Source: Shigella phage phi25-307. From it: a DNA stretch of 64,000 nucleotides. Made by a program: the position numbers and the translations under genes. Shown in pieces: positions 1 through 64,000 of this stretch. Below the pieces are notes generated by a model that saw nothing but the letters and a program-made list of their open reading frames with translations, did not search any database and was not told the origin of the DNA. The stretch lies in sequence record MG589383. One strand, written 5' to 3'. The first letter of the stretch is position 1; the number at the start of each line of letters is the position of its first letter.

Positions 1-211
1 CACCTCCATAAGAGCGTGCTGCTCGTCCTGCATAAATCTTTGCTAAACCGATATCTTCGGTAAAGAATACACGATCCAAGTTTTTCTTACGTCCGGTTTC
101 AGACAGAACTCCTGTTTCTTCAGGAGGACAAAGCATGTTTTCGATGTTAGCTGAACTACTTGAACCGTGATAAAAAATCTTAAATTCTGCTTTACAATCG
201 ATGGTTTTCAT
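1..211 (-). CDS. hypothetical protein, N-terminal part only (gene runs off the window start)
   Basis: ATG at 211..209 behind RBS GGAGAACAAA; open frame to position 1 (MKTIDCKAEFKIFYHGSSS...); early promoter immediately upstream. Confidence 0.45.
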   Translation of the reverse strand, partial: MKTIDCKAEFKIFYHGSSSSANIENMLCPPEETGVLSETGRKKNLDRVFFTEDIGLAKIYAGRAARSYGG

Positions 212-237
212 TTTGTTCTCCAGTAGTTGATAGGTCT

Positions 238-266
238 ATAATAACACAACTACTGGAGAAGTAAAC
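238..266 (-). promoter_or_regulatory. T4 early-type promoter (GTTTAC -35, 17 nt spacer, TATTAT -10)
   Basis: plus-strand ataata 238-243 and gtaaac 261-266; reads GTTTAC-N17-TATTAT on minus strand. Confidence 0.5.
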
Positions 267-641
267 TTAAAAACGTAATTTAGATACATCTGCGTTGATT
301 TCGGTTTGGTTTGCGTCGTATGCAATTAAACGAACCGCTTTAGATGGGTCATTCAATGCATAGAAATGATGGAACATTGCTCGAACAATATCACCATTTA
401 CGAGTTCTACCTGGATAGGAGAACCTTTTTCGAGTTGGAAATGTTCATAAGCTTTGATGGTTCGCAGATAATCAAGTTTTTGATTTCCGGCTCCAACAAT
501 TTGTACGATACGTTTGCCCATGTTTTCCATACGAGATACAATAGTTTTAGGAGCAAGAATAACGTAGGTTGCCAGCGGAGAAACTACTTCAACAGTTGTG
601 TTTTCGGTGATTGCAGTAAAAATTGCTTGAGACATATTCAT
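267..641 (-). CDS. hypothetical protein (124 aa), downstream of gene 41
   Basis: ORF with RBS AAGAGGAAAA before ATG; no recognisable motif. Confidence 0.55.
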   Translation of the reverse strand: MNMSQAIFTAITENTTVEVVSPLATYVILAPKTIVSRMENMGKRIVQIVGAGNQKLDYLRTIKAYEHFQLEKGSPIQVELVNGDIVRAMFHHFYALNDPSKAVRLIAYDANQTEINADVSKLRF

Positions 642-670
642 AATGTTTTCCTCTTGGTTTGTGTAAGTAC

Positions 671-700
671 ATCATATCATGCCTAGAGGAAGATGTAAAC
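671..700 (-). promoter_or_regulatory. early-type promoter candidate (GTTTAC ... TATGAT)
   Basis: gtaaac 695-700 and atcata 671-676 on plus strand, 18 nt spacer. Confidence 0.35.
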
Positions 701-707
701 CCCGAAA

Positions 708-729
708 GGAGACCGAAGTCTCCTTTTTA
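708..729. terminator. hairpin GGAGAC-CGAA-GTCTCC followed by TTTTTA (terminator-like, just 3-prime of gene 41)
   Basis: perfect 6 bp inverted repeat with tetraloop; T-run on plus side. Confidence 0.4.
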
Positions 730-2172
730 TTAAAATTTTAACTCATTGGCTAAGCTATCTAGGTCAGCACGTGTTGCTTTGGCTTTACCTACGCGTTCCG
801 TACGATTCACCTCTGCCTGACGCATCTGAGCACCTGCGTTTTCATTTACTGTGTTAGGTGTGTTCATGCCTTCTTGCTCAATCTCAATCCATTTCTGGTT
901 GCCTTTACGTACACCCATCAGGAATTTATTCCACTTATTCTTATCACCATATCGTGATTTGATTTGTTTGATAAGTTGTTGTTCAGCTTGTGCAAGTTCT
1001 TCGGTTTCAATTACGGCCAACATGAAATCTGCCGTTGCTGGTAAACCTGCTGATTCTGCAATATCGCTCATGTTCATATCCGAAGCATCCCATGCTGCAC
1101 GTCCTACTTGAGCTGCAGTCCATAGAACTGTTTCAGATTCTACTGCTAATGCACGAAGTTCTTCTGCGATAGCTTTAACTAATGTGTAGCTATTTTCAGT
1201 GTAAACTCTGATACGACAAGACCCACAAATACCTAAGTAATCAACCATGATTACAGATGGCACAAAGTTCTTCTTGAGTTTCAATTCATTAAGCAATGCA
1301 CGGAATGTATTAGCATTAGCTCCGCCAGTAGGATACTGTTTAACTACTAAACGTCCTAATGTGGATTTTGAACGCCATTTTTCCATCTTGGCTTTATATT
1401 CAGCATAAGATACGTTACCATCATCGATATCATCGAGTGATACGTCAAGCATGTTTGCATCTATACGCTTAGCACAAACTTCTTCAGCCATTTCCATAGA
1501 AATATAAAGAACATTATGACCTGTTTGAAGATAATCTGCAGCAAGTGAACAAAGGCCTAAAGATTTACCAACGTTAACACCAGCCATTAAAACATTCAGT
1601 GTACCGGTTTCAGCACCACCTTTAGTTATTTTATTTAGAATGTTTAATTTGAACGGGACCTTACGTGCTTTGTTCAGATAAGAAAGCCAGCGTGCTTCAT
1701 AGTCTTCCATCCAGTCATGTCCAACATAACTATCAAACGAAATTGAAAGTGCTTGACGCATAATATCAGGAATAGCTCCTACGTCAGGCATTTTCTTGTT
1801 ACGTTGTTCTGGAGGTAGTTCAGCATTAGACTGAATCTCAATGATTTTGGATGTAGCATTATACATCGCTTTTTGCTGGACATATTTCTCAGTTTCTTTA
1901 ACCAACCATTCATGGTCTTCAGGAGTATCAGCCAATTTTTCAATTAGATCTGAAGTTCCTTTATATTCGGCTTCAGTTAAAGAACTGTTATCTAAAGCCA
2001 CCTTTAATGCATTGATAGACGGCATTGCATTATATTCGTTAACGTGGCTCTTTATAATTTTAAAGACATTTTTTGCCGGTCCACGCTCAAAGTACTCAGA
2101 ATCCATATAAGGCCAGACCTTAGAAAAATAAGCCTGGTCATATACTAGATGAGACAAAATAATTTCTACCAC
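730..2172 (-). CDS. 41: gp41 replicative DNA helicase (DnaB-like)
   Basis: 480 aa; Walker A GVNVGKS; near-collinear with recalled T4 gp41 (MVEIILSHL...ANELKF); GTG start with AAGGAG RBS. Confidence 0.95.
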   Translation of the reverse strand: MVEIILSHLVYDQAYFSKVWPYMDSEYFERGPAKNVFKIIKSHVNEYNAMPSINALKVALDNSSLTEAEYKGTSDLIEKLADTPEDHEWLVKETEKYVQQKAMYNATSKIIEIQSNAELPPEQRNKKMPDVGAIPDIMRQALSISFDSYVGHDWMEDYEARWLSYLNKARKVPFKLNILNKITKGGAETGTLNVLMAGVNVGKSLGLCSLAADYLQTGHNVLYISMEMAEEVCAKRIDANMLDVSLDDIDDGNVSYAEYKAKMEKWRSKSTLGRLVVKQYPTGGANANTFRALLNELKLKKNFVPSVIMVDYLGICGSCRIRVYTENSYTLVKAIAEELRALAVESETVLWTAAQVGRAAWDASDMNMSDIAESAGLPATADFMLAVIETEELAQAEQQLIKQIKSRYGDKNKWNKFLMGVRKGNQKWIEIEQEGMNTPNTVNENAGAQMRQAEVNRTERVGKAKATRADLDSLANELKF

Positions 2173-2181
2173 GATAACTCC

Positions 2182-2523
2182 TTAAAAGAATTTAAATTTT
2201 TTCTTGGTCCGTTCATTAAAAGCTTGTTGTACTTGCATTGTAACACATTTTTCAACATGTGGTGCAAGTTCTGCTTTTCTGTCCTGGTCAAGAACTGCAA
2301 AGTCCATTACGATTTTACCATCAACCCAGTCTAGTTTTGTAATATAGACTATATGATGAGAACCATCTTCAAGTGTAATCAGAATCTCTTGAATGACATT
2401 TTCCATTGCTGAACGGATAATTTTAAGAGATTCATTAAACACTCGTTCTTTGCGAATGTCTTCCCCTTCCGAAGAAGGGGAGTCATCAACGATTTCTAGA
2501 TTTAAATCATTGAGATTATTCAT
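2182..2523 (-). CDS. 40: gp40-like protein (by position between uvsX and 41)
   Basis: small ORF directly after uvsX stop; ATG at 2523; positional homology only. Confidence 0.5.
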   Translation of the reverse strand: MNNLNDLNLEIVDDSPSSEGEDIRKERVFNESLKIIRSAMENVIQEILITLEDGSHHIVYITKLDWVDGKIVMDFAVLDQDRKAELAPHVEKCVTMQVQQAFNERTKKKFKFF

Positions 2524-3688
2524 CGAAATCTTCCATTTCGTCAAGGTCGTTTTCTATATCTGCTGCAGACGGAGCATCAGAAGTTTTAACCGGAACTTTA
2601 GTTGTTGCTTTGCAATTAATAAGGTCGTTAACAGCGTCATCAACTTCTTTAATAGAAGAGATAGCACCTAGTTTATATTTAGTTTCAATTGCATCTCGGA
2701 AAGGTTTGTGTTTAAACAACGGCCCCCAGAATTCTACACAATCAGTAGCTTTAGCACGCCATGATTTCTCTTCACGAATCATTTCGCCCGTTTCTTCGTC
2801 AAGGAATTCTCGAGCATACCAACCAGCTTTAGGCTTAACCACAAAACCAATTTCAGTTGCCATTTCTAACAAGCCACTGAATGGGTCGATACCACCATCG
2901 AAATTAACCGTGATTGGGAAAGTAGATTTCTCTTTAACTGTACGAGATTTTTCTGCTTTCAACGTGAAGTCATAACCGGTCAATTCTGTACCTTCTTTAA
3001 CCTGACGTTTAGAGATAAAGAATACGGTGTTAGCAGAGTAAAGAATACCTGTACCACCACCCATAATCTCTTTAGGATACAATCCGCCGATTTCCATTGC
3101 TGTATGGTTGATTGCAACACATGGAATATCTTTAATAGTCAGATAAGGAGTCACAATGCGGAACAGAGATTTAAGTGCCTTAGCACGAGACATATCACCT
3201 ACAACTTTCTCGTTCAACGCATCTTCGGTTTCTTTCTTAGATGCAGTATTACCGATTGAATCGATAAAGATAATAACTTTATCACCGCGTTCAATCGCGT
3301 CAAGCTGATTAGTCATATCAACTTTAAGTTGTTCGACAGATTGAATCGGAGTATGAACTACACGGTCTAAATCAACACCCATTGAACGAAAATAAGATTC
3401 TGAAGCACCAAATTCTGAATCATAGAACAAACAAATTGCATCTTTATATTTCTTCATATATGCTGCAACCATGGTCAGCCCAAACAACGTTTTAAAGTGT
3501 TTAGAAGGAGCAGCAAAAATAGTTAAGCCTGATTGCAACCCGGCATTCAGTGCACCACCTAATGCAATATTCAACATCGGAATACGAGTAGGGACTTCAT
3601 CGCGATTATTAAACAGCTTAGACTTAGTCAAGTCTGCAGTCATTTTAGAAGTAGAAGCTTTAATCAGACGAGATTTTAAATCAGACAT
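2516..3688 (-). CDS. uvsX: UvsX recombinase (RecA/Rad51 family)
   Basis: 390 aa; MSDLKSRLIKASTSK... N-terminus and acidic C-terminal tail as in T4 UvsX. Confidence 0.95.
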   Translation of the reverse strand: MSDLKSRLIKASTSKMTADLTKSKLFNNRDEVPTRIPMLNIALGGALNAGLQSGLTIFAAPSKHFKTLFGLTMVAAYMKKYKDAICLFYDSEFGASESYFRSMGVDLDRVVHTPIQSVEQLKVDMTNQLDAIERGDKVIIFIDSIGNTASKKETEDALNEKVVGDMSRAKALKSLFRIVTPYLTIKDIPCVAINHTAMEIGGLYPKEIMGGGTGILYSANTVFFISKRQVKEGTELTGYDFTLKAEKSRTVKEKSTFPITVNFDGGIDPFSGLLEMATEIGFVVKPKAGWYAREFLDEETGEMIREEKSWRAKATDCVEFWGPLFKHKPFRDAIETKYKLGAISSIKEVDDAVNDLINCKATTKVPVKTSDAPSAADIENDLDEMEDFDE

Positions 3689-3743
3689 TGTATTTTTTCC
3701 ATAGGCATCATTATATTTTACTCATGTTTAAAAGATAAGACGA

Positions 3744-3770
3744 TTATATACTAAGGGTTATACAGCATTT
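3744..3770 (-). promoter_or_regulatory. middle (MotA-type) promoter candidate upstream of uvsX
   Basis: minus strand AAATGCTGTA (Mot-box-like) - 12 nt - TATAAT. Confidence 0.35.
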
Positions 3771-3788
3771 AAAACTTTAAACAGGCTC

Positions 3789-4337
3789 TTAACGAGCCCA
3801 TTTGATAATTTCTGTAATCAAATAATTACGTTCGCTTGCATTAAATCCTATAACTTTGTTAGCACCGTCATGATTAAGTAATTGATACGTTTGGATTTTG
3901 TTATGAATTGCAAACTCTTCAAAATATGAAATGACTGTATTAAAACCGAATGAAGACAAAGTAATAAGATCGTCTTCAAAACTTTCAGTCATTTCGTTAC
4001 GTGTTAAAATAATTGTGAACACATCATGGTTTTGGCAAAGACGAACATAATCCTGTTCATAAACGTCAAGAACCGAGTCCGCATCTTGTCGAATACGTCC
4101 ATAAACCCAGTTACTAATATATCCACGGTCTAACAGATAAATCTTAGTAGGGTCTAAATAATTCAACATCGTTTCGAAACAGCCAACTTCATTTCGAGAC
4201 TTAACATCGAAACGTCCATTAACTGTTCGTTTAGGGAAATCAATCTTTACATATCTTTCACTAATTTCCATTATGTCATTAATGAAAGTTGTTTTACCAG
4301 CATTATCCGGGCCATCTACTAAAATAATTTTAGCCAT
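3789..4337 (-). CDS. P-loop kinase-like protein (nucleoside/nucleotide kinase fold)
   Basis: Walker A VDGPDNAGKTT near N-terminus; 182 aa; sits at the T4 bgt locus. Confidence 0.6.
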   Translation of the reverse strand: MAKIILVDGPDNAGKTTFINDIMEISERYVKIDFPKRTVNGRFDVKSRNEVGCFETMLNYLDPTKIYLLDRGYISNWVYGRIRQDADSVLDVYEQDYVRLCQNHDVFTIILTRNEMTESFEDDLITLSSFGFNTVISYFEEFAIHNKIQTYQLLNHDGANKVIGFNASERNYLITEIIKWAR

Positions 4338-4338
4338 T

Positions 4339-5238
4339 TTATTCCTCGATTACGACATCTTCGTATTTAGGTATATTATACGGTGAAGAAATTAAAGCAT
4401 TAAAGTAGATGAACTCACCAAGACCTGGATGGAATACTTCTTCAGGATTTTCGAAATATTGAATCTTCGGTCGTCCTTTAAGAATTTGATAGTACTCAGT
4501 TTTAGTTGGTTTAAAAATTCGAATCAGCGCTTCTTCAGGATACTTATTTCTGTCGAAGCTATTATTTGGATCGGTTATATAAAGCGGTTGACCTAATTGA
4601 ATTGCACATTCAACCACTTGTTCAAAACGATAGCACGGGTCACTAATTCGAAATGGATGAAAAATACCATCTAGATGAATAGGAGCCAAATCACCTACAA
4701 GACGCTGCATGATGGAAGGACGTATAACTTTCTGGGTTACGATAATCTTATTACCATCGGCACCAGCGTTAACCAGCACTTCCTTTTGACGTTTATTCAA
4801 CACAGTAGTTTGAAGTGAACGATTAACCGACAACATATCGGTTTTTAAGAATTCGTCAATATAAAAACGTGGTTTATTAGGGTCTGCAGTGATATTGAAA
4901 TTGAATTCCACATCAAAAGCGCCGTCATATCCAGTGATATCTGTGATTAGAAAATCACAATCATAATAAGCAATTAATGAATCAACCACAAATTCATTTT
5001 CAGACCAGAAATATTTACGAGTGTTATACGCGTTATCTTTATACCATAATGGAACAAACTTAAATTCTGGGAAAAGACGTTCACATTCTTTAATATCAGA
5101 TGCATTACGTGGATATGTAATCACATCACCCGGATTAGCACGGTGCAAATGAAGTTGGAAGTTGCCATCCTTAAGGATAGCGTACTGTCCAGTTTCATAA
5201 GACCGCATACTCAAGATAGGTACGCGGAAAATAGCCAT
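4339..5238 (-). CDS. hypothetical protein at bgt locus; candidate DNA sugar transferase
   Basis: 299 aa ORF; start overlaps gene 42 stop as TAATG; no known motif, function inferred from position only. Confidence 0.55.
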   Translation of the reverse strand: MAIFRVPILSMRSYETGQYAILKDGNFQLHLHRANPGDVITYPRNASDIKECERLFPEFKFVPLWYKDNAYNTRKYFWSENEFVVDSLIAYYDCDFLITDITGYDGAFDVEFNFNITADPNKPRFYIDEFLKTDMLSVNRSLQTTVLNKRQKEVLVNAGADGNKIIVTQKVIRPSIMQRLVGDLAPIHLDGIFHPFRISDPCYRFEQVVECAIQLGQPLYITDPNNSFDRNKYPEEALIRIFKPTKTEYYQILKGRPKIQYFENPEEVFHPGLGEFIYFNALISSPYNIPKYEDVVIEE

Positions 5239-5954
5239 TAGTCAAGGAATCCTTTAACATAATCAAAATCACGTTCAAACACATGGGCACTTACCATGGT
5301 ATGAGTATAATCACCAACTTCTACACCGCATTCGTTAGCGATATAATGAAGTAATTTTCCTTGGAGATAAAAATCCAACTGCATAACAACAGCACAGTTC
5401 TGAGAACGCATATGACAGTGGGTATAAAGCTTACCATCACGAATATAATAAGTCACTGAGTCAGTACATGGATATTCAAGCGTTTCGTCTGAATCAAGCA
5501 AAGCCTGATCAGAACTTTCTAGAATTTGGAACACAACTCTTCGAGAGTTAGGCTTCTCTTTAAGTTCTTTTAGAAGAGCTGGTAATTGGGCCACAATGCG
5601 AGGACCATAGAAAGTGTTGAAGTTCGCCGGCAAAACATCTGATTTTGGTTTAGAAATAAATTTAGCGACATTAGGATATGCCTTAAACGCTTCTTCTGCG
5701 TTGGTACCACCAGAAATCATAAACTTCCAGAAGTCTTCGGCATATTCATAAGAGATGCGGTTAATACGTGGGTCGGTCATTTTGAATGTTGACGGGGTAT
5801 CAACAACTACTGTCATAGACCCAATTTCATTACAACGTCCAATACGAGAATCAGTTACGAATTCCGGGTTTTCTAAAATTTCACGATTGACTGCTTTAAA
5901 TGCGGTTTGAAAATCTGCGGCTTTGATATATTTCATTGTGTTATGTTTTCCCAT
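5238..5954 (-). CDS. 42: dCMP hydroxymethylase (thymidylate synthase superfamily)
   Basis: 238 aa; C-T-D-S-V-x-Y-Y-IRDGK...MRSQN...HVF pattern matches T4 gp42 catalytic region; RBS GAGGTAAAC. Confidence 0.8.
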   Translation of the reverse strand: MGKHNTMKYIKAADFQTAFKAVNREILENPEFVTDSRIGRCNEIGSMTVVVDTPSTFKMTDPRINRISYEYAEDFWKFMISGGTNAEEAFKAYPNVAKFISKPKSDVLPANFNTFYGPRIVAQLPALLKELKEKPNSRRVVFQILESSDQALLDSDETLEYPCTDSVTYYIRDGKLYTHCHMRSQNCAVVMQLDFYLQGKLLHYIANECGVEVGDYTHTMVSAHVFERDFDYVKGFLD

Positions 5955-5973
5955 GTTTACCTCAATACAATTT

Positions 5974-5998
5974 ATTATATACTCAATTCGTAAAGCTT
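5974..5998 (-). promoter_or_regulatory. middle (MotA-type) promoter candidate upstream of gene 42
   Basis: minus strand AAGCTTTAC - 11 nt - TATAAT. Confidence 0.35.
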
Positions 5999-6233
5999 AT
6001 TTGAATTTCTTGACAATGTTGATATAACGTAAAGCTTCAGCATCGATACTTCCAAGAACACTATGAAGAAATGCATCAGCGTAGTATTCCAATTGAACAG
6101 GTTTCTTTAATCACTTTAGCCGCTTTAGTTTCAAACAGGCCCATCAGGGCCTTTTTAAGAATTTGTTCATTAGTGTTCAGTTTCATAGTCAAAATCTCTT
6201 CATTAAGTTGGTGGTTAAAAGTTTTTCTAGAAA

Positions 6234-7394
6234 TCATTCCGGGTACCTCAAAGCGTCATCAGAGTTAGTTATATCAATAATAGATATAGAGTTTTCTGCT
6301 AACCCATTTTTAGATAACTGACGTTTATAATATCTTTCACAATATGTACACGTCGTCCCGCAGATTTCATTAGCACAATCGAAATCTGGATGTCTGAACC
6401 ACCTTTTTTCTAAAAAGCCATCTAACAAAGAGGTTTCAATATTTACTGTATGTGAAAACTCAGTTTCATTTTCAAGAGTGAAAATAGTCTCTAAAGGCTT
6501 CCACAGTTCTAACAAATTACCTTCAAACTTTTCAGAAGCGTATGCTTCAAGAACTTTCAAAATGTAGTCTGTGCTACCTGTACGTCCTGAAACTTTGAAT
6601 TGAGTGATACCAATATCATTATAAAGTTTCAAATCTTGAGGACGAACAAAACGAGTTCTCAGCCAGTTAAATGGGTCTGTATCACGAGCTTTAATGCAGT
6701 GTTGCATTGGATATCCATTTAAGGATTTAGCATCATCAGCTGTAACATCAGTACTATGGAAAATATAGCAAGAGTCACGATAGCTACAATGTGTTGTATA
6801 CCCTTTACCAGCATTAGAACAGAACTCATTTACAAGAACTTCAAATATTATATTGTTCTTATTGCAAAACTCTGCTGCACGCTTCAGGAAAGAAACTGAA
6901 CGGTTCTTATGAATTCCACAGCAGACCTTTTTGATATTATACTGGTCATGCAAGTATTTGATTTGAGTTACAGCATCGACATGTAGAATTGTTGAAACTT
7001 CAATCTCAATGTCTTTATTGACTTCACGAACAATTTCCATAACAACAGGGTTAGCGATAGTAATACGCCATACGCCTATTGACCAAAGATACTGAACATA
7101 ATCCTGAATAGCTTTCTTCTTCCACTCAACTAGTTCTCTTTTTGAACCAGGATTTATCGTGTTGAGTGTATAGTTAAAGCAAATACCTAATTCGTTACAA
7201 CGTTTAACGTAATCTTCTAACATCTTTTTGTCAACGTCAGGAAGCCTAAAATCAGGTCTGGCTGCTACAAAAGCCATTTCTCTTGTAGAGCCGTATACTT
7301 CGTTTATCAAGCTATTAGGATAAGTTTTATTGAGCTCTACGATTTTATCAAGAAGAGCTAAATCAAAATTCGTTCCGATTTTAAAAGTATTCAT
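6234..7394 (-). CDS. hypothetical Cys-rich protein (386 aa) at imm locus
   Basis: long ORF; C-terminal cysteine cluster CANEICGTTCTYC; possible metal or Fe-S binding enzyme. Confidence 0.6.
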   Translation of the reverse strand: MNTFKIGTNFDLALLDKIVELNKTYPNSLINEVYGSTREMAFVAARPDFRLPDVDKKMLEDYVKRCNELGICFNYTLNTINPGSKRELVEWKKKAIQDYVQYLWSIGVWRITIANPVVMEIVREVNKDIEIEVSTILHVDAVTQIKYLHDQYNIKKVCCGIHKNRSVSFLKRAAEFCNKNNIIFEVLVNEFCSNAGKGYTTHCSYRDSCYIFHSTDVTADDAKSLNGYPMQHCIKARDTDPFNWLRTRFVRPQDLKLYNDIGITQFKVSGRTGSTDYILKVLEAYASEKFEGNLLELWKPLETIFTLENETEFSHTVNIETSLLDGFLEKRWFRHPDFDCANEICGTTCTYCERYYKRQLSKNGLAENSISIIDITNSDDALRYPE

Positions 7395-7453
7395 TTTTTA
7401 CATCTCGCGTTAATTGATGCGATGGTTTTTTTTTGCAGGTCTTACTTAAATTA

Positions 7454-7840
7454 TTATAGATTCGGTTTATATGATTTAAATGTTTCGAATTCGCCTTTAT
7501 TCATAAGAGCTTTGAATTCGTCAGGACGCATAGCTTTGTCGTCGATAATCCAATCATATACTGGTTTATGTGTTAGCAAATTATGGTACTTCAATCCAAT
7601 GTTTGCCAAGTTCTGAATCAGACTTGGGAGAATGTCAATTGCTATACGACCAGGACCTACTGACTTCATACCGCGAGCAGTGTAAAGCGTTATGGTATGC
7701 CCTGCATCATACAGGGCATTAATGGCAGACACCATTTCGACGTCTGGTTTGAAGTTCACGTAATCACGATTGTTATTCCACTCTGTTATACAATCATCGA
7801 CATCAAAACAAAGATTAAGCATGTTTTTTACACGGTGCAT
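7454..7840 (-). CDS. HAD-superfamily phosphatase-like protein
   Basis: FDVDDC (DxD nucleophile motif), LYTARG, conserved K, WIIDDK; ATG overlaps upstream stop as TAATG. Confidence 0.55.
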   Translation of the reverse strand: MHRVKNMLNLCFDVDDCITEWNNNRDYVNFKPDVEMVSAINALYDAGHTITLYTARGMKSVGPGRIAIDILPSLIQNLANIGLKYHNLLTHKPVYDWIIDDKAMRPDEFKALMNKGEFETFKSYKPNL

Positions 7841-9525
7841 TAGATTCGTTCCCATTGATGAGTGATATCGCCACCGATTGGACGATAAGAAACACCAGTT
7901 TCTTTATCAGTTAGTACCCATTTACCAGGATTTTTTGTAATCAGAGTAGCCGTTACAGGTTCTGCTACATCATAACTAATAGTGCCGTCCTGAAGTACAC
8001 GGCCCATATTACGTAATTGCTTAGTCAGAAGTTCCATACCTTTATAATATGCGGCTACCGCTTTAAGTGGATTATTCTTGAAATAACCACCTAATGCAAT
8101 CCAGATAATTGCTACAGCCAAATGATGATACTCATTAAACGAACTCATCTTTCCATATTTGTAAACTAATGGATTGATGTTAATAGTCACATTACAAGTT
8201 GTTTCATCAATAGTAAACTGTCCCCAGGTCGGATTAGCATTGAATTCATCATAACCTGAAACAGCATAAAGCACTTTAGCTTCATCATACAATTTTGGCC
8301 CGTAAATCTTGGTTTCACCAAAATATCCACGAGGGTCGATAAACTTGACTTCACCATTATCAGTAATCATAGTATTACTGAAGTTTGGGTCACCATGAAT
8401 AACAGAGTACTGTCCCTGAGAACGGTTATGATAACGAATAAGGTGTTCTAAAGCTTGTTTCAGCATTGGCTTCAGACGCCCAATCTTAGTGTAGTTCACA
8501 TGTGTGATTTTACCGAATGAATCAATCAATGGTTGAATACTTTCACAACGATCAATAACTTTCGTATAGAACTCTTTAGTGAAATCACGGCGAACAGTTT
8601 CAGGACTTACAAAATAAGTGTCTGTGCTGAATTTCAGTGCATCTAAAATTGCATCAACAATTTGTGGACGAGCAAGACTTGATTTGGATTTAATATATTC
8701 AAATGCCGGCTTACCTTTAATGCGTTCCATTTCAAAGTTATTTTCATTAACAGAAACTAACTGAGGAACTGAATCTGATTTCACTTTAAGATACCATGAA
8801 ATCTCATCTTTCTGAAGAGCTCGACCCTGTTCGGTTAATGCGAATTTAGTTACAGTTTCTTCACCAATTTCAACTGCATTAAAACTACGATTAAGTTCAC
8901 GAACTTCATGAGCTTTTTCAAGTTTAGGCATATCACCTAAATCAATTAGATTCATAAGCTCTGATTTATTGAATGCGCTGCCGTAAAGGAATTCTACGAA
9001 ATCACGTCCTTTGCAGTATTCATGAATTTCCTCATCAGTAGAACCCATATAGAATTCCCAGTCTTTGAACTGATAAATTCCTACAACATTACCACCTGTT
9101 GAACCTACATTAGTGATATTTTCACCGTCGAAATTATATCGACATTCGTCACCCTTAACATAGATTGCGTTAACATTCCAAGACCATGAACCAAAATCAG
9201 GAATAATATCACACCAGTTAACAATTACATTATGGCCGTCTAAATCTTTGTGTAATTTAGCAAGAGCATAAGCAGAACCATACGCTTCATCAACTGTACG
9301 AATAGTCACATTGAACCCTTCTTGCTCACAATAAGCTCGAACAGTTTCAGCAAATTTTGAATGAACTACTACAATAATTTCATCTGCACCAAGGTCAGAA
9401 TAAATTGTATACAAATTGCTCAGAATAGTGTCTTGTTTATAGTTAACAAGCACCTTAGGAATATGATGTGTTATTGGATACAAACGAGTTGCCAGTCCAG
9501 CACCAAGAATAACAGCTTTTTTCAT
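7840..9525 (-). CDS. bifunctional sugar-1-phosphate nucleotidyltransferase / sugar kinase
   Basis: N-terminus ILGAGLATRLYPIT..IPK (GxGTRLxPxT NTase signature); C-terminus HGDPNFSNTMI...FIDPRG (APH/choline-kinase Brenner motif). Confidence 0.85.
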   Translation of the reverse strand: MKKAVILGAGLATRLYPITHHIPKVLVNYKQDTILSNLYTIYSDLGADEIIVVVHSKFAETVRAYCEQEGFNVTIRTVDEAYGSAYALAKLHKDLDGHNVIVNWCDIIPDFGSWSWNVNAIYVKGDECRYNFDGENITNVGSTGGNVVGIYQFKDWEFYMGSTDEEIHEYCKGRDFVEFLYGSAFNKSELMNLIDLGDMPKLEKAHEVRELNRSFNAVEIGEETVTKFALTEQGRALQKDEISWYLKVKSDSVPQLVSVNENNFEMERIKGKPAFEYIKSKSSLARPQIVDAILDALKFSTDTYFVSPETVRRDFTKEFYTKVIDRCESIQPLIDSFGKITHVNYTKIGRLKPMLKQALEHLIRYHNRSQGQYSVIHGDPNFSNTMITDNGEVKFIDPRGYFGETKIYGPKLYDEAKVLYAVSGYDEFNANPTWGQFTIDETTCNVTININPLVYKYGKMSSFNEYHHLAVAIIWIALGGYFKNNPLKAVAAYYKGMELLTKQLRNMGRVLQDGTISYDVAEPVTATLITKNPGKWVLTDKETGVSYRPIGGDITHQWERI

Positions 9526-9706
9526 GTTGTGGTCCTCATTGGTAAGTAGGAGTATTGTACACTATTCTAGTTAAAGCATTCATACTTTGCTTGTAGTCCA
9601 ATCATAATCCATCCAATTACAAGTGTTGGAATCATTACCGGAGCCGTTAAGCTCCAGTAGATAGTCATGACAAGCATCAATAGTAAAAGTCCTATTGTTA
9701 TTGCTT

Positions 9707-10342
9707 TCATTGTTCGCCTCGTAACATGGCACCTAGTGCACCGCCAGGGTGGAACTTAAGGAAGTCATTAGAGGTAAATCCACGTTCAGACGAAAGGTTG
9801 ATAGCAAACGTATCGATAAGCGCTAACAACAATGTAGTGGACATAGTCGGAGCCAGAGAATTCTCATCAACCTCTACTGCGATGCCTGTACAGAAAGAGT
9901 AATCAAAAAGGGCTTCATTTTCTTGTGGAATGTCTGGGTTACAATGCAACAGAATCTGTTTGACGTTCGGACGAATCATTTTAAGATGCTTAGCCACACC
10001 TATCATTTCTTCAGTTTTACCAGAACGACTAATATGAATCAACACATCATTAGGCGCAATGAATCCTGCATCACCGTGAGAATAATGCCCGGTGTTCAAG
10101 TACATACTCGGGATACCGAGTGAAGCAAATGTCTCAGAAGCTTTAGTTGCAATATTAGCATTCTTACCAACACCTGTAATAATTACTCGGCTTTCATAAT
10201 TACTAAGTCCCGGACGTCGAAGAGTTTCTAGAATAGCATTATAACGAGCAGGGTTTTGACTAATTACTTTGGCCATAGCGGCCAAAGAAGAAGATTGTTT
10301 TATGATTGCGTCAATAGCGATAGTAATAGGAGTAGTTTTCAT
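9707..10342 (-). CDS. SIS-domain arabinose-5-phosphate isomerase (KdsD/GutQ family)
   Basis: ITGVGKNANIATKASETFASLGIPS...HGDAG...ISRSGKTEE...HPGGALG aligns to KdsD SIS core. Confidence 0.85.
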   Translation of the reverse strand: MKTTPITIAIDAIIKQSSSLAAMAKVISQNPARYNAILETLRRPGLSNYESRVIITGVGKNANIATKASETFASLGIPSMYLNTGHYSHGDAGFIAPNDVLIHISRSGKTEEMIGVAKHLKMIRPNVKQILLHCNPDIPQENEALFDYSFCTGIAVEVDENSLAPTMSTTLLLALIDTFAINLSSERGFTSNDFLKFHPGGALGAMLRGEQ

Positions 10343-10382
10343 ATTTCTCTCATTTAATTAGTTTACCGTCCATGTCATTATA

Positions 10383-13094
10383 TCAAAAATCGAACATATC
10401 GAACAGAGATGCTTTCTTCTCGTAATCGAGTTTCGCTGCTGATGTGAATCCTTCAAGTGGTTTAATAAATGTCTTCTCAAGGAGAACAGTGTAGTCCATC
10501 CAATGAAGTACGTCGTCTTTAATTAAATCTGTGATTTCAGTACCAGAAGGCCATGCGATACATTTATCACCGAATGGGTTTCCTTCACGTAAAGGCAGAA
10601 CATATACTTTTTCACCTTCTACAACTTGTGGTGCATCGATATTACCTTTGATAGCACGGTTATACGTCAGAATTCCACGAATATGGAACGGGCATTTGGG
10701 ACCAGGGAATCCACCTACATCGTATTTAGCAATGTTATTCGCAGAAGATACCGACGCGATGCTAATATAATTCAATTGACGGAATTCTTTTTCAAACTCT
10801 TTAAAATATTCTTGTAATGATTCTTCACCTTCTTGAAGCATACGACGAATACATTCTTTAAGAGCTTTCTGTACTGCTTTAGGAGTCGAAGATTTCTGAG
10901 TCTCTAGACCCATGATTTTGAGTTTAGGCTCAGCGTAACGAGTACCTTCCATATCCCATACGTTTAATGCATAACGTTTCTTACCAGTCCAGAATCCACC
11001 AATACCTTTAGAACCAAGTGGAGGCCCAGCGATAGCTTCTCGGTCCATGAACATTAAGTGTTGTTTATTGTTCATGTATTCACACATTTCACGGAAACCT
11101 CTATCAATAGCTGGTTCCATACGTTCACGTGCAAACTTATCTAAGAAGTCTACCCAATGGTTGGTATCACGGAATTTAGATTCACCAACCTTATCGATAA
11201 TTTTATCAGCAGATACGTAAATAGAGTCTGTATCACCATAAAGAACGAAAGCTTCACCTTCTGTACCGCAAACTTCATTCAGATATTCATTAACTTTACG
11301 TTCAATCCACTGTAAAGCCATTTGTCCGAATGTTGTGATTGCAGTAGCATTACGCAAATCATAATAACGGAACCAAACGTTGCCAAGTGCACCATAAAGT
11401 GAGTTGATAAGCAATTTACGGTTAATTTGGGCAGTCATACCTGCAACTTCAGTACGTTGAGCTCTAAACAACATTTCATTAAGAGATTTAGCAGACAACT
11501 TTTTAATCTTTTCTTTAATCTCATCGCTGAAGTCGAAACGATAATCAACATCTAATGGTTCGTCAACAGAAAGATTAGGATTATGCAATGCCTCTTTAAT
11601 TATTTCACCATTACGTTGAGCTGCAAGCATGTAACCTTTATGTTCTTTACGTTGATTAAAGACCTTAGTGATTTCAGTTGGAACTACACCATCACGGTCT
11701 TTATAATACATCATGCCGTTAGGAGAACAACTGTACACATCAGAAGGACGTTCAGCAACAGCGTTAATATAATCATGCAATGGAGCTACTTTAAACGTTC
11801 CTGCTATTGTTTCTGGGCTAATATTCACTTGGCGAATAATACTTGGATACAGAGATGTAAGGTCGAAACTCATTACATATTTGTATCGATTTGGAATAGG
11901 TTCCTTAACAAAAGCGCCAGGATAAGGTTGAACCGGGTGAGAACGACCTTGTGGAATCACCTTGTTCTGCTCTTTAAGGCTATTAAAAATAATAGCATCC
12001 CATGTTTTAATTGGGCTAAATACAGATTGAATCTGAATTTTAGCATAATAACCCATGTCCAAACTCAAGTTGATGAACTGACGCTTAGCATCAATTTGCA
12101 ATACACGATACACATCGATAATGTTATAAGAAATATATCGTTGGTGATTGCTTTCACGAAGCTTAGAAATAGGGCCGTCATATTTCAGTTTACCAACGTT
12201 CAATTCAAATTCTGAAATGTAATCCAGAGAATATGACGGTTGATTGGTAAAAGAGAATTTTTTGTAAAGGTCAATGTAATCAAGAACAGAGATACCGAAC
12301 AATGTAATGATTTCACGAGAACCATACATGTTTTCGATAACTTTAACACGAGTTTTACGATGTGGTGATAAACGTTTCGCAGTAGATTCGCCAAAAATAT
12401 TCTTGATTCGGTTATACACATACGGAATATCAAATGACTCAACGTTCCATCCAGTCAAAATGACAGGAGTTTTCTGTTGCCAGAAGTTGAGATATTCCAT
12501 CAACAATTCTTTTTCGTTATCGAACGGCATATAAATGATTTTATCGATAATTTCGGATGGAACTTCATCACCACCTTGTTCTTGAAGCTTAGCCGCAATT
12601 TCGATAGACCATTCTTCTACATTACCATATGGAGAATTCAATAGATCAAATACGTAGAACCTGTCGTCAATTGAGTCATAATGGGTGATAGCATCAATCG
12701 GATGTTTTGCTTGTGAAGGCTCAGGGAACCCATCCGGAGATGTTACTTCGATGTCGAAGTTAGCCGCACGAATTTTTGTATGGTCGTATTTGATTTCATA
12801 GTTATAAGTGTCAGACAAATACGCCAATTTGAAATCGTCCATGCCAAGTGCTTCAAGACCGATATCTTCCATGCGTTTAATCCATTGGGAGGCATCACGC
12901 ATATTAGCGAACAACTTACGAGTACACGGCTTACCGTAGATATCGAAATATTTCGTAGCCTGACTTTCCGGACAATGAGCAAACAGTGATGGTTTATATT
13001 CTACTTCACGAGTACGTTCACGGCCGTTAGAATCGATGTAACGTTCAAAAATTGAATCACCAATCTGTTCAACCGTTAAGTAAAATTCTTTCAT
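10383..13094 (-). CDS. 43: DNA polymerase gp43 (family B)
   Basis: 903 aa; exo motifs FDIEV, NIIDVYRVL; YGDTDS polymerase motif; matches recalled RB69 gp43. Confidence 0.97.
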   Translation of the reverse strand: MKEFYLTVEQIGDSIFERYIDSNGRERTREVEYKPSLFAHCPESQATKYFDIYGKPCTRKLFANMRDASQWIKRMEDIGLEALGMDDFKLAYLSDTYNYEIKYDHTKIRAANFDIEVTSPDGFPEPSQAKHPIDAITHYDSIDDRFYVFDLLNSPYGNVEEWSIEIAAKLQEQGGDEVPSEIIDKIIYMPFDNEKELLMEYLNFWQQKTPVILTGWNVESFDIPYVYNRIKNIFGESTAKRLSPHRKTRVKVIENMYGSREIITLFGISVLDYIDLYKKFSFTNQPSYSLDYISEFELNVGKLKYDGPISKLRESNHQRYISYNIIDVYRVLQIDAKRQFINLSLDMGYYAKIQIQSVFSPIKTWDAIIFNSLKEQNKVIPQGRSHPVQPYPGAFVKEPIPNRYKYVMSFDLTSLYPSIIRQVNISPETIAGTFKVAPLHDYINAVAERPSDVYSCSPNGMMYYKDRDGVVPTEITKVFNQRKEHKGYMLAAQRNGEIIKEALHNPNLSVDEPLDVDYRFDFSDEIKEKIKKLSAKSLNEMLFRAQRTEVAGMTAQINRKLLINSLYGALGNVWFRYYDLRNATAITTFGQMALQWIERKVNEYLNEVCGTEGEAFVLYGDTDSIYVSADKIIDKVGESKFRDTNHWVDFLDKFARERMEPAIDRGFREMCEYMNNKQHLMFMDREAIAGPPLGSKGIGGFWTGKKRYALNVWDMEGTRYAEPKLKIMGLETQKSSTPKAVQKALKECIRRMLQEGEESLQEYFKEFEKEFRQLNYISIASVSSANNIAKYDVGGFPGPKCPFHIRGILTYNRAIKGNIDAPQVVEGEKVYVLPLREGNPFGDKCIAWPSGTEITDLIKDDVLHWMDYTVLLEKTFIKPLEGFTSAAKLDYEKKASLFDMFDF

Positions 13095-13106
13095 TTAATT
13101 TCCTTT

Positions 13107-13122
13107 AGACGAGTTATTGTCT
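13107..13122 (-). promoter_or_regulatory. gene 43 translational operator hairpin (stem AGAC/GUCU, loop AAUAACUC)
   Basis: minus strand AGAC-AATAACTC-GTCT then AAAGGAAATTAA-ATG; loop identical to the known T4 gp43 operator loop. Confidence 0.6.
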
Positions 13123-13150
13123 TTTGTTTGTTGATGAACTTATTATACTC

Positions 13151-13168
13151 CAAATGGGACCGAAGTCC
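13151..13168 (-). terminator. hairpin ATGGGAC-UUCG-GUCCCAU between regA and 43 (terminator or RNA-stability element)
   Basis: 7 bp stem with UUCG tetraloop on minus strand; weak U-tract. Confidence 0.4.
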
Positions 13169-13175
13169 CATTGCT

Positions 13176-13544
13176 TTAATTACCAATTGTATATTTTGCT
13201 TTCAAAGTCCAGTCATCTTTCTGTTTAAAAGAGATAACACGGAAGTTATTAGTCAGGCCAAACAGATCTTCACGAGCAGAGTCTTCAATAACAATCAATC
13301 CCCATTCTTCAAGCAACTGGGCAATCGAATCACGTCGCTGATAGTCTTCACCGTCAATATCAACCTGACGTCCATCCATACGCAACATTTCTTTAAAGTG
13401 GACGATATAGTACTTACCTTGCTTTTGGAGGATATGACAAGACTGGTAAAGGACTTTATCCTTGTTATTAGCGATGCCCATACGAGTCAGAGTCTCTTTG
13501 ACTTTCAGAAAATCTTCAGGGTTCTTCAATTTAATTTCAATCAT
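13176..13544 (-). CDS. regA: RegA translational repressor
   Basis: MIEIKLKNPEDFLKVKETLTRMGIANNKDKVLYQSCHIL... matches T4 RegA; ATG at 13544. Confidence 0.85.
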   Translation of the reverse strand: MIEIKLKNPEDFLKVKETLTRMGIANNKDKVLYQSCHILQKQGKYYIVHFKEMLRMDGRQVDIDGEDYQRRDSIAQLLEEWGLIVIEDSAREDLFGLTNNFRVISFKQKDDWTLKAKYTIGN

Positions 13545-13546
13545 TT

Positions 13547-14110
13547 TTACCATTCCAATGCTAATTTTTTAAATTGTTTTTGTTCTTTCACATTTTTTGT
13601 AACTTCTTTGAGAAACTCATCAGTGACCATGGCCTTCAGTTCTTTAAGGACTATTGGCAACTTGTTATTTTTTTCAAGGAGCCGCTTATACTCAGTAGCA
13701 TCATTCATGTTGATTGTGTAATGTTTCATCAACAGTTTGATAACTAGTAACTCTGAAGTGTCTTCGACTAGTTTAGCCCATTTAGAGAATCGACGACCAC
13801 GCGGAATTGCCGCCATCATATAGTTGAAGTGCGCTTCATCACTTAATTCAGAACCGACTAAGTTCATCATGTAAACAGCTGGCATACATTCTGGGAACTG
13901 GGATAATGAGTTCTCAACCATAAATTTTGAGTAGTCGACCTGAGCAATTGACATAGATTTCTTTTCATTAATAGCATTAATGATTTTAAAGAATTCATTC
14001 TCAGGTTTTTCTTTAAACATATCAGCACATTTTTGAATCGCATCGGCGTCATTAGACTTCCATGCAATTTGGTGCTCGTTAAGCTGGACGTCATCATCGA
14101 ATAAGTTCAT
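13547..14110 (-). CDS. 62: gp62 clamp-loader small subunit
   Basis: 187 aa, position between regA and 44. Confidence 0.8.
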
Positions 14111-14111
14111 A

Positions 14112-15074
14112 TTATTTCCAAGTTAGTTCGCAGGTCAGTTGAAGAAGCATATACATAACATGTAATTCAATATTACTTGCTAATCCATGAAACTTATTGT
14201 TTTCGCCTGCAATTTCATAAAGCGAAATAATACTTTTACCAGGTGCAACTTGGTCATAACATTCTGAAACTAATTTATCGATGAACCATGAATAATCTGC
14301 GGCATATTTTGGAGCTAATGCACGAAGCTGTTTGATATCTTTGTTCTTCATTGCTTCGATGACATCAGAGACTGTGCCACGGTCGTTAGTTACGATAGAC
14401 AAAATACCCGCATCAAGAACACCTTTAGACGAGTACTGGTCTAATTGACCAATTGTACGACGAAAGTCCGGGAAGTTCTTTTTAACCAGAGCTGCAACAA
14501 CTTTCATATCAGCGATTTCGATATTTTCGTTCTTACAGATTTCAACCATACGATGAATCATTTTCTTCATCATCGAGATTTTATCTTCTTCCGTTGGACG
14601 TCCGAATTCGATAACTCGACAACGACTACGTAATGGTTCAATAATTCCATCGATGTTGTTAGCAGTAATAATAATAGAACAGTTACTAGAGAATTCTTCC
14701 ATAAACGTACGAAGGTGACGTTGTGATTCGGCGAGGCCACTACGGTCAAATTCATCGATAACAATAACTTTTGGCTTGCCTTCCATTGAGACTGAACGAG
14801 CAAATGCAGTTAACGGACCACGCACAAAATCAATTTTACAATCGGAACCGTTGACGAACATCATTTCGGCATTGATATCATTACATAATGCTTTTGCTAC
14901 GGTTGTTTTACCTGTACCCGGAGAAGGAGAGTGCAAAATAATATGAGGAAGTTTTCCTTTAGATACTAAAGACTTGAATGTTTCATGGTCATACGCAGGC
15001 AGAATACATTCGTCAATGGAAGAAGGACGATATTTCTGTTCTAGAATGTGTTCTTTGGGATTGATAGTAATCAT
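14112..15074 (-). CDS. 44: gp44 clamp-loader ATPase (RFC-like AAA+)
   Basis: 320 aa; Walker [10 protein letters not shown]; Walker B VIVIDEFD; SRC motif. Confidence 0.9.
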
Positions 15075-15149
15075 GTAATTTTCCTCATTATCATTAAACT
15101 GGAGGATTTCTCCTCCATAATCGTATCACAATAAACGTAAAGCTTTGAC

Positions 15150-15836
15150 TTAGAAGTCGTGAGTAGAATCGGCTTCCATTGCAATAACATAACTTACTTG
15201 AGAGCTTTCAAACTTGGCTGCAACTTTATCACCAGCTCCCCACAACATTACTTTATAGTTACCTGGCTGGATTTTCATATTAGCCATATTGATTACGAAG
15301 TTAAAATTGTTAGAACCGTCATAATCGGTAAGAGTCAAAGAATACTTAGGACGAGTTAAGCCAGAATCTTCAACTTTATTATAGCCGTTGATAACAATTT
15401 TACCATCTTTATTTGTAATAGCAATTGTATCAATCTGAAGACCACGTGAAACTCGAAGCAATTGTTGAAGGTCTTCAGCTTTAATTTCAGTAATCACAGA
15501 AGCCACTGGGAATTGAATTGGCTTATTAGGAAAAACAATGGTGCTCTTGTCAGCGGCAGGCCAATAAACCGTGGAACGTGTATCTGCAATTTTAATATTG
15601 CCATCGGTGTGCATCGAAATTTCAGCATCATCAGACACTAGACTCAAAATGCTTAAGAAGCTATTCAAATCATAAAGTGCTACGTCAAAATCAATTTCAT
15701 CAGAGATATTTGCTTCCGCATAAGTGGTGCCATTAACTGCACGAGTCATAATAAATTTACCTTGACTCAGCAGAATGCCGGAGTTAATAGAGGCAAAGTT
15801 TTTCAGAATAGCGATAGTATCTTTAGACAGTTTCAT
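15150..15836 (-). CDS. 45: gp45 sliding clamp
   Basis: MKLSKDTIAILKNFASINSGI... collinear with T4 gp45; internal ATG at 15836 used. Confidence 0.9.
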   Translation of the reverse strand: MKLSKDTIAILKNFASINSGILLSQGKFIMTRAVNGTTYAEANISDEIDFDVALYDLNSFLSILSLVSDDAEISMHTDGNIKIADTRSTVYWPAADKSTIVFPNKPIQFPVASVITEIKAEDLQQLLRVSRGLQIDTIAITNKDGKIVINGYNKVEDSGLTRPKYSLTLTDYDGSNNFNFVINMANMKIQPGNYKVMLWGAGDKVAAKFESSQVSYVIAMEADSTHDF

Positions 15837-15876
15837 TTTATTTCCTTTCAAGACAATTCAAAGTTTAACAAATTTA

Positions 15877-16293
15877 TTATGCAGCAACCATTTGCTTTTT
15901 AATAGCTTCAGGCAGTGATTCAATATATTCTGGAATTTTAGAAGCAACAATTTCGCCAGCTGCAATTAGTTGTTCGTCGGCATCAACACAATAGAAATCT
16001 TCCAGACGCTCAGAACCATCTTTATCGAGAACGATTTTTCCGCCGGCTTCAATAGAATCTTTATAGTGCTTACGCATCAGATGAATCCACATATCAGATA
16101 CATCGTTATCAATAAAACCATAAATCATAAAACGAGTTTCTTGTGGCAAAGATTGGAGTTTTTTAGCACTTGCGTCATCACAATGCAGGACCCATGCTTT
16201 ACGAACACGATTATGGTTATGTGGGTTAGCGTCAGTACGGATAGAAGTAACTTTCAGATCAGCAGCAGTGAAACCTTTAGCAGTAGTAAACAT
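15877..16293 (-). CDS. rpbA: RpbA-like protein (by position)
   Basis: 138 aa ORF immediately downstream of 45 as in T4; no motif check possible. Confidence 0.4.
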   Translation of the reverse strand: MFTTAKGFTAADLKVTSIRTDANPHNHNRVRKAWVLHCDDASAKKLQSLPQETRFMIYGFIDNDVSDMWIHLMRKHYKDSIEAGGKIVLDKDGSERLEDFYCVDADEQLIAAGEIVASKIPEYIESLPEAIKKQMVAA

Positions 16294-16305
16294 ATTATTT
16301 CTCTC

Positions 16306-16506
16306 TTATTCGTAGAAGTCGGTAACTGTCCATGCGGAATTGCGATTAGACATTATTTTATTATACTCATCTTTAAAAGCAGATTTGAGCATTTGTTCAG
16401 TAACAATATGTTCTTCACCTGAAAACGTATTGGTCAAAACATATTTTTTAATTTCAGGGACAACGAGAAGATGTTGGCCGGTTGAATACTCCATGTTGTT
16501 CTCCAT
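16306..16506 (-). CDS. hypothetical protein (66 aa)
   Basis: small ORF with MotA-type promoter upstream. Confidence 0.4.
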   Translation of the reverse strand: MENNMEYSTGQHLLVVPEIKKYVLTNTFSGEEHIVTEQMLKSAFKDEYNKIMSNRNSAWTVTDFYE

Positions 16507-16521
16507 TTAATTTGATGTGGT

Positions 16522-16548
16522 CATTATAACCACATCGTGTTAAAGCGT
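16522..16548 (-). promoter_or_regulatory. middle (MotA-type) promoter candidate
   Basis: minus strand AACGCTTTA - 12 nt - TATAAT. Confidence 0.4.
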
Positions 16549-18237
16549 TTATGAAACAGTCATTACCGTAAATCGTCCAACTTTGCTCATCTGAAGATGC
16601 TGTCCATACCGTTGAGGGTCATGGTCTCGATGAGAGATAATGAACACATTAGTATTTTGTAAACTTCCAAGAATGGTATCTATAGCCTTAACAGCCTCAG
16701 AATCGACAGCGCCATCAAAAACCTCATCAAGAATCAGAGTGTTGATTTTAACACCAGAGACCTTTTCAGCAATATCTCGCCATGTAAACAACAATGCGAT
16801 ATCGATACGCGCTTTTTCGCCTTGACTAAATGAAGCATAACTGAACTCTTCACGGCCACGTGATTTTATAGATTCATTGAATTCTTCGTCAATAGAAAAC
16901 ACGTAATCAGCTTCCATGATTTTAAGATAATGGTTAATCTGCTTGTTGAACAGAGGCACATATTTTTTAATGATAGCACCTTTAATACCAGAATCTTTTA
17001 ACATATCTGTGATAATACCACGATGGTATTTTTCAAGAACGATATCCGATTTTGTTTTAATGATTTTATCAAGTTCTTTTTGAAGCAAAGCTATCTCATC
17101 AACATGGTCGATAAATTCCGCTGAGGCTTGTTCTATTGCAGCTTTAACTTTCTTAGCTTTATCAATAGTGGCAATCATTGCTTGTTTCTTGGTACGAATA
17201 TCAGATGCAAGGTCCTGTTTAGTCTTAACATTAGCTCTATATTCGTCCACTAGGACACTCAGATTATCTCTGTGGCATGTAAGTTGCTCGAATGAGTGAT
17301 TACATTCGTGAAGCTTATCGGTAATCTTAGAGACAATAGGATCACCCTGGTGCAACTGCGATGCACAAGTAGGACATGTACCACCATCATGATACATCTT
17401 AATAACTTTGTTATACGAGTCAATTTTAGATTTAATCAAGAATGCTTCTTGTCCTATCTTGTTGAATGCCTCAGTAGGGTCTTCATCAAGAACGATATTA
17501 AGTAGTCGCTCATTAGCTTCTTCGATTTCTGCTTTTAATGAACGAGCTTCTTTGGCTAGGTCGTCATACATGTTCTGTAGACGCGCTACGTTATCACCAG
17601 ATAATTTCTTTTGACGTTCGATATTCTCGTTATAAATCTTAATTTGTTGGATAATACCATCTTTCTTGGCATCGAGAACTTGTCCCTGGGAATTAAGTTC
17701 TCGAACTTGAGACTTATTGATTTTATCCATTTCAGCGAGTGTGCCGACTTCTAAAAGGTCTTCGACAAGTTTTCTGCGAGCAGGGGTGCTAAGAGCCATG
17801 AAAGGGGTATACCCTGCCGTCCCAAGCACAACGATTTGTTTAAAAGACGCGTATGACATTCCGATGCTACGTTCAAATTCTTCTTGGAAGTCACGACTGC
17901 TGGCAGATTCATCAAGACGAACACCGTCAACGGAGATTTCGAAAATATTGGGCTTTTGGCCACGTTTAATGAAGTATTTTTTACCATCGAATTCCATCCA
18001 AAGCTCAACTAAGAGCCCTTTCTTGTTCGTGCTATTAATGATTTGCCCTTTCTTAACATCACGAAATGGTTTACCGAAAAGTCCGAAAGTAATGGCTTCT
18101 AACATCGTAGATTTACCACCACCATTTTTACCAGTGATTAATGTCTTTTGGACTTTATCTAATTGGATATCAATAGGATTCCCACCTACCGACATGATGT
18201 TTTGATAACGAACACGATTTAATTTAAATGATTTCAT
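16549..18237 (-). CDS. 46: gp46 recombination nuclease ATPase subunit (Rad50/SbcC-like)
   Basis: 562 aa; Walker A GKNGGGKST at N-terminus, coiled-coil middle, CxxC hook CPTC, Walker B/D-loop LILDEVFD at C-terminus. Confidence 0.9.
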   Translation of the reverse strand: MKSFKLNRVRYQNIMSVGGNPIDIQLDKVQKTLITGKNGGGKSTMLEAITFGLFGKPFRDVKKGQIINSTNKKGLLVELWMEFDGKKYFIKRGQKPNIFEISVDGVRLDESASSRDFQEEFERSIGMSYASFKQIVVLGTAGYTPFMALSTPARRKLVEDLLEVGTLAEMDKINKSQVRELNSQGQVLDAKKDGIIQQIKIYNENIERQKKLSGDNVARLQNMYDDLAKEARSLKAEIEEANERLLNIVLDEDPTEAFNKIGQEAFLIKSKIDSYNKVIKMYHDGGTCPTCASQLHQGDPIVSKITDKLHECNHSFEQLTCHRDNLSVLVDEYRANVKTKQDLASDIRTKKQAMIATIDKAKKVKAAIEQASAEFIDHVDEIALLQKELDKIIKTKSDIVLEKYHRGIITDMLKDSGIKGAIIKKYVPLFNKQINHYLKIMEADYVFSIDEEFNESIKSRGREEFSYASFSQGEKARIDIALLFTWRDIAEKVSGVKINTLILDEVFDGAVDSEAVKAIDTILGSLQNTNVFIISHRDHDPQRYGQHLQMSKVGRFTVMTVS

Positions 18238-18488
18238 ATGTATTCTCTTCGAATGAAGTCCTCTACATATTTTAACATATCATCTCTATCAGCAAAATAT
18301 TCATCTAATTCTGCATACATAACAACACCCGGTGCGTACTCACAGGTAACATACATTGTTCCAAAGAAACGAGGAGTTGATTCCTCGTAATTCTCAGTCC
18401 ATTCAACGACACCAATATAACCGTCACCAATACTAAATTCATGACGTTGGATTTCATAATCAGTCTTCGTCATTATACGCGTCCTCAA
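18234..18488 (-). CDS. hypothetical protein (84 aa)
   Basis: ORF between 46 and 47. Confidence 0.45.
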   Translation of the reverse strand: MRTRIMTKTDYEIQRHEFSIGDGYIGVVEWTENYEESTPRFFGTMYVTCEYAPGVVMYAELDEYFADRDDMLKYVEDFIRREYI

Positions 18489-18717
18489 TACACGCTTCAG
18501 CCATTTTAAGAATAGAGCCAGGAGTATCGTTGTCCATTATATTAAAGCTAAATTCAATAGCCCAGTCAGTGTAGACATGAACTGCTTTAACTTCATTGCC
18601 TTCAACGCGTAATGGCTCAATCCAATACTTGATAGTGTTCTCGAATCCATCATCATCTTTAACGTCCATTTCAACTTCAAGCCTGAGTCCAGCATTGTTA
18701 AATTCATCTAAAGTCAT
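18460..18717 (-). CDS. hypothetical protein (85 aa)
   Basis: ORF between 46 and 47. Confidence 0.45.
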   Translation of the reverse strand: MTLDEFNNAGLRLEVEMDVKDDDGFENTIKYWIEPLRVEGNEVKAVHVYTDWAIEFSFNIMDNDTPGSILKMAEACIEDAYNDED

Positions 18718-19733
18718 TGTGTTGCCTCGATATAAAGTTCATTGGAATATTTGACCAGCGCTTCTCTGTCTTCGTCTGAGATATCTGGAATCGCGTCAAT
18801 ATATTCTTTAATGATATCTTGAAGTGATTTAATCTCGATTTCCTGGTCATCATCAGATTCAACGCTGTTATCAACTTTAGAAACCATACGAAGAGAGTGA
18901 ACTACTTTTTCAAGTTCAGATTCAAACTTAGTCAACTCTGAATCAATTTCTGATACTATAACACGTACGGCTAGATTAGTATAATCAGAATAATTGATTT
19001 TGCCTTTAAACGGATAAGTGATTCGTCGATGCCATGTTGTTTCATTAGGAATAAATTCCATACGTTCAACATCAGTGTCAAATACCCAGAATCCGCGTGG
19101 GTCGTTTTCATCACCTGCAGTAAGGGTCCATGGTGTCCCAATATATTTGACGTTAGCAGCTTCAGAGATTGTGTGGAAGTGGCCGGACCAGACTTGTTTA
19201 TAGGTCTTTAAAAAATCAGGTTCAAGCCCATGAGACTTCATTCCTTTATAGAAATAAAAACCATTCAGTTCCCAGTGCCCAACACAATACGCGGCAGAAG
19301 AAGTCTTGATGTGCTCTAAGATTTCACCAGTATTTTCTTCGCACATCCAAGGAATTAAATCAATCAAACATCCGTCAAAATCTACTGTAGTAGGCTTATC
19401 ATATACTTTAACATTAGGATATTTAGCTAAAAGCTCAGTAGAAGCGTTTGGAGTTAAAGTATTTTTAAAGTGCATATCATGGTTTCCTACAACAGTATGT
19501 AGGGTAATACCAGCATCATCAAGCATTTGAACTATTTCACGTGCGAACTCCATAGTTTTATGCGTGATTGCTTTTCGCACATCAAAAATATCGCCGTATT
19601 GAATCCATGTAGTAATTCCATTTTTCTTAGAATATTCTATCGCCTGCTTAATTCCATCCAACTGAATGGATTGAACCCACTCATCATCGGCTTTAACACC
19701 TAAATGCCAATCACCTAAATTTAAAATTTTCAT
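18714..19733 (-). CDS. 47: gp47 recombination nuclease (Mre11/SbcD-like phosphoesterase)
   Basis: 339 aa; N-terminal D-x-H (LGDWHLG) and GNHD calcineurin-like motifs. Confidence 0.9.
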   Translation of the reverse strand: MKILNLGDWHLGVKADDEWVQSIQLDGIKQAIEYSKKNGITTWIQYGDIFDVRKAITHKTMEFAREIVQMLDDAGITLHTVVGNHDMHFKNTLTPNASTELLAKYPNVKVYDKPTTVDFDGCLIDLIPWMCEENTGEILEHIKTSSAAYCVGHWELNGFYFYKGMKSHGLEPDFLKTYKQVWSGHFHTISEAANVKYIGTPWTLTAGDENDPRGFWVFDTDVERMEFIPNETTWHRRITYPFKGKINYSDYTNLAVRVIVSEIDSELTKFESELEKVVHSLRMVSKVDNSVESDDDQEIEIKSLQDIIKEYIDAIPDISDEDREALVKYSNELYIEATQ

Positions 19734-19779
19734 ATTATTTCCTCATTAGTTAATTCATTCTATCATCCGTTTATAAAGC

Positions 19780-19806
19780 AAAAAAAAAGGAACTCCGAAG
19801 AGTTCC
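19780..19806 (-). terminator. rho-independent terminator (GGAACUC-UUCG-GAGUUCC + U9)
   Basis: perfect 7 bp stem, UUCG tetraloop, nine-T run on minus strand. Confidence 0.65.
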
Positions 19807-20018
19807 TATCCACATAGTACACCGTACAGAGGCTCATTTGAACTTTTAAATCTAATGGGCTTGTATGTAATAGTTCCTTCGGCTTTAGCTTTATCATAAG
19901 ACTCTTTAAAACGTCTCATTCTTTCTGCTTTGCCTTTACGGATTTTATCGAAATTTTCAGAGGTCATGTCGTTCGTCATGCATAATCACCTCTCAGAAAA
20001 TACCTAAATCGATTTCTC

Positions 20019-20240
20019 TCATCGTTTCCACCATTTCTTAACTTGAAATGAATCAACCCATACGAGTTGTTTTGGGTCTGCCTTTACAATAGGTGGACAA
20101 ATTTCTGTAATAGAACCGTCGTGATATTCCTTTTCAGAGATTTTAACACAAAGAGGACCTCCCAATTTAAGGGTGAACCCTGCGTTCAGCTTCAGACGTT
20201 TAAACTTTGTTTGAACTAGCGCCATTAATGATGTCCTCAA
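20019..20240 (-). CDS. hypothetical protein (73 aa)
   Basis: small ORF in the 47-55 interval. Confidence 0.4.
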   Translation of the reverse strand: MRTSLMALVQTKFKRLKLNAGFTLKLGGPLCVKISEKEYHDGSITEICPPIVKADPKQLVWVDSFQVKKWWKR

Positions 20241-20523
20241 TAGCCTGACGAGTAGTAACCCACTGGATTTTAATTAACTTGTCATTATATGGTTGTCGTA
20301 GAATATCCCGAGATTTCTTAATAGCATATTCGTAAGCTTCGAAGTTGTTTTGAATTGCTGCTTCTTGAGCATGAGCATAAAGACGGTTTAGTTCAAAACG
20401 ATTCTTTTTAAGAATCTTTTCGGATTTTTTACGTGCTTCAGCTTCATTTTTCTTTTGGATTTCTTGTAGCATTTTAGCTACTGCATCTTCTGCTTCTTTA
20501 TTTTCAATAATCTCGGTAGTCAT
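20200..20523 (-). CDS. hypothetical protein (107 aa)
   Basis: small ORF in the 47-55 interval. Confidence 0.45.
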   Translation of the reverse strand: MTTEIIENKEAEDAVAKMLQEIQKKNEAEARKKSEKILKKNRFELNRLYAHAQEAAIQNNFEAYEYAIKKSRDILRQPYNDKLIKIQWVTTRQAIEDIINGASSNKV

Positions 20524-20524
20524 A

Positions 20525-20734
20525 TTATCTCATTAAATTAAAATAAAAACGTCCGTCCTCTTCAATACAGAACTCATACTCAACCGGAGTCCCATTTATC
20601 GAAAATGACACGTCATGTGGGTTCAAAGGGTCGATGTCAAAATTAATTTTAAATTCACGACCCAACAGTTTTACCAAATAAGGTATTGCTTCGTCAAAAG
20701 GTTCTTCTAAGTAGTTAGAGATGTCAATTGTCAT
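20525..20734 (-). CDS. hypothetical protein (about 70 aa)
   Basis: start trimmed to internal ATG so it does not overlap gene 55. Confidence 0.4.
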
Positions 20735-21281
20735 CCTCATATAAAAAATCCAAACTAGGCGAATCGCTAACAACTTCCTTCTTTTCAGCCCCAGGAGCTT
20801 TATAAGCGGATTCTTCATAATGCGTCATTTTATCGTAGATGTCTTGAATAAACGTTTCATCTACCAACGCTACCATATCATCGTCATGACTGTCGTAGAC
20901 ATTATGAACGAAGTAACTATATTTCTTTGCAACTTCCTTACGTTCTTTTTTGATACGTTGGACAAAAGCATTAAAACAAGCTCTAGTTATGTATGCATGT
21001 GGGTTATTGTACTTAGTTTCGTCGAAATTATGAAGTCCCTTAATAGAGGCTTCAATCCCATCTGCAATCATCTCCTGCTTCCAAGACTGGGTATATCCTG
21101 AAAAGTTGAAACGTTTGGACAGGCCTTCGGCGATAAGCATAATTGCTAAACCGATTGTATCATTCTGACGAATAATTTTGTTTGGGTCTTTATTATTTAA
21201 GAGCTCCTTTTTCCACTCGATTATAGCGGCGAGAAGCTCTTTATTATTCACATAGTTATTTTTAGGTTTTTGTTCAGTCAT
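20724..21281 (-). CDS. 55: gp55 late-transcription sigma factor
   Basis: 185 aa; ...NYVNNKELL...[55 protein letters not shown]... matches T4 gp55. Confidence 0.95.
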
Positions 21282-21436
21282 AAGTACCTCTTAGCTCAAT
21301 TCATAGGTCTATTATATCATAATATTTAGAGACCTATCTTAAAGCACGAGATACTACCAAAGATACGTAACTTTCATAAAATTGTCGACTTAAAATTCAC
21401 CAAACTTTTATTCGGTTATAGTAATTCGAGATAGTT

Positions 21437-21664
21437 TCATTCTAGTTCCTTTGCTGCTTCAAGAGCAGCATCCAGCGAATCAAATTGGTCAACGAAATCA
21501 ATATTCAACGCATCGTCAACCGTAGCATATAACCACCATTGTTTGAATTCGTATTCTAGAATAAATCCAGGCCCTTCAATCTGAGGAAGACCTAGGCTAT
21601 TTGTACCAACTTCGTAACCAGCTAGACGCAGGTCATTAATCAAAGTTTCTGTTAATACGCTCAT
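21437..21664 (-). CDS. hypothetical protein (75 aa)
   Basis: ORF. Confidence 0.45.
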   Translation of the reverse strand: MSVLTETLINDLRLAGYEVGTNSLGLPQIEGPGFILEYEFKQWWLYATVDDALNIDFVDQFDSLDAALEAAKELE

Positions 21665-21993
21665 TTTACCGCCTTAACAATTTTCAGGTCAACGAATTTT
21701 TTCTTACGTTGATTTTTCATACGACGGATAGTCTTTTCAGAGATTTCATGTTTCTGATAAGCTTTAGATTCAACACCAAATGCAGCAACGTCAAATTCAG
21801 AAAGAATATATTGTACTAGAATTTCACGAATAGAATTACGTCCAATTTTCTGGTCGTGTTTTTGCATGATTTCATAAAGACGGAATTCCCACGCGTCAAG
21901 AACTTGAGGAGTAACAATATTGCCGGATTCAAGAAGAGCAACAACTTTATCGAAAGCGAAAGAATTAACTACATTTTTGATTTTAGTAGACAT
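21661..21993 (-). CDS. hypothetical protein (110 aa)
   Basis: internal ATG at 21993 with RBS GAGGAAAATAAT. Confidence 0.5.
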   Translation of the reverse strand: MSTKIKNVVNSFAFDKVVALLESGNIVTPQVLDAWEFRLYEIMQKHDQKIGRNSIREILVQYILSEFDVAAFGVESKAYQKHEISEKTIRRMKNQRKKKFVDLKIVKAVK

Positions 21994-22011
21994 ATTATTT
22001 TCCTCGGTTGT

Positions 22012-22056
22012 TTTATTATCCAATGAGAGCATTATACTCTGCTCTCAAGAGTTTGT
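22012..22056. repeat. 45 bp intergenic element with inverted repeat GAGAGC/GCTCTC; identical copy at 52286..52330
   Basis: exact sequence tttattatccaatgagagcattatactctgctctcaagagtttgt seen at both loci. Confidence 0.8.
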
Positions 22057-22059
22057 GCA

Positions 22060-22299
22060 TTATTTCGTGATAAGATAATGTAAATAGTTTGCTTGACGAA
22101 CACTGATATCAACACCCATATCAAAGATACCTTTATAGAACGGGTATTTGTTTTCAGTAGAATCTAGACTAAAAGCCTTTCCACCACAACTAACGGTAAT
22201 AGCATCAGTTAAAGTGTCATATACAAACTTAATAGTTGAACCATTCACTACGACTTCAAGACGTTTTTTCGATGTAGTAATGTCTAATTCTTGTTCCAT
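22060..22299 (-). CDS. hypothetical protein (79 aa)
   Basis: ORF. Confidence 0.45.
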   Translation of the reverse strand: MEQELDITTSKKRLEVVVNGSTIKFVYDTLTDAITVSCGGKAFSLDSTENKYPFYKGIFDMGVDISVRQANYLHYLITK

Positions 22300-22362
22300 G
22301 ATATTTTCCTCATTTTAAGACGATAGGAAGATAATAACATGTCTTCCTATCGTTGTACATTA

Positions 22363-22575
22363 TTAACCGAACTTTTTAGCGCCTTTCCAGCCTTCGTACA
22401 TAACTGCACAAGTCAGTAGTACAGCGTGCTGGCATTCTTTGTATTTGTAAATCCAGAACCAGCGTAAGAAGTCTTCGTCCTCAACACCGTTGAGTTTCAT
22501 ATTGGCAAAGAATTCGGCACGTTCTTCACGAAGTTGCCATGACACAATATTTTCAGGATTCATTTTGTGTTCCAC
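22363..22575 (-). CDS. hypothetical protein (70 aa)
   Basis: ORF. Confidence 0.4.
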   Translation of the reverse strand: MEHKMNPENIVSWQLREERAEFFANMKLNGVEDEDFLRWFWIYKYKECQHAVLLTCAVMYEGWKGAKKFG

Positions 22576-22694
22576 GCCCCATTTTCATCAATAAACTTAA
22601 TCCAGTCATTTACAGACCATTTAGTTGTATCACCCTTTGGATTAACATTTAAAGTATATAATCCCTGCTTAAAAAGCATTCGTTTGATATTCAT
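22560..22694 (-). CDS. hypothetical small protein (44 aa)
   Basis: ATG at 22694 with RBS GAGGAAATT. Confidence 0.35.
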   Translation of the reverse strand: MNIKRMLFKQGLYTLNVNPKGDTTKWSVNDWIKFIDENGAWNTK

Positions 22695-22701
22695 AATTTC
22701 C

Positions 22702-22995
22702 TCAACTGTAACGATAACATTCGTTAGCTTTACGTTTGGCTTCAGTATGAGAAGTATTATAATCATAATCTTCTTTACTGTAAACATCTTTTTTCAACTT
22801 ACGAACTTCTTTGCGGAGTTGTCGATTCATTTCGTTCTTGACTTCAGAATCAACGCCTTTCATACGTTTCCATTTATCTGAGCGGAATATGTTTTCAACC
22901 ATGTCTTTGTGGCTAACACCGTCAGGAGCTTTACGTTTACCAAAATAGTCGTAATCACGAACTTTCAAATCTTTACGACGATACGTTTTACCCAT
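22702..22995 (-). CDS. hypothetical basic protein (98 aa)
   Basis: ATG at 22995 with RBS GAGGTACTT; Lys/Arg-rich. Confidence 0.45.
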   Translation of the reverse strand: MGKTYRRKDLKVRDYDYFGKRKAPDGVSHKDMVENIFRSDKWKRMKGVDSEVKNEMNRQLRKEVRKLKKDVYSKEDYDYNTSHTEAKRKANECYRYS

Positions 22996-23002
22996 AAGTA
23001 CC

Positions 23003-23251
23003 TCAGAGGTTGATTGATACAATGCGTTTGATAAAATTCACTTCACTTACTGAAAGGTCTTTAAGACCGATTGATTCTAAACGCTGAGTAAGCGTCAACA
23101 TTGGGATATAGTCCCATTGTGTTTTAGACGTTTGATAAGTACGGACGCCATTAGCAATTTCAACATGTAAATCGGAAATGGTAATGAATACCAGTCGCTC
23201 GTCATTAACTTTAAGGGTTAGAACAACTTTCTTTGAATCTAAACTAATCAT
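23003..23251 (-). CDS. hypothetical protein (82 aa)
   Basis: ORF. Confidence 0.45.
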   Translation of the reverse strand: MISLDSKKVVLTLKVNDERLVFITISDLHVEIANGVRTYQTSKTQWDYIPMLTLTQRLESIGLKDLSVSEVNFIKRIVSINL

Positions 23252-23430
23252 GGCTTAATTTCCTTCGCAATTGAACAGAAGATACCACGGTCACAAAGCA
23301 TTTCACCAATTTCTGGATATTTGATCGAACGGTACCAAACATCTAGGCTTGAAACTCTGGTTATCTGTACTGCATTACCGCTGACAGAATAGTACTGGTC
23401 GACCTTAATTTCTTTATCTTCAATTGTCAT
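23248..23430 (-). CDS. hypothetical protein (60 aa)
   Basis: internal ATG with RBS GAGGAAAATAAA. Confidence 0.4.
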   Translation of the reverse strand: MTIEDKEIKVDQYYSVSGNAVQITRVSSLDVWYRSIKYPEIGEMLCDRGIFCSIAKEIKP

Positions 23431-23595
23431 TTTATTTTCCTCTATAGTAGATGGTTTAATCTTAACACATCTATTGAGGATGTAAACTGTTTTATGAAAA
23501 TATTTTTGATTTGAGAGGGGCACAAGGAGATAGTGAAGTGAGGATTCCAATAGATTATATTAGAAATGGGATAAAGAAGACCAGGCGGCACCTGG

Positions 23596-23904
23596 TCAAT
23601 CTTCTATGATATCAGAGTCGTATCCTAATGAAATCAAGGACTTTTTAAACTCTGCAATATTCTTTTGTTTCTTACCATTTAAAAATATGACAGGATAACG
23701 AATATTAAGTGAAGTGAATCCTGCACGTTTAGCAAGAGATACGATTAAAGGACGGTCATATTCAATCTTACCATTATTAGTGAGGACTTTATAAAATGTA
23801 TAAGGAGCATTGAGTTCCTTTAAAAGTTTTGTAACAGTATAACATCCTGGACAACGTCCTACTTCTTCAGGGATGCCATAAATTTCAATTAAGTTTTGAC
23901 CCAC
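23596..23904 (-). CDS. nrdH: glutaredoxin-like protein (NrdH-like)
   Basis: CPGC redox motif near N-terminus; 102 aa; precedes nrdG/nrdD. Confidence 0.6.
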   Translation of the reverse strand: MGQNLIEIYGIPEEVGRCPGCYTVTKLLKELNAPYTFYKVLTNNGKIEYDRPLIVSLAKRAGFTSLNIRYPVIFLNGKKQKNIAEFKKSLISLGYDSDIIED

Positions 23905-24196
23905 AGGAAATTACCCCTTGATAGTTCCAGGTTTTTAGAACTTCTTCGCAAACAGCTTCTTCATCAACGGTTTCATAAGGAACATAAACCTGGATAAGGA
24001 ATCCGGTATCGTCGAAGCTGAAATAAACCGTAGGCTTAATACCATGAATCTCAGACAATGCATAGATGTCTTTAAGGTCGTCTTCTTTACCAACAAAAAA
24101 CCCTGGGTTCAGGTCACAATCATAAAAATACCATTCATCACCGAACTTGTCCCATGCATTCCAGTTTGTTACAACATATTCTTCAAATCTAATCAT
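23885..24196 (-). CDS. hypothetical protein (103 aa)
   Basis: ORF. Confidence 0.45.
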   Translation of the reverse strand: MIRFEEYVVTNWNAWDKFGDEWYFYDCDLNPGFFVGKEDDLKDIYALSEIHGIKPTVYFSFDDTGFLIQVYVPYETVDEEAVCEEVLKTWNYQGVISCGSKLN

Positions 24197-24198
24197 AA

Positions 24199-24438
24199 TT
24201 AAGCCTTTTTATCAAGAACATCATTCAACTTATTAGTAATTTTATCCAGGCGTTCATTAAACTCGCTAGAAGATAGTCCTTTTTCTGGAGAAATTAAACT
24301 AATCACGAAAAATACAACAGTAAAAGGAATAAGAAAAATAGCTCCAACTGCCATAAACAAAAAGAACGTTACAGTTGTAAGAAAATCAGCTAAACCTTTA
24401 CGAAATTTATACATATTTACCCTTAATTGATTAACCAA
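24199..24438 (-). CDS. small membrane protein (79 aa)
   Basis: hydrophobic segment FLFMAVGAIFLIPFTVVFFVISLI. Confidence 0.45.
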   Translation of the reverse strand: MVNQLRVNMYKFRKGLADFLTTVTFFLFMAVGAIFLIPFTVVFFVISLISPEKGLSSSEFNERLDKITNKLNDVLDKKA

Positions 24439-24528
24439 GCATTGATAAACACTAAACTATATTGCGAATAAAATTCTGGACCAAAACGAAAAATCATATC
24501 ATTTATAGTATCCATAATGTAATTCAAT

Positions 24529-24999
24529 TTAATCATGTTTCCACACCCCATCGGTATTTGACCAAAGTCGCTGATTATCTGATCCTCGCCACAGTTTTTT
24601 GGTCGGAAGATTTTTCTCATACTTCCCATCAATAATAACATCAACATATTTAAGCATTTCTAGTTGTTTAATATCTTCAAACTTGTATCCTGTCCACAAC
24701 CAAATGCTTTTATTCGGATAAAGATTTTTTACTGTTTGAACCACAGAGTGAATAACATCTCGGTTGTCAGGATAGAGAGGGTCACCTCCGGTTATAGTCA
24801 ATCCTTCTATATAATCATTATTCAAGCATTCAATTAATTGTTCTAGTGTCTCTCCAGTGAATGGAATACCATTTCTAGCATTCCATGTTGATTTATTATA
24901 ACACCCTTCACATTTATGCAAACACCCTGTAACGAAAAGAACGACCCTGCATCCAGGGCCATTCACAAAATCGCAGGGATAAAATCTATCGTAATTCAT
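24529..24999 (-). CDS. nrdG: anaerobic ribonucleotide reductase activase (radical SAM)
   Basis: 156 aa; CLHKCEGC (CxxxCxxC) motif. Confidence 0.9.
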   Translation of the reverse strand: MNYDRFYPCDFVNGPGCRVVLFVTGCLHKCEGCYNKSTWNARNGIPFTGETLEQLIECLNNDYIEGLTITGGDPLYPDNRDVIHSVVQTVKNLYPNKSIWLWTGYKFEDIKQLEMLKYVDVIIDGKYEKNLPTKKLWRGSDNQRLWSNTDGVWKHD

Positions 25000-26813
25000 T
25001 GGTGTTTAACCCTATGCATGATTTCTTTATTTTTGCCAAGATTAAATCCGCGTTCGTTCGGATTTCCCAAATAGCCACATGTTCTTCTTATTGTGTTCAT
25101 CTTTTTAGGATCAGTTTCTCCGCAAACTGAACAAACAAATCCGTTTTCAGTAGGAGTCATTTCATGGGTACTTCCGCATGTAAAACATTTATCTACTGGC
25201 ATATTAACACCAAAATAATCTAAATGTTGTGCAGCATAATCCCAGACAGCCTCAAGACCTTTTAAGTTATTTTTCATATCAGGAAGTTCAACATAAGAAA
25301 TGTGTCCACCTGTTGCAATGAAATGATATGGGGCTTCGCGAGAAATCTTTTCAAATGGAGTAATATTTTCTTCTACTGAAACGTGGAAACTATTAGTGTA
25401 CCAGCCTTTATCAGTGACATCCTTTACACTTCCATATTTTTCTGTGTCGAGTTTACAGAAACGATAACACAAGTTTTCAGCAGGAGTAGAATACAAGCTA
25501 AAAGCAAAACCGGTTCTTTCAGTCCACTGCTTAAGACGAGCATTCATTTTAGTCAAAATTTCTTGCCCAATATCACGTCCGACAAGAATATTCAATTCGT
25601 GAATACCAATGTATCCTAAAGACACTGAACTTCTACCGTTTTTAAATAACTCAATTATGTCGTCATCAGGTTTAAGACGAACCCCGAATGCACCTTCTTG
25701 GTAAAGAATAGGAGCAACAGTAGCTTTAACTCCTTTTAAGGAACTAATTCTACACATCAAAGCTTCAAAACACAGATCCATTCGTTCATTAAATAGCTCA
25801 ACAAATTTCTGTTCATTGAACTGTGTTCCAATATAAGAATCTAACGCAATACGAGGAAGATTCAGTGTTACAACACCAAGATTATTACGTCCATCAAGAA
25901 TTTCATTACCAGTCGAATCTTTCCATACACTCAAGAAACTACGACAACCCATTGGAGAAACAGGAATAGATGAACCGGTGATAGCTTTATTATTCTTAAC
26001 TGAAATAATATCAGGATACATTCTTTTGCTTGCACACTCTAGAGCAAGCTGCTTAATATCATAGTTCGGATCGTCTTTATAAAGATTAACACCTTCTTCA
26101 ACGAACATAACAAGTTTAGGGAAAATAGGAGTTATCCCGTCGCGACCAAGACCTTTAATACGATTTTTAAGAATTGCCTTCTGAATAATTCGTTCAGTCC
26201 AGTCAGTTCCAGTACCAAATGTGATTGTTACAAAAGGCGTTTGTCCGTTTGAACTAAAGAGAGTATTTACTTCGTATTCATACGCTTGGAATGCATCGTA
26301 TACGTCTTTTTCTGTTTTAGATTGGGCATAATTCAACGCATCAGCGATTTGCCATTTTTCTGCATCCTCAATATGTTTTGCATAGGTGCGTTTAACATAA
26401 GGAGAAAGAACTTTATCGACATTCGCAAATGTAGTTCCACCATACTGATGCGAAGCAACTTGTGCAGTAATTTGTGCCATAATTGCAGTAGCAACGCCAA
26501 TAGATTTAGGTGTTTCAATTTGAGCATTACCTAGCTTAAATCCATTCTCAAGCATCCCCTTTAAATCTACTAAACAGCAATTAGTAAATGGAAGAGCAGG
26601 AGAATAATCAATATCATGGAAATGGATAATTCCACTTTCATGTGCTTTCATAATAAAAGACGGGACCATATTTTTGGCAATGTGCTTAGACACAATACCA
26701 GCCATAAGGTCCCGTTGAGTTGGAAAAACACGAGAATCTTTATTAGCATTCTCGTTCAAAAGATCTTTATTAGTTTTATTAATTAATCCTTCAATTTCTT
26801 TTTCAATTTTCAT
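24996..26813 (-). CDS. nrdD: anaerobic ribonucleoside-triphosphate reductase
   Basis: 605 aa; C-terminal glycyl-radical motif RRTCGYLG and Zn-Cys cluster; uninterrupted frame. Confidence 0.95.
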   Translation of the reverse strand: MKIEKEIEGLINKTNKDLLNENANKDSRVFPTQRDLMAGIVSKHIAKNMVPSFIMKAHESGIIHFHDIDYSPALPFTNCCLVDLKGMLENGFKLGNAQIETPKSIGVATAIMAQITAQVASHQYGGTTFANVDKVLSPYVKRTYAKHIEDAEKWQIADALNYAQSKTEKDVYDAFQAYEYEVNTLFSSNGQTPFVTITFGTGTDWTERIIQKAILKNRIKGLGRDGITPIFPKLVMFVEEGVNLYKDDPNYDIKQLALECASKRMYPDIISVKNNKAITGSSIPVSPMGCRSFLSVWKDSTGNEILDGRNNLGVVTLNLPRIALDSYIGTQFNEQKFVELFNERMDLCFEALMCRISSLKGVKATVAPILYQEGAFGVRLKPDDDIIELFKNGRSSVSLGYIGIHELNILVGRDIGQEILTKMNARLKQWTERTGFAFSLYSTPAENLCYRFCKLDTEKYGSVKDVTDKGWYTNSFHVSVEENITPFEKISREAPYHFIATGGHISYVELPDMKNNLKGLEAVWDYAAQHLDYFGVNMPVDKCFTCGSTHEMTPTENGFVCSVCGETDPKKMNTIRRTCGYLGNPNERGFNLGKNKEIMHRVKHQ

Positions 26814-27283
26814 TTTAAACTCTTTCTAAGCTGCTTTTTGAATGAAGCTATTAATTGTGTTTTGGTATCAGATTCATTATATTCAAATCCTCTTTGAAGC
26901 ATCTCAGCCATCATTTCCTCTTTACCTAGTCTTGAGAACTCTTTAGTTTTGTCTGGAACAAAATTAGGATGGATATTATTATCAGAATAATCTTGTTTCA
27001 AATAAGCAAGAAGAGCTTCAAGCCATTCGAGGTAGTCGACATCACGTCCTTTAAGACCAGAACGGTTGAACTTATGCTTCATTTGACCTTCTGCTGCGTT
27101 GCACAGATTACAGAGTAACCCACGAACTCTACCGGCTTTTGGCCCGTTTAATTCATGGTCGTGGTCAAGATGGTTACCTTGAACATCAGGGTCTAATTCA
27201 CGGTGGCAAATAGGACACTTACCATTCTGTGCATCATAAAATTTTTGTTTTTCTTCTTTATATTTTGCGCCTGATAATAACAT
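26810..27283 (-). CDS. 49: endonuclease VII (Holliday junction resolvase)
   Basis: 157 aa; CPICHREL...HLDHDH...LCNLCN zinc/His motifs as in T4 gp49. Confidence 0.9.
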   Translation of the reverse strand: MLLSGAKYKEEKQKFYDAQNGKCPICHRELDPDVQGNHLDHDHELNGPKAGRVRGLLCNLCNAAEGQMKHKFNRSGLKGRDVDYLEWLEALLAYLKQDYSDNNIHPNFVPDKTKEFSRLGKEEMMAEMLQRGFEYNESDTKTQLIASFKKQLRKSLK

Positions 27284-27318
27284 GATAAACCCTTACCTTA
27301 AATAGATAAGGGTATTTA

Positions 27319-27744
27319 TTAACTTAAACGTCTTTCTAAATATTCAATGTATTCTGCGGCTGCTTGCATCAGATTACCTTCATAGCCGTCGTTATTTTCT
27401 TGTCCGGCTAATTTAGCTAATGCATAAGAAATTCGTTCACCTTCGAATTCACCAAGTTTACTACCTAGCACATCCGCAATATCAGCCGAATCAATTTCTT
27501 CGAGTTCATCTATTGAATGGGATTCCCAGAAGCACCAAAGAGAAGTATCACGGTCATAGATGCAAAGTTTCTCACCTGTGTTCAACAACACTTCGATAAT
27601 GCCATGGGCACCATAACCATCTTCGGTAGTAGTACCAATTACCTTGATGATCGTATCTTTCTTTAATTCAGGAAACTTATCTTGGAGTTCTTCGTCTTCT
27701 TTAACAATTTTGAACCATTTACCGCGAGTTTCAGAAATATTCAT
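27319..27744 (-). CDS. hypothetical acidic protein (about 141 aa; start uncertain)
   Basis: ORF; internal ATG chosen, alternative upstream start possible. Confidence 0.4.
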   Translation of the reverse strand: MNISETRGKWFKIVKEDEELQDKFPELKKDTIIKVIGTTTEDGYGAHGIIEVLLNTGEKLCIYDRDTSLWCFWESHSIDELEEIDSADIADVLGSKLGEFEGERISYALAKLAGQENNDGYEGNLMQAAAEYIEYLERRLS

Positions 27745-28044
27745 ATCAATATTCTCTATAAAAGTTACGATGAGAACGTTTAGCTTTGCGAAGCTGACGT
27801 TTAGTAGGACGAACTGTAAATGGTTGTCCAGAGAAAAAATTCGGATCGGTTTTAATAAGCAAATACCAATCATGCTTGCCATTTTTTAATAAACGGTACA
27901 ATAATTTAACTTGCATAATAATCTCTTCCCATTTCCATATCAATTAATTCATTTATTGAAGGTTCATCATAACATGGTTCTTCGTAGTTGTAAACCGTTT
28001 CGACGTCTGGCTCGACTGTCTCCCATCGAGCCGAATACCACGGT

Positions 28045-28389
28045 TTAACCCCGGAGTTTATTGAGCTCTTCATAATCAATCCAGGATTCTAGCCCTGACG
28101 GCAGGTCACATTCAATGTTCCACAGAAGCTCTTCGATGGCTTGTAGGCGATTATATTCTTCAACGGTAATGGTAACCATTGGTGCAACCGGTTCTGCCTT
28201 TTTAACCATCATATCGTTCATCAGGACGTAAAGGTCATCACGAACGACACTGTCGTTCCATGTCCATATTTCAGCATCTCGAACCAATGAAGTCGGAATC
28301 GAATTTAAAACTTCAAGCTTAGTAGGAGCGTCAGGGCCGAGAAGAGTTGCTACAAATTTATATGCTTTGGCGAAATCAATATCGTTCAT
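28045..28389 (-). CDS. hypothetical protein (114 aa)
   Basis: ORF. Confidence 0.5.
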   Translation of the reverse strand: MNDIDFAKAYKFVATLLGPDAPTKLEVLNSIPTSLVRDAEIWTWNDSVVRDDLYVLMNDMMVKKAEPVAPMVTITVEEYNRLQAIEELLWNIECDLPSGLESWIDYEELNKLRG

Positions 28390-28649
28390 TTAAAATATTC
28401 TCGCAGTTGGTCGAATCCACCAATATGACTTCCGTCAGGAGCAAACACTTGAGGCATAGTCAATCCGACTTGTGATTCACGTCCAAGCTTAACCAGAAGC
28501 TCAGCAATTTTCTCATCATCGAACACACCTTTTTCTGGCATAACATTAATGAATTCGAATGGCTGTTTCTTAACAGTCAGCAATCGTTTCGCATTATCGC
28601 AATAAATGCATTTATGAATAGTAGAGTCATAACCATACACTTTAAACAT
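28386..28649 (-). CDS. nrdC: thioredoxin/glutaredoxin NrdC
   Basis: MFKVYGYDS..HKCIYC.. (CxYC active site) matches T4 NrdC. Confidence 0.85.
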   Translation of the reverse strand: MFKVYGYDSTIHKCIYCDNAKRLLTVKKQPFEFINVMPEKGVFDDEKIAELLVKLGRESQVGLTMPQVFAPDGSHIGGFDQLREYFK

Positions 28650-29055
28650 TATTTTTCCTTTCATCGATTAAATATGCAACACCAAATACAATACATGTAA
28701 TAAAACCTGTGATACCGATAGAGAACATCAACACTGTACCAAAGAACCAAATCAAGTTATCTTTAGTAGTTTGTTTGATATCCATCTCACGAATTTCTAT
28801 AGCTATCGTATCACCTTTATTCAGAAGCGTATAAAACGACGGTGATACATGCCTGTCAAAAACTCGACCTTGTTCATCTTTATAAACTGCAATAAATTCC
28901 AATTTAGAATATTTTCCTGAAGATTGGCCTGAGATTAATTCCACTACCTCCACAGGAATTACTTTAGTTTCCATGTAAGTATTCTGGCTGTTCCAAATGA
29001 ATGGAATAATAGCAAAAACTAAAGCTGCGATAAAACAACGAAGGCTATATCTCAT
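28642..29055 (-). CDS. membrane protein (137 aa)
   Basis: N- and C-terminal hydrophobic helices. Confidence 0.5.
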   Translation of the reverse strand: MRYSLRCFIAALVFAIIPFIWNSQNTYMETKVIPVEVVELISGQSSGKYSKLEFIAVYKDEQGRVFDRHVSPSFYTLLNKGDTIAIEIREMDIKQTTKDNLIWFFGTVLMFSIGITGFITCIVFGVAYLIDERKNNV

Positions 29056-29360
29056 TATAATGTTCTCTCAAATTTGTGGAAGCATTTACGGCATTTCAAT
29101 TTCAAGTTATCAGTGGTCCAGTTAACCAGTTGGACTTGGATAGTTCCACATTCCGGGCATGGATGTTTTGCTGCCGATTTGGCAGCATTTTCACGTCGTT
29201 CAACCATTTTCATGATTTCGTTCCATGCCGGAGGAACGAACTCTTCTTCACCGTGGATTTTATCTCGCTGAACAAATTCAATCTTTGAACTATCGTCAAT
29301 AAACTTAACCAAGCCGTGATTAGTGCTCATGTCAATATCCTCTAAAAGACGTAGTTTCAT
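29055..29360 (-). CDS. zinc-ribbon protein (101 aa)
   Basis: CPEC ... CRKC motif pairs. Confidence 0.5.
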   Translation of the reverse strand: MKLRLLEDIDMSTNHGLVKFIDDSSKIEFVQRDKIHGEEEFVPPAWNEIMKMVERRENAAKSAAKHPCPECGTIQVQLVNWTTDNLKLKCRKCFHKFERTL

Positions 29361-30310
29361 TATAAAACCTCAATGGCATTTCGTAAACCGTCAGCTTTTG
29401 CATTCAGAGCTTTTAATGATTTAGTTTGTTCTGCAATCCGGGCTTCGACTTCTTTCAGACGAGATTTGAGATATTCGCGTTCTTCTCTTAAATTATCAAC
29501 TTTTTCTGCTTTAGTCTCTTTAATAGGCTTAGGCTTATACTCGTTAGGGTTCTTCAACTTAATTTGAATACGAGAACTGAATAACATTGAACCGTTATCT
29601 TCGGTTTCGCTGAACATTTCAACAACATCCATGGTCTGTAATATCATACGAAGTTTATAAGACAACGAACGAATAGTTTTGTTGCGCTTATTAATTTCTT
29701 CGGCTTTCATGGTACCGAGATTACGTGAGTAGTAATAAGGAACCTGGATATCAATTGATAATGATGCGTTACCATTACCGGTTGGTTTGAATACTGCAGT
29801 AACCCAGTCTTTAACATGAACTTTATTTGTACGACCGTCGCCGCCTGTGAATAATTTACGTGAATGTTTAAAAAGCATGTTCACTTGGTTATTGAATTCA
29901 CAAGCAAATTTATCAGCAAATTTAGTTTCAGGAATGGTAGATAACCAATCAGCCAAATGGGTCTTTTTAACATCGTTAATAATAGTAAATTCAACTAAAT
30001 CAGTTTTAGATGTCACAGATTTAATAAAGCTCGGCTTCATAAAGTTTTTAATGTTATCACGAGCCACAGTAGAAGATAATAAACGAGAACGTTTAAACCA
30101 TTGAAGCAGCGTCCCTAATGAATGAGAATACGCATTCTGAGTATCTTTACAGATATGATTTTCTTGACCTGTGTATGTACCAAAATCGCGAAGAATACCA
30201 CTTACTACAACTCGGTGTGGAACATCAAATCCTAATGAACCAGAAGCACGTTGGGCATGAACGTTAGCGATAAGACCTGCAAAATAATCAACATAATGTG
30301 AACGTGTCAT
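29360..30310 (-). CDS. hypothetical protein (316 aa) with C-terminal coiled coil
   Basis: RBS GAGGAAAATATT; early promoter upstream. Confidence 0.6.
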   Translation of the reverse strand: MTRSHYVDYFAGLIANVHAQRASGSLGFDVPHRVVVSGILRDFGTYTGQENHICKDTQNAYSHSLGTLLQWFKRSRLLSSTVARDNIKNFMKPSFIKSVTSKTDLVEFTIINDVKKTHLADWLSTIPETKFADKFACEFNNQVNMLFKHSRKLFTGGDGRTNKVHVKDWVTAVFKPTGNGNASLSIDIQVPYYYSRNLGTMKAEEINKRNKTIRSLSYKLRMILQTMDVVEMFSETEDNGSMLFSSRIQIKLKNPNEYKPKPIKETKAEKVDNLREEREYLKSRLKEVEARIAEQTKSLKALNAKADGLRNAIEVL

Positions 30311-30338
30311 AATATTTTCCTCTCGTTAAGATAGATTC

Positions 30339-30368
30339 ATTATACTCCAACCATCCTTGGTTGTAAAC
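30339..30368 (-). promoter_or_regulatory. early promoter (GTTTAC-18-TATAAT)
   Basis: plus attata 30339-30344 and gtaaac 30363-30368; spacer contains ccatccttgg. Confidence 0.5.
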
Positions 30369-30372
30369 TGAT

Positions 30373-31305
30373 TTATGATTTTAATGCATTCATTGCGTTA
30401 AAAAGTTTAGAGTACTGCAACTGGAGCTTGGTAACTACTTGTTGAGCATCACGAAGCTTAGCTTGTGCTTTGTCAAGTTCAACAGACAGTTGGTCCACAG
30501 TGGCTTTGATTTGATTATAATAGTAATCTTCGGCAGGAAGAAGACCATTAGAGATTTCCAGTTTAGGCGACGGCGTACCGTTAAACATAACAGGTTGTGC
30601 TGAAGCTGCATTAATCTTACCGATAGTCGGGGCGACAATAATTGACGCTTCGAACGTTGCATTTTCCTTTTTAAGATTTTGATAGTATTCAGAGTCTTTG
30701 TGCCACCATGGCGCAGGAACCTTTTTACCAATAGATACACGAGCCTGGATAGCGATATGGCCCTTATTCTTGATAACGTCGATAATATTAAGCTCACGAG
30801 AATAAATTGCTTTAATCTGGTGAATATTATCACCTAACACTTCCAACGCTTGGTGGAATACACGAGCAACGTTATCATTCTTAGGTTTATACGTAAGAGT
30901 GAACTCGTTCTCACTGATAACCATGATTTCTAACTTATCGTAAGTATATTTCAAATGTTTCATGTTAATTGCTTGAGGACGAATACGAGAAGCAATGGCC
31001 ATCAGATTGTTAAGGTTATTTCTGAACTGTTTAGCAAAATATTGTCCGTAGCCGCCGATACAAAAATTACGAAGTTTCTGTTTGGCTAATAAACGGCTGA
31101 ACTCACCATTTTTAATGAACTCTTTAACGGGTGTGTTAGTAACGCATTCAAATTGAGTAAACTTACGAGAATTAATCCCATAATATGAACAGATTTCCTC
31201 AATCTCTTCAGGAGTCTTTACAGGCATACGGATAGGATTAGGACCTGGGGTATATGCGTTCGAGGTAAATTCTTTGATAAGTTCTCTACGTGTAATAGAA
31301 GCCAT
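30373..31305 (-). CDS. hypothetical protein (310 aa)
   Basis: RBS GAGGAATATAAA; early promoter upstream. Confidence 0.6.
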   Translation of the reverse strand: MASITRRELIKEFTSNAYTPGPNPIRMPVKTPEEIEEICSYYGINSRKFTQFECVTNTPVKEFIKNGEFSRLLAKQKLRNFCIGGYGQYFAKQFRNNLNNLMAIASRIRPQAINMKHLKYTYDKLEIMVISENEFTLTYKPKNDNVARVFHQALEVLGDNIHQIKAIYSRELNIIDVIKNKGHIAIQARVSIGKKVPAPWWHKDSEYYQNLKKENATFEASIIVAPTIGKINAASAQPVMFNGTPSPKLEISNGLLPAEDYYYNQIKATVDQLSVELDKAQAKLRDAQQVVTKLQLQYSKLFNAMNALKS

Positions 31306-31331
31306 TTTATATTCCTCATGTTGAAAAATTT

Positions 31332-31361
31332 ATTATACTCCAACCATCCTTGGTTGTACAT
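31332..31361 (-). promoter_or_regulatory. early promoter variant (ATGTAC -35, TATAAT -10)
   Basis: same ccatccttgg spacer as the promoter at 30339. Confidence 0.4.
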
Positions 31362-32356
31362 CATTCCTTAAGAAGTTTTACTACTTGAATAAGATTAGCT
31401 CGTTCTGTTTTATTTTTACCGTTTAAGCCTGCTAATCGTGAGATTTCATCATCAGTCTGTTGAATAGTTACATTAAGTTCGTTAATCAAAGCTTCAAAGT
31501 ATTTGATTTGCTCAGCATGTTTTGATTCAAATTTCTGAACCGGAATAACGTCTTGGTTTAGTTCATCAATAAGGTCTTTAAGAGCATCTTCTTGGTTGAT
31601 ATCATATTCAACTTCTTTTATTTCTTCAACGAGCTCGTCTTTATATCTAACGTCTTTTAGTCCTGGTGCTGGTCCTGAAATCTCTTCTTTAAGAGTACAA
31701 ACATATCCAATACGATATCCAATGCCGTCTCGCTTGATAACAACTTCGTCGATAAATCCACAATGTTTAAGACCAGAGCCGATTAAGTCAAAATATCCTT
31801 GACGTCGTCCTTCAAACGTTACACGAACTACTAAGACAGTTTTACCTGCAACCTTTTGAAGCTCACATTTATAAAAGTCTGTTGAACCTGAATAACGTGG
31901 ATGAGTTTTAAAGTTCATCTGACGATCTAGGCCCATTTGTAAGCGTGCTGATACGGCCATAAAACGTGTTTGGTTCTCATTAAGATGAGCAACAATCCAT
32001 TTCAAAGGCATTTTACACTGTTCACGACCGAACAAATCAGTACGTCCTAGATTACGCAGGATGTTGTTAGAGTTAATCATCGACAGAACGTTAAGTTTAT
32101 TCAGCGCGCTGAAGATTCCATCGGCCATTGATTTTCCGTAACCTTTACACGCTTTAATAAGCGCTCGCGGTAGATTAGTATAGATTTCAGACGGCATATG
32201 AAAATCAAATTTACTAGTCAGTAATTGATGAACTTGGATAGCAATTTGCTCATAATTAAGTGCTCTGCGATCATTATGGTCTTTAAACCACACTTTAATC
32301 TGTGAAGCACATAAACCGTTAATTTCATGTTTTACCGCATCAGATGTAATGCTCAT
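31361..32356 (-). CDS. hypothetical protein (331 aa)
   Basis: ORF; MotA-type promoter upstream. Confidence 0.6.
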   Translation of the reverse strand: MSITSDAVKHEINGLCASQIKVWFKDHNDRRALNYEQIAIQVHQLLTSKFDFHMPSEIYTNLPRALIKACKGYGKSMADGIFSALNKLNVLSMINSNNILRNLGRTDLFGREQCKMPLKWIVAHLNENQTRFMAVSARLQMGLDRQMNFKTHPRYSGSTDFYKCELQKVAGKTVLVVRVTFEGRRQGYFDLIGSGLKHCGFIDEVVIKRDGIGYRIGYVCTLKEEISGPAPGLKDVRYKDELVEEIKEVEYDINQEDALKDLIDELNQDVIPVQKFESKHAEQIKYFEALINELNVTIQQTDDEISRLAGLNGKNKTERANLIQVVKLLKE

Positions 32357-32391
32357 AACTATTTCCTCAGATTGAATTGGAACTCAAAACC

Positions 32392-32419
32392 ATTATAACC
32401 CGTCCTTGGGTAAAGCGTT
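32392..32419 (-). promoter_or_regulatory. middle (MotA-type) promoter candidate
   Basis: minus strand AACGCTTTAC - 12/13 nt - TATAAT. Confidence 0.4.
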
Positions 32420-32946
32420 TATGCGTGAACCGTCTTTAAACGTTCTTCAAATTTCCGAAGAGTACTAATACGTTCTGCTTTCTGTTTTGTATAGTTTGCA
32501 ATACGTTCTGAAGTGAGAGCGTATCGTTCGTTTACTGTTTCTTTCATGAAGTCAGGGATTTCACGAGAAGCTTTAATTTCATCAAACTTATCGAGTACTG
32601 CCTGGTCTTCAGCGATTAAATTTTCGTACATCTCGATATCTTTCTTGATAAACTCGATATCTTCCTGGGTTACTTTGGATAAACGAGATGCTTTATCCTT
32701 TTTGTACTGCTCGTTAGTTTCACGAGACCAGAATAATGTACGTTTTTTGTTAGTGTTTTTGTAGACTTCCACAATTCCAACTGAATCGATGATAACAATC
32801 CAATTCCAGCGAGATTTGAAAATCTGACCTCCGTCCACGGTAATCTCGTTACCATAAGCAATGTCATTAAAGAACTTGCTTTGTGCTTCAGATTTAAATT
32901 TACCGTCGTTATAATTTACCAGGTTGAAAATATCTTTAGCGTTCAT
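32419..32946 (-). CDS. hypothetical protein (175 aa)
   Basis: ORF. Confidence 0.55.
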   Translation of the reverse strand: MNAKDIFNLVNYNDGKFKSEAQSKFFNDIAYGNEITVDGGQIFKSRWNWIVIIDSVGIVEVYKNTNKKRTLFWSRETNEQYKKDKASRLSKVTQEDIEFIKKDIEMYENLIAEDQAVLDKFDEIKASREIPDFMKETVNERYALTSERIANYTKQKAERISTLRKFEERLKTVHA

Positions 32947-32974
32947 GTTTTACCTCCAGTAGTTGATAGGTCTA

Positions 32975-33002
32975 TAATAACATAACCATAGACCTTGTAA
33001 AC
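32975..33002 (-). promoter_or_regulatory. early promoter (GTTTAC-16-TATTAT)
   Basis: gataggtctataataaca ... gtaaac on plus strand. Confidence 0.5.
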
Positions 33003-33004
33003 AA

Positions 33005-33292
33005 CTAAAAGAAACTTTTTTCGGTATTTTTTCCACTGAACCAAACCGATTTCGGAATTTTCTGTAATTTTTCAGATTTAAGTTTCTCTTCCTGTTCTTT
33101 CTTATATGCATCCTTGTCGTACTGGAACAACTCTAGGGCATTCTTTTGTAGACGGTCTAAGGTAATTAAGGCTTTAGTTTTTCCTTTCAAGGAAGAGTCC
33201 TGGCGAACCTCCTCGCTATATTGCATCGTAGAACTAACTATACGATGAGCATAGAGTTCGACTGCTGCTTTAATTTTTTGCATAAAATCCAT
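33005..33292 (-). CDS. hypothetical protein (95 aa)
   Basis: ORF. Confidence 0.45.
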   Translation of the reverse strand: MDFMQKIKAAVELYAHRIVSSTMQYSEEVRQDSSLKGKTKALITLDRLQKNALELFQYDKDAYKKEQEEKLKSEKLQKIPKSVWFSGKNTEKSFF

Positions 33293-33430
33293 AACATATC
33301 CTCTTTGATTTGTACATCATTATTTTTAAATATTTCTATGCCCTCAGTAGGTTCCTGGTGTCCTTCTTTGAGGTAAGCCATATGATTATTCATCTTTATG
33401 GCTTTTGTTACCTCAGAACTTCCTATAAGC

Positions 33431-34411
33431 TTATTTCAGTAAAGTTACTTCAGAGATTTCCTCCCAACCATCTTTATCAGTTGAAATAAAATCTGCTACG
33501 TAAAGAGCCGTACGTAATGATACATTGCGAAGACGAGATACGTTAGCCTTCATCCAGGACAATGCTTTATACGTTTCTGCATCCGTCAGACCACGTTTCT
33601 GCATCATGTCAGTAGATAATATTACATCTTCAACTCGAACCATAATCTCTTCATTAGAGTGTACTCCAAGGTCGAGATACACTGAACGAGATACTAAAGC
33701 TTGAAGGTGTGGGGCAAGTTTCGAACCGCGTTCTAACTCTTTATCGATATCAACGTTAGTAATGAAAACGATAGTACCTTCAAACTCAAATTCTTTATCA
33801 ATACCCTTATCATCGAGATAAGATGACGCAGTGCTCCAACAAACTTTGCGTTTATCTCCGGTATCTAATGCTGCTTTAAGAAGGTTCAAGATGTCCATAT
33901 CTGAGAATACGTCAACGTCGTCGATTAAGAGAACGCTGTCTGCATCACGGTTGAGCCAAAGTTGTTCGTAAAGGCCAATACCAGAGATTTTACCATTAAT
34001 GCTTTTGTATTTGATGAAACCGTTATCATTAGCATTATTAAGTGCTTTATCCAGAGAATACGTCTTACCAATACCAGCTGCACCTGAAATAATGAGTGAA
34101 CGAATTTTACCATCGATAATGCCATTCGTCATCATGTTCATTACTTTAAAGCGTTTGTTGATACGAGTTTTCATATCTTCAGTGCTTTCAACAACTGCAA
34201 CTGGTGACGTCTCAACTCTTTCCATTACGATGTCTGATTTGAAGACCCATACTCCACGTTCAGAACCATCAATCATAACGAAAATTTTACCATCACCTAA
34301 GTGGGAACATTCAGGATTAAGCTTTGCCGGGAACCAGGTCTTTGTGGCAACATAAGAACCAGAGATTTCGTTATTACGATAGATACCTTTTTTGATTTGA
34401 ACGTTGAACAT
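33431..34411 (-). CDS. P-loop NTPase (326 aa)
   Basis: Walker A GAAGIGKTYS, Walker B LLIDDVD; ATG at 34411 with RBS GGAGAA. Confidence 0.6.
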   Translation of the reverse strand: MFNVQIKKGIYRNNEISGSYVATKTWFPAKLNPECSHLGDGKIFVMIDGSERGVWVFKSDIVMERVETSPVAVVESTEDMKTRINKRFKVMNMMTNGIIDGKIRSLIISGAAGIGKTYSLDKALNNANDNGFIKYKSINGKISGIGLYEQLWLNRDADSVLLIDDVDVFSDMDILNLLKAALDTGDKRKVCWSTASSYLDDKGIDKEFEFEGTIVFITNVDIDKELERGSKLAPHLQALVSRSVYLDLGVHSNEEIMVRVEDVILSTDMMQKRGLTDAETYKALSWMKANVSRLRNVSLRTALYVADFISTDKDGWEEISEVTLLK

Positions 34412-34449
34412 TTTATTCTCCAATTTACTCATTTCGTTTCGATAGGTCT

Positions 34450-34478
34450 ATAATAACATGTTTAAAGCAAAAGTAAAC
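34450..34478 (-). promoter_or_regulatory. early promoter (GTTTAC-17-TATTAT)
   Basis: gataggtctataataaca ... gtaaac. Confidence 0.5.
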
Positions 34479-34480
34479 AA

Positions 34481-34699
34481 TTATTTGCGACGAGATTTTT
34501 TGGTAAGAGGTTGAAAGAACACTGCTTTACCGGCTGGGGTTAAGGTGACTCGTAATGCATTACCGATTCCTAAGGATGCTTTAACTAAACCTTTAGCTTT
34601 CAGTTCACCGAATGCTTGACGTTGTTCTGCATCACGAGTGTTAACCATAAGACCTTTATCACCTGCTTCACGAATCATTTCTAACATTTTGGTTTTCAT
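34481..34699 (-). CDS. hypothetical protein (72 aa)
   Basis: ATG at 34699 with RBS AGGAGAACAAA. Confidence 0.5.
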   Translation of the reverse strand: MKTKMLEMIREAGDKGLMVNTRDAEQRQAFGELKAKGLVKASLGIGNALRVTLTPAGKAVFFQPLTKKSRRK

Positions 34700-34727
34700 T
34701 TTGTTCTCCTCTTGTTTTGATAGGTCT

Positions 34728-34756
34728 ATAGTATCATATCCTAAAAGCATGTACAC
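34728..34756 (-). promoter_or_regulatory. early promoter variant (GTGTAC -35, TACTAT -10)
   Basis: gataggtctatagta ... gtacac. Confidence 0.4.
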
Positions 34757-34778
34757 TACTTTTTAAAAATATTTTAAC

Positions 34779-34797
34779 CCCCTAAAGGGACCCGAAG
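34779..34797 (-). terminator. hairpin GGGACC-UUCG-GGUCCC after the secreted-protein gene (terminator-like)
   Basis: 6 bp GC stem with UUCG loop; short U-tract. Confidence 0.45.
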
Positions 34798-34807
34798 GTC
34801 CCCACAT

Positions 34808-35089
34808 TTACTTATCGCACTTAGCAACATAATTAGGCATATCACAGAATACGGAGCGAGTAACTACTCGGCCCTTTGACCATGCTTCAGTTGCTTGTCC
34901 GGCCGTGCTATTAATATAGCTTGATCTAATGTTCTCAATACCCTGAGAATGTGATGCATTTACCGAACCATTAGAAGGCCCAGAAGACTGGTTACCACCA
35001 GCTCCTGCACTACCGCCAGCAGCACCCGTGGTAGCACCAACAGAGAATGCCATCATTACTGCGAATAAACCAATTACTAATTTTTTCAT
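34808..35089 (-). CDS. secreted Gly/Ser-rich small protein (signal peptide)
   Basis: MKKLVIGLFAVMMAFSVGA signal-like N-terminus; late promoter TATAAATA upstream. Confidence 0.55.
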   Translation of the reverse strand: MKKLVIGLFAVMMAFSVGATTGAAGGSAGAGGNQSSGPSNGSVNASHSQGIENIRSSYINSTAGQATEAWSKGRVVTRSVFCDMPNYVAKCDK

Positions 35090-35120
35090 ATTTACCTCAA
35101 GTTAATGGTTATTTATCTAC

Positions 35121-36110
35121 TTATTTATAGTAAGAATTATGATTTTCGAGATAGACTTGTTCAAGGAAGTCATCCCAGAAACTCATATCTACTTTTTGTT
35201 GCATGCCGTTCTTGGCAGCTTGTTCTGATGCTTGTTCAACTTGGTCAACGATATCTTCTAGGAATTCTTGTACAGTTTTAAATGTATGTTTACCAAGCTT
35301 AACATCGAGAATAAATGGAGCATCCTGAAGTGGGTAAACCAGGTCGCCTGTTTTGTAAATTTCCAATAATTGAAGTCCACCACGACATGCATGACTCAAT
35401 GCTTTCCAGTCAATACCTTCGTTAGCTTCTGCCTTACGAGCACGTTCACCATAGTTCTCTTCCAGTTTAACCAGGATGGCATTGAACTCTTTATTGGTTA
35501 ACGTGTCTTGGAATTTACGGTCTAACAGATTATAGAATGTTTGCTTACCTGTTTTCTCGTTTTCAGTTTCAATCCACGAAGCAAATTCACCTACGGGCAG
35601 AACATTCTTCATATGTGATAAACGAATTACTGCACCATTATCAAAGTATTGTCCCCATTCATTAGAACGTTTAAGGGCTTGACGAAGAACAGCCAGTCGA
35701 GAACCCTTGACGCCGTATTTAGAAGCTTGCTTACGAACATACCCTAAATAAGATTTCATGTTAGTAGTATAGAAACGAGACCTGTTGTCTTGAATATACT
35801 TCCACACGTCAGGCAAATCAGATTTAACTACTAAACTTGGTGGAGTGTGAAGCATATCTAATGCGACGGTTTCACCATCCGCAGCTAGTTTAAAGAAATA
35901 TTTGAGACTATACAACTCATGGTCCACGTCGTCTTTTGTGTTCTTAGAAGATGTGTTATTCGTGTTCTTGCTCATATGTTCTTTAACGTTACCGGTCAAG
36001 ATGTCACGAGCATGAGGGACGTAAATTTCTTTAAAATCAACGTCAGATTCAGGAGTAGACGTTCCATAAAGGTGGCTACCAAAGTAGCCTTTCATAATTG
36101 TTTTCATCAT
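35121..36110 (-). CDS. nucleotidyltransferase-fold protein (329 aa)
   Basis: N-terminal YFGSHLYGTSTPESDVDF = GS...G...TPxSD[IV]D Pol-beta-type NTase motif. Confidence 0.6.
   Translation of the reverse strand: MMKTIMKGYFGSHLYGTSTPESDVDFKEIYVPHARDILTGNVKEHMSKNTNNTSSKNTKDDVDHELYSLKYFFKLAADGETVALDMLHTPPSLVVKSDLPDVWKYIQDNRSRFYTTNMKSYLGYVRKQASKYGVKGSRLAVLRQALKRSNEWGQYFDNGAVIRLSHMKNVLPVGEFASWIETENEKTGKQTFYNLLDRKFQDTLTNKEFNAILVKLEENYGERARKAEANEGIDWKALSHACRGGLQLLEIYKTGDLVYPLQDAPFILDVKLGKHTFKTVQEFLEDIVDQVEQASEQAAKNGMQQKVDMSFWDDFLEQVYLENHNSYYK
35122..35129 (-). promoter_or_regulatory. late promoter TATAAATA
   Basis: exact T4 late -10 consensus on minus strand about 33 nt upstream of ATG at 35089. Confidence 0.5.
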
Positions 36111-36580
36111 TTAGCCTTATATTCAAGAGTAGGACAGACTTTTTCTTTACGAGCTTTAAGGTATTCGCCTATTAATGATTTCTTACGTTCAATAGGCTCA
36201 AGTCCATTTTTAATTCGTTCTTGGTTTTGCGCAATGAACTCAATTTCTTTATAATATTTTCTGTCGTTATATTTGTCTAACAACCAAGATGGACCAATTA
36301 TCAACCCGGCAGAAATAAAAGCCATGACTGATACCATTAAAATGCCTACGCCAATTGAGGCCGGAACTAATGTCCATAGACTGCTAAAAACAAAGAATCT
36401 AGTTAAAATTTCCTGGCCAATGATTACGACTGCTGCTAAAATCGCAAATCCAATAATTGAAACAGACAATACTGGGATTAACGTTTTCCAAAAATAAGCA
36501 CACAACGTTTTAGGGCGATTCCATGTACTATTGAACGCGGCATAAATTTTAAAGTGCCAAGAGTTTTCATTGATAATCAT
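36107..36580 (-). CDS. membrane protein (157 aa)
   Basis: two or three predicted TM helices. Confidence 0.5.
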   Translation of the reverse strand: MIINENSWHFKIYAAFNSTWNRPKTLCAYFWKTLIPVLSVSIIGFAILAAVVIIGQEILTRFFVFSSLWTLVPASIGVGILMVSVMAFISAGLIIGPSWLLDKYNDRKYYKEIEFIAQNQERIKNGLEPIERKKSLIGEYLKARKEKVCPTLEYKAK

Positions 36581-36589
36581 AATAATTCC

Positions 36590-37120
36590 TTATTTCAAAG
36601 TCGGGATAATAGAATCAAGATAAGCTTTAAGAGCAACTGCTTCATCTTTGTCTAATGTAATGATATGCTGACGAAGGTCATCAATTTGACGAATAACTAC
36701 GACATCACCATCTTCATACGAAGGATTAACGCCTAGGACTGTTGTATAGTCAGGGCGGTCCTGATTTGTAATAAAAGCATTACGGCATTTAGCCCATTGA
36801 AGTTTGGCCTTTTTGGCTGTTTCAGATTCCACGAATTCTTTCACCTTAGTGACGAATGTTTTCCAATTATTAATAGAAAAACATTCGTCTTCAGTTTCGA
36901 TATTAACCCCACTATAAAGTCCATGATAAAAACGAACTTGGAGGTCTTCACCAATGTTAATTACAGATGCATGTCCCGGTGGATTGAGTTTCAAAATCTT
37001 GTCCAGTTCCATAGGAAGAATAGTAGCAGCATCATCTTCTTGTGTCAGAACATACACATAACCACGTTTTTCGATACATAAATCACCAAACAACTCGGTT
37101 GTTTCAATTACAGTTTTCAT
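36590..37120 (-). CDS. hypothetical protein (176 aa)
   Basis: ORF. Confidence 0.5.
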   Translation of the reverse strand: MKTVIETTELFGDLCIEKRGYVYVLTQEDDAATILPMELDKILKLNPPGHASVINIGEDLQVRFYHGLYSGVNIETEDECFSINNWKTFVTKVKEFVESETAKKAKLQWAKCRNAFITNQDRPDYTTVLGVNPSYEDGDVVVIRQIDDLRQHIITLDKDEAVALKAYLDSIIPTLK

Positions 37121-37436
37121 ATTATTCACCAATTAAAGTTTCAACAAAATTCACCAAAGCATTCTGGCAAGCATCAACCTGATTTTCATAAAAGTCTTCG
37201 TTATCATTTACCGCATGATAAGCTACATCATTCAAATCTGAATCAGCTTCACGTAAGTCACGGATAAGGTCCATCAATTTATTAGCTTGTTCACGGGTCA
37301 TTTTACCATACTCGTTTCAATAAGATTCACTATGCCGTTTACCATGTTATAAGTAAACATCGGATAATTGTATTGTACTACAACATAAGCGATAAGCAAA
37401 AGTTTCATTTTGTTCTCCATTTGTTTTGGTAGGATT

Positions 37437-37466
37437 ACTATATCATAGTCCTACCAAGACGTAAAC
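37437..37466 (-). promoter_or_regulatory. early promoter (GTTTAC-18-TATAGT)
   Basis: drives two tiny ORFs (36 and 59 codons) at 37408..37123 that are not in the ORF track. Confidence 0.45.
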
Positions 37467-37723
37467 TACCGATTGTGTTTTAAATGTTGATAAAGTTCTT
37501 CAACTTGTTTAGGGTCCAAAACAATTAAGTCATTTTCTTGGCGAAGATAAATCCATCCCTTATCCCCACGGCCATTTTTACAAAACATCACCACCATATC
37601 ATCATCTTCAGCGCTTTCAGGTAAAAGTTCAAGTACACCGTCTTCAGATTTTCCAGTATAATCGTAAAGCATAATGTCCTCACATAATCTCGTTAACATA
37701 CATTTGCAATTCGGTGTGGGCAT
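37466..37723 (-). CDS. hypothetical protein (85 aa)
   Basis: ORF. Confidence 0.45.
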   Translation of the reverse strand: MPTPNCKCMLTRLCEDIMLYDYTGKSEDGVLELLPESAEDDDMVVMFCKNGRGDKGWIYLRQENDLIVLDPKQVEELYQHLKHNR

Positions 37724-37859
37724 CTGCCATCTTTTTCATAGCTCTGTTAATGTCGATGTCTCCATCTTCGCAACCATGAGCATTTTCCCAATCAGATACC
37801 GCATTAGCGTACTCTTCAATCAAAAACATCAACTTAGAAATCTTTTCTTTACGTGTCAT
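37680..37859 (-). CDS. hypothetical protein (59 aa)
   Basis: ATG at 37859 with RBS GAGGAG. Confidence 0.4.
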   Translation of the reverse strand: MTRKEKISKLMFLIEEYANAVSDWENAHGCEDGDIDINRAMKKMADAHTELQMYVNEIM

Positions 37860-37886
37860 AACGTTCTCCTCTAGTAAGTAAGGACT

Positions 37887-37915
37887 ACTATAACACAACC
37901 TGAGGAAAAGTAAAC
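37887..37915 (-). promoter_or_regulatory. early promoter (GTTTAC-17-TATAGT)
   Basis: ggactactataaca ... gtaaac. Confidence 0.5.
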
Positions 37916-37926
37916 TGATAGATGCC

Positions 37927-37954
37927 AAAAAGCCCCAACCATAAGGAAGGGGCT
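37927..37954 (-). terminator. rho-independent terminator after rI (AGCCCC...GGGGCU + U5)
   Basis: 6 bp GC stem, 12 nt loop, TTTTT on minus strand. Confidence 0.55.
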
Positions 37955-37960
37955 AGTAAA

Positions 37961-38263
37961 TTAGATAGATGTAGGCTCTAATTTTATTTTCATGAACTCG
38001 GCAAATTGTCTGGCAGTTTTTATGCCTTGTTCATGACATTCAAATGCATCATCACAGGGGCTATTTTTGTAATGCTTTGCCATATACTTATAGAATTTTT
38101 CAGAATTCTCGACATTTTGAATTTCAAACAAAGTATATACGTTTTTAATCCCTGATTCCATAAAGTTATCAAAATATGGGTCAGTGTACGCAGTACCAAC
38201 GATAGGAGTTGTTGCTGCAAAAAACCCCAGCATCGCCATGACAGCTATCGCTCTTAAGGCCAT
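37961..38263 (-). CDS. rI: rI lysis-inhibition regulator (periplasmic)
   Basis: MALRAIAVMAMLGFF...DPYFDNFMESGIKNVY...CDDAFEC as in T4 rI. Confidence 0.8.
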   Translation of the reverse strand: MALRAIAVMAMLGFFAATTPIVGTAYTDPYFDNFMESGIKNVYTLFEIQNVENSEKFYKYMAKHYKNSPCDDAFECHEQGIKTARQFAEFMKIKLEPTSI

Positions 38264-38281
38264 ATAGGCCTCCTGTTAATT

Positions 38282-38488
38282 TTAGCCAGTATTTATTTTT
38301 CGCCTTTGGACGGCCTTAACATCTGTGAGGTATTTTTCCAGCTTGCGCTTGCGTGTATAATCAGCTTTAGAACCAGTTTGACGGATATCCTCGTTTAAAT
38401 GAGAAATAGAATGTCCTAATTCTCTTCGGATTTCATCCAATTGGGTTACAGTAAGATTACGAAGTTGTTTTTCGTTTAATTGCTGCAT
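38282..38488 (-). CDS. hypothetical protein (68 aa)
   Basis: ORF. Confidence 0.45.
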
Positions 38489-38515
38489 ATATACCTCTTG
38501 GTTAGATATTAGTAT

Positions 38516-39097
38516 TTATAACAACCCTGTCAAATCATTCCAATGCTTCCGGCATAATGACACATATCTATCAGTATCACCAATTTCAATTTGACTGCCA
38601 TCTGTAATTGGAAGTCCGTCTTCAGTGACTCTAGCTACCATTGTGGCCTTTTTACCACAATGACAGACACCTTTAAGTTCAACAAGCTTATCGGCAATAG
38701 CCATTAATGCTTGAGAACCTTCAAATAGATTACCTTTAAAATCTGTTCGTAGTCCATATGCCATTACCGGCACATTGTATACGTCAACAATACGACTAAG
38801 TTGATACACCTTTTCAGTAGTTAAGAACTGAGCTTCGTCAACAAATACACAATGAATATCCTTTTGTGCTGTAGCCCATTTATAGAATTCAAAGATATCC
38901 ATGTCTTTTGTAATTATATTGGCGTCCTGACGAATACCAATACGAGAGACTATTTCACCTTTTGAATCGCGAGTATCAATAGCCGGTTTAAGAACTAATA
39001 CACCCATGCCACGTTCTTTATAGTTATGGGCGGCAGTCAAAAGAGAAGCAGATTTTCCAGCATTCATTGCTGCATAAGTAAAAATTAAACTCGCCAT
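38516..39097 (-). CDS. tk: thymidine kinase
   Basis: 193 aa; P-loop AAMNAGKS, VDEAQF, C-terminal CxCG...C..H zinc motif. Confidence 0.9.
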   Translation of the reverse strand: MASLIFTYAAMNAGKSASLLTAAHNYKERGMGVLVLKPAIDTRDSKGEIVSRIGIRQDANIITKDMDIFEFYKWATAQKDIHCVFVDEAQFLTTEKVYQLSRIVDVYNVPVMAYGLRTDFKGNLFEGSQALMAIADKLVELKGVCHCGKKATMVARVTEDGLPITDGSQIEIGDTDRYVSLCRKHWNDLTGLL

Positions 39098-39098
39098 C

Positions 39099-39287
39099 TT
39101 AGTCCTTAGTTAAATTTTCTAAATATGTTTCTAAATCATTTTCAGCTTTATCGATAGATTTTACTAATTCGTAGTATGTTTCAGCATCTCCATAATCCGA
39201 AGCCAATTCAAAAGATAAATCTCGTTCTAAACTAATAATTTCACTGATTAAAAATCGTATTTCATTCTTTTGTTCGCGAGTAATCAT
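39099..39287 (-). CDS. hypothetical acidic protein (62 aa)
   Basis: ORF. Confidence 0.4.
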   Translation of the reverse strand: MITREQKNEIRFLISEIISLERDLSFELASDYGDAETYYELVKSIDKAENDLETYLENLTKD

Positions 39288-39490
39288 AAGGAATTTATAT
39301 AATCAATAAGTTCTTGTTCTTTATCGTCGAAATCTTTACACAGTTCTTCGTATTCGTCGGTATTAAAAGGACCGCATTCATCGCAAACTTTTTCCAATTC
39401 ACTATTTTTATCAATAACTTCGTGAATAAGAGAAAACAGTCTGTCTTTTTGTTCTTTACTTAAACTCATAACCATGTAACCTTTAAGCAA
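39284..39490 (-). CDS. hypothetical acidic protein (68 aa)
   Basis: ORF. Confidence 0.4.
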   Translation of the reverse strand: MLKGYMVMSLSKEQKDRLFSLIHEVIDKNSELEKVCDECGPFNTDEYEELCKDFDDKEQELIDYINSL

Positions 39491-39693
39491 TATTCTTCTA
39501 CATGTTGTTTACGACCTTTCTTATCAATAAAGGTATATTCAACGAATGTTCCAATATAGTCTTTATCTACATCATGTGGACTATTAATTGGGCATTTAGT
39601 ACGGCAAATGCGTTCCCATTGACGAATAATTACTGCCTTATTCTTTGGGTCATATGGATGTGGATAATGTATATTCATAATAATGGTTCCCAA
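39466..39693 (-). CDS. hypothetical protein (75 aa)
   Basis: ORF. Confidence 0.4.
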   Translation of the reverse strand: MGTIIMNIHYPHPYDPKNKAVIIRQWERICRTKCPINSPHDVDKDYIGTFVEYTFIDKKGRKQHVEEYCLKVTWL

Positions 39694-40142
39694 TCAACAA
39701 TCACAATTTCTAGTTTAGTGGAATACGTATCTAAAATCTCTTCGATGACGTCCCAGTTTCCACCACCAATACCTGCACCAATTCTTGGCATATAAATTAC
39801 AGGCTTTGTTATCTTATTCTTTCCGAATTCATTTAATTCTATTATACAATTCATTAAAGCATAGTACTCAAAATTAGGTCCCGGCTCAAACTGCGTATAA
39901 AGATTAAAGCAATAAGCTTTATGGGTCTTAAAATATTTTTCATAAACCGAATAAGTCCCGAGTTTAGACTCGTCTCCGAATTCGGTTTGAAGTTTATCGG
40001 CTTCCAGAATTTTTGGATAAGCCTTTGCTAATTGTCCTGCCACACCGGCGCCCATTGTATGAAAACAATTACACCCGTGAGCAATATTATTACCTTTAGA
40101 AAACAGGGCGACAATATCGCCCTTGATATAGTTTTTAATCAC
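39675..40142 (-). CDS. macro-domain protein (ADP-ribose binding/processing)
   Basis: HGCNCFHTMGAGVAGQL and PRIGAGIGGG motifs; likely GTG start at 40142. Confidence 0.65.
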   Translation of the reverse strand: MIKNYIKGDIVALFSKGNNIAHGCNCFHTMGAGVAGQLAKAYPKILEADKLQTEFGDESKLGTYSVYEKYFKTHKAYCFNLYTQFEPGPNFEYYALMNCIIELNEFGKNKITKPVIYMPRIGAGIGGGNWDVIEEILDTYSTKLEIVIVDWEPLL

Positions 40143-40482
40143 TTGCTGCAAGTCCTCTAGTATAAGAGTCAACTAGACGGTCCACCATAGAATTGCATGC
40201 TGCCTTATCTTTAGGTTCCGCCACCGAGCATTCTAATATTTGCCATTTTTTATAGTATCTTTTAATTAAGGTAGACGCCTTGAACCTACTAGACGCCCCA
40301 TCTTTTTCTCCGTCTTTATACGCATATAACAATTTTTGTGAAAAATCTACTTTACACTCTTGACTTTTACCACAATAATCAGACGCCGTTCTGTTTGTAT
40401 ACTCCGTTACATCAGTATATGTAGTATTAGCAAGAGCGCTAAATGAAACCAAGCCAACTATTAAAGCCAACATTTTGGTCAT
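40135..40482 (-). CDS. secreted protein (signal peptide, Cys-containing)
   Basis: MLALIVGLVSFSALA signal-like N-terminus. Confidence 0.5.
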   Translation of the reverse strand: MTKMLALIVGLVSFSALANTTYTDVTEYTNRTASDYCGKSQECKVDFSQKLLYAYKDGEKDGASSRFKASTLIKRYYKKWQILECSVAEPKDKAACNSMVDRLVDSYTRGLAASD

Positions 40483-41021
40483 TCTTTTATTTCCAGTAGT
40501 TTATTTGATTTAAGGTAATTAGCCTTTTCTAGGACTTCAGAAGCATATTTACTTCCAGCACTTGTCTTCCATCCCGCATTATATGAGGATATAGCTTTTC
40601 TTATATCCCCGTTATGTATATTTAACCAATAAGAAAATTCGATATAAGCCCATCTGGCTGAATTAGACCGCTTAGATAGCATTTTCTTAATTTGGGCATC
40701 AGTCATATTATAACCAAGCTGGTTAATTCTTGCCCTCATTGTTGGTAGATAATTTTGGAACATTCCATACGCATGGTGACCTTTCTTATCTTTAAGATTA
40801 ATACCTGCAGATGATTCCTGCCATAGTATTGCGGCCATTATGTATCCAAGTCCTTTCTTATGCATATTTTCATGCGTTTTAAATTTTCCATCCTTAGAAA
40901 ACTGTTCCCCAAACTGATAAGCATAATTCAAGTTATCGAGTTGGACATTACTAAAAGTATGCTCGGAGCTATGTGCTGATAATGAAAGAGCAAATAGACC
41001 AGCGAGTAGTGCTTTTCTCAT
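40479..41021 (-). CDS. secreted lytic-transglycosylase-like protein
   Basis: signal peptide; WQESS and YGMFQ motifs resembling the SLT catalytic region. Confidence 0.5.
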   Translation of the reverse strand: MRKALLAGLFALSLSAHSSEHTFSNVQLDNLNYAYQFGEQFSKDGKFKTHENMHKKGLGYIMAAILWQESSAGINLKDKKGHHAYGMFQNYLPTMRARINQLGYNMTDAQIKKMLSKRSNSARWAYIEFSYWLNIHNGDIRKAISSYNAGWKTSAGSKYASEVLEKANYLKSNKLLEIKE

Positions 41022-41029
41022 GTTTACCT

Positions 41030-41488
41030 CTAGATTTTAATCACTGCTTTAGAAGCTTTTCCTGGTAGTCGTTTACTGTTAATAATAGCCATTCTGCATT
41101 GAAGAGTCTTCATTTTGAATGCTGGACTTTCGCGACAAACTGTAAGTCCTAACCAAAGATTTCCATCAGTTATTTCTAAACGGCCTGGACGATATTCGAC
41201 ACCTTCGACAAAATCTTCATCAACATCCGGACGTGCCGGCATTGATAAAAATTCTGCAACTTCTTTAACATGATTTTTTACTTTACGAAATAATTCAAAA
41301 ACGTAGTTCTCATCTATTTCTCTCTGTATAGCACGATCTAAGAGATGTTGAGAATACTTGATATGAAAGCCTGGTAGTCCAAGAGACTTTGCAGCATCTT
41401 TTATACCGGCATTTATTTTGCGGAACTCCGTTTCAAAGATTCGACGGAGTTTATTACGGCGGATAAAAACGTCAGAATTGATAGTCAT
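41030..41488 (-). CDS. regB: RegB endoribonuclease
   Basis: 152 aa; MTIN..VFIRRNKLRR.FE.EFR.IN ... CRMAIINS.RLPGKASKAVIK matches T4 RegB. Confidence 0.9.
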   Translation of the reverse strand: MTINSDVFIRRNKLRRIFETEFRKINAGIKDAAKSLGLPGFHIKYSQHLLDRAIQREIDENYVFELFRKVKNHVKEVAEFLSMPARPDVDEDFVEGVEYRPGRLEITDGNLWLGLTVCRESPAFKMKTLQCRMAIINSKRLPGKASKAVIKI

Positions 41489-41517
41489 TTTTGATTTCTC
41501 CTCTAGTTGACAGTTCT

Positions 41518-41546
41518 ATAGTAACACATCTAGAGGAGAAGTAAAC
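41518..41546 (-). promoter_or_regulatory. early promoter (GTTTAC-17-TACTAT) for regB
   Basis: cagttctatagtaaca ... gtaaac. Confidence 0.5.
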
Positions 41547-41550
41547 TACT

Positions 41551-41766
41551 TTATTGATAAAATGGAGTTAAAGCCCAAGATTCTTTAGATACCATATCGG
41601 CGAAATGCCTCATCTCTTCGATTTGGCGACGACGCTGGTCAGCATAGTCTTCTTCGCCTTCTTCCTTACAATCTTCAAGGTCTTCTTCAAGATACTTTAA
41701 GTATTCACTACAAATTTTGTTGACCTTTTCTTGAAAGTCCAATAACCCGGTAATAGTAGAAGCCAT
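41551..41766 (-). CDS. hypothetical acidic protein (71 aa)
   Basis: ORF. Confidence 0.45.
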   Translation of the reverse strand: MASTITGLLDFQEKVNKICSEYLKYLEEDLEDCKEEGEEDYADQRRRQIEEMRHFADMVSKESWALTPFYQ

Positions 41767-42032
41767 TAGTATTTTTCCTCAGGTCGAAATACCGCACGGC
41801 ATGCCCACATGCTGGCTTCTTTTAGATGTTGCTTAGCATACTTAAGAGCCTGCACTGCATCCATATCTTCTTTGGTTTGTTGCTCTGATTCATTTTCTTT
41901 CAAGATATATGCTTCTTCAATCAGAGCATCAAACATCAATCCAAGACGGACTTCTGCGTCTTTAATAGCGTTCACTTTACTGATTTTATCATCGGTATGT
42001 GGCTTGTAGCCTTTGATGTCTTCAATCGACAT
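41766..42032 (-). CDS. hypothetical protein (88 aa)
   Basis: ATG at 42032 with RBS GAGGAAATTCC. Confidence 0.45.
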   Translation of the reverse strand: MSIEDIKGYKPHTDDKISKVNAIKDAEVRLGLMFDALIEEAYILKENESEQQTKEDMDAVQALKYAKQHLKEASMWACRAVFRPEEKY

Positions 42033-42246
42033 AAGGAATTTCCTCATCGGTGGCAAGGTCATATTCAACCAATTGGATAGGCTCATTAATACCATATCCA
42101 CGTACAGTGATATCGGTTGACGGATATTTTCCAGTAATATCACCCGTTCTAAATGCTTCAATGAATGATTGCTCGCCTGAGCAACTAAACCAGGCGGCAA
42201 AACATTTTAAAACATCTTCAGACCCTTCTATAATCAATTTAGCCAT
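42022..42246 (-). CDS. hypothetical protein (74 aa)
   Basis: ORF. Confidence 0.45.
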   Translation of the reverse strand: MAKLIIEGSEDVLKCFAAWFSCSGEQSFIEAFRTGDITGKYPSTDITVRGYGINEPIQLVEYDLATDEEIPYVD

Positions 42247-42608
42247 TATAGACTCTCAGTAAAGGTACGAGCGATAACATCGCGCTGCTGTTCCGGAGTC
42301 AGAGAGTTAAAGCGAACTGCATAACCGGATACACGGATGGTCAGCTGTGGATATTTTTCAGGATGCTTAACTGCATCTTCCAGAGTTTCGCGACGCAGAA
42401 CGTTAACGTTCAGGTGTTGACCACCTTCAATTTTAACTTTAGGTTGATGTTCAATTTCAATTTCACGGGCATTCAAACCGTAGAAAATTTCCGGGTCTAC
42501 AATAGCGTCTTCTTTAAAAGTCTTAGAGACGATAATCCGGGCTTGAGTACCGTCTTCAAAATAAATAGTGCCTTTATGTACACCTTCAAGAATTTGATAT
42601 GCTTTCAT
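42246..42608 (-). CDS. autonomous glycyl-radical cofactor (GrcA/YfiD-like)
   Basis: C-terminal [19 protein letters not shown] = glycyl radical motif RVSGY. Confidence 0.7.
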
Positions 42609-42614
42609 ATAACC

Positions 42615-42923
42615 TCAATTAGAAAATAAATTTATCCAAGATTTTTCTTTAATCAAAAATGGGTCGGAATTAAACGCCATTAAACTTTGAGTAATTAATC
42701 CCTTAAATGACCCATCAATAAATTCCATTTTGAAATGTGGAATACTAGTCATCAACCGTGCATTAGGAGCAGTACAAAGAACATGCTGCCCTGCGAACGG
42801 ACCTTTAGTCAAACGATATCGTTTAGGTTTAAAATGGTAAATCTCATAATTTTCTACAAGAGCCCTTTTATTGCATACTGGGCTGTTATAACAATACTCA
42901 AAAACTTCAATAGTGGTCATCAT
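42615..42923 (-). CDS. hypothetical Cys-rich protein (about 102 aa)
   Basis: ORF, start trimmed to the ATG at the upstream stop. Confidence 0.4.
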   Translation of the reverse strand: MMTTIEVFEYCYNSPVCNKRALVENYEIYHFKPKRYRLTKGPFAGQHVLCTAPNARLMTSIPHFKMEFIDGSFKGLITQSLMAFNSDPFLIKEKSWINLFSN

Positions 42924-43459
42924 TGCATTCCAATCACAAAAAATTGAGGACGAGCAATACCGCCGATGCAATATTTGCTTTTGCAGCAGTGCTGTACTGA
43001 TTTAATATGGACATTGTAAATCTTATCCATATCAGGAGCTTTAATAGGCTCGTCAATTATATACAGAATACGAGAAAGCGTTAATCCACGGAATTTAGAA
43101 CCTTCATTGCCAATAAAACTACGGACAGAATCAGTAAATAAACGGAATCGAATATCATCGCTAGAATAACGAGAAAATTCTTTTTTAATGTTGCCAACAG
43201 AAATTTTAGCATAAGCTGAAGTATTAGAAAGAACAATAACTGTTCCACCATCGAGCAGCCAATTAGCGGCAAAATTAGTTACTGCAGTTGATTTACCAGA
43301 TTGTCTGCCACCATCTAAACGAAGTGTACAGTACTGCTTGAGTACGTCTTCAAATGGTGGGGCATAACCGTTCTTACAAATTTCTTCTACTCTAGCATCA
43401 GAATGGTGTGTAAAAGCATTCATCAGGGATAGATAAGGTCCAGTTAAAAATGTTCTCAT
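42920..43459 (-). CDS. hypothetical protein with P-loop-like GGRQSGKST motif (179 aa)
   Basis: ORF with conserved structured leader upstream. Confidence 0.5.
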   Translation of the reverse strand: MRTFLTGPYLSLMNAFTHHSDARVEEICKNGYAPPFEDVLKQYCTLRLDGGRQSGKSTAVTNFAANWLLDGGTVIVLSNTSAYAKISVGNIKKEFSRYSSDDIRFRLFTDSVRSFIGNEGSKFRGLTLSRILYIIDEPIKAPDMDKIYNVHIKSVQHCCKSKYCIGGIARPQFFVIGMQ

Positions 43460-43632
43460 TTAGTTTCTCTTAAGGTTGGGGCCATTCCGTGGCACATGTT
43501 AGGTCCTTCGACTCGCTATGTAAACCCATTACCGCACTTGGGCTCGACCTTATTACAGGTTGGAAAAGGTACATCACTCAGAGGACTCGACGTTCATAAG
43601 GAGAGGTTGCGTTTCCCTTTATTAGACAAGAA

Positions 43633-43962
43633 TTATACTCTAGGCTTTTGAGCTTGTTTGGTATTGGATTCCCATGCGGCTTTGGTAATTTTGTTAGCGG
43701 CATAACCAAAGGCACTAGATAGAACACCTTTAGAGTTGAATACATCCAATCCAATAAGTACACCTGCTGTGTTAAATTTAGGAGCAAAGTACGCATTAGT
43801 TTTAGAAAGAGCTTTTTTCAATTCAGGGTCTTGAACCAAGCCATCAAAAACGCCTTTACCATTTACTTTATATGTTACTTTGGGATTTTTAGCTTCTTCG
43901 ATAGCAGCTTTCTGTTCCGCAGATAATGTAACTTCAGTGATAAACTCTTGATATGTTTTCAT
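43633..43962 (-). CDS. internal-protein-like capsid-targeted protein (CTS MKTYQEFITE)
   Basis: N-terminal MKTYQEFITE capsid targeting sequence; ATG at 43962. Confidence 0.6.
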   Translation of the reverse strand: MKTYQEFITEVTLSAEQKAAIEEAKNPKVTYKVNGKGVFDGLVQDPELKKALSKTNAYFAPKFNTAGVLIGLDVFNSKGVLSSAFGYAANKITKAAWESNTKQAQKPRV

Positions 43963-44075
43963 TTTGTTCTCTCTAGGTTTAGACCATTCCATGGCCCATG
44001 AATTGTCCATTTTCCGTATTTACCACTCCAAGTAATTATGAATATACTATCACAATTCTAGGAGAAAGTAAACTG

Positions 44076-44378
44076 TTATTTACCTTTAATTACTTTAGCT
44101 GCTTCGATAGCCGCTTGCTGAAGGTCGTCCATAGACATACCGAATTTAGAAGCAAAGTTATCAATTTTCTTTTCGACCGCATTCAAAGGCTTGGCCTGTT
44201 TACCTTCATTAGCGCCTGGAAGAGCGAGAATACGCTCTTTGTCAATATAAAGGCTTACAAGTTTCTTACGGTCTTTATCGGACAAATCATGAAATGAATG
44301 GGCCTTTTTATTTATAGCGGCTTCTAATTTACCTGCACTCACTCGAGCTTCAGTAATAAATTCTTGATATGTTTTCAT
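44076..44378 (-). CDS. ipII: internal protein, IPII-like (CTS MKTYQEFITE)
   Basis: CTS leader; 100 aa, size as T4 IPII. Confidence 0.55.
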   Translation of the reverse strand: MKTYQEFITEARVSAGKLEAAINKKAHSFHDLSDKDRKKLVSLYIDKERILALPGANEGKQAKPLNAVEKKIDNFASKFGMSMDDLQQAAIEAAKVIKGK

Positions 44379-44419
44379 ATGTTTCCTTTAAATGTAAATA
44401 GGCCTAAGTACAGGCCTTA

Positions 44420-44998
44420 TTAATTACCACGGGCTGCATTAGCAACGGCATAAGCGTACTGAACATTAGCGTCTTTAAACGTACCTTTAGAGGTATCTAT
44501 TTCTGCCTTAAAGCCGCCTTTAGCCATAACATCAGCAAATTCTTTACGGAAAGCCATTGCGTCAAGACCTTTCCATGATGATTTGTGCTTGGCGAATTCA
44601 AGACCAGCGTAGTTGACAGCCTTAGCTAATTTATTATCAATAACCCATTTACCGGCTTTAGGCACAAACTTCGGTCCTTTTTGTTTAGAGAACAGTTTTA
44701 AATTCCAGCGACGAAGATCACTGTCGGCTTTAACAAAAGCTGCATCTAAGTTACTAGCAACAACATCTTCAATATGAGCAAATTTAAGTCCGTCAACTTC
44801 AATATTTAGGTCGGTACGCCAGCGAAGTCCTTCCCAAGCGAAAGCTTTAAAGTCGGAAGCTTTTGTAGCTAAGTATCGTTCAAGTGGAGCAGTTTTAGGG
44901 TCAAAGCCGTTTCCACCACGATAAGTCCACTCGTCCTTATTAATGCCTTGAGCTTTTCCTGCAAAGGCCTCGGCGATAAATTCTTTATATGTTTTCAT
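44420..44998 (-). CDS. ipIII: internal protein, IPIII-like (CTS MKTYKEFIAE)
   Basis: CTS leader; 192 aa, size as T4 IPIII. Confidence 0.55.
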   Translation of the reverse strand: MKTYKEFIAEAFAGKAQGINKDEWTYRGGNGFDPKTAPLERYLATKASDFKAFAWEGLRWRTDLNIEVDGLKFAHIEDVVASNLDAAFVKADSDLRRWNLKLFSKQKGPKFVPKAGKWVIDNKLAKAVNYAGLEFAKHKSSWKGLDAMAFRKEFADVMAKGGFKAEIDTSKGTFKDANVQYAYAVANAARGN

Positions 44999-45024
44999 TT
45001 TTGTTCCTATTGTTTTAATTCATG

Positions 45025-45339
45025 TTATTCTTTAGGGAAGTTTTTAGAGTATGCGTCATAAAGTTTATTGCCGATGCGACGGAAGACTCTAGCTGCAAAA
45101 CGGTTTTCAGGGTTTTTAATCATGATTTGCATCATGTAAGTTCCTGCATCCGAAAGAGCTTCTTCATAGTACCCATTAATTTCTTTAAGAGTCCTACGTT
45201 TACCACCAGGACCATCAACAGTAATTTTCCATTTACCTGTAGAAGTGCGGCTCGGTGGCTCAACTTGTTCAATCCAAATATAACCACCTTCAACGCGTTG
45301 ATTGGCGGATTCTGCAATAAATTCTTTATACGTTTTCAT
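45025..45339 (-). CDS. internal-protein-like capsid-targeted protein (CTS MKTYKEFIAE)
   Basis: CTS leader; 104 aa; own early promoter. Confidence 0.6.
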   Translation of the reverse strand: MKTYKEFIAESANQRVEGGYIWIEQVEPPSRTSTGKWKITVDGPGGKRRTLKEINGYYEEALSDAGTYMMQIMIKNPENRFAARVFRRIGNKLYDAYSKNFPKE

Positions 45340-45369
45340 TTTTGTTTCCTTGTTTGTTTTGATAGAGTA

Positions 45370-45399
45370 ATTATACCATATTAATACTTAAGCGTAAAC
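45370..45399 (-). promoter_or_regulatory. early promoter (GTTTAC-18-TATAAT)
   Basis: gtaattatacca ... gtaaac. Confidence 0.5.
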
Positions 45400-45402
45400 T
45401 GT

Positions 45403-45663
45403 TTAAGCTTTACCGCCAGAAATAATTCCGAAGTTGTTAAAATCATATCCAATATCGTCAACATCTACTTTAGGGCTTGCTACAACATAAGCAATTTCAC
45501 CACGTTTTGCATAGGTGTTGATTTCTTTACCATCGCCGCCTAGGAAAGAATACCCATTACGTTTTAATGAGCCAAAGTCTTCCGCATCACCAATGAAAGC
45601 TTTAACTTTAAATTTATGACCTTCGGCATCTGCTTCAGCGATAAATTCTTGATACATTTTCAT
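45403..45663 (-). CDS. internal-protein-like capsid-targeted protein (CTS MKMYQEFIAE)
   Basis: CTS leader; 86 aa. Confidence 0.6.
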   Translation of the reverse strand: MKMYQEFIAEADAEGHKFKVKAFIGDAEDFGSLKRNGYSFLGGDGKEINTYAKRGEIAYVVASPKVDVDDIGYDFNNFGIISGGKA

Positions 45664-45669
45664 TTTTCC

Positions 45670-46083
45670 TTAGTAAATTGATTTACCATAGTATTTGTAC
45701 CAAGTAGGACGCTGAGCAATTTTTTCATCTAAGCGTGCTTGACTTATCGCAATGGACGCTTCGGACGGGACATAATTATTACGAAATTCGGCAGGGATGT
45801 CGGAAATATCCTGGACAGTCGTGTCCTTGATTTTGAAACCACGTTTCAAGCATTCAGCGATTAACTCGATTTGACGTAAACGTAAAAATTCGAGTTTGTC
45901 GTAAAAGAATGTTACATGACCTGTGCCTAAGATAAATGTTGGAGAGATTTTAAAATCCTTTACACGTTTACCGTTTTGAACATGTTTACGGACTGCACCA
46001 AATACACGTGGTAATTCACGATACTCGGCCATAAGATGTTGGTCGGTCAGTTCAGAAACAAGTGTTAAATTGATACGGGTCAT
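45670..46083 (-). CDS. denV: endonuclease V (pyrimidine-dimer DNA glycosylase)
   Basis: [34 protein letters not shown]... matches T4 DenV; ATG at 46083. Confidence 0.9.
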
Positions 46084-46110
46084 AATTTCCTCCAAGTAGT
46101 TGATGAATGT

Positions 46111-46140
46111 ATAGTATCAAAACCCTTGGAGGAAGTAAAC
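46111..46140 (-). promoter_or_regulatory. early promoter (GTTTAC-18-TACTAT) for denV
   Basis: gaatgtatagtatc ... gtaaac. Confidence 0.5.
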
Positions 46141-46141
46141 A

Positions 46142-46423
46142 CTATTTTTCTGAAGCGCCTGAAATATATTTTTCAAGACGTTGTTTCATCAACGAGCCGT
46201 TCTTAGCGATTTCTTCTGGTTTATCGCACATACGCAACAAGGCTTCAAGCTTAACGATATCACTGGTGCGCTCAAATTTGCGAGTATCTATCTTACTAGC
46301 AAGTTCAGAAATACGTGCTAATAGACTTTCAGCTTCAACCAAAGCTGCACCTAGCTTAGTTGCAAATGTGTCAGTAGCTTCGTTAAGAATAGATTCTGAT
46401 AAAAATTCACTATATGTTTTCAT
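46142..46423 (-). CDS. internal-protein-like capsid-targeted protein ([13 protein letters not shown])
   Basis: CTS leader at internal ATG 46423. Confidence 0.55.
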
Positions 46424-46908
46424 ATATACGCTTTCCAAGTTCCTGTTTTAAATGTCGAGATTACGCGTTTCGCGCGATTAGGTGTCTGACGATACCATTT
46501 AGATTGGGCTAGATTTACTGCCGCTTCGTCCCAACGTTTCTGTTGAAGCATACGAAGAGAATTAGTAAAACCAGCGACGCCTGCTACACCCATTTGGAAG
46601 ACCATATTGACCAATGCACATCGACGAACTGCATCTAAAGAATCATATACCGGTTTAAGTTTAGCATTACCCAAGATTCCGCGAACAGCTTTATCAACGT
46701 CTTCATTAAATAACTTTTCAGCCTCATCAAGGGTAATTGTACCGTTGCATTTACGTCCGATCATTCTGTCAAGTTCAGCTTTAGCTACGGCTAAAGACGG
46801 GTTCTTTGTTACTAAATGACCTATGCCAATCGTCCAAAAGCCTTCAGTGTCTTTGTATAAAGTCAGTCTAAGACCTTCGTCATTACGAAGCATTTCAAAT
46901 ATATTCAT
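46420..46908 (-). CDS. e: lysozyme (endolysin, T4 e)
   Basis: [27 protein letters not shown]... matches T4 lysozyme with catalytic E11/D20/T26 context. Confidence 0.95.
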
Positions 46909-46912
46909 AATA

Positions 46913-46932
46913 CCTCCCACGTTTATAGGAGG
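46913..46932 (-). promoter_or_regulatory. hairpin sequestering the lysozyme RBS, with a late-promoter-like TATAAACG in the loop
   Basis: minus strand CCTCC-TATAAACGT-GGGAGG-TATT-ATG. Confidence 0.45.
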
Positions 46933-46942
46933 TATTTATTAC

Positions 46943-47416
46943 TTATAGGATGGTAGTGAGCACCTTATATAATGATTTGCCCATTACATATTCCCATTGA
47001 GAAGGTTTAATTAAAGCGAATGCATCAAATTCAGGAATCTGTCGTCCGTCTGGGAATGTATGATAGGAATTACAAACACTGTTTCTGAATTGCTCGTGCT
47101 CTACAGGGATGGTATATAGGAACAGATGAATATTCTTATTGTCTGAGTAACGATGTTCACCTAGGTCTTTCAGGAAGGCAGGGTCATATTGTGTAAACCC
47201 AGTTTCTTCTTCGCATTCACGAATAGCTGCTTCAATAGGAGATTCACCGGGCTCGACACGACCTTTAGGAATATCCCACCGATGAGCTAAAGAACCTTTA
47301 GGACGAGAACCAGTTACACGCCCCATGAATAATTCTTTATCTTCGGTAAGGAAAATAATACCAGCTGATAGTTCTTTCACTTTATTTTTCTTACTCATCA
47401 TCTCAAATTCCTGCAT
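46943..47416 (-). CDS. nudE: Nudix hydrolase
   Basis: Nudix box GRVEPGESPIEAAIRECEEETG. Confidence 0.85.
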   Translation of the reverse strand: MQEFEMMSKKNKVKELSAGIIFLTEDKELFMGRVTGSRPKGSLAHRWDIPKGRVEPGESPIEAAIRECEEETGFTQYDPAFLKDLGEHRYSDNKNIHLFLYTIPVEHEQFRNSVCNSYHTFPDGRQIPEFDAFALIKPSQWEYVMGKSLYKVLTTIL

Positions 47417-47796
47417 TCGGTAATAAAACGTTCAACTTCATTATTCTTGGCCTTTATCTTGTCTTTACGTTCCTGTAAACTACTTTTAACAAGATTAATA
47501 ATGATGCCTACAGTACCTCCACCAATTATACCACCAATAATACTTACGATAGTAGATGCTAATAAGATGGCGATAATATCTAGTACAGCAAAGGCACTTA
47601 CTTTAGTACTAAAAAACCATATAGACGGTACAAATATAATCCATCCTGTTATCCATTGGCACTTATTGAAAAACCTTTCAAGCTCAGCTTGAGTTGTTCG
47701 TATTACTTCATCAATAGGTTGATATCCATTAATGTATCTGTTCACGATAATACCTGCTGGCTGGTCGATTTTAAATTCTTGGCAAATATGTTTCAC
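47398..47796 (-). CDS. membrane protein (132 aa)
   Basis: multiple hydrophobic helices. Confidence 0.5.
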   Translation of the reverse strand: MKHICQEFKIDQPAGIIVNRYINGYQPIDEVIRTTQAELERFFNKCQWITGWIIFVPSIWFFSTKVSAFAVLDIIAILLASTIVSIIGGIIGGGTVGIIINLVKSSLQERKDKIKAKNNEVERFITECRNLR

Positions 47797-47867
47797 TAAG
47801 TAGGATGGACAGGATGTCCAATCTACTGAATAGTATGAAATACCTTCATTGCCATCAACTATTCATA

Positions 47868-48173
47868 TTATTTTCCTCGACATTCTTTAATGAAATTTTC
47901 TAGATTGGTAGATTCAATAGCTTTTTTACGAGCTTCTGCGTGTTCTTCTTCAGACAATTTACATTTATAATTGACCCAGACATTATGGTCGAAACTAGTC
48001 GTGGCATATAATAACAATGCTCCAACGAATAGCAAAAACGGTGATAAGAATACAAAACCAGGAACACCATCCATATCGTAAGCCTTTTGTAATACTGCAA
48101 CAGAAAGAGCTGCGTAAAAAGGTGATGCAAATATTGTTAAAAGACCAATTCGGTTGGTTTCGCCTAATTTCAT
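47868..48173 (-). CDS. membrane protein (101 aa)
   Basis: hydrophobic helices. Confidence 0.5.
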   Translation of the reverse strand: MKLGETNRIGLLTIFASPFYAALSVAVLQKAYDMDGVPGFVFLSPFLLFVGALLLYATTSFDHNVWVNYKCKLSEEEHAEARKKAIESTNLENFIKECRGK

Positions 48174-48202
48174 AATATTCTCCTCATGTTTTAATAGGAC
48201 TA

Positions 48203-48232
48203 CTATAACATAGTCCTATCATGTTGTAAACA
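48203..48232 (-). promoter_or_regulatory. early promoter (GTTTAC-18-TATAGT)
   Basis: ggactactataaca ... gtaaac. Confidence 0.5.
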
Positions 48233-48243
48233 GTTTTGCGAAA

Positions 48244-49200
48244 CTATTTGAAAGGTTTTACCATATGGAAATTTTGTTTGAAACGTTTGACATAATCATC
48301 ATGTCCTAAGCTTTGGTACATACTTACTACTTTGCTGTAGTTTTCCCAGGCATACTCACGGAACCAACCAGAGGTGATGCTTGTACAGACTTTTTCTAAT
48401 GCCATCATAAAACTGGCTTCAGGGTTAATTTTAAAGTCATTAGGAATCTGAGAACGTTCTAATGCTAGTACACATGATTCTTCGTATACACCGGCCAATT
48501 TGACCATTTCTGGTAATGATTCGAACTTCTCACGTGAGGTCATGACTTCAGAACCGTCTTTCATATAAAATGTATACGCTGGACGGTCTGTTAGTGCAAT
48601 GGCTTCATGAATAGTATCATGGTCATATGTATAGATATCATCTTTAAAGAACGCACTTTTAGAAGTGTCAAGAACCGGGTGAGCATAGTTCAAGGTTTCT
48701 TTCTGGCGTTTCAGCATAATTTCAGTAAGTTCATCGTTCAGTGTAACACCTTTACCACGAAGATACTGAATATGGTTCATAGTCTTTAAAAAGAACGGAT
48801 TATTTTTCTTGAAACGATGAGACATCTTAATTGCAAGACATATCTCAGGAGTTGCCCAGTAAAACCCATTCAAACAGTCTTTAGACAAATGTTTCTTGGC
48901 GTATTTTAAAAGGTCATAAGAAGACGTGAAATCTTCAGGAGTGAGTTCACCGACTAATTCACGGACATTAGTGATTGCCGGAACAATATACGCTTCAAAA
49001 TGAGTTTCGCGTCCATTATGGAAGCATTTGAAAACTTGGACATCAGGGTTATCTTGATGAACATATACACCCATCATTTGATTTTTGAATGTATTCCAAG
49101 AACCTTGGTCTGCAATAAAGTCCCAGTCACTATTTTTGATAGCGTTAGAATCAATAAGACCATGATAGTGAAGTGCACGAGAACCAATAACTAACATCAT
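48244..49200 (-). CDS. hypothetical protein (318 aa)
   Basis: ORF. Confidence 0.55.
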   Translation of the reverse strand: MMLVIGSRALHYHGLIDSNAIKNSDWDFIADQGSWNTFKNQMMGVYVHQDNPDVQVFKCFHNGRETHFEAYIVPAITNVRELVGELTPEDFTSSYDLLKYAKKHLSKDCLNGFYWATPEICLAIKMSHRFKKNNPFFLKTMNHIQYLRGKGVTLNDELTEIMLKRQKETLNYAHPVLDTSKSAFFKDDIYTYDHDTIHEAIALTDRPAYTFYMKDGSEVMTSREKFESLPEMVKLAGVYEESCVLALERSQIPNDFKINPEASFMMALEKVCTSITSGWFREYAWENYSKVVSMYQSLGHDDYVKRFKQNFHMVKPFK

Positions 49201-49228
49201 AATATTTTCCTCGGATTAATTCATTAAC

Positions 49229-49468
49229 TTAAATTTCACGACATGCGATATCATATTCATCCCAGAGGTCATCGTGTGAAGCCTCTACCAATGGAACGAT
49301 TGTACCATTTATGTCTTCATTATAAGGGCAAATTGTACAGTGTGCATCTTCGAATCGAATGCCTTTGTGTTCAGATTTTTTATAACGCATATCGAATATC
49401 TTTGCAAACTTTTCACGAGTAATGGTTTTACCAACCACTTTGGTTCCGATACTTTCGTAATAAATCAT
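49229..49468 (-). CDS. hypothetical Cys/His-containing protein (79 aa)
   Basis: ORF. Confidence 0.45.
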   Translation of the reverse strand: MIYYESIGTKVVGKTITREKFAKIFDMRYKKSEHKGIRFEDAHCTICPYNEDINGTIVPLVEASHDDLWDEYDIACREI

Positions 49469-49496
49469 TGTGGACTCCGTTTAATTTGATAGGACT

Positions 49497-49526
49497 ACTA
49501 TAACATAGCCCTATCTTGTTGTAAAC
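49497..49526 (-). promoter_or_regulatory. early promoter (GTTTAC-18-TATAGT)
   Basis: ggactactataaca ... gtaaac. Confidence 0.5.
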
Positions 49527-49737
49527 TGTTTTAGCAAGAATAACTAGATGATACTCAGCCTTGAACAGTAATACTATTATTTGATACCGAGATTGCGTTC
49601 TGGAGATTCAGTCCTGCGGTATCTTCAATCCATAATGTAACTTCTTCGCGTTCTTCTGTTGCAATTTGGAACAGGTTTTCCAGGGCAGCTACTGCCGTAC
49701 GTACAGCACAATCTAATTCACGAGACATATGATTTCC

Positions 49738-50010
49738 TTAGCAAGTGTGAGAAGACGCAATCCAACCGCCAGTTTCGAGGCTCAGATTGTAGTCGTATTG
49801 GTAAACGTCAGCCCATTCAGCATAGCCGTTTTTTGTACAACGTTCAAGATCGGCTTTAAGCTGTCCGGGTGAATGATAGGTTCCACCCATACCATAAGCT
49901 GGATACAAGTCGAATGTTGTGTTTTGTTTATCAGCAATTTCTTTGGCAGCATCAATAGCTGCATAGATTTTTGCTACAGCTTCAGCCAATTCGGTTTGTT
50001 CTTTAGACAT
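49738..50010 (-). CDS. hypothetical protein (90 aa), paralog of the next ORF
   Basis: shares MSK..E N-terminus, YG.GGTY core and C-terminal SS..C with 50020..50325. Confidence 0.5.
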   Translation of the reverse strand: MSKEQTELAEAVAKIYAAIDAAKEIADKQNTTFDLYPAYGMGGTYHSPGQLKADLERCTKNGYAEWADVYQYDYNLSLETGGWIASSHTC

Positions 50011-50019
50011 AGTGATTCC

Positions 50020-50325
50020 TTAGCACAACGCAGAAGACGAAACCCAAGCACCTTCAGTAATAACGTAACCGTTACCTTCACGCTTAACATCGCCACCATT
50101 ATTTTCAATTTCATCTTTCATCCACTGGGATACGATTTCACCCTTAGGATAATAAGTACGACCGCTACCATAATCACCTACAGAAAATGATACGGCATAT
50201 TGGTCTGCGATCTTTGTTGCTTCTTCTTCGATACGTTCAGCTTGATTCAGAAGTTTATAAATTGCATCTGAAGCGGATTCGGCATCATTAAACTCTGGTA
50301 CTTTAATTTCAATAATCTTACTCAT
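50020..50325 (-). CDS. hypothetical protein (101 aa), paralog of the previous ORF
   Basis: tandem duplicate. Confidence 0.5.
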   Translation of the reverse strand: MSKIIEIKVPEFNDAESASDAIYKLLNQAERIEEEATKIADQYAVSFSVGDYGSGRTYYPKGEIVSQWMKDEIENNGGDVKREGNGYVITEGAWVSSSALC

Positions 50326-50681
50326 TTTCTACATTCCTTAATAAAGTTTTCGATTGTTTCATTTTCACGTCTAGCTAGGAGTTCATTATAACTAATCATT
50401 TGAGAAGCGTAAATCTTTTTATTTTTCTTGTTATGGTTTATAAAATCGTAGTAAAAATAGACTACAGTACAAAATGATGCGATGGATGCAAAGGCTTGGG
50501 TATACCGTAAGTCCTGCCATTGGTCTGTGAATCCACCAGTGTTCCCTATAAATCCTAACACAACGCCGTCAATAAGAAATCCGACTAATCCAAAGGCAAA
50601 TCCCATGCCAATACTCATAATAAAAATTAGAATGTTCTCGCCAAGAGAAGGCCATACGGTTAAGAGTTGAGGCTTTTGCAT
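50322..50681 (-). CDS. membrane protein (119 aa)
   Basis: hydrophobic helices. Confidence 0.45.
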   Translation of the reverse strand: MQKPQLLTVWPSLGENILIFIMSIGMGFAFGLVGFLIDGVVLGFIGNTGGFTDQWQDLRYTQAFASIASFCTVVYFYYDFINHNKKNKKIYASQMISYNELLARRENETIENFIKECRK

Positions 50682-51085
50682 CTTATCTCCTTAACGAATT
50701 CCATAGCTTCTTCATATTCATACTTTTTAACAGCTTCATCATACTGAGCTTGGGCTTTTGCGCACTGAACTTTCCATTCTCTTAATCGGGCTCTGTGATG
50801 ACGTCCTTGGTACCAATATCCCACCCAGTTAATAGGCATTAATAAAAATGGTACAATAAACGACCCGGCTATAATAAGTAAAAACACTGCATCAGACGAT
50901 ATAACTTCACTAGAATCTAAAACAGCTCCTATAATCATAAAGATTAAAAATGCTAAAGCTAAAATAGGGCCAAATAGTACTTCGTTTGGGATTAATTTAC
51001 GCTTGTATTCATACGCCCAGGGCTTACTTGGCATGTATAGGGTTGGCTTTGACATATTCTCTACATTCCATAATAAATTGCTCAA
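50660..51085 (-). CDS. membrane protein (141 aa)
   Basis: hydrophobic helices. Confidence 0.45.
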   Translation of the reverse strand: MSNLLWNVENMSKPTLYMPSKPWAYEYKRKLIPNEVLFGPILALAFLIFMIIGAVLDSSEVISSDAVFLLIIAGSFIVPFLLMPINWVGYWYQGRHHRARLREWKVQCAKAQAQYDEAVKKYEYEEAMEFVKEIRCKSLNS

Positions 51086-51641
51086 GGATTAAATTGTTAG
51101 TGAAATTAGGACTAACAACCATGGTTTCATAAAGCGCATCAATAGCACTTAAAGCATCAGCTCTTTTAAGCAAAGGCTTGCCTTCATACATAGTTTCAGA
51201 ATCGACGATTAACGTAAAGTAATATTTTTTATTATCGACTAGAACTTCAGTATCGATATAAAACATGTTAGACCTTAAGAGCTTATCTCTAAAACCATAA
51301 TAATCTTCAGAGCGTTCGCTGATATAGTCCCGTTCAGTGTTTAAACAACAAACAGACCATGTAGGAGCAATGAAATCAGTGAATCTAATATCATGGTCTG
51401 CAACTAGTTTAGCAATAGCTCTGATATCATGAATCATAATACCTGGGGCTAATAAAGATTTTCGGTTATTTGCATATTCAGTTGTCTCATAAGAAGACGA
51501 CCAGTACCATTTACGTCCAGTTGCAACATATCGTAATGAATCAACTAAAGACGTAGGTGGATTTACCTTATTTCGGAACTCTTCGAACATTGAGTCAATA
51601 TCATTATTTTGGTTTCGCATGTTAACTCCTTTATTATCCAA
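51024..51641 (-). CDS. hypothetical protein (205 aa)
   Basis: ORF. Confidence 0.5.
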   Translation of the reverse strand: MDNKGVNMRNQNNDIDSMFEEFRNKVNPPTSLVDSLRYVATGRKWYWSSSYETTEYANNRKSLLAPGIMIHDIRAIAKLVADHDIRFTDFIAPTWSVCCLNTERDYISERSEDYYGFRDKLLRSNMFYIDTEVLVDNKKYYFTLIVDSETMYEGKPLLKRADALSAIDALYETMVVSPNFTNNLILEQFIMECREYVKANPIHAK

Positions 51642-51669
51642 AAGGAGGACCGGAGTCCTCCGTATTATT

Positions 51670-52263
51670 TTATTTCAAAGAGTTAATATATTCTTGTACA
51701 TCAGCAGAAGTGGTTTCGACACCAGCTGGAGTGCCATTGAACGTTTCAACACGAGTCAGAGTGTCTTCGATATCAACCTTAGTCAGTGCAGCGATTTCAA
51801 TTACATCATCAGCCGTAGAGATACCAAGGGCATTGGCTGCTCGAGTTTCACGAATGTATTCGAGTTTGATTGCCAGATTCTGACGAGCATCGTCAAGTTC
51901 AACCACCTTACGAGCAATTTCAATTCGCATAGCGGCATACCCGTCAGCTTTTGTATTAAGTTGTTCGGCAGTTCGACGATACAGAAGACCAAGCTTGGCA
52001 TGCATGGTAACATCTTGTCCTTCAGCCAGGAGCTTACGAATTTCACGTTCCTTAGAAGCGGCTTGCTTGTTCTTTTCATTAACAAGTTCGCGAATACGTT
52101 TTTCTTCATTAATAGATTTAACAGAAGCCGTTTTTAGTTCTTTGATTTGGGTAATCAACTTATCTGCAGCTGCGTTATACTGTTCTTCGACAGTCAGATT
52201 TTTAGCCATAGCAGTACTCAGTTTAGTGCGGATGAATTCAACAAGTTTCTTCAGTGTGTTCAT
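51670..52263 (-). CDS. coiled-coil protein (about 197 aa)
   Basis: ATG at 52263 with RBS GAAAGGTAATAAT. Confidence 0.5.
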
Positions 52264-52285
52264 ATTATTACCTTTCAATTGGTGG

Positions 52286-52330
52286 TTTATTATCCAATGA
52301 GAGCATTATACTCTGCTCTCAAGAGTTTGT
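52286..52330. repeat. second copy of the 45 bp palindromic intergenic element (see 22012..22056)
   Basis: identical 45 nt. Confidence 0.8.
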
Positions 52331-52333
52331 AAA

Positions 52334-52561
52334 TTATTTTTTAATCAAATTGACATAAAACTCGGCGTCTTCCGGGTGCATGCCTTCACAGTATTCTTCA
52401 ACCATGAACTTCTTAACAGCTTCATAAGGACCACTCAGATTAAGCTCAGTTGTCCAGAACTTGGAATCTTGGGCTGAATCGATACGAACTTCAGGGTGAC
52501 GGTTGCGAATAACTTCTTCGGTGTATTCATAATCAACGACATCAATACTAACTTTAGCCAT
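52334..52561 (-). CDS. hypothetical acidic protein (75 aa)
   Basis: ORF. Confidence 0.45.
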   Translation of the reverse strand: MAKVSIDVVDYEYTEEVIRNRHPEVRIDSAQDSKFWTTELNLSGPYEAVKKFMVEEYCEGMHPEDAEFYVNLIKK

Positions 52562-52802
52562 TTTGTTTTCCTCTTGATTTGATGTGATTACTATAACATA
52601 AACTTACTTAGATGTAAATTATTTCAACGTCACCTTTAGCTGCTTTATAACCTTCAGCCCAAGATACAACAGAGTTTTTATCTGAGGATTCAAATTCAGG
52701 CATTGGACTTTCACCAATATTCACACAATATGTTTCTTCATTTTCATCGAACCAAATAATTAAAGTAATCATTTTGTTTACTCCTCTGTAGTTGATAAGT
52801 CT

Positions 52803-52832
52803 ATAGTATCACCATCCTTGGTGCTTGTACAT
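52803..52832 (-). promoter_or_regulatory. early promoter variant (ATGTAC -35, TACTAT -10)
   Basis: ccatccttgg spacer family; drives a 52-codon ORF at about 52772..52614 not in the ORF track. Confidence 0.35.
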
Positions 52833-52840
52833 CATTATTT

Positions 52841-53146
52841 TTAATTTTTCCAACTTAACAACTTGTAGTGTCCTTCATTAACACGTGGTTTATCCCAAGA
52901 AATACTAATATATGATTCACTGTCAATAGAAGTCGCCGGGTTTTTCTCTACCGTAAGACCTTCACTTTCTAGCCATTCAATAGTATTTGCGCATAAATCG
53001 GAAGAACACCTAATCGGAAACTGGCAAGATTTTTCACCTTTAGATGCAGCGTTATACATCTTTTCTAAAATACGCTTTTGCACGTTTTTAAAAATAGTTT
53101 CAGCGGATTCTTCAGATTTTTTATTCAGTTCAGTATAAAGATTCAT
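52841..53146 (-). CDS. hypothetical protein (about 101 aa)
   Basis: ATG at 53146 with RBS GAGGAG. Confidence 0.5.
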   Translation of the reverse strand: MNLYTELNKKSEESAETIFKNVQKRILEKMYNAASKGEKSCQFPIRCSSDLCANTIEWLESEGLTVEKNPATSIDSESYISISWDKPRVNEGHYKLLSWKN

Positions 53147-53203
53147 AATATTCTCCTCATTAATAGGGCTCATAATATCTCAATCATAAGCCCGTGTAAA
53201 CAA

Positions 53204-53467
53204 TTATTTCATATTATTGAAATAATCTTCCGCATCAAAATCGTTATCATGGTAAACTTTGGTAGACGATTTGGCGTAACCTTCAGCTGAGAACATATTA
53301 ATCACAACTTTAATTGTATACCACTGTCCGTCTTCATTACCCATTACTGCATAGGTTTCATACACCGGGTGTTCGGGTCCAATAACTTTAATATCATTCA
53401 CCGTACGTCCGAAATCTTCTGGAACGCATTTCATAAAGAAGTTGAACAGTTCACCGTAATTATCCAT
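53204..53467 (-). CDS. hypothetical protein (about 87 aa)
   Basis: ATG at 53467 with RBS GGAGAA. Confidence 0.5.
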   Translation of the reverse strand: MDNYGELFNFFMKCVPEDFGRTVNDIKVIGPEHPVYETYAVMGNEDGQWYTIKVVINMFSAEGYAKSSTKVYHDNDFDAEDYFNNMK

Positions 53468-53510
53468 TTCATTCTCCAAGTTATTTTCTGTATCGGTAGT
53501 TGATAGTTGT

Positions 53511-53540
53511 ATAGTACCACGGAAGAACAGGGATGTAAAC
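53511..53540 (-). promoter_or_regulatory. early promoter (GTTTAC-18-TACTAT)
   Basis: gttgtatagtacc ... gtaaac. Confidence 0.5.
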
Positions 53541-53669
53541 AGTTTTGTGAAAAAAAAAGTTTTTGTGGAATTCTAGGGCAGGGAGAGGAAATTAAAAAGT
53601 AGGATAATATATTATAAAGGGTATAAACTAAATGATGTGCCTAGAGAGGTCCAGAAAGGCCTAGATACC

Positions 53670-53697
53670 AAAAAGCCCCAACCTTTCGGAAGGGGCT
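53670..53697 (-). terminator. rho-independent terminator (AGCCCC...GGGGCU + U5) closing the tRNA/small-RNA transcription unit
   Basis: same stem sequence as the terminator at 37927. Confidence 0.55.
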
Positions 53698-53745
53698 ATG
53701 CCTTGCGGCAACCTTGTCGGGGTTCCACCTGCTAAGGCAAGTGTT

Positions 53746-53896
53746 TGTACGAAACGCCGGGATTCGAACCCGGTTATTAAGCAGTTGACGCTACTCAATA
53801 TTTTTAAAAGGCCATATCTCGACCATATCCGAACGTTCCGTCAAAAACGCTACTCGGCTTACGGCAAAGATATTTCCTCGAATCGATAATTCTGTG
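53746..53896 (-). ncRNA. candidate tRNA-like small stable RNA
   Basis: ORF-poor; canonical T-arm CCGGG-TTCGAAT-CCCGG followed by CGTTTCG that can pair with GAAACG about 140 nt upstream; no cloverleaf found. Confidence 0.3.
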
Positions 53897-54008
53897 CGCC
53901 GTTTCTGCTGTGATGTAAGGGGATATTAACGAATCATAAAGATTTATTAAGACCAGTCCTTACTCAGGGAACATCAGTCCGACGACTTGCCGGTAGCGAC
54001 CCGGCTTC

Positions 54009-54353
54009 TTATTTTGGCATATCATCAATTTGTTCTCGACGCCGACGCCATAGATTAATCGCTTCATAAACACATTCTGCGTTTGGTATATGACGGCAAT
54101 AATATAATGATTCGCGTTTCTGGAACCGATGTTGTAATGGAATTTCGTTTAAAAGGTCTTTACGATCAAAGTATTCAAAACTAGTTAACCCAGAACGATT
54201 TTTAAGGAACTTCCAATGGCCAAATTCATTTTGGAAATAAACGTAATCAGCGTGTTGATATAACGAATTAATCAACCGGTCAGAAATAACTGTATCCTGT
54301 TCATTAAAATAAAACGTTAAATCATGAACTACCAGATAAATATTACCTTTCAT
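54009..54353 (-). CDS. hypothetical protein (about 114 aa)
   Basis: ATG at 54353 with RBS GAGGAAAAT; start trimmed to avoid tRNA overlap. Confidence 0.5.
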   Translation of the reverse strand: MKGNIYLVVHDLTFYFNEQDTVISDRLINSLYQHADYVYFQNEFGHWKFLKNRSGLTSFEYFDRKDLLNEIPLQHRFQKRESLYYCRHIPNAECVYEAINLWRRRREQIDDMPK

Positions 54354-54371
54354 ATTTTCCTCACTTAAAGT

Positions 54372-54448
<77 letters not shown>

Positions 54449-54454
54449 AATATA

Positions 54455-54528
54455 TGACCCAGACCAGATTCGAACTGGTAACCTTTCCCTTATGAGGGGA
54501 CTGCTGCTAACCGTTGAGCTACAGGGCC
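54455..54528 (-). tRNA. tRNA with CAU anticodon (Ile-lysidine type or Met)
   Basis: manual fold: T-arm ACCAG-TTCGAAT-CTGGT, anticodon loop CTCATAA; acceptor has one U-U mismatch and the D-arm is atypical. Confidence 0.6.
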
Positions 54529-54607
54529 TAAATAACTTTCTATTATGAAAGGCACTTTAGAGCACCTTTGGTAATAGAGTGTATGAATTAATAATAACAC
54601 ATAATTC

Positions 54608-55123
54608 TTAAAGCAAATCAATCATTTTAACGGTTGGCAAAACGATTTCTTCTTCAATATAAGCAAATTCGACACGTTCAACTACACGCAAGAAATCATA
54701 ATCATAATATTCAGAAGCATGGCCAAGAATATCAGTGAGACCTTCTGATACCAAATATCCGTTCTCACGGAACAGGTCAAATACACGTGATTCGTCTTCT
54801 TCAGATTTATTACCGAGGTCGACTTCAATATCAAAGACCTTTTTAATGAATTCTGGATAAAGCTGGTCTGAGAACAGTCCTTCAACCAAGTATTCATAGA
54901 TTAAAAGCGAGCAATCACTGAATAGTGTATTACCACAGTAACGTTCAGCTTTAGTACTAGAATGACGACTCTTAAATTTCTTCAAGAGATATTTAAACTG
55001 TTGGAGCTCATGCTCTTCTACACCAAATAATGTTTTGGTTTTATAGTTGTCACCGTCATTTTCCCAAGTAGTGACATCAATTACATAACCTTTAGGAATT
55101 GTACTGCCTAAACAAATATTCAT
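54608..55123 (-). CDS. hypothetical protein (171 aa)
   Basis: ORF. Confidence 0.5.
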   Translation of the reverse strand: MNICLGSTIPKGYVIDVTTWENDGDNYKTKTLFGVEEHELQQFKYLLKKFKSRHSSTKAERYCGNTLFSDCSLLIYEYLVEGLFSDQLYPEFIKKVFDIEVDLGNKSEEDESRVFDLFRENGYLVSEGLTDILGHASEYYDYDFLRVVERVEFAYIEEEIVLPTVKMIDLL

Positions 55124-55127
55124 TTAC

Positions 55128-55418
55128 TCACCGTACCATATTAATGTAATTATATTCAATGCAACGTAATTTCAAAGGATTCTTGAAAATATCATATTCA
55201 AGAGGACCTTTTTCTGTTTCAATAAAGAAATCAAAGTTAACTGTGTTAAATTTATCATCTTCACAGAGTAATTTAACCTGTGAAGACGAACGGTCGATGT
55301 AAACCTTTTCAACTTCAAAACATGTTAAAATGCCATAATCATCAATCAAGGCTTTAGCTGCTTCTTGATCATATTTATATCCATTTTCAATGGATGATAC
55401 TTTCGCATAAAGAATCAT
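55128..55418 (-). CDS. hypothetical protein (96 aa)
   Basis: ORF. Confidence 0.45.
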   Translation of the reverse strand: MILYAKVSSIENGYKYDQEAAKALIDDYGILTCFEVEKVYIDRSSSQVKLLCEDDKFNTVNFDFFIETEKGPLEYDIFKNPLKLRCIEYNYINMVR

Positions 55419-55420
55419 TA

Positions 55421-55813
55421 TTAACCTTTATCAACAATAGTATGTGTATGGGCATTTACGATTTGCCACCAGTCAAAACTATCGCCAAATCGTTTTGATT
55501 TATTGTCTTCAATAATTTGGCGTAATTCATCTTCAGTAGCGGCTTTCGCGATTAAATCAGCATATCCACCACGAGGATAATAATTATCACCTGCAAAAAG
55601 TAAAAAGTTTGGTTTAATATTATTAAACTCTTCAAGAGTAATAACTGTTCCACCAGGTTGAACAATATCTACATAACTATATCCTAATTTTTGAGCAGCA
55701 TCTACTGCTTCAAGCAGGGTATCATGAGCCCATCCAATTTGGCAATCTGGCTTTTCAGATGGATTAGCCTGATAATCCGCGTACACTTTATACATTCTAT
55801 TCACCTTTTGCAA
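55421..55813 (-). CDS. hypothetical protein (130 aa)
   Basis: ORF. Confidence 0.5.
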   Translation of the reverse strand: MQKVNRMYKVYADYQANPSEKPDCQIGWAHDTLLEAVDAAQKLGYSYVDIVQPGGTVITLEEFNNIKPNFLLFAGDNYYPRGGYADLIAKAATEDELRQIIEDNKSKRFGDSFDWWQIVNAHTHTIVDKG

Positions 55814-55982
55814 TTTTATCCATAACGATAGCGATTAAGCCGATTAGAAATGCTACTACCAATGAGATAGAATTTTCTGTTGTTGTCAGTAGTCCACAAA
55901 TGAATCCTACAAACATCGAAAAACTAAAAGCCATTGAAGCAATTACTACAGCAACATTACGAATCAGTTCAGCACGTTTCAT
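55797..55982 (-). CDS. small membrane protein (61 aa)
   Basis: hydrophobic; early promoter upstream. Confidence 0.45.
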   Translation of the reverse strand: MKRAELIRNVAVVIASMAFSFSMFVGFICGLLTTTENSISLVVAFLIGLIAIVMDKIAKGE

Positions 55983-56011
55983 TTTATTCTCCTCAGTAGT
56001 TGATAGGGTAA

Positions 56012-56041
56012 TAGTATCACTACCCTATCTAAAAGTAAACG
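56012..56041 (-). promoter_or_regulatory. early promoter (GTTTAC-18-TACTAT)
   Basis: gggtaatagtatc ... gtaaac. Confidence 0.5.
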
Positions 56042-56051
56042 GTTTTATAAA

Positions 56052-56360
56052 CTATTTTATTCCGCGTGATGCAATCGTATTCTGCCGTTTAACGCCAGTT
56101 TGTTTAAAGTTATGATTGTCGAGTTGATCGGTACGAGCAACTCCAAACGATGATTTAATCTTAGCTTTAGATCCTTTAGTTATAGAAATAAACATCTCGG
56201 GAGCCCCTTTCTTAAAGTCCGAAGCAATTACTTCAACACCGTTCTTAGCAAGTGACCTCAGAATTGCTTCCGCATACTCATCATCAAGACCCGCTTGAGT
56301 ATGAATAACGAATGTCTTTGGTGCAGCTGCTTCACAGATAAATTCTTTGAAAGTTTTCAT
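56052..56360 (-). CDS. ipI: internal protein, IPI-like by position (CTS MKTFKEFICE)
   Basis: CTS leader; 102 aa; adjacent to the 57B homolog as ipI is in T4. Confidence 0.55.
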   Translation of the reverse strand: MKTFKEFICEAAAPKTFVIHTQAGLDDEYAEAILRSLAKNGVEVIASDFKKGAPEMFISITKGSKAKIKSSFGVARTDQLDNHNFKQTGVKRQNTIASRGIK

Positions 56361-56390
56361 TTTATTTTCCTAATTAATTTTGATAGGACT

Positions 56391-56420
56391 ACTATAACAT
56401 AGTCCTATCAGCATGTAAAC
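56391..56420 (-). promoter_or_regulatory. early promoter (GTTTAC-18-TATAGT)
   Basis: ggactactataaca ... gtaaac. Confidence 0.5.
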
Positions 56421-56433
56421 TGTTTTGTGAAAA

Positions 56434-57119
<686 letters not shown>

Positions 57120-57123
57120 TTTA

Positions 57124-57858
57124 TTACCTTAAGATTGTTTCAATTTTAGAATAAAGCTCTTCTAAAGAGCCGTCGTTTGTAATAACTAAATCGCCTTCTT
57201 CAATAGGCAACCCAGCTTCTGTAATATGTTTATCAACGGATTCCGTACCAGAGCGAACCACATGAATAACTGTAGCACCCATCGCTCTAGCGGTTTCCAT
57301 TTCATGGACTTGACGTGTATCGGTTACAACATAGTAATCGAAATCACTTCCAATATAATCCATATAGTTTAATGCAAAAAGTTTAACCCAATACATACGG
57401 TCAAATAAATTAACGACAACATCCGTACCGAGGGCTTGCATAAGACGGCGGATTGACCATGTGTCGTTGATATTATTTATAGCTTCACGCAGGGCTTCAT
57501 ATGGTTTAATATCTAGATATGAATACCCACCTTCTAATGATGATAATACTTTAACATTATTAATTGGTAAATATTGACTTTGTAAATAAATTAGCGCTTC
57601 TTCTATTAATTCAATAACATCCAACTTATTGATATTTAATGGTGTTTCACGGTCATATCCAACACCTTCAAAGTATTCATATTTCAACTCAGTGAATACA
57701 TCAGGATTTTCAGCATGCCTACGTCCCCAGGCTATTGCTAGAGCGTCTTTAATCGGATATGCCAATTGGTATTTTACGGATTTAAAGTTTGAATTGATGT
57801 AATCGGCAGTAGTGTCTTTACCACTACGTTTGATGCCGCTTAAAAAGATTAGCTCCAT
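57124..57858 (-). CDS. 1: gp1 deoxynucleoside monophosphate kinase
   Basis: IFLSG.KRSGKDT P-loop; SIRRLMQALGTD..VN.FDRMYWVKLFAL as in T4 gp1. Confidence 0.9.
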   Translation of the reverse strand: MELIFLSGIKRSGKDTTADYINSNFKSVKYQLAYPIKDALAIAWGRRHAENPDVFTELKYEYFEGVGYDRETPLNINKLDVIELIEEALIYLQSQYLPINNVKVLSSLEGGYSYLDIKPYEALREAINNINDTWSIRRLMQALGTDVVVNLFDRMYWVKLFALNYMDYIGSDFDYYVVTDTRQVHEMETARAMGATVIHVVRSGTESVDKHITEAGLPIEEGDLVITNDGSLEELYSKIETILR

Positions 57859-57911
57859 AGGTTTTCCTCATATAATTTATGAATGATTATAACATACGGA
57901 GCTAGAAGCGA

Positions 57912-58496
57912 TTAACGCAAGGAAGGGTGTCTAGAAATGGATTTAGATTCGACCGCTTGACGTGGCTGTTGAGATACAATGACTTCACCATCCTTTTCTA
58001 TCGTCATATACGCGTAGTGAATAGTTGCTACGCACGTAACGGCAGGGTCAGAGTCTTCGGTGTAACTAAATTCAATTTCACTCAAATCAGAAATCCATGG
58101 TTTATAGAAATTTGCCGTCAAAACTACTTCGGTCTTATTGTTGTTTAAAATGTGCAAAGTAACAAACTCGGGACCATCTGAGTGGGCCGTATTATGTCCG
58201 GTTATATAGTTATTAGTGCTGAGCATCCATTTATACATGTTCATCCAGGACGTCATGTCTTCATCAACTATAAATCGTACAACAAAAGGGTCATATTCAA
58301 ATGTGGTGCCTGCACGCATTGCACGTCCTAACCCCATTGTGCCTGTCACAGTTTCAACAACAGGAATTCTCACACCTGGTAATGGAGCCGTTTGGGCATT
58401 GAGCACAAAACCTGAAGTTCGTGTACTATCTGGGATATCCACAACAAAGTTTGTTATATTTGTTTGGTTAAAAATCTGTCTCGCTGGACGAGTCAT
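57912..58496 (-). CDS. 3: gp3 tail completion / sheath stabiliser (by position)
   Basis: ATG at 58496 with RBS GAGGTG; T4 order 1-3-2-4. Confidence 0.6.
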   Translation of the reverse strand: MTRPARQIFNQTNITNFVVDIPDSTRTSGFVLNAQTAPLPGVRIPVVETVTGTMGLGRAMRAGTTFEYDPFVVRFIVDEDMTSWMNMYKWMLSTNNYITGHNTAHSDGPEFVTLHILNNNKTEVVLTANFYKPWISDLSEIEFSYTEDSDPAVTCVATIHYAYMTIEKDGEVIVSQQPRQAVESKSISRHPSLR

Positions 58497-58598
58497 AAGC
58501 ACCTCAAAAACGCTTTAATAAAAATGCAGTATAATGGTTTTAGGTCTCTTCCATTAATCCGGTTCAACAGAATATCAGAAGAACGGAAGAGAATAGAA

Positions 58599-59420
58599 TT
58601 AAGATTTCCAAACAGTATTCGCAGAGAAACGTTTTCCTTTTGACATAAACTGCTGAGTAGGTAACATGATTATGTTAGCCCAGTCTTTAGGAGCTATTTC
58701 TGTTATTGTTCCTCTAATGTGGCCTGGCAGGTATGCTTTAATCATTTTGTCAGCACCTTGAAATCCTTTCACCTTGCTCCAGTCTATCTTCAACTTTGTG
58801 TTATTAGTAATAGTAGTTGTGCTAGCATATTGCTTCAGCAATTCTTCAAGAAACTGTTGTCGTGCTTTAGGTGGGATATAGTGCAAGTTTAACCCATACA
58901 TCAAATTATGTTTACCTAATCCTAAATAAATAATCAAAGGATATCGGTCCCAGTACGGCAGAGTATCTTTATGTTTAGCATCATACACGTAAGTATAAAT
59001 TTTGCCTGGCGTAGGCTTGACTACTTTATGACCTTTTACACTTTTCTTAATTGTTTCAACAAACCACTTAGATGATTTGTTGTTTACTGCTGCGCCTTCA
59101 TTTCTAATCTTTTCTCGTATTGAACTGCGAAACGAGTTTATCATCAGAAGTTGACGTTCTTGCTTATTGAGTTTATTTTTAGGTTTAGATTCAAGCGTTT
59201 CAATTTTCTGTTCAGTTTTAATAGCTGATGCATATTTAGACATTGCAGACTTAAACGTCGAGTATTTTATTCCTTTTGATTCTGCAAATGCTTTTGCAGT
59301 GATTCCTTTCTCTTTAGCTTTCTTGTATTCTAATCCTACCTTAATCCATTTTCTTTCGTTAATAGACCTTGCGATCTTAACGACTTGTACCCCTTCAGAT
59401 ATAACTTGGAATATGCTCAT
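58599..59420 (-). CDS. 2: gp2 DNA end-protector protein (by position and size)
   Basis: 273 aa, basic; between 3 and 4. Confidence 0.65.
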
Positions 59421-59422
59421 AA

Positions 59423-59875
59423 TTACCCCTTGTATCCGAGTTTTCTAAGACCATCTTCGGTTAGAACTCGGAATTTTATATTTCTCTTTTCAGCAACAGC
59501 TGAGGCAGCTTTCCATTTGTCACAGTTCACAGACCAGGTATATATTTCATTCATATAACGTTTCTTTGCTGCGGTAGTAAGATTTGCAGGCTTAATAGGT
59601 GGTTGAGTTTCTTTCTTTGGTTTTATTTCTACAAAGAACTCTTGACCTGATGCATCTTTCATCCATATGTCCATATAGTACCGACGTTTTTTACCTTCAG
59701 CATTACAAAAATATGGAATTACTGCTGTTTCACTACCCCATGCAATAATTTCTGGATTTTTATCTAACCATTCGAAAAAGAATTTTTCCCAGTTTGAACG
59801 ATACGTTATTTTGGTATGGTCTCCACGGTATTTTTTTAAATTTTTTGGGACCCATTTACCAGAGTAGGCCATGTT
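59423..59875 (-). CDS. 4: gp4 head completion protein
   Basis: 150 aa from ATG at 59875 with RBS AAGGAGGA; late promoter upstream. Confidence 0.7.
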
Positions 59876-59883
59876 GTCCTCCT

Positions 59884-59891
59884 TATAAATA
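59884..59891 (+). promoter_or_regulatory. late promoter TATAAATA for gene 53
   Basis: exact consensus on plus strand about 43 nt before the gene 53 start. Confidence 0.6.
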
Positions 59892-59898
59892 GTATTAT

Positions 59899-59906
59899 TA
59901 TTTATA
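59899..59906 (-). promoter_or_regulatory. late promoter TATAAATA for gene 4 (divergent from the gene 53 promoter)
   Basis: exact consensus on minus strand 24 nt before gene 4 ATG. Confidence 0.6.
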
Positions 59907-59933
59907 CCAATTTCATATTGGAAGGAGACTATC

Positions 59934-60509
59934 TTGTTATTTACATTCTTCGACCCAATAGGATATAGTGCTAAAACAGTTAATAAGAACGCACCTACTA
60001 TTCCTATGACAGACATATTTCGTAACTATAAAGAGTACTTTAAGCGTGTTGCTGCCAATTATAGATTACGTTCTTATTACATTAAAGGCTCTCCGCGTCC
60101 TGAAGAACTAGCAAACATAATTTATGGCAACCCTCAATTATACTGGGTCCTTTTGATGTGTAATGACAACTATGATCCGTATTATGGTTGGATTACATCT
60201 CAGGAAGCAGCGTATCAAGCTTCTATTCAGAAATATGCTAATGCTGGCGGTGACCAAGTTCTTTATCATATTAATGAAAATCGTGAGAAATTTTACAATT
60301 TGGTTTCATATCCGGACGAGCCTTTAGTGTGGTACGATAAAGGTGATGAAGCTCGTAAGTATCCGCAATATAAAGGACCTTTAGCTGCAGTAGATACTTA
60401 TGAAGCGGCAGTATTAGATAATGAAAAACTTCGTAAAATAAAAATTGTTGCAAAAGAAGATATAAACTCGTTTATCACAGATTTGATTCGTGAGATGGAG
60501 ATTGCATAA
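59934..60509 (+). CDS. 53: gp53 baseplate wedge protein
   Basis: 191 aa; apparent TTG start after RBS GGAAGGAGA; stop overlaps gene 5 ATG (TAATG). Confidence 0.75.
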   Translation: MLFTFFDPIGYSAKTVNKNAPTIPMTDIFRNYKEYFKRVAANYRLRSYYIKGSPRPEELANIIYGNPQLYWVLLMCNDNYDPYYGWITSQEAAYQASIQKYANAGGDQVLYHINENREKFYNLVSYPDEPLVWYDKGDEARKYPQYKGPLAAVDTYEAAVLDNEKLRKIKIVAKEDINSFITDLIREMEIA

Positions 60510-62242
60510 TGGAAATGATTAGCAGTAGCCTTAATTGGTTCGTGGGTGTTGTCGAGGACAGAATGGACCCATTAAAACAAGGGCGAGTTCGAGTTCGAGT
60601 CGTTGGTCTTCATCCGGCGCAGAGAACACAAGGTGATGTACAAGGTATTCCTACAGAAAAACTTCCATGGATGACTGTTATTCAACCTATTACGTCTGCA
60701 TCAATGTCAGGTATTGGTGGTTCTGTTACAGGACCTGTTGAAGGAACTCGAGTATATGGTCATTTCTTAGACAAATGGAAAACAAACGGGATTGTACTTG
60801 GTACATACGGCGGAATAGTACGTGAAAAGCCTAATAGACTTGAAGGTTTTTCAGACCCGACAGGCCAATATCCGCGACGTTTAGGTAGTGATACGAACGT
60901 ATTAAACCAAGGTGGTGAAGCTGGTTATTATTCGAACTCTAACGTAATTCAAGATAACAACTTGGATTATGGTATAAACCCAGATGATACAGATTTAGCA
61001 AATATTCCAGAAGATGATGACCCTAATTTTACAATAACAGAAATGTTACGTCGTGACGAAGGTCTTCGTGATAAAGTGTATTGGGACCATCTCGGGTATC
61101 CTACAGTAGGTATTGGACACCTTATAGTAATGGAAAAAACCCGAGATATGTCTCGAATTAATAAATTATTATCTGATCAAGTAGGGCGTGAAGTAACAGG
61201 AAATCCGGGAACTATTACATTAGAAGAAGCAACAGCGTTATTTGAGAAGGACCTTGCTAAGATGCAGAAAGACATTCGTTCTAATTCTAAAGTAGGTCCT
61301 GTTTATGCTAAAATGAACAGATCTCGCCAAATGGCATTAGAAAACATGTGCTTCCAGATGGGCGTAGGCGGTGTAGCAAAATTCAATACTATGCTTAAAG
61401 CAATGGCCACAGGTGATTGGAAAACCGCATACAAATCTGGACGCGATTCGTTATGGTTCCAACAGACTAAAGGACGCGCTTCACGTGTAACAACAATTAT
61501 TTTAACCGGTAACATGGAATCATACGGTGTTCCTGTTAAAACACCACCTTCACCAGGAGTTGGTGCCGATTTAGTTACTAGAAATACCGATCCAGAAGAC
61601 CCAGCTGGTCCTCCTGTTCCGTTAGATTCACGTATCCTTTTTAAAGAACCTGAATCAAGTTATCGTGGTGAGTATCCATATGTTCATGCTATGGAAACAG
61701 AAAGCGGTCACATCCAAGAATTTGACGATACTCCAGGTAATGAACGTTATCGCTTAGTTCATCCAACAGGGTCATATGAGGAAGTTTCTCCGTCTGGGCG
61801 TCGTACTCGTAAAACTGTAGAAGACCTTTTTGACATCACTAATGGCGATGGGAACTTCTTGATTTCTGGTGATAAGCTTGTTAACGTTGGTGCTAATGAA
61901 ATATATTATAACATGGCAGACCGCCTCCATCAAATAGACGGCAATGACACAATCTTTATTCGTGGTAACCAATCTAAAACTGTTGAAGGCGATGGAACTC
62001 TTTACGTTAAGGGTAATATCAAAATAGTTGTTGACGGAAATGCAGATATTCTTGTTAAAGGTGATGCTAAAACTCAGGTCGAAGGGAATCATGATTACAC
62101 CGTCAACGGAAACGTTAAATGGACTGTTAATGGTAATGTTGATATGACTGTTGCCGGGGATTGGGCAGAAACAATGTCTACAATGAGCTCAGTAGCTTCA
62201 GGACAATACACTGTTGACGGATCTCGTATTGATATTGGGTAA
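60509..62242 (+). CDS. 5: gp5 baseplate hub / tail-associated lysozyme with C-terminal beta-helix
   Basis: 577 aa; lysozyme core EMLRRDEGLR..VYWD..GYPTVGIGHL; C-terminal VxGxxxxx octapeptide repeats. Confidence 0.95.
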   Translation: MEMISSSLNWFVGVVEDRMDPLKQGRVRVRVVGLHPAQRTQGDVQGIPTEKLPWMTVIQPITSASMSGIGGSVTGPVEGTRVYGHFLDKWKTNGIVLGTYGGIVREKPNRLEGFSDPTGQYPRRLGSDTNVLNQGGEAGYYSNSNVIQDNNLDYGINPDDTDLANIPEDDDPNFTITEMLRRDEGLRDKVYWDHLGYPTVGIGHLIVMEKTRDMSRINKLLSDQVGREVTGNPGTITLEEATALFEKDLAKMQKDIRSNSKVGPVYAKMNRSRQMALENMCFQMGVGGVAKFNTMLKAMATGDWKTAYKSGRDSLWFQQTKGRASRVTTIILTGNMESYGVPVKTPPSPGVGADLVTRNTDPEDPAGPPVPLDSRILFKEPESSYRGEYPYVHAMETESGHIQEFDDTPGNERYRLVHPTGSYEEVSPSGRRTRKTVEDLFDITNGDGNFLISGDKLVNVGANEIYYNMADRLHQIDGNDTIFIRGNQSKTVEGDGTLYVKGNIKIVVDGNADILVKGDAKTQVEGNHDYTVNGNVKWTVNGNVDMTVAGDWAETMSTMSSVASGQYTVDGSRIDIG

Positions 62243-62245
62243 TAT

Positions 62246-62761
62246 ATGGCACAAATACTTCCTTTAAATACCGACTTAGGAGAAGACATGGAAGGGGCGT
62301 CTATTGACGTCCTTTTTACTCCACAGTTAGAAACAACCGAAACTTTAGTGTCAATAAATATAACAGATTATGAACCGACACAAGGCATTACGGTAGATGG
62401 TAATCGTTTATATGGAACATATGAAAGTGTGTTTAGCTTTTCTTCGGATGCATTGAAATACCGATTAAATGACGATTTTGAAACCGCATCTTCATGGGAT
62501 GATTTACCAAAAGATGAATCCGCACAGTTATATTTGTGGAGAGCTCCTCAGAATCTTCGTAAAGTGTTTAGTTATACGGTTGAAATGATTTATAACTACC
62601 AAGAAGAAAGTTCATCAGGCGGTTCTAGAAGTGACTCTGGTACAGAACCTCCACCGGCTCCAGTACAAAAAACTCTTACTAAGGTTTATACAAAAACTAT
62701 AGTAGGAAATTGGAGCAAATGGGCTCAACAATTACGAAACTATGTTTATGTGAGGCCGTGA
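62246..62761 (+). CDS. 5.1: gp5.1-like protein
   Basis: 171 aa ORF directly after gene 5. Confidence 0.55.
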
Positions 62762-62763
62762 AA

Positions 62764-63057
62764 ATGTCTGGTTTAAGTTACGACAAGTGCGTTACAACAG
62801 GTCATGAAGCATGGCCTCCTACTGTAATAAATGCTTCCCAATCTAAAGTGTTCACCGGCGGTATTCCTGTTCTTGTGGCAGGAGACCAAATAACACCTCA
62901 TACAGAAATTAAAAAACCATACGAGACTCATGGAGGTGTTACTGAACCTCGTACATCTAAAGTATACGTCACTGGTAAAAAGGCTGTTCAAATGGCTGAC
63001 CCAATTTCATGCGGGGATACTGTTTCTCAGGCCTCGTCAAAAGTCTTTATAAAATAG
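62764..63057 (+). CDS. 5.4: gp5.4 PAAR-like spike-tip protein
   Basis: 97 aa from ATG at 62764; His/Cys-containing small protein at the position of T4 5.4. Confidence 0.6.
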
Positions 63058-63065
63058 GAATTAAA

Positions 63066-64000
63066 ATGGCAAACACTCCTGTAAATTATCAATTAACACG
63101 AACAGCGAATGCTATTCCCGAGATTTTTATCGGGGGCACATTTGCCGAAATCAAACAGAACATTATCGAATGGCTCAACGGGCAGAATGAATTTCTTGAT
63201 TATGATTTTGAAGGTTCGCGTTTAAACGTATTGTGTGACCTTTTAGCATATAACACTCTTTACATCCAACAGTTCAGTAATAGTGCAGTGTATGAAAGTT
63301 TTATGCGTACTGCAAACTTGCGTAGTTCTGTTGTACAAGCGGCTCAAGATAACGGATATCTGCCTTCATCTAAATCAGCAGCACAAACAGAAATTATGCT
63401 CACATGTACGGATGCATTAAATAGAAACTATATCACCATTCCACGTGGCACTCGTTTCTTAGCATACGCTAAAGATACTTCTGTTAACCCGTATAACTTT
63501 GTTTCTACTGAAGATGTCATTGTAGTTAAAGACAAAAATAACCAATATTTTCCACGTCTTCGATTAGCTCAAGGACGTATTGTTCGCACTGAATTAACAT
63601 TTGATAGATTAAAACCTATCATTATTCGTGATAAGAATATTGACCGTAATTTGGTTAAGTTGTATGTTGACGGAGCAGAATGGATTAACTGGACTCGTAA
63701 GTCGATGGTTCACGCTGGTTCTACGTCAACAATCTATTATATGCGTGAAACAGTTGATGGGAACACTGAATTTTATTTTGGTGAAGGTGAAATCTCTATT
63801 AACACATCAGAAGGCGCGTTAACATCTAACTATATTGGTGGCCTTAAACCTGTTCAGGGTTCTAAAATCGTAATTGAGTATATTTCTACTAATGGCGCAG
63901 ATGCTAACGGTGCTGTAGGATTTTCTTATGCTGATACATTAGCTAATATCACGGTAATCGGTATTAACGAGAACCCTAGCAATAACCCAGACTTTGTTGG
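63066..64000 (+). CDS. 6: gp6 baseplate wedge protein (N-terminal part; runs off the window end)
   Basis: ATG at 63066 (MANTPVNYQLTRTANAIPEIF...); open frame to window end. Confidence 0.8.
   Translation, partial: MANTPVNYQLTRTANAIPEIFIGGTFAEIKQNIIEWLNGQNEFLDYDFEGSRLNVLCDLLAYNTLYIQQFSNSAVYESFMRTANLRSSVVQAAQDNGYLPSSKSAAQTEIMLTCTDALNRNYITIPRGTRFLAYAKDTSVNPYNFVSTEDVIVVKDKNNQYFPRLRLAQGRIVRTELTFDRLKPIIIRDKNIDRNLVKLYVDGAEWINWTRKSMVHAGSTSTIYYMRETVDGNTEFYFGEGEISINTSEGALTSNYIGGLKPVQGSKIVIEYISTNGADANGAVGFSYADTLANITVIGINENPSNNPDFV

Follow-up and report, generated by a model that had tools for sequence, protein, structure and literature searches.

A conserved non-coding element, predicted to form a pseudoknotted RNA, upstream of vs.8 in Shigella phage phi25-307 and in other enterobacterial phages

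The leader of T4 gene 32 is a pseudoknotted translational operator that serves one autoregulated gene. T4 rnaC and rnaD (species 1 and 2), ROOL and GOLLD are phage structured RNAs that are co-located with tRNA genes, and Rfam includes models for ROOL and GOLLD. The HDV-like theta ribozymes of gut phages are also tRNA-associated, and their defining catalytic C is found at the first J4/2 position (PMC10879173). The mobile PeSL cassettes of T4-type phages consist of a terminator stem-loop and an early promoter, are about 50–70 bp long and are lineage-specific (PMC2839356, PMC4122927).

We analyzed a stretch of 64,000 nucleotides (the window) from Shigella phage phi25-307 (sequence record MG589383). 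Its segment 43481–43620 (minus strand) belongs to a family of conserved non-coding elements and has the B-type form; it extends from the 5′ strand of helix P1 to the end of a 3′ hairpin (coordinates verified). Like the gene 32 operator, the element is a conserved, predicted pseudoknot at the 5′ end of a T-even early/middle mRNA, followed by a less structured stretch up to the ribosome-binding site. Unlike the operator, with which it has no sequence similarity, it precedes unrelated genes and is free-standing in other phage families. It resembles PeSL in being a short conserved non-coding module that borders variable ORFs in hyperplastic regions and is a substrate for modular shuffling, but it is a predicted transcript domain of ~140 nt with pseudoknots and its core is shared across families. 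It shares a location beside tRNA genes with rnaC/rnaD, ROOL and GOLLD. However, it has no sequence similarity to rnaC/rnaD and lies outside the tRNA cluster in T4-like phages; ROOL and GOLLD are far larger, and no Rfam model matches any form of the element.

With the 4227 models of Rfam release 15, the window gave no hit overlapping the element at the gathering threshold, nor was there one at E ≤ 10 in the interval 43380–44120. At E ≤ 1 the T4, rV5-like, ~47-kb-contig, L040, L074 and Pylasvirus forms were all without a match. ARAGORN reported only tRNA-Arg and tRNA-Met at 54372–54528 in the window and no tRNA or tmRNA at the element; tRNA/tmRNA models overlap the element in none of the loci. 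In the comparison with T4 rnaC/rnaD, the core motif was missing from NC_000866 70908–71171 and our model R1 had no match in locus L075. No published description of the element was found in the literature on vs.8, on T4 non-coding RNAs or on the core sequence. No similarity to E. coli DNA of 11 nt or more, as mimicry of the host or an antisense target would give, was found. Shorter resemblances, of 6–9 nt, were given no weight as evidence; they are to the HDV ribozyme (CGGUAAUGG), the anticodon loop of tRNA-Tyr (CUGUAA), part of tmRNA and the 530 loop of 16S rRNA (GCGGUAAU).

Every gene in the region is on the minus strand. The element starts 13 nt past the stop codon (43633–43635) of an internal-protein-like gene (43633–43962, 109 aa, N-terminus MKTYQEFI, phrog_3966) and ends 21 nt short of the ATG of a vs.8 homologue (42920–43459), which encodes a 179-aa P-loop protein (GGRQSGKS). 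The main finding is this gap, rather than the 40-nt repeat in the leaders of the two genes. The original prediction described the gap (43460–43632) as ORF-free and GC-rich, and both points were confirmed: it contains ORFs of 35 to 51 aa only (one 72-aa ORF just touches its edge), and its GC content is 46.2% versus a window mean of 37.1% (sd 3.8), a value reached by 1.3% of the 173-nt windows in the 64 kb. The count of three CTCGAC copies in the gap was incorrect, as only two are exact (43543 and 43586) and the remaining one reads TTCGAC. Across the window the hexamer shows no enrichment (20 observed versus 14.8 expected; 12 of 100 shuffles reach 20), and we dismissed the repeats as a meaningful feature.

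By blastn the element was matched in 1075 phage records. Roughly a thousand genomes of T4-like phages, spanning at least eight genera, carry it almost unchanged upstream of vs.8. It is also found in rV5-like, phAPEC8-like and N4-like (Pylasvirus) phages, and a near-invariant 31-nt core is common to Straboviridae, Vequintavirinae, Stephanstirmvirinae and Schitoviridae. Outside the T4-like phages the element lies in or beside tRNA gene arrays, which are on the same strand, or has its own promoter or terminator. Locus L058 carries a TTGACA-16-TATACT promoter for the element; in the rV5-like phages a promoter stands between the element and the next gene; and in locus L040 a promoter-like site and an intrinsic terminator are found at the element, with no gene after the terminator. 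The downstream feature can be vs.8, an internal-protein gene, phrog_3330 behind its own promoter, a tRNA array or a terminator without a gene, and in every context the element has the orientation of the flanking genes and tRNAs. Tandem copies are present in KLB31 and PEi20. A partner was also sought via gene neighborhood: no vs.8 homologues were found outside T4-like loci, and phrog_3330 is confined to rV5-like loci. The element is absent from the E. coli genomes searched and had one chance match in 185,579 bacterial species genomes; since the pattern scans demanded the exact core, the apparent limit to enterobacterial phages may partly be a search artefact. Conservation of the element exceeds that of its neighbor: it is 79–88% identical in phages whose vs.8 coding sequences are only 59–63% identical, and the Vs.8 protein beside the frozen core drifts down to 36% identity. 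The distance from the end of the core to the vs.8 ATG is 60–71 nt in 33 of 38 distinct lineages.

The 31-nt core, CCUGUAAnAAGGnCnAGCnnAAGnGnGGUAA, is almost invariant. In the window it is found at 43529–43559 (minus strand, CCUGUAAUAAGGUCGAGCCCAAGUGCGGUAA) and includes most of hairpin Pa and an 18-nt conserved loop (43529–43546). The core has one match in the 64 kb (0.00 expected), and model R1 matches 43515–43573 with 74.6 bits (E 7e-20). In the predicted fold, helix P1 (43565–43620) pairs AAAGG (43616–43620) with CCUUU (43565–43569) and encloses J1/2 and P2, a variable hairpin domain (43571–43607). Helix P3 (43525–43564) closes the core by pairing UCCA (43561–43564) with UGGG (43525–43528) and contains hairpin Pa (43547–43560, ACCU-GUAAUA-AGGU). 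The pseudoknot helix PK (43514–43611) pairs CGC (43609–43611), located in J1/2 within P1, with GCG (43514–43516) downstream of P3, and so ties the strand inside P1 to the strand past P3. The helices are short (3–5 bp). Because the core is invariant it carries no information on pairing, and predicted folding energies are no better than those of shuffled sequences (z = +1.96 for the window form, −1.5 to +1.9 for other forms). These z-scores are uninformative, since the fold is pseudoknotted and the energy model cannot score it. The case for the fold rests on covariation and the pseudoknot, not on folding energy.

The compensatory base changes support a double pseudoknot formed by P1, P2, P3, Pa and PK. 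P1 pair 7–54 is G-C in 13 sequences and C-G in nine. The outer P2 pair is A-U (15), C-G (9) or G-C (1) and is never unpaired. In alignment A3, PK pair 13–109 is C-G in 10, A-U in seven, U-A in four, G-C in two, U-G in one and unpaired in one sequence, and pair 14–108 is G-C in 13 and C-G in nine. In alignment A2 (36 sequences drawn from all families), one P3 pair is C-G 27 times and G-C seven times and another is C-G (24), U-A (6) or G-C (5), while Pa is paired throughout (100%) and shows a single exchange, from A-U to G-C. The A2 covariation score is above all 500 shuffles, and 92.8% of the A3 cells are paired compared with 81.7% in shuffles (0 of 500 reach this value) and 20–47% in slid controls, figures to be read with the many close kin in these alignments and a shuffle control that ignores phylogeny. 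Pairing reaches 97% in the A-type form, which has three double changes. In the rV5-like forms CCAG/CUGG and GUGAGGG/CCCUUAC, judged by eye, appear to be the PK equivalents. The fold is not kept in every copy, as P3 and PK are mismatched in a chimeric one (KLB31 copy 1, PKO111 copy b). Three other pairings were dropped: a local hairpin GCCCA/UGGGU in the core, which is broken by the variants GCGCA and GCAAA, and a GUAA/UUAC hairpin past the core and a switch pairing of UAAGGU with ACCUUA near the Shine-Dalgarno sequence, both unconserved in relatives.

In T4-like phages only, the domain continues into a 3′ module (43460–43524, minus strand), which consists of the J segment UUUACAUA (43517–43524), the PK 3′ strand, a GGA (43504–43506), hairpin GCCAcggaaUGGC (43481–43493, −4.0 kcal/mol) and a weak Shine-Dalgarno sequence AAGAGA (43466–43471). 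It contains copy A (43460–43499) of the repeat, the 40-nt leader before the ATG at 43459. Copy A and the leader before the ATG at 43962 (43963–44002) were originally estimated to be about 70% identical; we found 30 identities in 41 aligned positions (73%) with one gap, and the score of the best local block (27/34) was reached by none of 2000 shuffles. Motif CATGNGCCAYGGAATGGYC occurs exactly twice in the 64 kb versus 0.08 expected. Both leaders can form a GCCA-NGGAA-UGGY hairpin (43481–43493 in copy A, 43983–43995 in copy B) in which, as originally described, a C-to-U change turns a G-C into a G-U pair. The copy B hairpin can be extended to an 8-bp stem (−8.0 kcal/mol).

Copy B (43963–44024, minus strand) is a truncated A-type (T4-like) relic. 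It has the 3′ module only: the last 62 nt of another element, of the T4 type, join the internal-protein-like gene at its ATG, and model R1 found no core there. It is closer to the vs.8 leaders of T4 and locus L059 than to copy A (GGUAAAUACxGAAAAUGGACAAUUCAUGxGCCAxGGAAUGG). The gene behind it is among several tandem genes that share the MKTYQEFI 5′ end (repeat family D1). Upstream of copy B is a T4-early-promoter-like site, GTTTACT-N17-TAGTAT (44044–44073, minus strand), and a 31-nt repeat of it with 81% identity is found upstream of denV at 46110–46140 (family D9). In Klebsiella phage PKO111 an identical promoter drives a complete element and vs.8. The site (TTTACT-N17-TAGTAT, 44044–44072) has one mismatch to the PeSL consensus TTTACW-N17-TAYWAT and falls below the threshold of a generic promoter scan. 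It has no stem-loop directly 5′ of it, and it borders a variable internal-protein gene as a PeSL would. By analogy, the PeSL concept appears to explain how copy B was duplicated, but it does not account for the element. A- and B-type 5′ domains have been swapped independently of the vs.8 phylogeny. Cassette recombination, as is typical here, accounts best for the likeness between the two leaders, better than independent selection, with copy B as the relic. The original prediction is supported in part: a translational control element shared by the two genes is unlikely, a conserved structured non-coding RNA candidate is upheld, and the alternative term "small RNA" is fair for the relatives in other families. 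The strongest constraint lies upstream of the repeat, in the pseudoknotted domain with the invariant core.

In the T4 annotation the region is carried as the first 40 codons of Vs.8 (NP_049732), and it could be argued that the segment is a decaying, frameshifted 5′ end of vs.8, conserved through recent shared descent. Indeed, QPVIRSSPSAVMG and MCHGMA can be recognized as peptides in two other frames of the window. This reading is already contradicted by the data. The homologue in the window is 89% identical to residues 41–219 of T4 Vs.8, and its residues 3–179 match phrog_1488, a 177-aa profile in keeping with the short form of the protein (searches of Pfam, NCBIfam, PADLOC and PDB gave no informative match, only weak ATPase and terminase-N ones). 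In the window the 40 extra codons of T4 fall into three different frames. Among 44 distinct regions upstream of vs.8, that of T4 alone places a start codon in frame before the core, and a T4-specific 9-nt duplication holds the ORF open there; in the other 43 lineages the frame is broken and the sequence is still kept. None of the three frames across the core is open in all lineages: a TAA immediately precedes the core frame in the ~47-kb-contig and Pylasvirus forms, and TAG or TAA stops block the other two. The codon at the start position varies from ATG (T4) to GTG (WG01), CTG (L013) and ATA (L060). The segment is more conserved than the intact coding sequence alongside, its helices are kept by compensatory changes, and the core is present in phage families without vs.8. 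A conserved peptide QPVIRSSPSAVMG and a 7-codon mini-ORF (MNVESSE) were rejected on unconserved starts and frames. The region fails as N-terminal coding sequence of Vs.8 and as a conserved small peptide or upstream ORF; it is non-coding, and Vs.8 proper probably begins with MRTFL. A DNA-level element, such as a recombination hotspot, protein-binding site, promoter or homing-endonuclease target, would fit its position at the borders of shuffled gene cassettes in a hyperplastic region, the exchange of A- and B-type 5′ domains apart from vs.8 and a promoter-like TTTACA-17-TAACAT inside the element. We consider this very improbable, as G-U pairs and compensatory changes in five helices, including the pseudoknot, are unexpected for a duplex DNA site and the orientation is strand-consistent everywhere. 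The internal −10-like hexamer is unconserved in relatives, and there is no endonuclease gene near.

Among the RNA-level alternatives, the most credible, though in our judgment unlikely, is that the repeated 40 nt form a shared translational operator, in which a repressor would bind the GGA-loop hairpin and the GGA upstream to coordinate vs.8 and the internal-protein gene. CsrA sites are GGA motifs in hairpin loops, and host CsrA would be the candidate. The 3′ module has two GGA motifs near the ribosome-binding site, one of them in a hairpin loop, which is a resemblance in sequence. As the original prediction required, the hairpin is conserved in relatives (GCC-ANGGAAY-GGC), and it is kept in nearly all T4-like vs.8 leaders together with AUGGAY 12–18 nt upstream. 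Some leaders (e.g., WG01, L022 and L046) have a third GGA in the Shine-Dalgarno region, and the module was retained on copying in front of the internal-protein gene. The covariation proposed as a check is absent, however: the three G-C pairs of the hairpin never vary and the fourth pair is broken in two of 12 A-type sequences. In phage PNJ-6 the copy B hairpin is inverted and UCC replaces GGA, phage S143_2 has the same internal-protein gene behind a different leader, the module is missing from the non-T4 family members, and recombination alone accounts for the two-copy similarity. A riboswitch, in which the aptamer for an ion or small molecule would be the pseudoknotted domain and the expression platform would be the 3′ hairpin with the ribosome-binding region, is improbable. 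It would agree with the compact predicted fold, its covarying variable helices and invariant junction and loop nucleotides, with the fixed spacing to the start codon in T4-like phages and with the tandem copies in KLB31 and PEi20. A riboswitch is expected in the 5′ UTR of related genes, but vs.8, internal proteins, phrog_3330 and tRNAs are unrelated; the rV5-like promoter lies between element and gene, and the L040 element runs into a terminator without a gene. No mutually exclusive structure is conserved, and a metabolite sensor would not usually be limited to the phages of a single host group. We rate slightly lower still a self-cleaving ribozyme or RNA-processing element that would part the vs.8 mRNA from upstream cistrons and free RNAs from tRNA arrays. 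The strand order P1a-PKa-hairpin-P1b-hairpin-PKb is that of the nested double pseudoknot of HDV-like ribozymes (P1-P2-P3-P1-P4-P2), the size is similar, and HDV-like theta ribozymes are likewise found in phage genomes beside tRNA genes (PMC10879173). In place of the catalytic C, the first nucleotide past the P3 3′ strand is U in both forms (B-type UUUACAUA, UUACAAU; A-type UAAAUA). The element also lacks P1.1 (the L3 CC/J1/4 GG pairing), its conserved nucleotides are not near L3 and J4/2 but in the equivalent of P4, a helix that HDV-like ribozymes can do without, and the Rfam HDV and other ribozyme models match no form.

The reading that we prefer, with a probability of roughly 0.6, is that 43481–43620 (minus strand) is a member of an undescribed family of structured non-coding RNA elements of virulent enterobacterial phages, which would dock a host factor and form the vs.8 leader in T4-like phages. 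The sequence comparisons show the conservation of the element, its lack of coding capacity, its covariation-supported fold, its genomic contexts and the recombination behind copy B; from them we infer that it is probably transcribed as a functional RNA and may have a host-factor partner and an effect on vs.8 expression. The RNA would fold as a compact double pseudoknot, with P1 around P2, P3 around Pa and the 18-nt loop, and PK joining the two. In T4-like phages this domain, followed by the GGA, the GGA-loop hairpin and a weak ribosome-binding site, would be the 5′ leader of vs.8; in the other families the same core would be a free-standing small RNA, in tRNA arrays or with its own promoter or terminator. 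The invariant loops may bind a conserved host macromolecule; this would account for a frozen core in unrelated phages with nothing but their host group in common. Such binding may, in the T4-like phages, be linked to how stable the downstream cistron is or how well it is translated. The host factor is our best guess and is argued from host range. A bolder version, which we put forward tentatively and at less than even odds, is an unrecognised class of phage RNA, a double-pseudoknotted domain of ~100–140 nt with an invariant 31-nt core and a biochemical activity of its own. This could be the sequestering or redirecting of a conserved host factor (in translation, RNA decay or tRNA-targeting defence, for example), or catalysis or ligand sensing by a new fold.

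T4 is among the best-annotated viruses, yet it carries this region as 40 codons of a hypothetical protein, and the over-extension of Vs.8 and similar over-long ORFs have been copied into many genome records. For tracing how cassettes are exchanged at the hypervariable internal-protein locus, the element is a concrete marker. T4 allows a direct test of the question, vs.8 being a small gene whose region differs among related phages. Such RNAs are compact and portable and could serve phage engineering. A frozen RNA core in four unrelated phage families that share only hosts suggests a strong host-directed function, and new mechanisms of regulation, anti-defence or catalysis may be sought among such RNAs.

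The window phage is T4-like and belongs to the genus Mosigvirus, and its top DNA matches are the Escherichia phages PNJ-6 and S143_2. The genes flanking the element are all on the minus strand. In transcription order denV (45670-46095) comes first at the locus, followed by five internal-protein-like genes with a common MKTYQEFI 5' end (the last at 43633-43962), the 173-nt gap (43460-43632), the gene of a 179-aa P-loop protein homologous to T4 Vs.8 (42920-43459), and the vs.7 and grcA homologues. Each of the five tandem proteins (43633-45663) starts with MKTYQEFI(A/T)E. The underlying DNA repeat, family D1, covers about 44 nt around the start codon and is present in six copies (43633-45663 and 46391-46434); it is a likely substrate for the gene shuffling seen between relatives.

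The original prediction drew attention to similar leaders of about 40 nt before ATG 43459 (vs.8; copy A) and ATG 43962 (last internal-protein-like gene; copy B). The similarity is real: 30 of 41 positions align, the best local block has 27 of 34 identities, and none of 2000 shuffles reached the score. The common motif occurs exactly twice in 64 kb versus 0.08 expected, and the GCCA-NGGAA-UGGY hairpin can form in both copies. The gap had been described as ORF-free and GC-rich, and we found only ORFs of 35 to 51 aa and 46.2% GC, compared to 37.1 ± 3.8% window-wide. One detail was wrong: of three claimed CTCGAC hexamers only two are exact, and there is no enrichment of this hexamer.

The T4 annotation gives Vs.8 a length of 219 aa, of which the first 40 (MRDSRQPVIRSSPSAVMGKYRNGQFMCHGMAQTYRAYREE) come from the T4 counterpart of the gap. 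In the window two indels relative to T4 (+5 and -7) scatter these residues across three reading frames, and sequencing error does not account for the disruption. In a set of 44 distinct vs.8 upstream regions, T4 alone has an in-frame start upstream of the conserved core, and its close relatives carry a TAG stop at the position of T4's 9-nt duplication. The putative vs.8 start codon varies between phages (ATG, GTG, CTG or ATA), and the protein family profile phrog_1488 (177 aa) matches the short Vs.8 form. It was concluded from the split frames, the single in-frame start, the varying start codon and the profile length that the gap region is non-coding. The T4 Vs.8 annotation is most likely over-extended. 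Public records stretch the vs.8 ORF into the RNA element in T4 (L003:4254-4913, NC_000866 64253-64912; 219 aa), KLB31 MVRL130 (L079:1355-2026; 223 aa) and PNJ-6 (L001:2521-3099; 192 aa), against about 177 aa for the family. In many records vs.8 also bears the label 'endoribonuclease', apparently a transfer from nearby regB.

The gap segment was found by blastn in 1075 phage records, about as many as contain vs.8 (1009). The 5' domain of the element (43481-43620) has two forms, A-type (T4) and B-type (the window). Where phages with the B-type form have diverged in Vs.8 (36-46% identical as protein, 59-63% as coding sequence), they still share 79-88% identity over ~143 nt of the element. A 31-nt core, CCUGUAAnAAGGnCnAGCnnAAGnGnGGUAA (43529-43559), is almost invariant. 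Outside the T4-like phages the core is found in Vequintavirus (rV5-like), Phapecoctavirus and N4-like Pylasvirus, and in metagenomic phage contigs of ~47 kb and others. In these genomes it falls in unannotated DNA, inside or adjoining arrays of tRNA genes that share its strand. In an rV5-like metagenomic contig (L058) the element has a TTGACA-16-TATACT promoter of its own on one side and the next gene's promoter on the other; at locus L040 a promoter-like site before it and a strong intrinsic terminator after it imply an RNA of roughly 180 nt. The core pattern gave one chance match only in 185,579 bacterial and archaeal species genomes, and the element segment gave no match in 5,426 E. coli genomes. 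As far as the searches reached, the element is restricted to virulent phages of enterobacteria.

In the proposed fold (all minus strand), P1 pairs AAAGG (43616-43620) with CCUUU (43565-43569) and encloses a short strand, J1/2, and the variable hairpin domain P2 (43571-43607). The annotated T4 vs.8 start codon falls within the P2 stem of the A-type form. P3 (UCCA 43561-43564 with UGGG 43525-43528) follows directly and encloses the Pa hairpin (43547-43560) and an 18-nt invariant loop. The pseudoknot helix PK joins CGC in J1/2 (43609-43611) to GCG downstream of P3 (43514-43516). The central P3 pairs, compared over 36 distinct cores that cover all families, are C-G 27/G-C 7 and C-G 24/U-A 6/G-C 5; none of 500 shuffles reaches the covariation score, and slid controls are lower. 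In 25 B-type elements 92.8% of cells are paired, versus 81.7% in shuffles (0 of 500 reach the value) and 20-47% in slid controls. One PK pair in this set shows five pair types (C-G 10, A-U 7, U-A 4, G-C 2, U-G 1), a second PK pair and a P1 pair are each G-C 13/C-G 9, and the outer P2 pair is A-U 15/C-G 9/G-C 1. The A-type 5' domain is simpler and different (GGGAA...CCUCAU-loop-AUGAGG...UUCCC); the A-type form is 97% paired, with three double compensatory changes. Read by eye, candidate PK equivalents are CCAG/CUGG and GUGAGGG/CCCUUAC in rV5-like forms, and a candidate pairing of P2 loop with 3' tail is CGGAA/UUCCG or CGGUU/AGCCG in the ~47-kb-contig and L074 forms. In nearest-neighbour energy the element folds no better than shuffles (z +1.96 for the window form), so the structural case rests on covariation; such energies fit a pseudoknotted fold rich in tertiary contacts.

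The core covariance model R1 recovers every other family member and places a single copy in the window (74.6 bits, E 7e-20); a marginal match at 23361-23396 (minus strand; 15 bits, E 0.2) is most likely noise. In KLB31 and PEi20 it detects weaker second tandem copies (26.6 bits) with compensated P3 and PK pairings. Such tandem elements lie upstream of vs.8 at L034:5087-5256 (PEi20), L079:1254-1448 (KLB31) and L090. In PEi20 and KLB31 the first copy is extended by a long stretch at its 3' end, and that of KLB31 also appears to be a chimera whose P3 and PK do not match; the second copy has a shortened P2 and a compensated PK (ACCA/UGGU).

In T4-like phages only, the domain with the core is followed by a 3' module consisting of UUUACAUA, the PK 3' strand, a GGA motif, the GCC-ANGGAAY-GGC hairpin and a weak Shine-Dalgarno sequence. 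The core ends 60-71 nt before the vs.8 ATG in 33 of 38 lineages. This module is what was introduced above as copy A. Copy B (43963-44024) aligns more closely with the A-type module of T4 and locus L059 than with copy A, and the R1 search of the window found no core in it. It is preceded by an early-promoter-like GTTTACT-N17-TAGTAT; Klebsiella phage PKO111 has the same promoter before a complete element and vs.8. We conclude from its A-type-like sequence, its missing core and the PKO111-type promoter before it that copy B is a second, truncated element, joined at the ATG with an internal-protein gene. The promoter-like site belongs to a 31-nt repeat (GTTTAC...TAGTAT/TATAGTAT) at 44043-44073 (before copy B) and 46110-46140 (before denV), identical to the sequence before the PKO111 element. 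A promoter-like TTTACA-17-TAACAT also lies inside the element (43496-43524, minus strand); its TTTACA coincides with the conserved UUACA of the J segment. Since relatives do not share the -10-like hexamer, the site is probably fortuitous.

S143_2 has an unrelated leader on the same internal-protein gene. In PNJ-6 (L001:3565-3640) the copy-B hairpin (window 43983-43995) is present as the reverse complement (GGUCAUUCCAUAGCC) with loss of the GGA loop motif, and the Shine-Dalgarno region matches copy A exactly; the hairpin change looks like inversion of a palindromic stem-loop. The A- and B-type 5' domains are independent of vs.8 phylogeny, as the A-type occurs in a Mosigvirus contig whose Vs.8 is 97% identical. 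Taken together, these three observations show that leaders at this locus are exchanged by recombination, and the repeat of the original prediction, taken alone, is an ordinary product of it. The same behaviour has been reported for PeSLs, mobile regulatory cassettes in hyperplastic regions of T4-type phages (PMC2839356, PMC4122927). A bidirectional terminator-like hairpin, AGGCCUGUACUUAGGCCU, between two internal-protein genes (44400-44417) also resembles a PeSL; in S143_2 it occurs with its ATTTACATTTAAAGGAAAC leader before a different internal-protein gene.

Other sequences were noted at loci of non-T4-like phages. The motif (A)GUGCUCUU(U/A)(U/C)CGUUGUG(A/G) lies both before and after it in ~47-kb contigs and Pylasvirus (L028, L036, L038, L051, L062, L070, L081, L083). 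Its first 8 nt match the E. coli rrn boxA (UGCUCUUU). One copy is predicted to pair with a downstream GUCACAAC...GGUAAGAGCA, giving an extended closing stem reminiscent of the processing stalks of rRNA. In rV5-like loci (L017:1930-1975, L041, L058) CCCUUAGAGGGCUUGAUAGUGCACC precedes the element, and rV5b-type contigs have a near copy (CCCAUAGAGGGCUUGAAAGUGCUGG) after it; the motif may be part of a longer RNA of ~200 nt. In Pylasvirus KpCHEMY26 the non-coding gap downstream of the element (L081:2999-3134, L062:1617-1667) gives weak, sub-threshold Rfam matches to the permuted tmRNA and tmRNA models (33.7 bits, E 0.003), which may reflect a tRNA-like fragment or another unannotated RNA. L058:7591-8803 contains two adjacent group I intron matches (43.3 and 40.4 bits) below the gathering score of 50.

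No Rfam family matches any form of the element. A tRNA or tmRNA identity was ruled out, and the element is unrelated to T4 rnaC and rnaD. A ribozyme is improbable. The nested double-pseudoknot strand order is that of HDV-like ribozymes, of which the theta ribozymes adjoin phage tRNAs. However, the required catalytic C is U, P1.1 is absent, and the conserved nucleotides sit in the equivalent of P4, which is dispensable in those ribozymes; the element is therefore outside the HDV-like family. A classical riboswitch is also unlikely, given that unrelated genes lie downstream and that a promoter or terminator comes after some copies. A site acting at the DNA level is very improbable, as it leaves unexplained the strand-consistent G-U pairs and the compensatory changes in five helices. 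That the segment is a decaying coding remnant is the least probable of all.

An independently functional operator at the GGA hairpin is a tentative possibility and compatible with the main reading. The resemblance of the 3' hairpin to a CsrA-type GGA hairpin is one of sequence. The covariation check on it found three invariant G-C pairs, no covariation, and a fourth pair broken in 2 of 12 sequences, which argues against this operator; conservation of the hairpin is thus sequence conservation.

Neither Rfam nor the full-text literature, searched also with the core sequence and with subscription papers outside its coverage, holds a prior description. The family fails every membership test that was applied and is new in that sense; a new mechanism is not implied. 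The element is non-coding, strongly constrained and pseudoknotted. We give the overall reading, a constrained pseudoknotted RNA that binds a host macromolecule, a probability of about 0.6, function being its weak link. In T4-like phages the element forms the leader of vs.8; in other phages it would be a small RNA standing by itself. Its invariant loops may be docking sites for a conserved host macromolecule, whose binding in T4-like phages would be coupled to the stability or translation of the next cistron.

Follow-up and report, generated by a model that had tools for sequence, protein, structure and literature searches.

Seven genes with T4-type capsid-targeting leaders in the Mosigvirus phi25-307: probable injected anti-defence proteins in a set assembled by cassette turnover

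The window analysed here comprises 64,000 nucleotides of Shigella phage phi25-307 (MG589383), a Mosigvirus (RB69-like phage) that carries the RB69 cytosine-arabinosylation gene cluster; this bears out an earlier note, made from the sequence alone, in which the phage was taken to have arabinosylated DNA. Seven minus-strand open reading frames (ORFs) begin with MK(T/M)(Y/F)xEF(I/L)xE, and all seven lie where that note had placed them. Scanning all six frames of the 64 kb window by regex returns exactly these seven and none further, and the DNA pattern ATGAARAYNTWYNNNGARTTY has 7 matches compared with 0.01 expected from dinucleotide-preserving shuffles. Both classical internal protein (IP) loci are occupied: genes A to F are grouped around denV, in the interval bounded by vs.8 and e, and gene G lies directly downstream of 57B/57A, in the 57B–tRNA locus. 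The genes and the repeats and promoters associated with them are as follows.

43633..43962, minus strand: IP gene A, 109 aa, leader MKTYQEFITE, RB69ORF123c type
44076..44378, minus strand: IP gene B, orthologue of IPII (Ip2), 100 aa
44420..44998, minus strand: IP gene C, orthologue of IPIII (Ip3), 192 aa
45025..45339, minus strand: IP gene D, Ip10 type, 104 aa
45403..45663, minus strand: IP gene E, RB69ORF125c type, 86 aa
46142..46423, minus strand: IP gene F, RB69ORF127c type, 93 aa
56052..56360, minus strand: IP gene G, Ip7 type, 102 aa
43930..46434, minus strand: ~44-nt repeat in six dispersed copies, leader-coding sequence plus ribosome site (independent repeat search)
43930-43973, 44346-44389 and 44966-45009, minus strand: copies of the ~44-nt repeat (repeat search)
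45307-45350, 45631-45674 and 46391-46434, minus strand: further copies of the ~44-nt repeat (repeat search)
44044..44073, minus strand: T4-early-type promoter GTTTAC-N-TAGTAT between B and A (regex scan)
45370..45399, minus strand: T4-early-type promoter GTTTAC...TGGTATAAT between E and D (regex scan)
56391..56420, minus strand: early promoter plus stem-loop (PeSL-like) upstream of G (regex scan)
56011-56040: second copy of the PeSL-like element, downstream of G (sequence scan)

The capsid-targeting sequence (CTS) of T4 internal proteins is about 10 residues long and matches MKTYQEFIAE; the (I/L)-x-E site of the prohead protease gp21 ends at residue 10, where Asp blocks cleavage. The common leader MKTY(K/Q)EFIxE given in the earlier note is exact for A to D only, and E (MKMYQEFIAE), G (MKTFKEFICE) and F deviate from it, F while retaining the mapped positions. 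Those positions are nevertheless kept in all seven leaders, with Tyr or Phe at position 4 and Phe7, as is the gp21 motif (Ile or Leu at position 8 and Glu10, followed by A, S or V at P1'). The aromatic residue at position 4 and Phe7 are the mapped targeting determinants of the CTS in the account of Mullaney & Black's work that is given in PMC9026906. Mean pairwise nucleotide identity among the seven genes is 80% over the 30-nt leader and 29% over the next 60 nt. Conserved leader residues vary in synonymous codons (ACA/ACG/ACT, GAA/GAG, ATC/ATT), which points to selection on the leader as a peptide. With the leader kept and both loci occupied, assignment of the set to T4-type capsid-targeting internal proteins is upheld, and PHROGs labels five of the seven as internal head or virion proteins. 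Five of the mature forms are rich in lysine and have a basic pI of 9.6–9.9, and those of E and F are acidic or neutral.

Behind the leader, the cargo bodies have no detectable mutual similarity, as had been claimed: no pair in an all-vs-all BLASTP without leaders falls below E = 0.38, and an hhalign comparison of the E and G families yields a probability of 0.15%. PHROGs hints at hidden paralogy between A and D (phrog_3966) and between E and G (phrog_2667), which leaderless BLASTP does not reproduce; the E/G suggestion from a shared phrog_2667 meets only the low profile alignment probability above, and a WG01 protein that could have served as an intermediate between A and D matches A alone (A and D were compared by leaderless BLASTP and through this intermediate). 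None of the seven proteins scores over curated thresholds in Pfam, NCBIfam or PADLOC, PDB sequence searches with G and C give no match, and published virion proteomics was sought for Mosigvirus IPs with no useful result.

The earlier note linked the set to T4 IPI, IPII and IPIII, and the link is direct for two of the three. Protein B is 93% identical to T4 IPII over 100/100 residues (E = 4e-68; 93.6% at the nucleotide level) and matches phrog_7857 over its full length, and C is 92.7% identical to T4 IPIII over 192 residues (E = 3e-134; 89% at the nucleotide level) and matches phrog_5341 (E = 3e-117). IPI has no orthologue in the window, where its best match (E = 0.016) covers the leader alone; G occupies the T4 ipI position with a body unrelated to IPI. 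Among the other genes, A (mature form ~10.6 kDa, pI 9.7) is 97% identical to RB69ORF123c, occurs in 89 phage records, nearly all from Mosigvirus, matches phrog_3966 and has just 2 clusters among 5.8 bn proteins. Some gene callers choose an in-frame ATG upstream at 44010 for A, and ribosome-site spacing favours the MKTY start over it. Protein D occurs in 188 records and is 97.9% identical to the product of a gene of Tequatrovirus PP01 annotated ‘Ip10 internal head protein’. Protein E, which has an acidic mature form (pI 5.2), is 92% identical to RB69ORF125c (‘internal head protein’) and occurs in 213 records; its AlphaFold2 model (pLDDT 45) is unusable. Protein F is a distant relative of Ip5/ipV (47%), occurs in 495 records, some of them annotated ipV or internal head protein, and matches phrog_3499; its start codon overlaps the stop of the lysozyme gene e (46420..46920) as ATGA. 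Protein G is 89% identical to CC31 ‘ip7’ and 64% identical to RB69ORF156c, and occurs in 282 records. The AlphaFold2 model of G (overall pLDDT 63) has a core at residues 12–70 predicted as beta-alpha-beta-beta-alpha, a generic ferredoxin-like arrangement (pLDDT 70–84). Foldseek searches with this model find no significant neighbour in PDB (best E 0.016), nor an IPI*-like one, and only the Ip7 family itself in BFVD. An HMMER search of 1.84 bn representatives with an Ip7 profile finds 3 clusters of the same family and no leaderless relatives. The same search also gave one repetitive 664-aa match, which is probably spurious.

Comparison with related phages places the set in context. The earlier note read seven genes as an expanded family, a reading that does not survive counts of leader genes in RB69 (six plus one with a scrambled leader), S143_2 (7) and mogra (6): seven is normal for the genus, and there is no expansion. 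The seven IP genes of RB69 are ORF123c, 124c, 125c, 127c, 149c, ipI and 156c; A, D, E and F are 92–99% identical to ORF123c, 124c, 125c and 127c, and RB69 has ipI and ORF149c without ipII/ipIII whereas the window has ipII/ipIII without ipI/ORF149c. RB69, the type species of the genus, has gp21, gp22, gp67 and gp68; these genes lie beyond the 64 kb window. Within the Ip4–Ip10 series (RB32, PP01, CC31), D corresponds to Ip10 and G to Ip7, and F is a relative of Ip5; the records consulted give no Ip number for A or E, which are named here by their RB69ORF123c and ORF125c types. The proteins resemble T4 IPI–III in leader, gp21 (I/L)xE site and the two loci, and also in being small with basic mature forms; B and C are direct orthologues. 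Differences from T4 are the missing IPI orthologue, the gene order (e-F-denV-E-D-ipIII-ipII-A in the window and e-ipIII-ipII-denV in T4, so that the ipIII-ipII pair lies on opposite sides of denV) and the phage DNA, which is arabinosylated here and glucosylated in T4.

Gene content changes between close relatives by entire cassettes, with junctions in 31–56 bp repeats that comprise leader, ribosome-site or early-promoter sequence. B is missing from S143_2, RB69 and phiC120, and D from phiC120 and mogra; gain/loss junctions relative to S143_2, RB69, phiC120 and mogra fall within the ~44-nt repeats, with overlaps of 31–40 bp. Near G, S143_2 carries an extra Ip9-like cassette compared with the window, with a junction overlap of 56 bp. 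Such differences fit recombinational shuffling. Sharing extends across genera: ipII retains its high nucleotide identity to T4 between flanks that are only 71–80% identical, and the Ip10 gene of PP01 is a further example. Early-promoter stem-loop (PeSL) elements have been described in PMC2839356 and PMC4122927 (Arbiol 2010; Comeau 2014). As in those cassettes, early-promoter and stem-loop repeats flank G and several boundaries lie at repeats; by contrast, most junctions in the denV cluster are not at a PeSL but within the leader-coding repeat. Cassettes of the Ip4–Ip10 series are likewise flanked by short direct repeats, and in the RB32 record 43-bp repeats surround Ip7 and Ip9. T4-early-type sites number 18 on the minus strand and 1 on the plus strand of the window by regex. 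Upstream of the IP genes no perfect match to the late promoter TATAAATA occurs, and its total count in the window is at chance level; T4 has two late promoters of this form upstream of e. Several of the IP genes stand behind early-type promoters, so that their expression in time for prohead assembly is presumed.

Proteins of this kind have been characterised functionally in T4. Ip2 and Ip3 were reported in 2025 as inhibitors of distinct GmrSD type IV restriction enzymes (PMC12373910): Ip2 inhibits GmrSD of ECOR21, which is of the BrxU type (PMC12373910), and the target inhibited by Ip3 is the two-gene GmrS1/GmrSD2 system found in ECOR17 (PMC9391042, PMC12373910). Each of T4 Ip1–3 has a specific GmrSD target in a strict one-to-one relationship (PMC12373910), that of Ip1 being GmrSD-CT596. 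For IPIII, leaderless protein expressed in the host has rescued a host-dependent plating defect. RB69 is itself restricted by GmrSD enzymes (PMC6024577). The anti-defence role proposed in the earlier note has thus been demonstrated by experiment in T4 for the orthologues of B and C; ip4–10, which include the Ip7 and Ip10 types, gave no reproducible inhibition among the GmrSD variants tried in 2025. Virion presence, processing and ejection have been established only for T4 IPI–III, which include the orthologues of B and C (PMC3012670, PMC9026906). The implied novelty of a diversified arsenal is not sustained: as summarised in PMC3012670 and PMC12373910, polymorphism of the IP loci, which hold over 10 Ips, was described by Repoila in 1994, and the concept of diverse injected defence proteins with the CTS alone in common dates from publications of 1994 and 2010. 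The gene set is therefore real and was correctly read, but it was already known.

It is highly probable that the seven genes encode T4-type injected internal proteins, that B and C are GmrSD inhibitors, that the rest are further inhibitors and that the set was built by cassette turnover. If homology to T4 is a guide, the first 10 residues would bind the scaffolding core and bring each protein into the prohead, where gp21 would cut after Glu10 of (I/L)-x-E. Mature proteins of 8–20 kDa would then sit among the head DNA, with ~1000 slots in common, and would be injected with the genome, so that they could act ahead of any phage gene expression. B and C would each neutralise one of two distinct GmrSD-family type IV enzymes directed against sugar-modified cytosine DNA, as their T4 orthologues do. 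A, D, E, F and G may be further single-target inhibitors of early-acting host defences, most likely of other type IV/GmrSD variants and less likely of other systems. Each gene is a module bounded by the 30-nt leader repeat and/or the early-promoter stem-loop repeat, as the whole-module differences between closely related phages, with junctions inside the repeats, show.

Other explanations fit parts of these observations. IPs could serve mainly within the capsid, where they would neutralise DNA as basic counter-ions, aid packaging or help the core or scaffold, with anti-defence activity as the exception. The five basic, lysine-rich mature forms are consistent with such a role, contacts between IP lysines and DNA phosphates are known from T4 heads (PMC3012670), and IPIII mutants have slower head assembly and a burst of ~40% of normal (PMC9026906). 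Yet T4 without all three IPs is viable (PMC9026906), E and F are acidic or neutral, all three T4 IPs have specific GmrSD targets, and the bodies are unrelated while single genes are gained and lost among genomes with >96% identity, a pattern typical of arms-race accessory genes rather than of structural parts; a mainly structural role is unlikely. It is still less likely that some of these leader ORFs are unpackaged, that the leader persists through recombination or gene conversion and that the proteins act only after synthesis in the infected cell. Early-type promoters before A, D and G, the lack of a consensus late promoter and the position of recombination junctions in leader DNA would agree with this, as would the RB69 copies of F and A, which are kept with damaged leaders: the leader of ORF127c is scrambled by a frameshift and that of RB69ORF123c has an E10A change, so packaging or cleavage may not be indispensable for F and A. 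In opposition, the four mapped positions are conserved with synonymous variation in all seven leaders, the first 10 residues of IPIII suffice to package foreign proteins (PMC9026906), and the leader precedes at least 49 unrelated bodies.

A third alternative concerns targets rather than delivery. A, D, E, F and G could be injected anti-defence proteins that act against non-GmrSD systems such as BREX, type I/III restriction-modification, arabinosyl-DNA nucleases or abortive-infection sensors. This was put forward in the earlier note, and it draws on the negative results for ip4–10 and on the charge of E and F, which is unlike the basic Ip1–3 type. Those negatives are weak evidence, since the GmrSD family is enormously diverse and only a few variants are involved; moreover, all three characterised members target the GmrSD family one-to-one, and none of the seven proteins resembles a known anti-defence or defence family in Pfam, NCBIfam, PADLOC, PDB or BFVD. 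Non-GmrSD targets for these five are a possibility that we consider rather doubtful, and injection of a mostly GmrSD-directed set is preferred. Tuning to arabinosylated DNA, which the earlier note also raised, is a separate matter: B, C and D are 93–98% identical to proteins of Tequatroviruses with glucosyl-hmC DNA, which argues against modification-specific tuning of these three.

Injected proteins are the sole phage weapons present ahead of phage gene expression, and so would decide the survival of modified-DNA phages under type IV restriction; they thereby bear on host range and on which phages are chosen for therapy. The value of the present set is practical rather than conceptual, in that it lists five leader-tagged candidates (A, D/Ip10, E, F and G/Ip7) in a phage with arabinosyl-DNA. 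By analogy only, P1 Dar, phiKZ/SPN3US inner-body proteins and the T7 core are likewise capsid-preloaded proteins active on arrival, and anti-CRISPR hotspots likewise gather non-homologous inhibitors in one genomic hotspot; these systems have no sequence relationship to the IPs and use other targeting signals. Tentatively, the 30-nt leader-coding sequence could encode a portable packaging tag and at the same time be the site of recombination in an integron-like array of cassettes that draws on a pool much larger than the ~10 recorded Ips, with acidic E and neutral F perhaps directed against non-GmrSD systems or an arabinosyl-specific GmrSD. An IMG/VR scan finds at least 49 unrelated cargo families behind the leader, some of them 300–600 aa long.

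Seven minus-strand genes in the window, A-G, encode proteins that open with the ~10-residue capsid targeting sequence (leader) of T4-type internal proteins (Ips); A-F lie around denV in the e-denV-vs.8 locus and G in the 57B-tRNA locus.

Leader-tagged genes of phi25-307, with closest relatives (identity) and numbers of matching records
A, 43633-43962, minus strand: 97% to RB69ORF123c; matched in 89 records, nearly all Mosigvirus
B, 44076-44378, minus strand: 93% to T4 IPII
C, 44420-44998, minus strand: 92.7% to T4 IPIII
D, 45025-45339, minus strand: 97.9% to a PP01 gene annotated Ip10; 188 records
E, 45403-45663, minus strand: 92% to RB69ORF125c; 213 records
F, 46142-46423, minus strand: RB69ORF127c type, 47% to Ip5/ipV; 495 records
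G, 56052-56360, minus strand: Ip7, 89% to CC31 ip7 and 64% to RB69ORF156c; 282 records

The earlier note placed six such reading frames in 43633-46423 and one at 56052-56360; all are real, and a regular-expression scan of six frames across the whole window found leaders in exactly these seven. DNA matches to ATGAARAYNTWYNNNGARTTY number seven against 0.01 expected from dinucleotide-preserving shuffles, and a repeat search independently found a six-copy 44-nt family spanning leader and ribosome site. Mean pairwise nucleotide identity drops from 80% across the 30-nt leader to 29% directly after it. The proposed pattern MKTY(K/Q)EFIxE is literal in A-D, while E (MKMY...), F and G (MKTFKEFICE) differ conservatively. 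In the mapping by Mullaney and Black, residues 4 and 7 determine targeting, and residues 8 and 10 determine processing (PMC9026906). Y/F4, F7, I/L8 and E10 are retained in all seven leaders, and codons for conserved residues differ synonymously among them, which together argue for selection on the leader peptide. Annotation of A-G as leader-tagged internal proteins is secure. By homology, the leader would direct the proteins into the scaffolding core, gp21 would cleave each after Glu10, and the mature protein would be injected together with the DNA; gp21, gp22, gp67 and gp68 are present in RB69 and located outside the window.

None of the seven proteins matches the IPI body, and G adjoins 57B/57A on the downstream side, the position of ipI in T4. 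F overlaps the stop codon of the lysozyme gene e. PHROGs calls five of the seven internal head or virion proteins; Pfam, NCBIfam and PADLOC scans of the seven gave no matches. Among the mature forms, five have basic pI values of 9.6-9.9 (A-D and G), E has an acidic one of 5.2, and F, at 6.3, is close to neutral. That the bodies are unrelated, as first proposed, stands at the sequence level: all-against-all BLASTP of leaderless proteins gave nothing below E = 0.38. PHROGs pairs A and D, and likewise E and G; profile comparison covered E and G, with shallow profiles, and gave no support for their kinship (hhalign of leaderless family alignments, probability 0.15%), and A and D were compared by BLASTP only. 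A relative of A at 37% identity (Dhakavirus WG01) provides no bridge to D. Structure prediction with AlphaFold2, suggested as a check, gave a moderate model of G and an unusable one of E. In the G model (overall pLDDT 63), residues 12-70 form a beta-alpha-beta-beta-alpha core (pLDDT 70-84), and both the leader and the basic, conserved C-terminal tail are disordered. Foldseek matches in the PDB were limited to generic ACT/RRM-like folds (best E = 0.016), and BFVD yielded nothing beyond Ip7 itself. An Ip7 HMMER profile recovered three clusters of the Ip7 family among 1.84 billion representatives; an additional 664-aa match is repetitive and probably spurious.

The seven genes had been described as an expanded set, a view that counts of leader genes within the syntenic region of each phage do not support. 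T4 has three, T6 two, RB32 four, mogra six, S143_2 seven, and RB69 six plus ORF127c with a scrambled leader, making seven; seven is thus the usual size in Mosigvirus. For 26 genome-sized IMG/VR contigs, of which partial stretches were covered, the counts are at least one to six. The leader of RB69 ORF127c (L004 9923-10204, homologue of window 46142-46423) reads MKTYMNFYQNLSLNE, unlike that of F, and looks like a compensated -1/+1 frameshift across ~30 nt, attributable either to an error in the 2003 reference sequence or to the targeting signal having truly been lost. Positions 8-10 of RB69 ORF123c read IAA in place of ITE. A leader-DNA scan of IMG/VR gave at least 120 stretches (L010-L129), which, pooled with reference loci, contain at least 198 leader reading frames (at least 162 unique) in at least 49 body families (single linkage, E < 1e-4, at least 50% of the shorter sequence), with the window's seven in seven different families. 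By comparison, Silas et al. (PMC12373910) put the Ips on record at 10 or more, a far smaller number. Some families are long, at 280-610 aa (282-610, 388 and 328 aa), and many lie on short environmental contigs.

The IP region shares 96-99% identity with Mosigvirus (RB69-like) phages, S143_2 matching best, and any single record covers at most 89% of the cluster. The window carries 385 bases that S143_2 lacks (43963-44347, gene B), with a 31-bp leader repeat at their bounds, and relative to RB69 it has B and C extra (43970-44972), with bounds of 33 bp. D is missing in phiC120 and mogra (40-bp overlap spanning leader and ribosome site), A is missing in mogra (49-bp overlap), and S143_2 carries an additional Ip9-like cassette at the ipI locus (56-bp overlap). 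DNA identity to T4 is 93.6% for ipII and 89% for ipIII (window 44043-45020 against T4 L003 3385-4440), whereas the flanks vs.6-8, denV, e and nudE reach only 71-80%; the ipII-ipIII pair lies on the opposite side of denV relative to T4. Ip10 (D) is 97.9% identical to a Tequatrovirus copy. On these identities, cassettes seem to move across genera with different DNA modifications, and the comparison with T4 suggests cross-genus transfer of ipII/ipIII despite the reported RB69-T4 recombination barrier.

The earlier note also proposed that the paralogs might be tuned to arabinosylated DNA. Its premise is supported by the window itself, which carries a counterpart of the entire RB69 gp45-gp55 cluster (3792-10342, minus strand, 98-100% amino acid identity), between uvsX and DNA polymerase gp43, with a nucleotide kinase, arabinosyltransferase gp46:47, dCMP hydroxylase gp48, sugar-nucleotide enzymes and an arabinose-5-P isomerase. 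Arabinosylated cytosine is the reported product of the RB69 cluster (PMC6024577; PMC13326640), with the base identified as 5-hydroxycytosine (PMC13326640), and the phage DNA thus very probably carries this modification. Tuning itself is disfavoured for B, C and D by the apparent cross-genus movement of cassettes, which predicts that the enzymes targeted by Ip2 and Ip3 attack arabinosylated DNA.

The idea of diverse injected defence proteins with only the leader in common already appears in Rao and Black (2010), citing Repoila et al. In experiments by Silas et al. (2025), Ip1, Ip2 and Ip3 each blocked a different GmrSD type IV enzyme and gave no cross-protection, and the authors proposed other Ips of both loci as inhibitors of GmrSD variants; ip4-10 gave no reproducible inhibition of the variants tested (PMC12373910). 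IPIII is needed on ECOR17, including when expressed without its leader (PMC9391042). The anti-defence reading is therefore the field's current view rather than a novelty; work on the T4 orthologues establishes it for B and C, and it is plausible for candidate factors A, D, E, F and G. Nothing in this analysis departs from published work. T4 virions hold 360-370 copies per IP (PMC9026906), and seven leader proteins would probably compete for core sites, lowering the dose of each. Dose could matter because wild-type T4 required extra Ip2 to overcome the ECOR21 enzyme (PMC12373910).

Early-type promoters (GTTTAC-N-TAnnAT) precede A, D, G and denV, and matches across the window number 18 on the minus strand versus one on the plus strand.

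T4-early-type promoters
56391-56420, minus strand
56011-56040, minus strand
46111-46140, minus strand
45370-45399, minus strand
44044-44073, minus strand

Some sit in short inverted repeats (e.g., AGGACTA...TAGTCCT, AGGGTA...TACCCT), and these copies resemble the PeSL elements described in the literature, which shuffle promoters and stem-loops. A search for consensus late promoters ahead of the IP genes in the window came up empty; T4, by contrast, carries two upstream of e. The sole perfect late-promoter box in the IP cluster, TATAAATA (44309-44316, minus strand), lies inside B, ~60 nt past its start, and is probably a chance occurrence because such boxes number 7 across the window, with 7.6 expected. 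The tRNA genes, tRNA-Arg (tct; 54372-54448, minus strand) and tRNA-Met (cat; 54455-54528, minus strand), form the reduced pair of RB69, unlike the eight of T4. Five small reading frames that lie between nudE and e.6, several predicted to encode membrane proteins, share the motif F(I/V)xE(C/I)R 1-11 residues ahead of the stop (e.g., ...NFIKECRK, ...RFITECRNLR).

Reading frames with F(I/V)xE(C/I)R
47398-47796, minus strand
47868-48173, minus strand
50322-50681, minus strand
50660-51085, minus strand
51024-51641, minus strand

The motif might be a protein tail common to the five or, because GAATGTAGG holds a ribosome-site-like AGG, a gene-junction DNA element.

Follow-up and report, generated by a model that had tools for sequence, protein, structure and literature searches.

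A probable Mosigvirus counterpart of the T4 gene e translational switch in Shigella phage phi25-307, with a candidate late promoter overlapping the 5′ arm of the leader hairpin

The leader of the lysozyme gene in Shigella phage phi25-307, analyzed here within a stretch of 64,000 nucleotides from sequence record MG589383 (the window), raises the question of whether its ribosome binding site (RBS) is hidden by a hairpin on long transcripts and, in that case, from which late promoter an mRNA escaping this hairpin would be initiated. The control system of the T4 gene e leader is said to have been described by McPheeters et al. 1986 (NAR 14:5813). As set out in a 2010 review (PMC3014915), long early transcripts of T4 e form an inhibitory structure, lysozyme synthesis is lowered about 100-fold, late 5′ ends have been mapped, and two late promoters are reported to be in use; the same review describes similar e-leader hairpins in related phages, where the DNA that encodes the 5′ strand of each contains a T4-type late promoter, and RB69 is missing from its lists of phages with no structure or with no gene e. 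Both the switch itself and its occurrence among relatives of T4 are already known, and the importance of the present case lies mainly in annotation, that is, in the description of a textbook T4 post-transcriptional control in a close relative. The observed sequence, the fold, the homology to T4, the conservation of the geometry between the promoter box and the anti-Shine-Dalgarno (anti-SD) and the energetics make it likely that the T4 gene e switch has its Mosigvirus (RB69-type) orthologue in this element, with AATAAATA as late promoter and a start near 46927. The original prediction, which had assigned the late promoter to a different box, TATAAACG, in the loop, was very probably right on the general mechanism and wrong on the box.

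The window belongs to an RB69-like T4-type phage of the genus Mosigvirus, with 99.4% identity to S143_2 and 98.1% to RB69 (megablast). Gene e, which encodes a T4-type lysozyme (endolysin) of 162 amino acids, occupies 46420–46908 on the minus strand according to the ORF list, with its ATG at 46908–46906; sequence comparison gives it the N-terminus of the T4 protein, MNIFEML, in accordance with the earlier naming of this ORF as a lysozyme gene, now specified as the T4 gene e homologue, and 100% identical proteins occur in Mosigvirus-type phages, with a homologue present in 1,482 phage records. The longer version of e in the ORF list, starting from a GTG at 46920 (MGGIMNIF...), lies inside the 3′ arm of the hairpin and was rejected as an ORF-caller artefact, in view of the homology to the T4 N-terminus. 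A separate discrepancy concerns the RB69 GenBank record AY303349, where gene e is annotated at 65200–65673 (L002 2284–2757), from the internal Met6 (ATG at L002 2284); the T4-homologous start, MNIFEM..., is found at L002 2269, with GGAGG before it, and the start at Met6 is, as judged from the sequence, probably a mis-annotation.

Upstream of e, also on the minus strand, lies nudE (e.1; 47416–46943, from the ORF list and tblastn), coding for a Nudix hydrolase, and RB69 NudE matches the window at 47401–46946 with 98% identity (tblastn). The nudE stop codon, TAA, is at 46945–46943 and the hairpin begins 6 nt further on, the nudE–e gene order being common to the window, T4 and RB69. Sigma-70-like sites are present upstream on the minus strand, for example at 48230–48202 and 49525–49497, as consensus matches only. 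Two trans-acting components of late transcription are also encoded in the window: the late sigma factor, gene 55, at 20727–21281 on the minus strand (tblastn with RB69 gp55, 99.5% identity), and the gp45 sliding clamp at 15153–15836.

The minus strand from 46950 to 46906 reads tccTATAAGTAATAAATACCTCCTATAAACGTGGGAGGTATTATG and is laid out as tcc-TATAAGTA-ATAAATA-CCTCC-TATAAACG-T-GGGAGG-TATT-ATG, the parts on the RNA being CCUCC (46932–46928), UAUAAACGU (46927–46919) and GGGAGG (46918–46913), followed by UAUU and the AUG; the string CCUCC...GGGAGG-UAUU-AUG and the coordinates previously given for it are correct on this strand. The RNAfold minimum-energy structure is a 12-bp helix, A46936–U46925 with G46920–U46909, including two G·U pairs. 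Taken alone, the element has a ΔG of −16.3 kcal/mol; when folded in an 81-nt context, it retains this 12-bp helix as the centroid, at −15.1 kcal/mol, with z = −2.9 and one of 200 shuffles as stable. Its 5′ arm, AAUACCUCCUAU (46925–46936, minus), carries the anti-SD CCUCC, which corresponds to positions −5 to −1 of the proposed promoter; the folds close on a tetraloop, AAAC (46921–46924, minus), and the 3′ arm, GUGGGAGGUAUU (46909–46920, minus), holds the Shine-Dalgarno (SD) sequence of e, GGAGG (46917–46913). All five SD bases have a P(unpaired) of 0.00 in read-through RNAs of 141 and 291 nt. The burial of the SD in the 3′ arm of a stem, as first proposed, is therefore reproduced by the folds, but the stem has 12 bp rather than the 5 bp described. 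Likewise, the placing of TATAAACG in the loop holds for four of its bases, but three others pair in the 5′ arm and the last one starts the 3′ arm.

A stable GC-containing hairpin located just past a stop codon may also suggest a terminator, or an mRNA 3′-end stability element for nudE, without any translational control. This explanation is hardly credible here: the GC-rich stem plus U-tract of an intrinsic terminator is lacking, the tail after the stem being AUGAAUAUAU with no U-tract, and the terminator scan did not report the hairpin or any other terminator-like site between nudE and e. Moreover, in every relative it is the SD of e that forms the 3′ arm, and the helix tracks this SD and not the nudE stop; in Jiaodavirus, where the gene upstream carries no nudE annotation, the helix is still present. 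No Rfam match with E ≤ 1 was found in 46700–47200.

Comparison with T4 points instead to the sequestration of the RBS. The T4 leader between nudE and e, ttTATAAATAccttcTATAAATActtaggaggtattATG, aligns base for base with the window gtAATAAATAcctccTATAA--ACgtgggaggtattATG, and both share the location between the two genes, the SD GGAGGUAUUAUG, the outer helix AAUACC.../...GGUAUU and a late-type box that adjoins the anti-SD and from which an identical +1 is predicted. The sequestration of the SD, the sequence and position of the box, and the orthology to the T4 element are thus all found in the window, and the T4 lysozyme-type control proposed in the original prediction agrees with a leader orthologous to that of T4, where read-through RNA sequesters the RBS and late RNA initiated within the hairpin leaves it free (T4 alignment; PMC3014915). 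Some differences are nevertheless evident. T4 e has two perfect TATAAATA boxes, whereas in the window the upstream one is an A(−13) variant, AATAAATA, and in place of the in-loop one there is the degenerate TATAAACG; opposite the T4 in-loop TATAAATAC the window has TATAA--ACG in the MAFFT alignment, which looks like a 2-nt AT deletion relative to T4. The stem also differs, with 12 bp, a 4-nt loop and −16.3 kcal/mol in the window versus 11 bp, an 8-nt loop and −13.3 kcal/mol in T4.

The late-promoter consensus is reportedly that of Christensen and Young. In the published geometry, TATAAATA is located at −13 to −6 (PMC1524935), and position −13 has been described as ‘poorly conserved’ in RB69 and others (PMC1524935); the 50 late sites of T4 are perfect or single-deviation, with two exceptions, and A replaces T at −13 in 9 of them (PMC2988020). 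For the scoring of candidates, a matrix from −17 to +8 was built from the late-promoter predictions of Nolan et al. 2006 for RB69, 31 in all, which were rebuilt from the RB69 genome and re-anchored on the box. These sites comprise 23 TATAAATA, 4 AATAAATA and 4 other single deviations, and none of the 31 deviates at both −7 and −6. Judging from these sequences, A(−13) is a legitimate late-promoter variant, and the commonest accepted one.

In the window, the proposed gp55-type late promoter is AATAAATA at 46940–46933 on the minus strand (−13 to −6), which aligns with the upstream TATAAATA of T4 and whose last four bases double as the outer section of the 5′ arm of the hairpin. It differs from TATAAATA only by the A at −13, and both gp55 and gp45 are encoded by the phage, in keeping with its inclusion among the late promoters. 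Its score, +5.2 bits with the RB69 matrix, is borderline, since the weakest leave-one-out training site reaches 5.7 and 214 RB69 positions score at least as high; this low value is largely due to the C-rich CCTCC spacer at −5 to −1, which is the anti-SD and is needed by the hairpin. Late promoters are usually A/T-rich at these positions, according to the RB69 matrix, and the C-rich spacer of AATAAATA may be seen as a compromise imposed by the anti-SD, a feature shared with the RB69 promoters of gene 49 (ccctt) and soc (cacct). The RB69 list of Nolan et al. 2006 contains no late promoter near e among its 31 entries, the nearest being at 58753 and 72830. The RB69 AATAAATA site, at about 65713–65720, scores just below the weakest sites of that list.

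The in-loop box TATAAACG (46927–46920, minus) differs from TATAAATA at two positions, as noted originally, and these are the last two, −7 and −6. In its favor as a functional late promoter, giving translated transcripts without the 5′ arm, it aligns with the second, in-loop and perfect TATAAATA of T4, where two late promoters are reportedly used (PMC3014915), this in-loop box of T4 type is annotated as a promoter in a Tequatrovirus record, and TATAAACG is retained in all five Mosigvirus-type leaders compared. This retention, however, is explained by the low divergence of these phages together with the participation of its bases in stem pairs. With the RB69 matrix TATAAACG scores −19.0 bits, the level of random sequence, with 78,445 RB69 positions scoring at least as high; its double change is not represented in any RB69 site, and its copies in the window, 4 observed versus 3.6 expected, are at chance level. 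In addition, the +1 predicted from TATAAACG is G46914, inside GGAGG, which would leave a 6-nt leader, GGUAUU, where just the GG remains from the SD, so that a transcript from this box would carry a truncated SD and not the exposed RBS originally envisaged. Among the leaders compared, the in-loop TATAAATA occurs only in those of T4 type, and the loop box is absent from the other genera compared. With two deviations and a start that would truncate the SD, TATAAACG does not belong with the late promoters, and its use as such appears very improbable.

A third near-match, TATAAGTA (46947–46940, minus), deviates from TATAAATA only by the G at −8, and its score of +4.4 bits (293 RB69 positions score at least as high) is near that of AATAAATA, which could make it the late promoter instead. 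Its predicted start, at 46934, retains 10 bp of the stem, and opening of the RBS would still cost 14.2 kcal/mol, which means that the product of TATAAGTA would be silent. The box is missing in the Mosigvirus ESCO47 and in every other genus compared, and it overlaps the nudE stop codon, from which the similarity is probably incidental. TATAAGTA is probably not functional, and its role as the late promoter of e is scarcely probable at all.

In the case of AATAAATA, the −13 to −6 geometry places the predicted late start 6 nt past the box, at 46927 on the minus strand (plus or minus 1–2 nt), and since the box directly adjoins the anti-SD, initiation at about this position would deprive the 5′ arm of its anti-SD core. 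The predicted RNA lacks nine of the twelve bases of the 5′ arm, including the entire anti-SD, and conserves the SD intact within a 19-nt leader. No mapped transcript 5′ ends for RB69-type phages, and no usable modern T4 TSS datasets, turned up in the literature searched. The cost of opening positions −12 to +3 was computed as 15.9–18.5 kcal/mol for the read-through RNAs of the window and 4.4 kcal/mol for the RNA from 46927; the corresponding values in T4 are 15.1–15.5 kcal/mol for read-through, 4.3 for the upstream promoter P1 and 0.5 for the in-loop P2. The near-equal costs of the window and T4 P1 indicate that the window reproduces the energetics of the experimentally validated upstream promoter of T4. 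The late leader (46860–46927, minus) is still partly closed, because the SD pairs weakly with codons 9–12 of e (GGGAGGUAUU with AAUGCUUC), and the T4 P1 leader has an equivalent residual structure. The T4 P2 leader, by contrast, is open and essentially unstructured, and this second route appears to have been lost in the window.

The conservation of this arrangement was evaluated on e leaders gathered from 54 IMG/VR loci and from named GenBank phages, which gave 22 distinct T-even-type leaders from Mosig-, Tequatro-, Gapriver-, Karam-, Jiaoda- and Marfavirus and from JS98-like contigs. In all 22, (T/A/G)ATAAATA directly adjoins an anti-SD at −5 to −1, in the versions CCTCC, CCTTC, CTCCT, CCCCT or CCTCT, and the predicted +1 is the next base; the SD is paired in each of the read-through folds, whose energies run from −10 to −24 kcal/mol, and the helix is lost in each late leader. 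In the MAFFT alignment of 19 distinct leaders, covering at least six genera, ATAAATA and the following C are invariant, and the loop and the upstream flank vary freely. The SD core is paired in all 19, with the pairs counted from the minimum-energy fold of each leader and anchored on its SD, as MAFFT sets the arms of the Karam and Jiaoda types one base out of register. Extra pairs lengthen the helix towards the AUG in leaders of the T4, RB69 and Gaprivervirus types, where the AAUA of the box itself is used, and towards the loop (UAUC/GAUA) in those of the Karam, Jiaoda and Marfa types. Only one two-sided compensatory change was detected, U–A to C–G with the SD GGGGG in Gaprivervirus, and this thin support from covariation can be attributed to the constraint that the SD exerts on the helix core.

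The same comparison bears on the possibility that RB69-type phages have no dedicated late promoter for e, and that the hairpin on RNA started further upstream is relieved in another way, for instance by endonucleolytic cleavage within the stem or 5′ to it, or by translational coupling, with ribosomes that terminate at the nudE stop melting the stem. The published RB69 predictions, with nothing near e, and the borderline score of AATAAATA would be consistent with it, and the nudE stop (46945–46943) is near enough for a terminating ribosome to touch the outer stem pairs. In T4, however, the stop-to-hairpin geometry is the same and early mRNA is still repressed about 100-fold (PMC3014915). Furthermore, ATAAATA is invariant even where it is unpaired and outside the helix, as in the Karam-, Jiaodavirus and Marfavirus types, which argues for a promoter function and not for a structural role and is hard to explain otherwise, and the abutment of the box on the anti-SD is strictly conserved. 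A leader without its own promoter is, consequently, an unlikely explanation, and a T4-type switch driven by AATAAATA accounts better for these data.

To assess the specificity of the architecture, all (T/A/G)ATAAATA boxes of either strand were scanned for a −5 to −1 spacer that pairs with an SD just before an ORF. In the window, 2 of 15 real boxes had it, as did 1 of the 792 decoy 8-mers matched in composition (Fisher p = 0.001), and in RB69 it was present at 2 of 46 boxes and 4 of 2284 decoys (p = 0.005). The two hits were the same in both genomes, gene e and gene 49 only (46940 and 27320 in the window), at least 25-fold over the decoys, and the combined architecture is not due to chance. The gene 49 leader (endonuclease VII, 157 aa; 27245–27320, minus), AATAAATAcccttatctatttaaggtaagggtttatcATG, has a −5 to −1 spacer that pairs with the SD region at −12.9 kcal/mol and, with AATAAATAcccttatctatttaaggtaaggg...ATG and its box at 27320, the same design as e. 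The gene 49 box is TATAAATA in RB69 (published predicted site Pl:47792) and AATAAATA in the window, the leader being otherwise identical, which shows that T and A can replace each other at −13 between orthologous late promoters. In T4, a late promoter within a hairpin operates by the same logic at gene 49, soc and I-TevI/segB (PMC3014915; PMC2988022). As at e, the SD of gene 49, soc and I-TevI/segB is sequestered on long early or middle RNA and the late RNA lacks the 5′ arm; the genes are different, the helix sequences unrelated, and I-TevI adds autorepression of the promoter. The rule of an anti-SD at −5 to −1, followed in six or more genera, may therefore serve as an automatic switch finder, gene 49 being recovered with it too.

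Taken in the order of the infection, the proposed mechanism would operate as follows. Prior to replication, early and middle transcripts from upstream would run through nudE into e, and in this read-through RNA the 12-bp helix would pair the anti-SD CCUCC with the SD GGAGG; with the SD hidden, ribosomes could not start, and no premature lysozyme would be made. After the onset of replication, RNA polymerase with gp55, gp33 and gp45 would use AATAAATA (46940–46933), within the DNA for the outer half of the 5′ arm, and initiation about 6 nt downstream, near 46927, would give an mRNA without the anti-SD, so that the SD would become accessible and lysozyme would be produced late. We infer the activity of AATAAATA, the exact start, the early read-through and the silence of the long RNA. 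The nudE stop lies only 6 nt before the helix, and a ribosome that terminates there could partly open it.

With regard to annotation, three corrections emerge: AATAAATA, which overlaps the 5′ arm, and not the in-loop TATAAACG, is most likely the operative box of RB69-type phages, the published RB69 late-promoter list is without an e site, and gene e is started at Met6 in the RB69 GenBank record. A more speculative idea, to which we attribute a low probability, is that RB69-type phages have lost the in-loop promoter of T4, with lower or later lysozyme than in T4 as the outcome, or else that gp55 still uses TATAAACG, giving a near-leaderless GGUAUU-AUG. Were the in-loop promoter lost, e would depend on one promoter only, of the A(−13) type and with a C-rich spacer, and on an mRNA whose opening still costs about 4.4 kcal/mol, and this would represent a lineage-specific retuning of the supply of the lysis enzyme.

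Other late boxes on the minus strand of the window also precede ORFs. One AATAAATA, at 38297, precedes an rI-like ORF (MALRAIAVMAML, 100 aa) by 21 nt, and a TATAAATA at 38520 lies 19 nt upstream of an rI.1-like ORF; the A(−13) variant is thus found in the window at e and rI, which are lysis-related, and at gene 49 alike. At 35117–35129, overlapping tandem boxes, TATAAATA and GATAAATA, are situated 15–27 nt upstream of an ORF of 93 aa with a signal-peptide-like N-terminus, MKKLVIGLFAVM. Outside the T-even-type leaders, Cronobacter phage LPCS28 (Nanhuvirus, L066 200–245) presents the principle in another arrangement, cctcttCTAAATAtaattttagaggaggttttATG, in which an Aeh1-type CTAAATA box is located within the 5′ arm of an 11-bp stem that sequesters the SD, and a start 6 nt further on would fall just before the SD.
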